NCBI GenBank assembly: GCA_031425655.1
Contig: JANPJS010000161.1
Location: forward strand, 1-23,877
DNA length: 23,877 bases
Direction: 5' to 3'
From: Abditibacteriaceae bacterium
GTDB taxonomy: Bacteria > Armatimonadota > Abditibacteriia > Abditibacteriales > Abditibacteriaceae
This document shows, in pieces, positions 1-23,877 of the stretch. The notes under the pieces were generated by a model. It saw only the letters and a program-made list of their open reading frames with translations. It was not told the DNA's origin and did no database searches. The first letter of the stretch is position 1. Each line of letters starts with the position of its first letter. The translations under genes were made by a program, and so were the position numbers.

Positions 1-3000
1 ATCATTGTTGATGGTGCCCAAGCCCTGCGCGTCCGCGATGGTGGCGTTGGCTGGACTGGTAAGGTTAACGAAGAAGGTCTCGTTCGGCTCAAAATTGGGG
101 TCGCCGCTAACCGCGACGGTAACGGTGCCCGAAGACTGGCCCGCTGGAATAGTCAGCGTAGTGAGCGCCAACGCTGTGTAATCGCTGCCTGCTGTTGCTG
201 TGCCGTTGGCCGTAGCAAATTGCACGGTCACGGCTTGTGTGCTGGGCGCCGAAAGACTGACCGTGAAGACAAAGTTGGTCGTGCCACTGTTGCCCTCGGC
301 GAGCGTCACGTCGTTGATGGTGATGAGCGGCCTCGATTTCAGCACTACGTCATTGCCATCGCCTCCCACGTAGCTGATGCTGAAAGCACTGGCGCCACTG
401 ACGAAAATCGCGCCTTCGGGCTTACCGGTGAAGGTGCCGGTCACGACGTCGGTGCTATCGTTATTGATGATGGTGAACAAAGTTTCACCAGTTGGAATGA
501 AGCTATTGATTAGGCTCACGTTCAGCGCACCGTTCAAATTGACTGCGCCAGTGACGTTCAATTGATCGTAGCCGGTGCCGACGGTGGCGCTGCCGATTTC
601 GATGCCGAGAGCGCCGCCGGAGGCTTGCGTGTAGCTGCCGCTTTCGCTGAGAATACCGGGCGAATTGCCGGGCGCTGCTGTGCCGCCAGTGTTATTGACG
701 GGGCCGCCGACCGTGCCGCTGCCTTTGAGCGTGCCGCCTTGCAGTTGCAACGTGGTGCCGCCGGTCAGGGTCAGCGTGCCGTTAACGACGGTGTTGCCGG
801 CGGTTTGTGTGAACACGTCGCCGCTTCCCATCACCAGCGTGCTGCCGGCGTTGACTTGCACTGTGCCCGATGTGGTAAATCCGCTCGCCGCAGGCGTGAT
901 GTCAATGTTCAGATTCGTTGTCTGATCAGCGCGAATAGTGCCCTGATTGGTCAGGCGCATGAAGTTGACGCCAATCTGCCCCGCGCCTGAAATAGTGTTG
1001 TTGACGTTAATCAGGCGTTCGGCGCCGGTGTTCTGGCCTTGAATGCGGTTGAAGAGGCTATTACTCATCACAACGGTGCCGCCGCCTGTCAAGCTCAGAT
1101 CGCCGTTGAGAAACAAAAAGGTGCTGCTGCCCGATGAGTTCATGGCAATCGTGCCGGCATTGGAGTAAGTGTTGCCGGCCCCGCTACTCAAAAGCAGCGC
1201 CGTGCCGTTATCGAGAATGATCTGGCCGCCCGCCGGATTACTCACTGTGCCGCCGATGGTGTTGCCGCCTCCCTGCGAACGAATAATGCCGGTCGCGCTG
1301 TTGGTCAGAGTCCCGCCGGTCACGCTGGCGCCGCTGTTTAAACGCAGTTCACCCGCGCCCACTACGTCTACCGTGCCGGCGGTAATGGCCGCGCCGCCGT
1401 TCATCACCACGAGGCTGGCATTGGCGCGAATAGTGCCGCCGGTGTTGTCAATGGCGCCACTATTGAAATACAGCCCGTTGCCGCCGTCGGCGCGCAGGGT
1501 GCCGCTGTTGACATTGCCGGTGCCGTTCGGGTCAATGACCAAGCCTGCCGAGCTGTTCGCTATAATCGTGCTCTGGTTAGTCAACTTCATGAAGTTGACG
1601 CCGATTTGTCCGGCCCCTGAAATGGTGTTGTTGACGTTAGTTAGGCGTTCGTTCCCGGTGCTAATGCCCTGAATGCGGTTGAAGCCACTATTGCTCATGG
1701 TCAGCGTGCCGCCGCCTGTCAAGCTCACATCGCCGTTGAGAAACAAAAAGGTGCTGCTGCCCGATGAGTTCATGGCAATCGTGCCAGCATTGGAGTAAGT
1801 GTTGCCGGCCCCGCTACTCAAAAGCAGCGCCGTGCCGTTATCGAGAATGATCTGGCCACCCGCCGGATTGCTGACGGTGCCGCCGATGGTGTTGGTGCTG
1901 CCCTGCGAACGAATGATGCCGGTCGCGCTGTTGGTCAGCAACCCGCCGGTCACACTGGCGCCGCTGGCTAAACGCAATTCCCCTACGCCGACCACATCTA
2001 CGGTTCCGGCGGTGATGGCCGCGCCGCCGTTCATGATGACCGTGCTGGCATTGGCGCGAATGGTGCCGCCGGTGTTGTCAATGGCGCCGCTATTGAAATG
2101 CAGCCCGTTGCCGCCGTCGGCGCGCAGGGTGCCGCTGTTGACATTGCCCGTGCCGTTCACGTCAATGACCAATCCTGCCGAGGCGTTTGCCACAATAGTG
2201 CTCTGATTCGTCAGCTTCATAAAGTTGACGCCGATTTGCCCTGCGCCCGAAATGGTGTTGTTGACGTTGGTCAAGCGTTCGTTCCCGGTGCTAATGCCCT
2301 GAATGCGGTTGAAGCCACTATTGCTCATAGTCAGCGTGCCGCCGCCTGTCAAGCTGACATCGCCGCCGAGATACAAATAGGTGCTGCTGCCCGACGAGTT
2401 AATGGCCATACTGCCCGCATTGGAGTAAGTGTTGCCGGCCCCGCTGGTCAAAAGCAGCCCCGTGCCGTTATCGAGAATGATCTGGCCGCCCGCCGGGTTG
2501 CTGACGGTGCCGCCGATGGTGTTGGTGCTGCCCTGCGAGCGGATGATGCCGCTCGTGCTGTTGGTCAAGGTGCCGCCGGTCACGCTGGCGCCGCTGGCTA
2601 AACGCAGTTCACCCGCGCCCACTACGTCTACCGTGCCGGCGGTGATGACGGCACTGTTGTTCATGACCACGGTGCTGGCATTGGCGCGAATGGTGCCGCC
2701 GGTGTTGTCAATGGCGCCGCTATTGAAATGCAGCCCGTTGCCGCCGTCGGCGCGCAGGGTGCCGCTGTTGACACTGCCGGTGCCGTTCACGTCCACGGTC
2801 AATCCTGCCGAGGCGTTTGCCACAATGGTGCTCTGGTTGGTCAACTTCATGAAGTTGACGCCGATTTGTCCGGCCCCTGAAATGGTGTTGTTGACGTTGG
2901 TCAAGCGTTCAATGCCGGTGCTGAGGCCTTGAATGCGGTTGAAGCCACTATTGCTCATCACAACGGTGCCGCCGCCCGTCAAGCTGACATCGCCGCCGAG

Positions 3001-3426
3001 ATACAGATAGGTGCTGCTGCCCGATGAGTTGATGGCAATCGTGCCCGCGTTGGAAAGCGTGCTGGCCGTAGCGATGACAAGCGACTGCCCATTGTTGATG
3101 CCCAGCGTATCGCCGCTGCTCACGGTCAGCACGTCAATGGTGGCGTTAGTATTCAGACTGACGTTGGAAACGCCGGCAGCGCCGCCATCTATGATCACGC
3201 TGTAGGTCGTTCCGGCGGGTATGTTGTTGTTGGGAACGACCGCCGGACTCCAATTGGAGGCGGTGTTCCAATTTCCGGTGCCGCCAACCCAGGTCGCGGT
3301 CACTTGCGCTGCTTGTGCCGGCGAGGTGACGAAGAACAGCATCGCGCATAGCGTCACGAGACACGGCAAGAAACCAACTTCTGCTTTGCGGTTCCACCGC
3401 ATTCCATTTCCACTGCGAGGTAACAT
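1..3426 (-). CDS. Large secreted adhesin-like protein with beta-strand (autotransporter-passenger-like) repeats and Calx-beta domain; 3' end lies outside the window (>=1142 aa)
   Basis: ATG at 3426 with AGGAGG RBS at 3432-3437. Manual translation begins MLPRSGNGMRWNRKAEVGFLPCLVTLCAMLFFVTSPAQA|AQVTATWVGGTGNWNTASNWSP (signal peptide, W..G.GNW....NW motif). Then G/N/T/S-rich 210-aa repeats, then PGNSPGIL...GYDQLNVTG...SYVGGDGNDVVL, then a Calx-beta unit (ITINDVTLAEGNSG...ATAGSDY...DPNFEPNETFFVNL...GTINND) in frame at position 1. It is absent from the ORF track because there is no stop within the window. Confidence 0.93.
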   Translation of the reverse strand, partial: MLPRSGNGMRWNRKAEVGFLPCLVTLCAMLFFVTSPAQAAQVTATWVGGTGNWNTASNWSPAVVPNNNIPAGTTYSVIIDGGAAGVSNVSLNTNATIDVLTVSSGDTLGINNGQSLVIATASTLSNAGTIAINSSGSSTYLYLGGDVSLTGGGTVVMSNSGFNRIQGLSTGIERLTNVNNTISGAGQIGVNFMKLTNQSTIVANASAGLTVDVNGTGSVNSGTLRADGGNGLHFNSGAIDNTGGTIRANASTVVMNNSAVITAGTVDVVGAGELRLASGASVTGGTLTNSTSGIIRSQGSTNTIGGTVSNPAGGQIILDNGTGLLLTSGAGNTYSNAGSMAINSSGSSTYLYLGGDVSLTGGGTLTMSNSGFNRIQGISTGNERLTNVNNTISGAGQIGVNFMKLTNQSTIVANASAGLVIDVNGTGNVNSGTLRADGGNGLHFNSGAIDNTGGTIRANASTVIMNGGAAITAGTVDVVGVGELRLASGASVTGGLLTNSATGIIRSQGSTNTIGGTVSNPAGGQIILDNGTALLLSSGAGNTYSNAGTIAMNSSGSSTFLFLNGDVSLTGGGTLTMSNSGFNRIQGISTGNERLTNVNNTISGAGQIGVNFMKLTNQSTIIANSSAGLVIDPNGTGNVNSGTLRADGGNGLYFNSGAIDNTGGTIRANASLVVMNGGAAITAGTVDVVGAGELRLNSGASVTGGTLTNSATGIIRSQGGGNTIGGTVSNPAGGQIILDNGTALLLSSGAGNTYSNAGTIAMNSSGSSTFLFLNGDLSLTGGGTVVMSNSLFNRIQGQNTGAERLINVNNTISGAGQIGVNFMRLTNQGTIRADQTTNLNIDITPAASGFTTSGTVQVNAGSTLVMGSGDVFTQTAGNTVVNGTLTLTGGTTLQLQGGTLKGSGTVGGPVNNTGGTAAPGNSPGILSESGSYTQASGGALGIEIGSATVGTGYDQLNVTGAVNLNGALNVSLINSFIPTGETLFTIINNDSTDVVTGTFTGKPEGAIFVSGASAFSISYVGGDGNDVVLKSRPLITINDVTLAEGNSGTTNFVFTVSLSAPSTQAVTVQFATANGTATAGSDYTALALTTLTIPAGQSSGTVTVAVSGDPNFEPNETFFVNLTSPANATIADAQGLGTINND
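935..3054 (-). repeat. Intragenic tandem repeat, period 630 bp (210 aa), ~3.4 copies
   Basis: Landmark (g/a)aagttgacgcc recurs at 961, 1591, 2221 and 2851. The antisense shadow ORFs also recur at 1169/1799/2429. Confidence 0.95.
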
Positions 3427-4073
3427 CGCAGCCTCCTTTTTAGAGCAAGGCACGTCGAACGTCGGCTCAAAGACATTCAACGCGACTTGCTCTGCGTTGA
3501 GTCGCATTGCACCACAAGATTTCGGTCAACTCCAACCAACTTAAATGGCGGTGCAGGTTACGGCTGGGTCGTCGAGGTCGGCACAGTGCTTCACAAAGCC
3601 GACGGGTTGGTCTTTGAATACGCAGCGCATTCGTTATACGCGCATTTTGGTTCGGCCCAACATGGCGTTGGCCCAATGTCCGCGAAGGGACTGGAATGGT
3701 TTATGCCCGCCGCTGGAGTGTGAAATTCTCTTGCGCTGGCGCAGAAAGATGGCCCTCCGCTGCGAGTCGGCAGGGCATGGCTACCGAATTGTGGCGCGGA
3801 AAGTGGAACAACCTGGACTGGACGGGTGGTGAGGTGTGGGAAATACGCGGCAGTGGGAATGCTCGCGGCAGATGAGGAAAAACCAAATGCGGCGCCGAAT
3901 TGTGGCGCCGGCACACGTTGGCTTGGAGTTGCGTGAGGTTTGAAAGGGCGCGTCAGCCTTTCCGGGAGTTGCTGTTCCCGAAATGATACAAAACGCGCGG
4001 ACATTTCATCCGATAATTTGAATGAATTTACATGAGGCTGACGCATCGCTGTCACCCACAGTTGTGATAAAAA

Positions 4074-4108
4074 CGGCTTTCGGAATAAAAGCGACTTCCG
4101 GAATAAAA
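4074..4108. promoter_or_regulatory. 17-bp imperfect direct repeat (period 18), candidate operator
   Basis: cggctttcggaataaaa (4074-4090) and cgacttccggaataaaa (4092-4108), in an AT-rich promoter-like stretch. Confidence 0.4.
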
Positions 4109-4132
4109 TAGACGCTTAAATTGTATTGTAAG

Positions 4133-4276
4133 GATGCTTTACGGAGCGCGTCAAGTCTGTCGCTCTTCCGCCTGCCGACAAATACATTTTTGGTGGCGGA
4201 GGCATAGCTCGAAACGGCTGCTGAACGCGGCAAAGATTCGCGCGACGAAACCTCGTGAGCGCCTGAAAGCGGTGTC
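4133..4276 (+). ncRNA. Candidate structured non-coding RNA of unknown family
   Basis: The ends pair (gatgctttacggagcgcgtca / tgagcgcctgaaagc). An inner stem tgtcgc/gcgacg closes three hairpins. It is followed by a terminator and preceded by AT-rich sequence. Folded by eye only. Confidence 0.4.
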
Positions 4277-4284
4277 GTAACAAC

Positions 4285-4326
4285 AAAGCGGCGACTCTCG
4301 AAAGAGAGCCGCCGCTTTGACTTTTT
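4285..4326. terminator. Intrinsic terminator, probably bidirectional
   Basis: aaagcggcgactctc-gaaa-gagagccgccgcttt, with T-rich tails on both strands (tttgacttttt on +, tttgttgtt on -). Confidence 0.75.
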
Positions 4327-4391
4327 GGGCACAACTCTGTGCGATTTTACGCGCTCGGTTCGTCGCTTTTGCGCAGCATTCAGCGCCAGCA

Positions 4392-5306
4392 TCAGGTGGG
4401 AGCCGGAGAAACAGATTTGGCCATGAGCAAGGTGAAGCGCAGCACAAAAAGTGCGACCGCCAACAGTCCGCCTAAAGCAGCGGCGCTGGCCTTCTCATCG
4501 TCATTGCGTGAATACGCGAAATACAACATCAAGCCACCGGGCGGTATCAGAAACGAAACTAAGGCGATGGCCCACCAACCCCAATTGATCATTTCAAAGA
4601 AATTGAAAGTGCTTAAAGTCAAGTGCGGTCGCGGCACTTTGGCCGGTTTGACCGTAGGCATTTTTACCCACGGCAGCGGCGCAAAACATTTGTAGCACTT
4701 GGTAAAGGTCAGCGGGTTCGGCGTGCCACACATTGGACAAACTCCTGTGGTTGGCTGAACGGCCCTATTGAGGGACGGACTTCTGGGCCGCAACGCCGCC
4801 GAGGTCTTGAGTGGTAATCCGGCTGCGATCACGAGCAAGAGTAACCCGATGAAAAGCACAAGCCACCCCCACAAAAGATGCGCTTGCACATTAAAATTGT
4901 TCTTCAAAAAAGGCACAAGTTGAGGCAGCCATCCTCCACTTCTCTCGCCCATCCGGGCAACAACGCCCTGGAGCATATAGAACGCGGTGACCCACGTCGC
5001 CAGCGAAGCCCACAGCATAGCACGGTATTCTTTTCGCCACGCTAATGCGACAGTAATCGCCGCACTCAGCAGCACAAACCAATACGTTTGTAGTCCACTC
5101 TGCCAGTAATTTACAGGATTCCATTGTGGAAACAAGGCAGTTTTTCCCTCGTGACCATACATGGAAAAACCGATTTGTCCGGCTACTGGTTGCTCAATGC
5201 TAATGCCCTGCGCCACCGGCAAAAACGGGAAAACCAGAACGCAAAGCGCGCCGAGTAGCGCCAATGTTAACGGTTGGAGTGTGGAAAATAATTTGCTGAG
5301 CGGCAT
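4392..5306 (-). CDS. Multi-pass membrane protein with an internal zinc ribbon (CPMC-x10-CYKC)
   Basis: ORF 4392..5369. The likely start is ATG 5306 (MPLSK). It has about 4 N-terminal hydrophobic segments, then CPMCGTPNPLTFTKCYKC, then 2 C-terminal TM segments. Confidence 0.75.
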   Translation of the reverse strand: MPLSKLFSTLQPLTLALLGALCVLVFPFLPVAQGISIEQPVAGQIGFSMYGHEGKTALFPQWNPVNYWQSGLQTYWFVLLSAAITVALAWRKEYRAMLWASLATWVTAFYMLQGVVARMGERSGGWLPQLVPFLKNNFNVQAHLLWGWLVLFIGLLLLVIAAGLPLKTSAALRPRSPSLNRAVQPTTGVCPMCGTPNPLTFTKCYKCFAPLPWVKMPTVKPAKVPRPHLTLSTFNFFEMINWGWWAIALVSFLIPPGGLMLYFAYSRNDDEKASAAALGGLLAVALFVLRFTLLMAKSVSPAPT

Positions 5307-5376
5307 GGCGGTTTTTATTCTCGAAAGAGAAAGACAGATCAAGTAGGTTGAGGAGAATTGATGAGTCACCGCGCAA

Positions 5377-8193
5377 TCACTTCGCCGCTTCCGGCGCCCA
5401 TGTCGAAACCACTTCCAAAACGGTGCCGCGAAGTTCCGCGAGGTAATTTCCCGCAGTTGGGCGACGAATTTCGAGCTTGCTGGCCTTTAATTCCGCGAAA
5501 GTGCCGCCGGAAACCAGCACGCTTTGCTTTCCGCCGCGAATATGCACCACCAAAACGCGCGCATCGCTTTGCCAGCCCAATGCCGACCACGCTTGCGCGG
5601 ACGGTTGCGTGTCCACGAAAACCTGCGTGATGGTGCCGTCTTTCTGCTTCATTTCCAGCACGGCCATGCGCGGGTCTGCTGCGGTGAAAAGTTGGATGGA
5701 TTCCGGCGGGTTTTGCCACGCTTTCATTTGCAAAACCGACGCGAAAGTTGCCCGCGTGCCTTCCTGCCGTGCCAATGCCATTTGCTCCTTGTCCGGCCCC
5801 GTTGCCAAGATCACTTGCTGGCCCGCTGCGCCGGCTAAAGTCAGATTCATTTCGCCGACTTTGGTTTGCCAGGCGCCCTGCCAATTCTTATCGGCAGGCA
5901 GGCGCGATGCGACTTGCAAGTGCTGATAGCCGTCGCTTTTGCCCAGCGGCGCGCCGGTTGTCGTGGGGAAAGCGTTCATCGCGCCTTGATAGCGAAAACT
6001 GCGATCCCACGTTCGTTTGATGGCGCTGCGTCCGTGATAAAGGTCAATCACCGCGTCGGGTGTGACGACGACGGTGCGATCCAGCAGCGCGCCGGGATAA
6101 GCCACGGCTTCGGCGCGCATCACTTTGAGTTGTCCGGCGTCCTCGAAAATCGCCAGTTTGCCGGTCAGGGCCATTTGCGCCGATTCGTCTACCGACATCG
6201 TGTTATGCGCGACGGTTTGTGTCGTCCACTGGCCGTGAATCGGGTCTTCGTAACGGTGGAAACCCGGCTCGCCGCCCAATTCGTCGCTCTTGCCATCGTC
6301 GCCTTTGCCGAAAAGGATGAGATTCAGCTTATCCAGATGGCCGTGAGTGCCGCCGTGCTGGCCGTAATCCATCAGCGCGTAAAGGTTCGGTTGGCGCAGA
6401 ATCGCGTAACCGAGATTCTCGAAAACCGTGCTTGGATAGGCCGCTGCTTGCGGTTCGGGCAGCGTCTCGAAAATGCGCGTCGGAAAATAAACCGCCGAGC
6501 TGATGTGCAGTTGGCGCGGCGAAGCGTTGGTCAGAAAAGCGTAAGCCGGGTCTTGATAACGCAAATAAGCGTAGTCGTAAACCATCGTTGACCAGTCGCC
6601 AAAACGGGAGCGGCCCGAATCGTTGATGCCCGGCGCGCTGCCGTCGGGATACGCATAGCGCAGCGGCGAATCGAAGAGCATTTTTAGGCGACTGTTATCG
6701 AAGCTCCACAAGTCAATGCCCTGACGCGCCGCCGCCTCAAAGCCGGTCACCATCGCCGTTAAAGCGAACATTTGATAGCCAATGGCGCCTTCGCCCCACA
6801 TTCCGTCCGAGCCGATGCCCTGTCTCAGCAGCGACTTGAAATTCGCCGCCGCGAGGTCTATCATGTTCTGGTCGCCAAGCACGGCGCCGGCCAACATCGT
6901 CGCTGAGTTGTAGAAATTGAGCCAGTTTCCGACCGCTTTGCCGCTGCCGAGTTCGGGCATGGCACTCCGCCAATCTTTGTCCTTTTTGTCGCGCTCGGCG
7001 ACCTGCGTTGCCGCGTCTTTGCGCCAGATAAAAGTGATGACGGGCCGAATCAAATCGGTCTCGATTTTCTGGCGGTCGGCGGCAGTCAGCGCGCCGCTGT
7101 CGTAGATGTGGTCGTAGCTTTCGATGAGAGGAATCAACCACATCGCTTCGGAAAGACGCTGCGCCATGACTTTGCCGGTATCGTTGCGGTTGGCGCCTTT
7201 GTGTTCGGGATAGGCATCGTAGCGTTCGGCGTAACCGAGCAGGATTTCGGCGGCGCGCTTGGCGTATTTGGCATCGCCGGTCATCGTGTAGGCCATGCCC
7301 AACGTGCCGGCGTTTTTGGAAAGTTGGTCGTGCTGTTTCGCCAGATTGTCGCCGCGATCATTAAGTTGCGCGCCCGGCCCTTTGGGGTCGGGAAAGTCAG
7401 GCGTGTCATTAGCGGCGCCGTTGGCGATGTTGATTAAAGTTTCCAGAGGCGCTTTGCCGCGCTCACTTTTTTGCAGTGCGGCACGCAGTTCCGGCACTTC
7501 GCTTTTGGTCAAAAGCAGGCTCGGATGCTCGCCTTTGACGGCGCGCGGCGGCAGTTGCACGCGCGGCGGAATCGCGGTTGTTATCTGCGGCGCGTGGACG
7601 AAAGTGGCCGCTTTTTCGTCGTAGCCGGGAATGCGGAAGCGCTCGACGAGGTTTTCCGCCGTCAAAACCGCGATTTCGCCCAAGCCGCCCCAGTTCACTT
7701 TGTCGCTGACCGTGAAATTGGAAAGCACGGTCACCTTAACAACCTGCCCTTCTTTACCAATCGGCACTTCCTGCCACGCGGCTTTGCGCTTGACGGGCCG
7801 CTTCAATTCCAGCGTGTGTTTTAGCGGTGCGCCGTCGTCGAGCGTGATTTCCAAATCTTTAGGCGCGACTTCGGTTTCGTAATCCGAATTGGCAAAGGCC
7901 AGACGGTCAATCAGCACGCGAAACGGGAGGGCGATGGTGAAGGTATACGGCGCGCCGCTGACAACCTGGCGCGAGTGAAGATTGCCGTCGAAAGCGGCTT
8001 CCGGCCCGGTTTGCGGGTCTTTGCGGGCACCCGTTCCGACGCTTAATGAAACGCGCGCTCCGTATTCGCGGAGCGCCGCGTTAGTCAGTGGGGCGTCGGC
8101 GGCGTGCGCGAACGAGCCGGGTAAAACTGCGATGAGGGTGAGCAGACTTAAAACACTTGCGGCGGGAGTTAGAGTTTGTTTTCTCTGAAGCAT
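5377..8193 (-). CDS. Secreted polysaccharide lyase: discoidin/F5-8C-like domain + alginate-lyase alpha-barrel + heparinase II/III-like domain (PL17/PL15-like)
   Basis: 938 aa. Signal peptide ends FAHA. AAFDGN in the N-terminal domain. Motifs DGMWGEGAIGY, PDGSAPGINDS, HGGTHGHLDKL and QTVAHNTMSVD. The substrate cannot be determined from sequence. Confidence 0.85.
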   Translation of the reverse strand: MLQRKQTLTPAASVLSLLTLIAVLPGSFAHAADAPLTNAALREYGARVSLSVGTGARKDPQTGPEAAFDGNLHSRQVVSGAPYTFTIALPFRVLIDRLAFANSDYETEVAPKDLEITLDDGAPLKHTLELKRPVKRKAAWQEVPIGKEGQVVKVTVLSNFTVSDKVNWGGLGEIAVLTAENLVERFRIPGYDEKAATFVHAPQITTAIPPRVQLPPRAVKGEHPSLLLTKSEVPELRAALQKSERGKAPLETLINIANGAANDTPDFPDPKGPGAQLNDRGDNLAKQHDQLSKNAGTLGMAYTMTGDAKYAKRAAEILLGYAERYDAYPEHKGANRNDTGKVMAQRLSEAMWLIPLIESYDHIYDSGALTAADRQKIETDLIRPVITFIWRKDAATQVAERDKKDKDWRSAMPELGSGKAVGNWLNFYNSATMLAGAVLGDQNMIDLAAANFKSLLRQGIGSDGMWGEGAIGYQMFALTAMVTGFEAAARQGIDLWSFDNSRLKMLFDSPLRYAYPDGSAPGINDSGRSRFGDWSTMVYDYAYLRYQDPAYAFLTNASPRQLHISSAVYFPTRIFETLPEPQAAAYPSTVFENLGYAILRQPNLYALMDYGQHGGTHGHLDKLNLILFGKGDDGKSDELGGEPGFHRYEDPIHGQWTTQTVAHNTMSVDESAQMALTGKLAIFEDAGQLKVMRAEAVAYPGALLDRTVVVTPDAVIDLYHGRSAIKRTWDRSFRYQGAMNAFPTTTGAPLGKSDGYQHLQVASRLPADKNWQGAWQTKVGEMNLTLAGAAGQQVILATGPDKEQMALARQEGTRATFASVLQMKAWQNPPESIQLFTAADPRMAVLEMKQKDGTITQVFVDTQPSAQAWSALGWQSDARVLVVHIRGGKQSVLVSGGTFAELKASKLEIRRPTAGNYLAELRGTVLEVVSTWAPEAAK

Positions 8194-8287
8194 CTAATTT
8201 GTGACAACATCACATCGCCGCCGGTGCGTTGCGCGATTGACGAAGCGCGCAGCGTGCGCTCAACTCATAGAGTCAGGCTGACTTATT

Positions 8288-8494
8288 ATGGAAACGCTCG
8301 AAGAATTAACCGACCGCGCCAACGCCCAACTGGAAAGCGTTTTGAAGAATCTCAAAGACACCAAAAAGATTCTCAACCGAGATTGGGAGCAGCTTTCGCC
8401 CAGAGAACGCTCGGCTTATAGCCGTCGCGTCAAAGAAATGGAGCAGGAAAAACAGGCGCTGCTGGAAGTTTTAGAAATGAACCGCGCCGGCTGA
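8288..8494 (+). CDS. Small hypothetical helical/coiled-coil protein (68 aa)
   Basis: ATG start, E/K/L/R-rich amphipathic composition. It fills the gap between two minus-strand genes without overlap and stops 3 nt from the helicase stop. Confidence 0.7.
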   Translation: METLEELTDRANAQLESVLKNLKDTKKILNRDWEQLSPRERSAYSRRVKEMEQEKQALLEVLEMNRAG

Positions 8495-8497
8495 ACT

Positions 8498-11242
8498 TTA
8501 ACGCCGCCCCTTTTTTCCGCCGGAGCGCCCGAATTTGCCACCGCCGCGCGGAATGCCGCGTTTGGCGCGATGCTCGGTTCGGGGCCGCGTTTCGCTGCGA
8601 TTATTGCGGGCATTTCGCTGATTTGGCGCTTCTTCGCCGTCAGGCGTCCACGGCCCTTCCAATTTTTCCTGCAAGGCTTCGAGCTTATCGGCGTGAACGG
8701 CGCCGCGTTGCCCGCGCTCGACCATAAAACGCAAAGGGCGGTCGAGAGCCGGCAATTCTGCGGACGTTAATGTGCGCGCCAGACGTTCCGGCAAGCGCAG
8801 GCGCGCTACGGCGAGGCGTTGCGGCGTGCCTGCGGCGGACGGCGTTTCTTCGACATCGTATTGAATTTCTACGTCGCGGGCGCGAATGGCAACCGTCGCG
8901 GGCAGCGCCCAAAGCTGCTTGCGCTGCTCTGTGGGCACGAAGTCGTCGGCGCGCACGATCAATCGCGCGTCGCGGAAGGCTTGCATCGAAGTTATTTGCT
9001 GCTCGTTTAATTGCTTTTCGTAAAGCGCCGCCAGGTCCTCGAAGCCCAATCGCGGCGTTTGCGCGCCCGAACGCCGATACATTTCGCGCACTTCTTCGAT
9101 GGCGGCAGCGTTTTTCTTGACTGCCGCGTGTCGTGCTTTGGAATGCGCTAAGGCTTCGGCCAAAGCGCGTCGCGCTTGCTCTGTCAATTCGGGCGGAAAG
9201 GCTTCTATCGGCTCGCTTTGACGTTCCAGCACGAAGCCGAAATACTCAACCATCCAGCGCAGAACTAAGGGTGTATGGGCGCGCTGTGCGTCGTAAATCA
9301 GTTCGGCGTGCGAGCGCTTAGCGAAGCGCCGCAATCGTTCCAGACGAATTTGCGTGCCTTCGATGGAAGCGCGCGGCACGCCGTAACGGTCGGCGAAATA
9401 GCGCAGCGAACCGGCAATGGCGCCCCGATTTCCGCATACACTCGTCTTCGAAACGCGCGCCGATTGGCCATCAGCGGTGGTTTCATCAATCACCAAATCG
9501 AAGGGCATATATTGCGCGAGAAGGTCGCTGAAACGGCGGAAAATCGCGTCGCCCGCGAACGGCATTTGCTCCGGCAGCGGTAATCCGACGGCGCGCAGAA
9601 CACACGACATCGCCAAGCCCGCATCTTCGACCGATTTCACCAAAACGCCGCGCTCGTCGGCCCATTTAGCGATGGCTTCGGCGTCGAATAAATGGCGCGG
9701 CAGCCCGTAAACTTCGCCGATGGTTCCCGCCGCCTGAAACGCTTCCGCGTAAAGGTTGTAACTGGTGAGATGGTCGCTGCCTTCAATCACTAAATCGTCA
9801 ATGTCGCGCTCTTCGCGCGTCATGCGGTGCAGGCTTTCAATCGAACTCATCACGGCCAAATACGGCACCAAATCGGCGTCGGCGTTGACGATAAGTTCGG
9901 CCCACGCGCGGTCAACCGGCAGCGCCTCAATGGCCTTGCCGTAGCGCGTCAGGCGTCCCTGTTCGTTGATAATGCCGCGTTCTTGCAAACCGGAAAAAGC
10001 GCGGCGATACGAGGCGCGATCAAGCGCAATCGGCAAATCCAACTCGTCAGCGCGCACGCCCAAATCGGCGCAGGTCAGAGCCACGCGTTCGGAATCGCCG
10101 GCTAATTGAAATTCGGGCGCGGTCGGGCGCAACGCATGGAAATTAATATCGCGGTCGGAAAGTATGAAAACGCGCCCGCCTTCGACGCGGCCATGAACAC
10201 GCCCTGCCATTTGCAGGATTTCGTTGCTGCCCAAATGTAGCCGCGTCAGCACGTTGCGCCCTTTTTCGATGACGTTACTGAAACGCATATCTTCGATGAC
10301 AATCGTGTCCAGCCCGCGCACGTTCAATGCGCTTTGCCCGGCGGCGGTCATCGCTAACAAATACGGTTTTGGCGCGCCTTCGTCTTCCAAAAACGGGCGA
10401 ATCACGCTGACTGGTTCGCCTCCGTGATAAAACGCGGCGTTCACGCGCGGAAAGCGCCGCTGCACTTCGTTGGCGGCTTGTTCAACGCCCGCCCGCGTCG
10501 GCAAAAACACGCCCACGCCGCGTTTTTGTCGCGTCACTTGCGTGATAAAGCGCTCATCGAGAAATTGCAGCGGTTCTTTGTTAATCACCTGCACGTCGGC
10601 GGCTTTTTTAGGGTCGAATGAATAAACCTCCAGCACGTCGGCGGAGTTTAAATAGCGGCGATAAAACGTCGGGTCAACCGTCGCCGAAAGCCAGATAAAG
10701 CGGCAGCCTGCGCGTTTTCCCAACGCCAAACACAGTTCCAATTCGGCGGAGGTTTGGTGAATCTCGTCTACGATTAGGGTGTCGTGCGGCAAGATGTCGC
10801 CGTCCTGAAACCAGCGCCGCGCGATGCCGGTCGTGACGACAATCGTGTTCAAATTGGGCAGTTCGGGCGTGGCTTCGCGCTCGCGGTTGACGACTCCGGT
10901 TTTGAGAGGAGCGCGCAAAATTTCCTCGGCAATCGGGCGAATGGCGAGGGTTTTTCCGGTTCCGGTTCCGGCAATAATACCGAATCCTTGGCCGCCGCGC
11001 GCCAGTTCGCGCACACGCTCGCCGTGTGTGCGCTCCAAATAGGTATCGAGGTGCAATCCGATGGCGATTTCGATGGTTTCGCAGGCCGCGCGCGTCGGCG
11101 CGATGATGATAATGCGGCCCGTCGGCGGCTGTGCGGCGACAAACGCCTCGTGGTCGGGCGGCAAATAGCGGTCTTGAACGGTGGGGAGCATAATTGGCGT
11201 TGTTGCAAGGACGCCGCCGCTAATCTTCGGCAACGCTTGCAT
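8498..11242 (-). CDS. SF2 DExH-box RNA helicase, HrpA/HrpB-like
   Basis: Walker A GTGTGKT, VVTTG (Ib), DEIH, SAT, VFLPT (IV), QSALNV (V), QMAGRVHGR (VI). HA2-like LTRYGKAIEALPVD and SDHLT. Basic RGG-like tail. Alternative start at 11191. Confidence 0.9.
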   Translation of the reverse strand: MQALPKISGGVLATTPIMLPTVQDRYLPPDHEAFVAAQPPTGRIIIIAPTRAACETIEIAIGLHLDTYLERTHGERVRELARGGQGFGIIAGTGTGKTLAIRPIAEEILRAPLKTGVVNREREATPELPNLNTIVVTTGIARRWFQDGDILPHDTLIVDEIHQTSAELELCLALGKRAGCRFIWLSATVDPTFYRRYLNSADVLEVYSFDPKKAADVQVINKEPLQFLDERFITQVTRQKRGVGVFLPTRAGVEQAANEVQRRFPRVNAAFYHGGEPVSVIRPFLEDEGAPKPYLLAMTAAGQSALNVRGLDTIVIEDMRFSNVIEKGRNVLTRLHLGSNEILQMAGRVHGRVEGGRVFILSDRDINFHALRPTAPEFQLAGDSERVALTCADLGVRADELDLPIALDRASYRRAFSGLQERGIINEQGRLTRYGKAIEALPVDRAWAELIVNADADLVPYLAVMSSIESLHRMTREERDIDDLVIEGSDHLTSYNLYAEAFQAAGTIGEVYGLPRHLFDAEAIAKWADERGVLVKSVEDAGLAMSCVLRAVGLPLPEQMPFAGDAIFRRFSDLLAQYMPFDLVIDETTADGQSARVSKTSVCGNRGAIAGSLRYFADRYGVPRASIEGTQIRLERLRRFAKRSHAELIYDAQRAHTPLVLRWMVEYFGFVLERQSEPIEAFPPELTEQARRALAEALAHSKARHAAVKKNAAAIEEVREMYRRSGAQTPRLGFEDLAALYEKQLNEQQITSMQAFRDARLIVRADDFVPTEQRKQLWALPATVAIRARDVEIQYDVEETPSAAGTPQRLAVARLRLPERLARTLTSAELPALDRPLRFMVERGQRGAVHADKLEALQEKLEGPWTPDGEEAPNQRNARNNRSETRPRTEHRAKRGIPRGGGKFGRSGGKKGRR

Positions 11243-11338
11243 GATTCTTCAATAATTACCCTGTTGAAGCCAAAGTTTACTATTCAATACAAACTCGTCA
11301 TTCACATTAGGCGCCGTGCTATGCTTCCGTGTTTTTCA

Positions 11339-11699
11339 ACGGGAAGGCGGGAAGAACGGGAAGGCGGAAAGAGATTTGAGTGCTTTGGATGGGCGGATAT
11401 CAGCATTATCTGTTGGGTTTGCGCTTTGATATTGGATGAGGGCTGTGTTTAAGCCGCCTTTTCGCCTCGTCAACTCTCAAAGGGTGTAAACAAAGTCGAA
11501 AGCGCCACAGAAAAAGCGGTTCTCGACCAAAGAATCGGTGTCATCCTGAGCTTGCGAAGGATCTCGGCGTTGTCGCATCCATTATGCCGAGATCCTTCGC
11601 AATCTCAGGATGACTCATCTCTTAATTTCAGGGTTTCACTACCACTTTTCAAACTGATCCTCAAGACTTCCCGCCTTCCCGTTCTTCCCGCCTTCCCGT
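11339..11699. repeat. Composite palindromic repeat with 33-bp outer inverted repeats
   Basis: acgggaaggcgggaagaacgggaaggcggaaag (11339-11371) vs cttcccgccttcccgttcttcccgccttcccgt (11667-11699), one mismatch. Confidence 0.85.
11540..11614. repeat. REP/REPIN-like hairpin of the GTCATYCTGAGCTTGCGAAGRATCT family
   Basis: gtcatcctgagcttgcgaaggatctcggc...gccgagatccttcgcaatctcaggatgac. The same arms recur at 23581/23797. Confidence 0.85.
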
Positions 11700-11877
11700 C
11701 TAAATCGGCGAGACCGCGTAAGGTGAACTTGTCATTAAACATCTGAAACTTACTCAAGAACTCTATTTTTAAATTGGGCTGTTTCTTTAGGTTCACTTGC
11801 GGTGCGATTCTTATCTTGTCACGCATTTTGCAGGAATTGGCTCAGAAATCATTCGACACGAAGGTAGAACATTTGAC

Positions 11878-14800
11878 ATGAATGCAGCATTGCCCCCTGA
11901 CGAAGACAAGCGATTGGACGCGCTCCGCCAATATCAGATTCTTGACACATTACCAGAACAGGAATTTGATGACCTAACTCATCTGGCCATGCAGATTTCC
12001 GGGGCGTCCATGGCCGCTGTTGTCCTGATTGACCATGACCGGCAATGGTTTAAGGCGAAAGCCGGTTTTGACGCAAGCGAAACTCCGCGCGAACTCGGTT
12101 TTTGCACTCATGCCATTTTGGAGCATGATATTGTCGTGGTGCCGGATGCGACCGCCGACCGCCGCTTTGCCGATCATCCGCACGTAATGGGAGAGCCGCA
12201 TCTGCGCTTTTATGTCGGTATGCCTTTAACGACGCCTGAGGGATACAATGTCGGCACTTTGTGCGCGTTCGATACAACGCCGCGTCAACTCACCACAGAG
12301 CAGCAGGATGCGCTGCGCCGACTGGGCCGTCAGGTCGTGGCGCACCTCGAAGCTCGACCGAACGCGCTGGATGGTGCAAAAGCCGATGAGAAACCAACCC
12401 GCCAAGAGCGCCTGCACTCCGAAGATGTCTTGAAAGAATCGGAAGCTCGCTTTCGCCGGCTTTTTGAATCGGCTCAAGATGGGATTCTCATTTTGGATGC
12501 GGACAGCGGAGAAATCGAAGAGGTTAATCCTTATCTCACCCAACTCCTGAGTTACCCGGCGGAACATTTTCTGGGCAAACAGCTCTGGCAAATCGGCATC
12601 TTTCAGGATATTGAAGCGAATAAAGCTGTTTTACGCTCGCTGCAAGAAACAGGCTTTATTCGCTATGAAGATTTACCGCTCGAAACCCAAAGCGGAAACG
12701 CTGTTTCTGTAGAATTTGTCAGCAACCTTTACGCGGTCGGGGCCAAAAAAGTTATTCAGTGCAATATCCGGGATATTTCGGCGCGCAAAAAAGCCGAAGA
12801 AGCCCTCAGCGACAGCGAAGCACGCTTCCGTTTTCTGACAAATCTCGGCGATAAAACGCGGACTCTATCTGATCCGGCGGAAATCATGGCGACAGCGGCC
12901 ACATTGCTCGGTCTTCACCTGCGCGTTTCGCGCTGCGCTTATGCCGAAGTCGAAGCGGGCGGCGATGCGTTCACCATTCCCTACGATTACACCGATAACT
13001 GCGCCAGCACAGCAGGCGATTATCATCTTTCGCTTTTTGGGCCGCGCGCCTGTGCCGAATTGCGAGCCAATCGCACTTTGGTAGTCAGCGACGTGGACGC
13101 GGAACTGACTCCCGAAACCGGCGCCGATATGTTCAACGCCATCGGAATCAAAGCGATTATCTGTTGCCCTCTTGTGAAAAATGGTGAGCTGCGCGCCATG
13201 ATGGCCGTGCATCAAATCGCGCCCCGCCAGTGGACAGCAAGCGAAATAGCTTTAGTTGAAGAAGTCGTCGAACGCTGCTGGTCTATCATCGAGCGCGCAC
13301 GCGCCGAACTGGTATTAAGAAAAACCGAAGAAAGCCGTCTGATGGCGGTTGAAGCCGGCGGCGTGGGCGACTGGGAATTCGATCCCGCTACGACTCAGAT
13401 TCGCTGGTCAGACCGTGCCCGCGAATTAATGGGTTTTGAACGGGCGAACGGCAGTTTTGAGGTTGAAAATTCGTATCAGCAGGTTTTAAAAACTATTCAC
13501 GCGAATGACCGCGAACGCTTTGAAGTAACTGTTGCCCAGGCGCTCAATCCGGCAGGCGACGGGCATTTTCGCCTTGAATTTCGGGTCGTAGGCGCCGAAG
13601 GCAAACTCCTGTGGCTGGATGCGCGAGGACGAGCCAAGTTCGACGAAGTAAAAGGCGAGCGCCGCGCTATCCAGCTTTTGGGCACTATGGTGGACATCAC
13701 CGAGCGCAAACGAACCGAAGAAGCCTTGCGCGAAGGCACAGAGCGCATGGATTTCGTGATCGAGTTGGCCGGACTTGGCGAATGGGAATTAAATCTGCTT
13801 AACAAGAGTGCTTCTCGTTCGCTGCGCCACGATCAAATTTTTGGTTACCAAACTGCCGCACCCGATTGGACTTACGATAAGTTTCTCGAACACATTTTGC
13901 CCGAAGACCGCGACGGCGTTGACGCCAAATTCCAAGCGGCTGTGCAATTCGGCCTGGTTTGGGATTTTGAAGCCCAAATCCGCCGCACCGATGAGCAAGT
14001 GCGCGTAATTTGGGCGCGCGGACGCATCTGGCGCGACGAAAGCGGACAGCCAACGCGAATGCTGGGCACCGTAGCCGACATCACCGAGCGCAAGCGAACC
14101 GAAGAAGAGCGCGAACGCTTTTTGGCCGTCGGCACCGAACTTTTGGGAATCGCCGGGTTCGACAGCCGCTTTAAATGGGTTAGCCCGGCCTGGCAGCGCT
14201 TGTTCGGATGGAGCGTGGCTGAATTTACCTCGCATCCGTGGCTACACTTCGTGCATCCCGAAGATCACGCCTCCACAGTCAAGGAAGCGCAGCGGTTATT
14301 CGAGAGCGAGGAAACGATCTCCTTCGAGAATCGCTACCGCACTCACGACGGCGATTACCGATGGATAAGCTGGAACGTCAAGCCTTATCCAAGTGAACAA
14401 CTGTTTTTTGCGTCGGCAACCGATATTACCGAGCGAAAGCATAACGCCGAAGCGCTTTTGGAACGCACGCGATTGGCGGAATTGAACGCCGACATCGGGC
14501 AGGCTTTAACCCAGAGCGATACTCTGGAAGATATGCTGCATTGTTGCGCCGAAACGATGGTGCAGCATCTGGACGCGTCTTTCGCGCGTATTTGGACACT
14601 TAATCCCGATACCAATATATTGGAATTACAGGCCAGCGCAGGTTTGTATACGCATCTCGACGGGCCTCACAGCCGCGTGCCGGTCGGACAATTCAAGATT
14701 GGCCTTATCGCCCAGGAGCGTCAGCCACACCTCACCAACGCGGTCGTAGGCGATCCGCGCGTTAGCGATCAGGAATGGGCGCGGCGCGAAGGCATGGTCG

Positions 14801-16176
14801 CCTTTGCCGGTTATCCGTTGCTTGTCGAAGACCAGATTATTGGCGTGATTGCATTGTTTGCGCGCCATTGTTTATCGGAAGCGACGATTCAGGTTTTGGC
14901 GGCGGTCGCGGATTCGGTTGCTCTGGGCATTGAGCGGAAGCAGGGAGAGCAAAAACGAGCAATTCTCTTGGAAAGCGAGCAACAAGCCCGACAGGAAGCC
15001 GAGTCCACGAATCGCATCAAGGACGAATTTCTCGCAACTTTGTCTCACGAATTACGCACGCCGCTCAATGCCATCTTAGGCTGGGCGCATATGCTGCGTG
15101 CCGGCCAACTTGATGAAAGCGACACGGTTCGCGCGCTGGAAACCATTGAGCGCAACGCCCGCGCTCAAGTGCAGCTCATCGAAGATTTGTTGGATGTGTC
15201 GCGCATTATCACGGGAAAACTTCGCCTCGAAGTGCGCCCTCTCGAACTTGCGGAAATTATTCAGGCAGCCGTTGATACCGTGCGCCCGGCAGCCGATGCC
15301 AAAAGTATTCGCATTCAAATGCTGCTCGATCCGCACGCCGGGCCGGTATCAGGCGATTCAGATCGTTTGCAGCAGGTTGTATGGAATCTTCTCACCAACG
15401 CCGTGAAGTTCACGCCCAAAGGCGGGCGTGTGCAAGTCCGTCTGGAACGTGTTAATTCGCACGTCGAAATTGCGGTTAGTGACACGGGCCAGGGAATTGA
15501 CGCAGAATTTCTGCCTCACATTTTCGACCGTTTTCGCCAGGCCGATCAGACCAGCACACGCGCTTATGGAGGTCTGGGATTGGGACTTTCGATTGTGCAT
15601 CACTTGGTTGATTTGCATGGCGGCACGATTGATGTGCAAAGTGCCGGCAAGGAGCAAGGCAGCACTTTTGTGCTGCATTTGCCGTGCATGGCTGTTATTC
15701 ACAACGCGGAGACTTTGGAACGCCGCCACCCGACGGCGGGAAGCACGCACGCCATAAACAATAAAGATTTTGGCTGTCCTCCGCAATTGAGCGACTTGCG
15801 TGTGCTGATCGTGGATGATGAGCCGGACACCCGCGATTTACTGCGGACAGTGCTCGAAGGCTGTGACTCGGTAGTCATGGTCGCGGCGTCTGTTATCGAA
15901 GCTTTCGAGGTGTTTACCGACTGGAAACCCGATGTGTTGGTCAGCGATATTGGAATGCCGCAGGAAGATGGCTACAGTCTGATCAGAAAAGTGCGCGCCT
16001 GGGAACAACAACATGGCGGGCGCGTGCCCGCGATTGCTTTGACAGCTTATGCTCGTGTTGAAGACCGCGTGCATGTTTTGCAGGCCGGTTTTCAAGTGCA
16101 CGTGCCCAAGCCGATTGAGCCGGCTGAGCTATTGGCTGTCGTAGCCAGCCTCGCCGGACGAACCGGAGGCGCGTGA
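11878..16176 (+). CDS. Hybrid sensor histidine kinase: GAF-PAS-GAF-PAS-PAS-PAS-GAF-HisKA-HATPase-REC
   Basis: H-box FLATLSHELRTPL, N-box NLLTNAVKFT, DTGQGI, GGLGLGL, REC (IVDDEP, SDIGMP, KP), repeated PAC ends DITERK. The likely start is ATG 11878 (MNAALPPDEDKRL) rather than TTG 11797. Confidence 0.95.
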   Translation: MNAALPPDEDKRLDALRQYQILDTLPEQEFDDLTHLAMQISGASMAAVVLIDHDRQWFKAKAGFDASETPRELGFCTHAILEHDIVVVPDATADRRFADHPHVMGEPHLRFYVGMPLTTPEGYNVGTLCAFDTTPRQLTTEQQDALRRLGRQVVAHLEARPNALDGAKADEKPTRQERLHSEDVLKESEARFRRLFESAQDGILILDADSGEIEEVNPYLTQLLSYPAEHFLGKQLWQIGIFQDIEANKAVLRSLQETGFIRYEDLPLETQSGNAVSVEFVSNLYAVGAKKVIQCNIRDISARKKAEEALSDSEARFRFLTNLGDKTRTLSDPAEIMATAATLLGLHLRVSRCAYAEVEAGGDAFTIPYDYTDNCASTAGDYHLSLFGPRACAELRANRTLVVSDVDAELTPETGADMFNAIGIKAIICCPLVKNGELRAMMAVHQIAPRQWTASEIALVEEVVERCWSIIERARAELVLRKTEESRLMAVEAGGVGDWEFDPATTQIRWSDRARELMGFERANGSFEVENSYQQVLKTIHANDRERFEVTVAQALNPAGDGHFRLEFRVVGAEGKLLWLDARGRAKFDEVKGERRAIQLLGTMVDITERKRTEEALREGTERMDFVIELAGLGEWELNLLNKSASRSLRHDQIFGYQTAAPDWTYDKFLEHILPEDRDGVDAKFQAAVQFGLVWDFEAQIRRTDEQVRVIWARGRIWRDESGQPTRMLGTVADITERKRTEEERERFLAVGTELLGIAGFDSRFKWVSPAWQRLFGWSVAEFTSHPWLHFVHPEDHASTVKEAQRLFESEETISFENRYRTHDGDYRWISWNVKPYPSEQLFFASATDITERKHNAEALLERTRLAELNADIGQALTQSDTLEDMLHCCAETMVQHLDASFARIWTLNPDTNILELQASAGLYTHLDGPHSRVPVGQFKIGLIAQERQPHLTNAVVGDPRVSDQEWARREGMVAFAGYPLLVEDQIIGVIALFARHCLSEATIQVLAAVADSVALGIERKQGEQKRAILLESEQQARQEAESTNRIKDEFLATLSHELRTPLNAILGWAHMLRAGQLDESDTVRALETIERNARAQVQLIEDLLDVSRIITGKLRLEVRPLELAEIIQAAVDTVRPAADAKSIRIQMLLDPHAGPVSGDSDRLQQVVWNLLTNAVKFTPKGGRVQVRLERVNSHVEIAVSDTGQGIDAEFLPHIFDRFRQADQTSTRAYGGLGLGLSIVHHLVDLHGGTIDVQSAGKEQGSTFVLHLPCMAVIHNAETLERRHPTAGSTHAINNKDFGCPPQLSDLRVLIVDDEPDTRDLLRTVLEGCDSVVMVAASVIEAFEVFTDWKPDVLVSDIGMPQEDGYSLIRKVRAWEQQHGGRVPAIALTAYARVEDRVHVLQAGFQVHVPKPIEPAELLAVVASLAGRTGGA

Positions 16177-16292
16177 AGAATTGCGTGCGCGATGGAAAGT
16201 TTTAAGCGAGTCCGGGCGGTTAGTCCGACCAGCATCACAACATAACACCGAAGACTTTTAAATATGGCATATAGCGGAAGGAAGGCTACAAC

Positions 16293-16480
16293 AGCGGGGC
16301 TATCGCCCAATGGCATTAAGTTAAGCGGTGTAAAAACGTAGCTTCCCTCCCTCCGGGAGGGATTGAGGGAGGGCAAGACGGCGGCTTTGCCGCCGTCAAC
16401 CCCCACCTAACCACCCCCAAAGGGGGAGGAATTATGCTTCGGAACGCCTTAACTTAATGCCATTGGGCGTTAGCCCCGCT
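16293..16480. mobile_element. MITE-like element (188 bp) with 33-bp terminal inverted repeats and an internal G/C-tract REP-like palindrome
   Basis: agcggggctatcgcccaatggcattaagttaag / cttaacttaatgccattgggcgttagccccgct (one mismatch). Internal ccctccctccgggaggg and gacggcggctttgccgccgtc hairpins. Confidence 0.75.
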
Positions 16481-16490
16481 CTGTTTAATA

Positions 16491-16523
16491 AACGCGCCGC
16501 CGAAATTATTTCGGCGGCGCGTT
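16491..16523. terminator. Terminator hairpin between the convergent kinase and rhomboid genes
   Basis: aacgcgccgccgaaa-tta-tttcggcggcgcgtt, a perfect stem 5 nt from the rhomboid stop. Confidence 0.8.
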
Positions 16524-16527
16524 GGTT

Positions 16528-18192
16528 TTATGGCGTGGGCGGCGGAGCATTCGCCATTCTGATTTGCGCGGCGTGCAGCATTTTTTGCGCTTGCTGCGTC
16601 CAATCGCTGTGCGGATAACGGCCTATGAACCATTGCAGCAATTGGAGAGCGTGCGGCGGATTATCGAGTTTTTCCAAGTGCAGTCGCGCGGCGCGCAGCG
16701 TGGCGATTTCGCTTTCGGGCGCGTCGGGATACGCATACGGAATTTTGCCCAGATTTTCGGCGGCTTTTTCGTAGTCGCCGCGTTCGGCCAAGTGGCTGGC
16801 GACAACGAGCAGTTTGGCGGGCGGCAAAATGAAAAGCGGATACTTTTCGAGCGCATCTAAGTAAACGCGCGTTGCGCCGTTGCGGTCGTTGTCGGCGAGA
16901 TAGGCGCCGATGGCGTTCTCGAAGTTTTCCAACGCCGATTCTTTGTTGTTTTGCTTGGAGTAAGCGCCGGCTTGCACTTCGTAAGCCTGCGCCTTCATCG
17001 AAGGCAGCGCGTTGTGTGCCGCTTTTTGCTCGCCGGATATTAAGGCCTGTGAGCGGCGCAAGGCATCAGCAGAATCGCCTTCGCTCATCGCTTTGTGCGC
17101 GTCGTTCAACATATATTCGGCGGCGCCTTCATCGCGGGCGCCAATAGCTAAGGCATACGCCATGCCAAATCCGAAGCCGCCGATGTGCGCCCAGTGCGCC
17201 ACGCCGCCGCTGCTGTTACCCGAAATTAACTCCGCAAGCGCCGGCCAAACATCCGACATCAGCACATAGCCCGTCATAGCCCACGCTGCCGGCATGATAA
17301 CGCCCGGCCATTTCTCGCGCAAACCAAGCATCGTAAAACGCACCAGCAAGCCTAAACCGACCAGCCCTCCGAAACCGAGTAATAAACCGAAGTTGAAGTC
17401 CACTGCGGCGCAAATTTTGAACGCGAACAATCCGACGATAAACGGCGGCACGCGCAGCGGCGTGCGATAAAAACGGATGGTAAACAGTCCCATCACGCCG
17501 GCGATGGCACCGCTGGCGCCCATCAGCGGCACGCCCGCCGCTTCGGGCGTGAATTGCATCGTGATAATGTGAAAAAGCAGCACGGCGGCGATGCCCGCCA
17601 CCAGATAAGCGCCCAAATAAACAATCGGCCCCAGAGCGTCTTCGAGCAAGCGCCCGAACAGCCATAAAAACAGCATATTGCCGATGAGATGCGCGAAGCT
17701 GCCATGCAAAAACATCGAACCAAGAATACCGATGATTTTTCCAAGCCCACTTGGCTCGCTGGGACGATAAGCGAAGATATTGAGCGTAGAATAATGCGGC
17801 TCTAAAACAAAGGTCGAATCCATATTTTGGATCTGCCAGAGGCGCTGATAACCTTCGGAGTTTCTGGCTTGCTTGACGGCTAAAACCGCTGCGATCTGGC
17901 CGCGTTGCTTGTCGGTGAGCTGGCCTAAAATGGAATCTATTTGATCATCGGAAAGATTGCGCGGAACGTCGTGGTTTTCGGCATATTTTTGAATGATAAC
18001 GCGCAGTTGGGAGCGGAGCGCCGTGCGATCTTCTAAAATCGCTTTGAGCTGCGCTTGTCCCGCCATGCGATCAATCGGCAGATAGAAATTGGAGACCAGA
18101 ACCGTTATCAGAAAAATGGCGATATTCAGCCCCATGAGAACGTAAGTCATCCACGGAACGTGATGCGTCGAGCGCTGATACGGAATAAGCAT
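16528..18192 (-). CDS. Rhomboid-family intramembrane serine protease with a C-terminal TPR-like domain
   Basis: SMFLHGSFAHLIGNMLFL, catalytic GASG and AHWAHIGG. The helical Ala-rich C-terminus has YPDAPES/YPHSDW motifs. A ~100-aa soluble loop follows TM1. Confidence 0.92.
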   Translation of the reverse strand: MLIPYQRSTHHVPWMTYVLMGLNIAIFLITVLVSNFYLPIDRMAGQAQLKAILEDRTALRSQLRVIIQKYAENHDVPRNLSDDQIDSILGQLTDKQRGQIAAVLAVKQARNSEGYQRLWQIQNMDSTFVLEPHYSTLNIFAYRPSEPSGLGKIIGILGSMFLHGSFAHLIGNMLFLWLFGRLLEDALGPIVYLGAYLVAGIAAVLLFHIITMQFTPEAAGVPLMGASGAIAGVMGLFTIRFYRTPLRVPPFIVGLFAFKICAAVDFNFGLLLGFGGLVGLGLLVRFTMLGLREKWPGVIMPAAWAMTGYVLMSDVWPALAELISGNSSGGVAHWAHIGGFGFGMAYALAIGARDEGAAEYMLNDAHKAMSEGDSADALRRSQALISGEQKAAHNALPSMKAQAYEVQAGAYSKQNNKESALENFENAIGAYLADNDRNGATRVYLDALEKYPLFILPPAKLLVVASHLAERGDYEKAAENLGKIPYAYPDAPESEIATLRAARLHLEKLDNPPHALQLLQWFIGRYPHSDWTQQAQKMLHAAQIRMANAPPPTP

Positions 18193-18196
18193 GGGG

Positions 18197-18227
18197 AATT
18201 AAGAATAAGGAATGAAGAATTAAGAAA
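18197..18227. repeat. Short heptamer tandem repeat (GAATtAA-like x4)
   Basis: gaattaa gaataag gaatgaa gaattaa gaa, directly upstream of the rhomboid start. Confidence 0.7.
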
Positions 18228-18235
18228 AGACCTGA

Positions 18236-18453
18236 GAAACTGTCTGAGAATAGCTATCAATCCTGAGTTGAGCCGCTTTCAATAGGACGCGGAGCTTCGC
18301 TTCGCAGATTTCATGCGCGGATTTTCGCTGATTTCTTTCGGTAAAACCGCGCCTTCAAAGCCGTTTCGGGCGCCCTCTGGGCAGGAAAGCGAAGCTCCGC
18401 GTCCTATTGAAAAGTCTTCGGTTTGAGGCTATGACGAATTCTCAGACAGCTTC
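18236..18453. mobile_element. MITE (218 bp), copy 1, with 16-bp TIRs, apparent 3-bp TGA target duplication and an internal REP doublet
   Basis: tga|gaaactgtctgagaat...attctcagacagcttc|tga. Perfect inner 26-bp IR tttcaataggacgcggagcttcgctt at 18277-18302 / 18387-18412. A second copy lies at 23337-23543. Confidence 0.85.
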
Positions 18454-18464
18454 TGAGCCTATCT

Positions 18465-18857
18465 ATGAAACCGCATTATCACATCGCCATCGTGCTACTC
18501 TGGCGCGATAACGAAATTTTAGCAACAAAACGCCGCGCCGACGCCGATCATCTGCCGAATCTATGGGAATTCCCCGGCGGCAAATGCGCGCCCGGTGAAG
18601 CGCCCGAAGCCACCGCCATGCGCGAAGCGCGCGAGGAATTGGGTGTCGAAATCGAGATCACGGGCATCCGCGCGCTATTGGAATTCGATTACCCGGCGCG
18701 GCGCGTAACTTTGCATCCTTTCGACGCGCGCATCATCGAAGGCGAAGCGCAACCGCTGCAAGCCGCCGCGTTGCGCTGGCTGAAAATAGACGAGTTGCGC
18801 GACGCCGATTTCCCGCCCGCCAACGCGCCGCTGCTGGCCGCGTTGCGCTCGGAGTAA
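18465..18857 (+). CDS. mutT: NUDIX hydrolase, 8-oxo-dGTP diphosphatase MutT-like
   Basis: WEFPGGK...E...AMREAREELG Nudix box and C-terminal FPPAN, 130 aa. Confidence 0.88.
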   Translation: MKPHYHIAIVLLWRDNEILATKRRADADHLPNLWEFPGGKCAPGEAPEATAMREAREELGVEIEITGIRALLEFDYPARRVTLHPFDARIIEGEAQPLQAAALRWLKIDELRDADFPPANAPLLAALRSE

Positions 18858-18866
18858 ATTTGCTCA

Positions 18867-20453
18867 TTATGGCGCACATTCGGCCCAATCCCAACCGTCC
18901 ATCTGATTTACGTCGAACGAAAATTTGGCGACGTTTGAAATCGCTCCCGTTTGTAAATCGAGGGCGAGCAGTAGGTCTACTTCGTTATTATTTCTTCCTT
19001 CCTCGTTAGCGTTTAAGCTCTTCCTGATGAGAAATGCCGTGCGGTTGTCTTTCAAAATAGAGTGGAAGGCGAAAGGCTTCCACCAGTGGCGACGAAATCC
19101 CTCAAATTTCATCTCTTGGAGAAGATGTGTGGCCGGCGCTTGGCCCGGCGCTTTGGGCAGGTCTATCGTCTGAATTTTAGTTGAGTAGGTGTGGTATAAA
19201 TGCGTGCCGTCATTCGCCTGAAAGGTTTCTTCAAAGAAAAGCGCGGCTGCCAACGCATGACTATCGGGAGTCCACGCCAACGATACATCGCGCAGCGAAG
19301 TTTGATCGCCGACTCCAATTTTTACACCGCTCACGAGCGTAATACTTTTTGTTTCTGTGTTGAAGAGATAGAGACTGAGCGGCAACGCCTGAGCCTGCTT
19401 TTCAGGTTGTGTGGCTTTAGTCTGCGAAATGCGTTTTTGCGATGTGGGCAATTGGCGCGGCCAGCCGATAAAGGCAATCCACTTTCCATCAGGCGAGGGA
19501 TGCGGCGCAAAAGCATCGTCAATTAATTTGGTGGACTTGCGAGTTTGAATATTGATTTTATAAACAGCCGAATGCGGAAATTCCGGCTCCCAATTCTGCG
19601 GAGAATACTTCGGCTGCGGACTGCGAGTTCTGTCTGTTTTTGAATAGAGAATCTCGTCCTTATTAAACCAACTGAACTGTTTAAGGCTGCGGTAGGTGTA
19701 AACGCCTTGTGAAACAGTCACCTCATCTACGATTAATTTTTGGTTTTGGGTAACATCGAAGACTCTTAAGCCCAACTCGTCAATGTCTTTGTTAAATTCG
19801 CCTCCAAAGAGATAAGCAATCTTTTCCCCATCAGGCGACCACCGATAATCCGAATGGACGGCACTACTGAGTTCGTCGCTGGCAACTTTAATAACCCTCT
19901 TGCCGAAGATGTCCCAAACCATGATGTTGAATTTGCTGTAAGGGTCTTTGCGGCCCTCGTCGTAAGAGATGTATCGTCCATTGGGCGAAAATTTCGGATT
20001 GGTGATTTCGCCGCGAGTAGGGTAACCCGCCACATCCATTCGTTGTCCGTTGAAGGTTCCTTCGGCTCCTAACGCGCGAAACGTGAACCGCGAGAGCGCA
20101 TAAACGAAGACGCCTTTGTAATTACGGGCCGGCACTGAAGGCATGAGCAACTGAAACGGGTCTAATTGCACGTTGGAGCCGGTGTCGGGCTTCGACGAAA
20201 CTGACTCAGGATTCTCATAAGGCCGCGCTATAGAGAAAAGCTCACCCTTCACAGCACTTCGTGGCACTTCGGGCCAGATAAACGGGCAACGCAAAAGCGA
20301 TTCTATGGGCGTTATGACGGTCGCTGTCGCTGGTGGAGCCGCATCGGAACGCGCCGACGCAACGCAACTCGCGCACGCCGCAAAAATAGCGGCGAATAAA
20401 CGAGAATTCCGATTGTCATTTTGCCGTTTTTTGCCTGTCAAGTTGGCTTTCAT
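18867..20453 (-). CDS. Secreted TolB-like beta-propeller protein (PD40 repeats)
   Basis: Repeats PKFSPNGRYI, WSPDGEKIAY, PSPDGKWIAF, WTPDSHAL and a signal-peptide-like N-terminus. Confidence 0.8.
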   Translation of the reverse strand: MKANLTGKKRQNDNRNSRLFAAIFAACASCVASARSDAAPPATATVITPIESLLRCPFIWPEVPRSAVKGELFSIARPYENPESVSSKPDTGSNVQLDPFQLLMPSVPARNYKGVFVYALSRFTFRALGAEGTFNGQRMDVAGYPTRGEITNPKFSPNGRYISYDEGRKDPYSKFNIMVWDIFGKRVIKVASDELSSAVHSDYRWSPDGEKIAYLFGGEFNKDIDELGLRVFDVTQNQKLIVDEVTVSQGVYTYRSLKQFSWFNKDEILYSKTDRTRSPQPKYSPQNWEPEFPHSAVYKINIQTRKSTKLIDDAFAPHPSPDGKWIAFIGWPRQLPTSQKRISQTKATQPEKQAQALPLSLYLFNTETKSITLVSGVKIGVGDQTSLRDVSLAWTPDSHALAAALFFEETFQANDGTHLYHTYSTKIQTIDLPKAPGQAPATHLLQEMKFEGFRRHWWKPFAFHSILKDNRTAFLIRKSLNANEEGRNNNEVDLLLALDLQTGAISNVAKFSFDVNQMDGWDWAECAP

Positions 20454-20496
20454 CCTTCCGCCTTCATCCCTCCGCCTTCATCCCTCCGCCCTCATC
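20449..20496. repeat. 14-bp (2x7) tandem repeat, ~3.4 copies
   Basis: ttcatccttccgcc ttcatccctccgcc ttcatccctccgcc ctcatc. Confidence 0.85.
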
Positions 20497-22408
20497 GCGT
20501 GCGCAGCCAGATTTGCATCCGGCCCGGCGCGCGGTTGGCCCAAGCGTAATAAGGAATGGCGGTCACTTCCAGCGATTGCGACGGCTGCTTTTTCGGGCGT
20601 TTTTCCGCCGTAAAATAAAGCAACTCGTCGTATTGGCTGCGGAGCGGCGTGGCTTCGGCCTGTGCAATTAGGGCCGTCACGCCGCCGAGCAAATTCGGGC
20701 GATCTTCCGTCCAAATTCGCGCACGGGCCGGTAGCACCAAATCACGCAAATCGGAGCCGGGATTGTCGGTTGCTTCGAGACAATAGAGCAGCGGGCCGCG
20801 CATGAGCGCCACGCGGTCGCGGTTCTCGGTTGCATACGGATGGCATTCGACGCGGCGCACCGGCATCGAAAACGACACCTCCACTTTATCGCCGGCCTGC
20901 CACTGGCGGCGAATGGCGATGTAATTGGCGCCGCCGCTTTTGGGCGTCGAAATATCCGAGGGCGTGGCGTTGACTTTCGGTTTGCTGAAGCTCTGGCACC
21001 ACAACGGCGCCCGCAAAAACAAAGTCCATTCGCCCGGCGCGATGTCGCCTTCAACGGCGGTGATTTCGATTTCAATGTCGCCGTCCCACGGATAATTGGT
21101 GCGCTGTTTCATCTCGACGAAGCCGCCGCCAAAAGCGATGCGCGCTGTGCCAGAAGCGTAAAAATGCGTCCAGATTCCTTCGTCCGAAGTCGAATAAAAA
21201 TAGCCGGGCAACTGTGAAAGCAGCCGCGCGATATTGGGCGGGCAGCAGGCGCAGCCAAACCACGGTTCGCGCCGGTGCGTGCCGTCGTTGCAGAGTGGGT
21301 TTTGGTAAAAGTAGCTTTCTCCATCCAGCGAAATGCCCGACATCACGCCGTTGTAGAGCGCCAATTCCATGATGTCGGCGAAGCGCGCATCGGCGTCGAG
21401 TTGCAGCATTCGCCAGTTCCACATCAGGCTGCCGATGGCGGCGCAAGTTTCGGTATAAGCGCGCTCGTTGGGCAATTCAAAATCGTGCCCGAATGCCTCG
21501 CCTTCGTAGCGTGAGCCGATGCCGCCCGAAACATACATCTGGCGAAAAACCATGTTGTGCCACAAGCGTTCCAGCGCGGCGCGCATTGCGCCGTCGCCGC
21601 TTTCCGCGACATCATCGGCGGCGCCCGCGCACAGATAAGCATGGCGCACGGCGTGGCCGGTCATGCGCGATTGCTCGCGGAGCAGCTCGTGATCCTGATG
21701 ATAAGCGCCGCCGCCAATCGTGCCGCGCCCACGCACGTCTAAAAAGAAATGCGCCTGGTCTAAATAGCTTTTTTCGCCCGTCGCACGATAAAGCTCGACG
21801 AGCGCCATTTCGATTTCTTCGTGGCCGTCGGTTTGTTCGCGTTTGCCTTCGCTTTTCGGCCCGAAGGTGTTGATAATGCAATCGGCCAGGCGCCGCGTTA
21901 CGTCCAGCAACTTTTCGCTGCCCGTGGCGCGGTAATGCGCGATGGCGGCCTGAATCAGGTGCCCGGCGCAATACAACTCGTGCATATCTTTCAGGTTGCT
22001 CCAACGTTCCCCGGCGCGTTCGAGCATGAAATACGTGTTCAAATAGCCGTCGGGTTGCTGCGCTTTTGTGATGAGTTCGATGGCTTCATCAATCATCGCC
22101 TGCAAAGCCGGATTGGCATCACAGGCCAGTTCCCACGAGGCGGCTTCGAGCCATTTATAGACGTCGCTGTCGTTGAAATAAATGCCCTCGAAAGGCACGT
22201 CAAGCGTTCCCGCCGCGCGCCGAAAATTGTTCAAACGTCCCGTCGTTTCAAGGTGTTTATATTGCGATGGCAGCGTGGTTTCGCGGTTGATGCGACGGCG
22301 CGGCTCCCAGAAATTGTCTTCGAGACGGACGGCGTCCATCGGCACAGGACGCAGGCGTGCGTGCGGGCTGCGCGTGGTATCCACAATGACGGCGGCAGGT
22401 TTGGGCAT
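20492..22408 (-). CDS. Glycoside hydrolase family 127 (beta-L-arabinofuranosidase HypBA1-like)
   Basis: FNDSDVYKWLEA, HELYCAGH, GHEE, GHAVR, YTETCA, CACCPPN and C-terminal IPYYAWANR. No signal peptide. Confidence 0.93.
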   Translation of the reverse strand: MPKPAAVIVDTTRSPHARLRPVPMDAVRLEDNFWEPRRRINRETTLPSQYKHLETTGRLNNFRRAAGTLDVPFEGIYFNDSDVYKWLEAASWELACDANPALQAMIDEAIELITKAQQPDGYLNTYFMLERAGERWSNLKDMHELYCAGHLIQAAIAHYRATGSEKLLDVTRRLADCIINTFGPKSEGKREQTDGHEEIEMALVELYRATGEKSYLDQAHFFLDVRGRGTIGGGAYHQDHELLREQSRMTGHAVRHAYLCAGAADDVAESGDGAMRAALERLWHNMVFRQMYVSGGIGSRYEGEAFGHDFELPNERAYTETCAAIGSLMWNWRMLQLDADARFADIMELALYNGVMSGISLDGESYFYQNPLCNDGTHRREPWFGCACCPPNIARLLSQLPGYFYSTSDEGIWTHFYASGTARIAFGGGFVEMKQRTNYPWDGDIEIEITAVEGDIAPGEWTLFLRAPLWCQSFSKPKVNATPSDISTPKSGGANYIAIRRQWQAGDKVEVSFSMPVRRVECHPYATENRDRVALMRGPLLYCLEATDNPGSDLRDLVLPARARIWTEDRPNLLGGVTALIAQAEATPLRSQYDELLYFTAEKRPKKQPSQSLEVTAIPYYAWANRAPGRMQIWLRTR

Positions 22409-22477
22409 GATTTTTCTCCGAAAGCGTTCGGGGCCAGTTTAACCTAACCCCGGCTTCTTCCTGACGCGACGGATGAT

Positions 22478-22555
22478 GCCCTCAGGGCTTTGAGTGTGGC
22501 AGACGGAGGTTTGAAACCTCCGGCATCCGGCTTTGCCAAGTGTCCATGCGGACAC
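22478..22555. repeat. Cluster of short REP-like palindromes
   Basis: gccctcagggc, cggaggtttgaaacctccg (22504-22522) and gtgtccatgcggacac (22540-22555). The layout resembles 23632-23686. Confidence 0.55.
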
Positions 22556-22805
22556 AGCCGTGCGTCTATTGATGATGGCGAACGCCACCGCCAGTGCTTC
22601 TGCCAGCAGCGTAACGTTGGATTTCACCGGCGAAGTGCCCGAAGGCGACTTCGCGGTCACCGTGAACGGCGTGGCAACGCCCATTCAAAGCGTCGAACGC
22701 GATAATTACAGCGTCACGCTTTTGCTTCCCGACGGCGTGATGCCAATTGGCGATGCCGTGCGCGTAACTTGGAACGGCGGCGCGATGCAAATCGCTGCCG
22801 AATAA
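22533..22805 (+). pseudogene. Small beta-rich (Ig-like) ORF, probably an orphaned C-terminal domain of a secreted protein
   Basis: ATASASASSVTLDFTG...FAVTVNG...SVTLLLPDG...GDAVRVTW has protein-like composition. There is no RBS or signal peptide, the 5' end lies in repeat DNA, and a strong terminator follows. Confidence 0.5.
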
Positions 22806-22822
22806 GATTTGCCGCCAAACGC

Positions 22823-22864
22823 GCAACAGGTCGGCGTGAAATTCACGCCGACCTGTTGCTTTTT
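22823..22864 (+). terminator. Intrinsic terminator hairpin between convergent ORFs
   Basis: gcaacaggtcggcgtgaa-a-ttcacgccgacctgttgc followed by ttttt. Confidence 0.85.
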
Positions 22865-22883
22865 ATTACTAACGGGCCAGCCG

Positions 22884-23246
22884 TCAGCTTTTGGGTTTTT
22901 GGGGTTTCGGCATTAAGGCTTTGTAGCCGCCGCCGTTGTCTTTGTTGAAGACCGTGACGATCTTATAGAGAGACGTTTTGCCGGAGTCGTAGACTACCGC
23001 AGCGCTTTTGGTTGCTGTGTTCGCTTTGGCGCTTTTGACGCCTGCGATTTTGGTCAGAGCCGCTTCCACACGGGGAGCGCAGCCAGTCGGTCAGTGCATG
23101 CCCTCGACCGTAAGAAGAACGTTCTTGACGTTCTTTTGTGTAGCGGACGAAGCCGGTGTGCTGCCGCTTTGCGCCGGCCTATTCAAGCCGGCGATGGCGA
23201 TAGCTGCTGTTGCCAGCAAAAGACCGCCGATGTGCATCGTTTTCAT
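22884..23246 (-). CDS. Secreted heavy-metal-associated (HMA; MerP/CopZ-like) protein with in-frame TGA at codon 52, candidate selenoprotein (120 aa)
   Basis: AAGGAGG RBS (23251-23257) and ATG at 23246. Translation: MKTMHIGGLLLATAAIAIAGLNRPAQSGSTPASSATQKNVKNVLLTVEGMH[TGA]PTGCAPRVEAALTKIAGVKSAKANTATKSAAVVYDSGKTSLYKIVTVFNKDNGGGYKALMPKPQKPKS*. The TGA (23091-23093) replaces the first Cys of the GMxC..C motif. Confidence 0.85.
23058..23084 (-). promoter_or_regulatory. Putative bacterial SECIS hairpin
   Basis: mRNA GGC-UG-CGCU-CC-CC-GUGU-GG-A-AGCG-GCU starts 6 nt after UGA. The apical loop starts with G, 19 nt after UGA. Folded by eye. Confidence 0.55.
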
Positions 23247-23336
23247 GTTTCCTCCTTAGACTTTGCGAATGCCGCGTCTCGCGGCTATCTTCAGGTTACC
23301 AGAGCGCGCTTTGCGTGCCTAATTCGGCACATCCAA

Positions 23337-23543
23337 GACGTCGTCTGAGAATAATCCTGAGTTGAACCGCTTTTCAATAGGACGCGGAGCTTCGCTTTCC
23401 TGCCCAGAGGGCGCCCGAAACGGCTTTGAAGGCGCGGTTTTACCGAAAAAATCAGCGAGAATCCGCGCACAACATCCGCGAAGCGAAGCTCCTCGTCCTA
23501 TTGAAAAGTCTTTGGCGTTAAGATGTGATGAATTCTCAAACAG
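23337..23543. mobile_element. MITE copy 2 (same family as 18236-18453), with degenerate termini and core in the opposite orientation
   Basis: Same-orientation flanks (gtctgagaat..aatcctgagttga.ccgc / aaagtctt..gaattctca.acag). Inner IR at 23372-23397 / 23481-23506. Confidence 0.85.
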
Positions 23544-23868
23544 TAGTCTGAAAAGTCAGGGGCGGGGCAAAGCAAAATGGTTTGTCATTCTGAGCTTGCG
23601 AAGAATCTATTAACCCAAGTTGCTACCTATGGCCCGGCGATTGAAATCGCGGGCAACCAAACAGCGAAGTCCGCCTTCGCGGACTAAAAACAAAGATTTT
23701 AGTCGCCGTAGGGCGACTTTGCCGCTGGGTTGCCGCGAATTTATTCGCCAGGCTTGATGGGTAGCAACTTGGGTTATTACGATTTTCAATTGAGAGTAGA
23801 TTCTTCGCAAGCTCAGAATGACAAAGCTCTGACTTTTTGGCTCGATTCCGTCTTTCGAGACTGATTCT
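23544..23868. repeat. Nested (Russian-doll) palindromic repeat array
   Basis: A perfect 29-bp IR (23581-23609 / 23797-23825) encloses a perfect 17-bp IR (23611-23627 / 23760-23776), which encloses four hairpins (23632-23753). Outer aaaagtcag/ctgactttt. Confidence 0.85.
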
Positions 23869-23877
23869 AAAAGACGC

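Follow-up and report, generated by a model that had tools for sequence, protein, structure and literature searches.

The copper chaperones of the CopZ/Atx1 type are known by their fold and their GMxC motif; CopZ itself is cytoplasmic and has a CxxC site. MerP (TIGR02052; PDB 1osd and 1afi) is a periplasmic Hg(II)-binding protein with an export signal and one HMA domain, again with a CxxC site. Selenocysteine (Sec, U) has been described in this setting too, as the original prediction noted: Table 1 of a 2026 catalogue of 119 selenoprotein families (PMC13188914) includes the UxxU protein NF041115, a metal-binding (seleno)protein listed as a 'putative mercuric reductase', a UxxC cation-transporting ATPase (TIGR01525) and a C/SxxU 'putative mercuric transport protein', and NF045683 is a MerT/CopZ fusion-like selenoprotein. 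Here we describe a gene in a 23,877-nucleotide stretch of DNA from an Abditibacteriaceae bacterium (the window) that very probably encodes an exported selenoprotein of the metal-binding type with Sec in an unusually wide metal site.

The gene lies on the minus strand, running from 23246 to 22884, and the plus-strand frame at the same place is non-coding (Table 1). It has 120 codons, of which codon 52 is the only internal TGA, in the setting LTVEGMH-TGA-PTGC-APRVEAAL. The strong ribosome-binding site and the continuous HMA frame broken only at the first metal ligand had been predicted and both are present: the read-through protein scores 40.8 bits against Pfam HMA (PF00403, cut-off 24.8) over residues 45-97. 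The frames on either side of the TGA are intact, in agreement with the claim that the gene shows no further decay. An ORF caller reports it as two pieces, an N-terminal one of 51 aa and a C-terminal one of 61 aa that starts at GTG 23069; the second is the 61-aa stub noticed at the outset.

Table 1. Features of the locus, numbered by position in the window.
Feature	Position	Strand	Remarks
Predicted selenoprotein gene, 120 aa, Sec52	22884..23246	-	stop TGA at 22886-22884; orthologue stops match
Shine-Dalgarno TAAGGAGG	23251..23258	-	4 nt 5' of ATG; orthologues also preceded by GGAGG
In-frame TGA, predicted selenocysteine 52, first ligand	23091..23093	-	kept in relatives
Cys56, second ligand	23079..23081	-	two-Sec relatives have TGA at the same position
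Predicted export signal, residues 1 to ~27	23166..23246	-	hydrophobicity; relatives' hydrophobic N-termini by inspection
HMA domain, residues 40-111, ferredoxin-like MerP/CopZ fold	22914..23129	-	Pfam, AlphaFold2, Foldseek
Sigma-70-like match, weak, 9/12	23348..23377	-	2 found against 0.7 expected, not evidence
Putative SECIS hairpin, GUGU loop 19 nt after UGA	23055..23079	-	consensus fold of four orthologues; weak by energy
17-bp hairpin between convergent frames	22823..22859	.	z -7.8; T-tail on plus strand

An AlphaFold2 model built with 15 relatives has a pLDDT of 85-95 over the domain, and its top Foldseek match is MerP (1osd; TM 0.88 by target, rmsd 1.5). When the protein is aligned to solved HMA domains the TGA falls on the first Cys, and one residue is inserted before the second, so that the site reads GMH-U-PTG-C rather than CxxC. 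The three-residue spacer had been called non-canonical, and it is indeed a trait of the family described below; it is not unique, since CxxxC occurs in 73 of the 462 HMA motifs of the top representatives (P0008-P0157), mostly in large multi-HMA proteins. In line with the predicted signal peptide, the N-terminus has a basic start and a hydrophobic stretch (11-residue Kyte-Doolittle maximum 2.61), and an export-type start is a predicted trait of the family, full-length members beginning, by inspection, with a hydrophobic export segment. Export of the protein is highly likely. Several full-length members carry what we take, also by inspection, to be a lipoprotein-type Cys or twin arginines.

The three congeneric genomes each carry an orthologue with 50-54% identity, the same TGA (not TGC or TGT) and a terminal stop at the equivalent position. 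In a survey of 401 genomes from the phylum, we found the U-P-x-G-C form in six (G000-G003, G025 and G096) and a two-Sec form, U-P-x-G-U, in seven (G047, G072, G084, G107, G118, G293 and G385), the latter corresponding to eight of 16 pattern matches, one of which is a partial second copy. The whole domain is conserved among relatives at 27-54% identity. Within the window's family we found the gene in genus g1 only; it was found neither in the 21 of the family's 27 genomes that are without a full selA match nor in two that have one. A selA match was found in all 13 carrier genomes versus 218 of the 401 overall, with a patchy distribution in the window's family, but the association gives modest support because the 13 carriers belong to six families and kin are not independent. 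The selA gene of G003 is broken by stops and frameshifts, possibly through an assembly error.

Members of the family also occur elsewhere. Ten of 17 metagenome matches to a pattern that required TGA are family genes, and the one pattern match in viral contigs is not an HMA protein. A profile search of 5.8 billion proteins, in which the best 8000 candidates were scored, gave 44 matches. Ten are stubs that stop exactly at GMH, 16 are second halves that begin just past the site, and the remaining 18 are ordinary CxxC proteins. The expectation that standard pipelines would truncate or miss the gene is realised in the databases, which carry it as two halves; the labels of such fragments include Abditibacteriales, Armatimonadetes, Candidatus Binatia, Deltaproteobacteria and Acidoferrales, and one Binatia pair was deposited as the consecutive genes MGD0947709.1 and MGD0947710.1. 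A Cys-only C-P-x-G-C form was found neither among those 44 matches from the best 8000 candidates nor among 115 matches for the MerT fusion of G096. At the DNA level, a Cys-form pattern gave 50 matches in the 401 genomes, five of them known genes; among 39 of the others, a set without the six TGG matches, the G096 gene was the only HMA member, and all 18 TGC/TGT matches were non-HMA. Other searches were less informative. Scanning the genome collection with the read-through protein returned only six ordinary CxxC HMA loci, since the peptide pattern assumes Cys codons; a single-sequence protein search with the window protein gave one unrelated match; phmmer on the representatives was swamped by multi-HMA proteins; and a loose double-TGA pattern in six genomes gave chance matches only. 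In a 72-column tree the two-Sec forms group with G096 (95/86) and the CxxxC domains from large multi-HMA proteins cluster separately, while the rest of the family lacks a resolved order and the UxxxC forms are not resolved as one clade. Two domain architectures were observed in addition: a member in G025 (L062, 2446-2928) and one at L070 have a duplicated HMA domain whose first copy is without ligands, and the two-Sec member of G385 (L178, 1320-1982) has an extra N-terminal domain that matches nothing in Pfam and contains CxxC and C-x4-H motifs.

Insertion of Sec at UGA52, as originally proposed, is very likely given a complete machinery, a conserved TGA and a divergent contig that keeps it. 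The genome encodes selA (549 bits), selB (356), selD (364) and a canonical tRNA-Sec (76 bits), all above curated cut-offs; selD itself has an in-frame TGA and adjoins the tRNA-Sec gene. Two AhpC/TSA genes, described below, likewise have an in-frame TGA and add to the case for Sec. Decoding of UGA by other tRNAs does occur, and excerpts of PMC7609411 describe the selC* tRNA-Cys as having U73, a GCA or UCA anticodon and an 8/4 structure. Reading of the present UGA as Cys by such a tRNA, which had been kept as an alternative, or as Trp, is nevertheless very improbable: the only UCA tRNA called at full score by ARAGORN has an 8-bp acceptor stem, a 5-bp T stem (8/5) and G73, and matches Rfam tRNA-Sec, whereas the other four UCA calls are below threshold. 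TGA is moreover the terminal stop of 1247 of the 3104 frames of at least 300 codons in the genome, which shows that it has not been reassigned, and the presence of selA in every carrier also speaks against Cys or Trp. A nonsense mutation, a split gene or a sequencing error would agree with the two separate small genes seen in database annotation, yet we find this hardly credible. It is already contradicted by the conservation data, for the TGA is shared at ~30-50% identity across six families and metagenomes, and in the two-Sec relatives the second TGA falls exactly on the second ligand; the undamaged reading frame on both sides points the same way. A contig from run X1, perhaps the source sample, shows 0 differences over the gene, and one from run X8 differs at 31 of 448 nt, none of them listed between 23026 and 23081, and retains the TGA. 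Neither contig has TGC, and assembly error is excluded by the two together.

The original prediction placed a hairpin with a G-first apical loop directly after the UGA, and this was upheld in part. The G-first GUGU form is the fold on which the orthologues agree, but in the window the hairpin is not more stable than shuffled sequences (z -0.61 to +1.28 in four windows of sequence) and its lowest-energy loop is CCGUGU, the GUGU form lying 1.1 kcal/mol higher. The bacterial SECIS consensus, as worded in excerpts of PMC13188914, is a loop of 3-9 nt with G in the first two places, 16-37 nt from the UGA and at or below -7.5 kcal/mol; in our own implementation the window hairpin (-4.4 kcal/mol) falls short of this standard and those of the congeners (-8.7 to -10.6) are within it, although randomised codons often pass. 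Of 40 synonymous randomisations of the window hairpin, 35 were as good or better, and RNAalifold detected no shared fold across 16 single-Sec regions. Codons 58-64 (23075-23055) are, however, identical in four species, and there 7/7 degenerate codons are identical versus 11/39 elsewhere (Fisher p 0.0006, for a region chosen after looking). It is mainly this silent-site conservation that supports a role for the hairpin as a putative SECIS, weak as it is by folding. The hairpin that follows the UGA of selD (L018, 121-180) has a CCC loop, not a G-first one, so the SECIS elements of this genome need not follow the consensus.

A second hairpin, with a GGUC loop 23 nt after the second codon of the site, is present in the seven two-Sec genes and in G096. 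All 48 cells are paired and three of the six pairs show compensatory change on both sides; the covariation score was reached by 0 of 500 shuffles, which leave relatedness uncontrolled, and slid controls pair at 17-69%. Pairing is only 61% in the single-Sec regions, and the window sequence keeps the 5' arm and not the 3' arm.

The gene stands alone, flanked by repeated elements on its upstream side and, downstream, by a strong hairpin whose T-tail on the plus strand makes it a better terminator for the plus-strand neighbour; it is possibly a terminator for both convergent frames. That neighbour, a small convergent frame at 22533-22805 (+), resembles SWM repeats weakly, at a score below cut-off, and is perhaps what remains of a gene. 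As had been stated, the window genes that were scanned include no mer genes; they are unrelated (GH127, NUDIX, rhomboid, histidine kinase, helicase and lyase). In the genome, which is 97% complete, there is no merT match and no merA above cut-off. It has its own CopZ-like gene (C175) and ATPase-sized HMA genes. The neighbouring genes of the congeners differ from each other and include no metal genes. Metal context was found at the loci of five relatives and at none of the other loci examined: the G096 relative is a MerT-HMA fusion, that of G293 adjoins an ArsR/SmtB gene and a MerT-HMA gene, in G047 and G072 the gene comes after a two-component pair that best matches the heavy-metal models TIGR01386/01387, below cut-off, and in G385 a broken MerR lies downstream. 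Some features of the surrounding DNA were noted in their own right. Nested inverted repeats at 23352-23508 and 23581-23825 (162 blast matches on 62 contigs and 333 on 124, respectively) are REP- or MITE-like genome-wide elements and probably end the contig. Near-identical frames recur every 630 nt at 1169-2932, which suggests that a repetitive gene for a surface protein extends beyond the window. Clusters of tRNA genes with duplicated isoacceptors lie at contig ends or in arrays on contigs C61, C317 and C217 of G000.

Our searches also brought up other candidate selenoproteins. Two AhpC/TSA-family genes of G000 have an in-frame TGA followed by a hairpin, one at C297:4932-5333 (-) in the setting FTGG-U-ANQ and one at C65:19161-19541 (-) in the setting GEF-U-PTT. 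A Cys/TGA scan of the genome against its own proteome gave mostly shadow-frame noise and recovered one Prx-like gene. Exported HMA proteins with a GMT-U-xx-C site, found in G037 (L057, 891-1304) and G030 (L058, 957-1532), genomes with selA and tRNA-Sec, are apparently separate from the U-P-x-G family. The MerT-type database proteins P0241, P0274 and P0302 end exactly at GMx and are possibly further HMA selenoproteins cut at UGA.

What might such a protein do? Selenolates have a higher affinity for soft metals. In the circuit that we propose, SelB and Sec-tRNA(UCA) would decode UGA52 with the aid of the small hairpin in codons 57-64, the protein would be exported, and its MerP-like domain would present the His-Sec-Pro-Thr-Gly-Cys loop outside the cytoplasm. 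There the loop would bind soft metal ions, most likely Cu(I), Ag(I) or Hg(II), through the selenolate and the thiolate, and the protein could buffer them in the periplasm or at the surface, or act as a chaperone that hands them to transporters. We consider metal binding to be probably the main function, and it is somewhat likely that the gene product is a stand-alone selenoprotein acting on soft metals outside the cytoplasm in just this way. Of the predicted exported seleno-metallochaperone or scavenger, it is the Sec that is supported, by the machinery and the conserved TGA; the metal binding remains the inferred part. If the compartment is oxidising, Sec and Cys could join in a selenylsulfide, a form that binds no metal, which counts against the metal reading, as do the lack of a merT match and of a merA above cut-off in the genome and the lack of metal genes at most loci.

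The main rival is a redox role, in which the HMA fold would be a scaffold for a U-x3-C selenylsulfide or a U-x3-U diselenide engaged in electron exchange or oxidant buffering outside the cytoplasm. In excerpts of PMC13188914 bacterial selenoproteins are thought to be mostly redox proteins; the spacer is wider than usual and constant as P-x-G, a Cys-only form did not turn up in our searches, and metal neighbours occur at just five of the loci examined. Such a role is unlikely all the same, since the GM[H/T]-ligand motif and the MerP fold are fully kept and since the G096 fusion has its U-P-x-G-C domain where its nearest full-length relatives have a CxxC HMA domain. A small exported protein, a stand-alone gene and a weak hairpin would also fit a selenium store or switch, with full-length protein made only under ample selenium supply and the 51-aa stub at other times; the conservation of the entire domain, and the poor store that one or two Se per protein would presumably be, make this improbable. 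To return to metal binding, a bolder version of it seems doubtful but worth stating: the family may be Sec-obligate exported 'metal sponges' that trap Hg, Ag or Cu at the surface of the cell with no need of mer/cop operons, with a U-P-x-G-U/C loop that works only with selenium, as the lack of any sulfur-only form among our searches would suggest, and with two-Sec members decoding two UGAs four codons apart by means of two adjacent hairpins. If this is true, those members provide a natural system in which to study tandem Sec insertion by bacteria; in any event they offer a testable case of how SelB handles two UGAs at that spacing.

In comparison with the known systems, the protein and its relatives score below the cut-off of every full-length NCBIfam model. 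No UxxxC or UxxxU HMA protein is present in the whole of Table 1 of the 119-family catalogue (PMC13188914), and a full-text literature search, with Haft and Tolstoy 2025 (PMC12013261) and BSepDB Table S2 outside the comparison, found no UxxxC, UxxxU or UPXGC selenoprotein, nor any CXXXC with an HMA domain and copper. The exported UxxxC/UxxxU form is likewise without description in excerpts of the Haft and Gwadz preprint, PMC1976440, PMC9312934, BSepDB and PMC11672702. MerP, the best structural match and a family to which one relative is tied by its MerT fusion, differs in its CxxC site and its mer operon, and the window protein reaches 36.5 bits against the TIGR02052 cut-off of 92.55. NF041115 is one of its two best NCBIfam matches and shares an HMA-like domain and Sec at ligand positions, but that 74-position model has a two-residue spacer and gives the window protein, with UxxxC, 41.1 bits (cut-off 95) and the two-Sec relatives 38-50. 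NF045683 has Sec in a MerT/HMA setting; the window protein, which is without MerT, scores 25.9 bits against a cut-off of 375, and the G096 fusion 79.7. The TIGR01525 ATPase shares the order of Sec then Cys but is a large membrane protein with a two-residue spacer, whereas ours is a free exported domain. CopZ is represented in this genome by a gene of its own. Judged by sequence, the protein belongs to the HMA superfamily but to none of the named families tested, and it may work like MerP or CopZ. With it comes a further predicted selenoprotein family, one whose genes are cut in half by annotation pipelines and would go unnamed in searches that start from known families. The UxxC and UxxU HMA selenoproteins were known; the exported UxxxC/UxxxU form, with predicted one- and two-selenium members, appears to be new, and within one 70-residue fold there is now a natural series (CxxC, UxxC, UxxxC and UxxxU) through which the effects of selenium and of spacing on soft-metal affinity can be compared.
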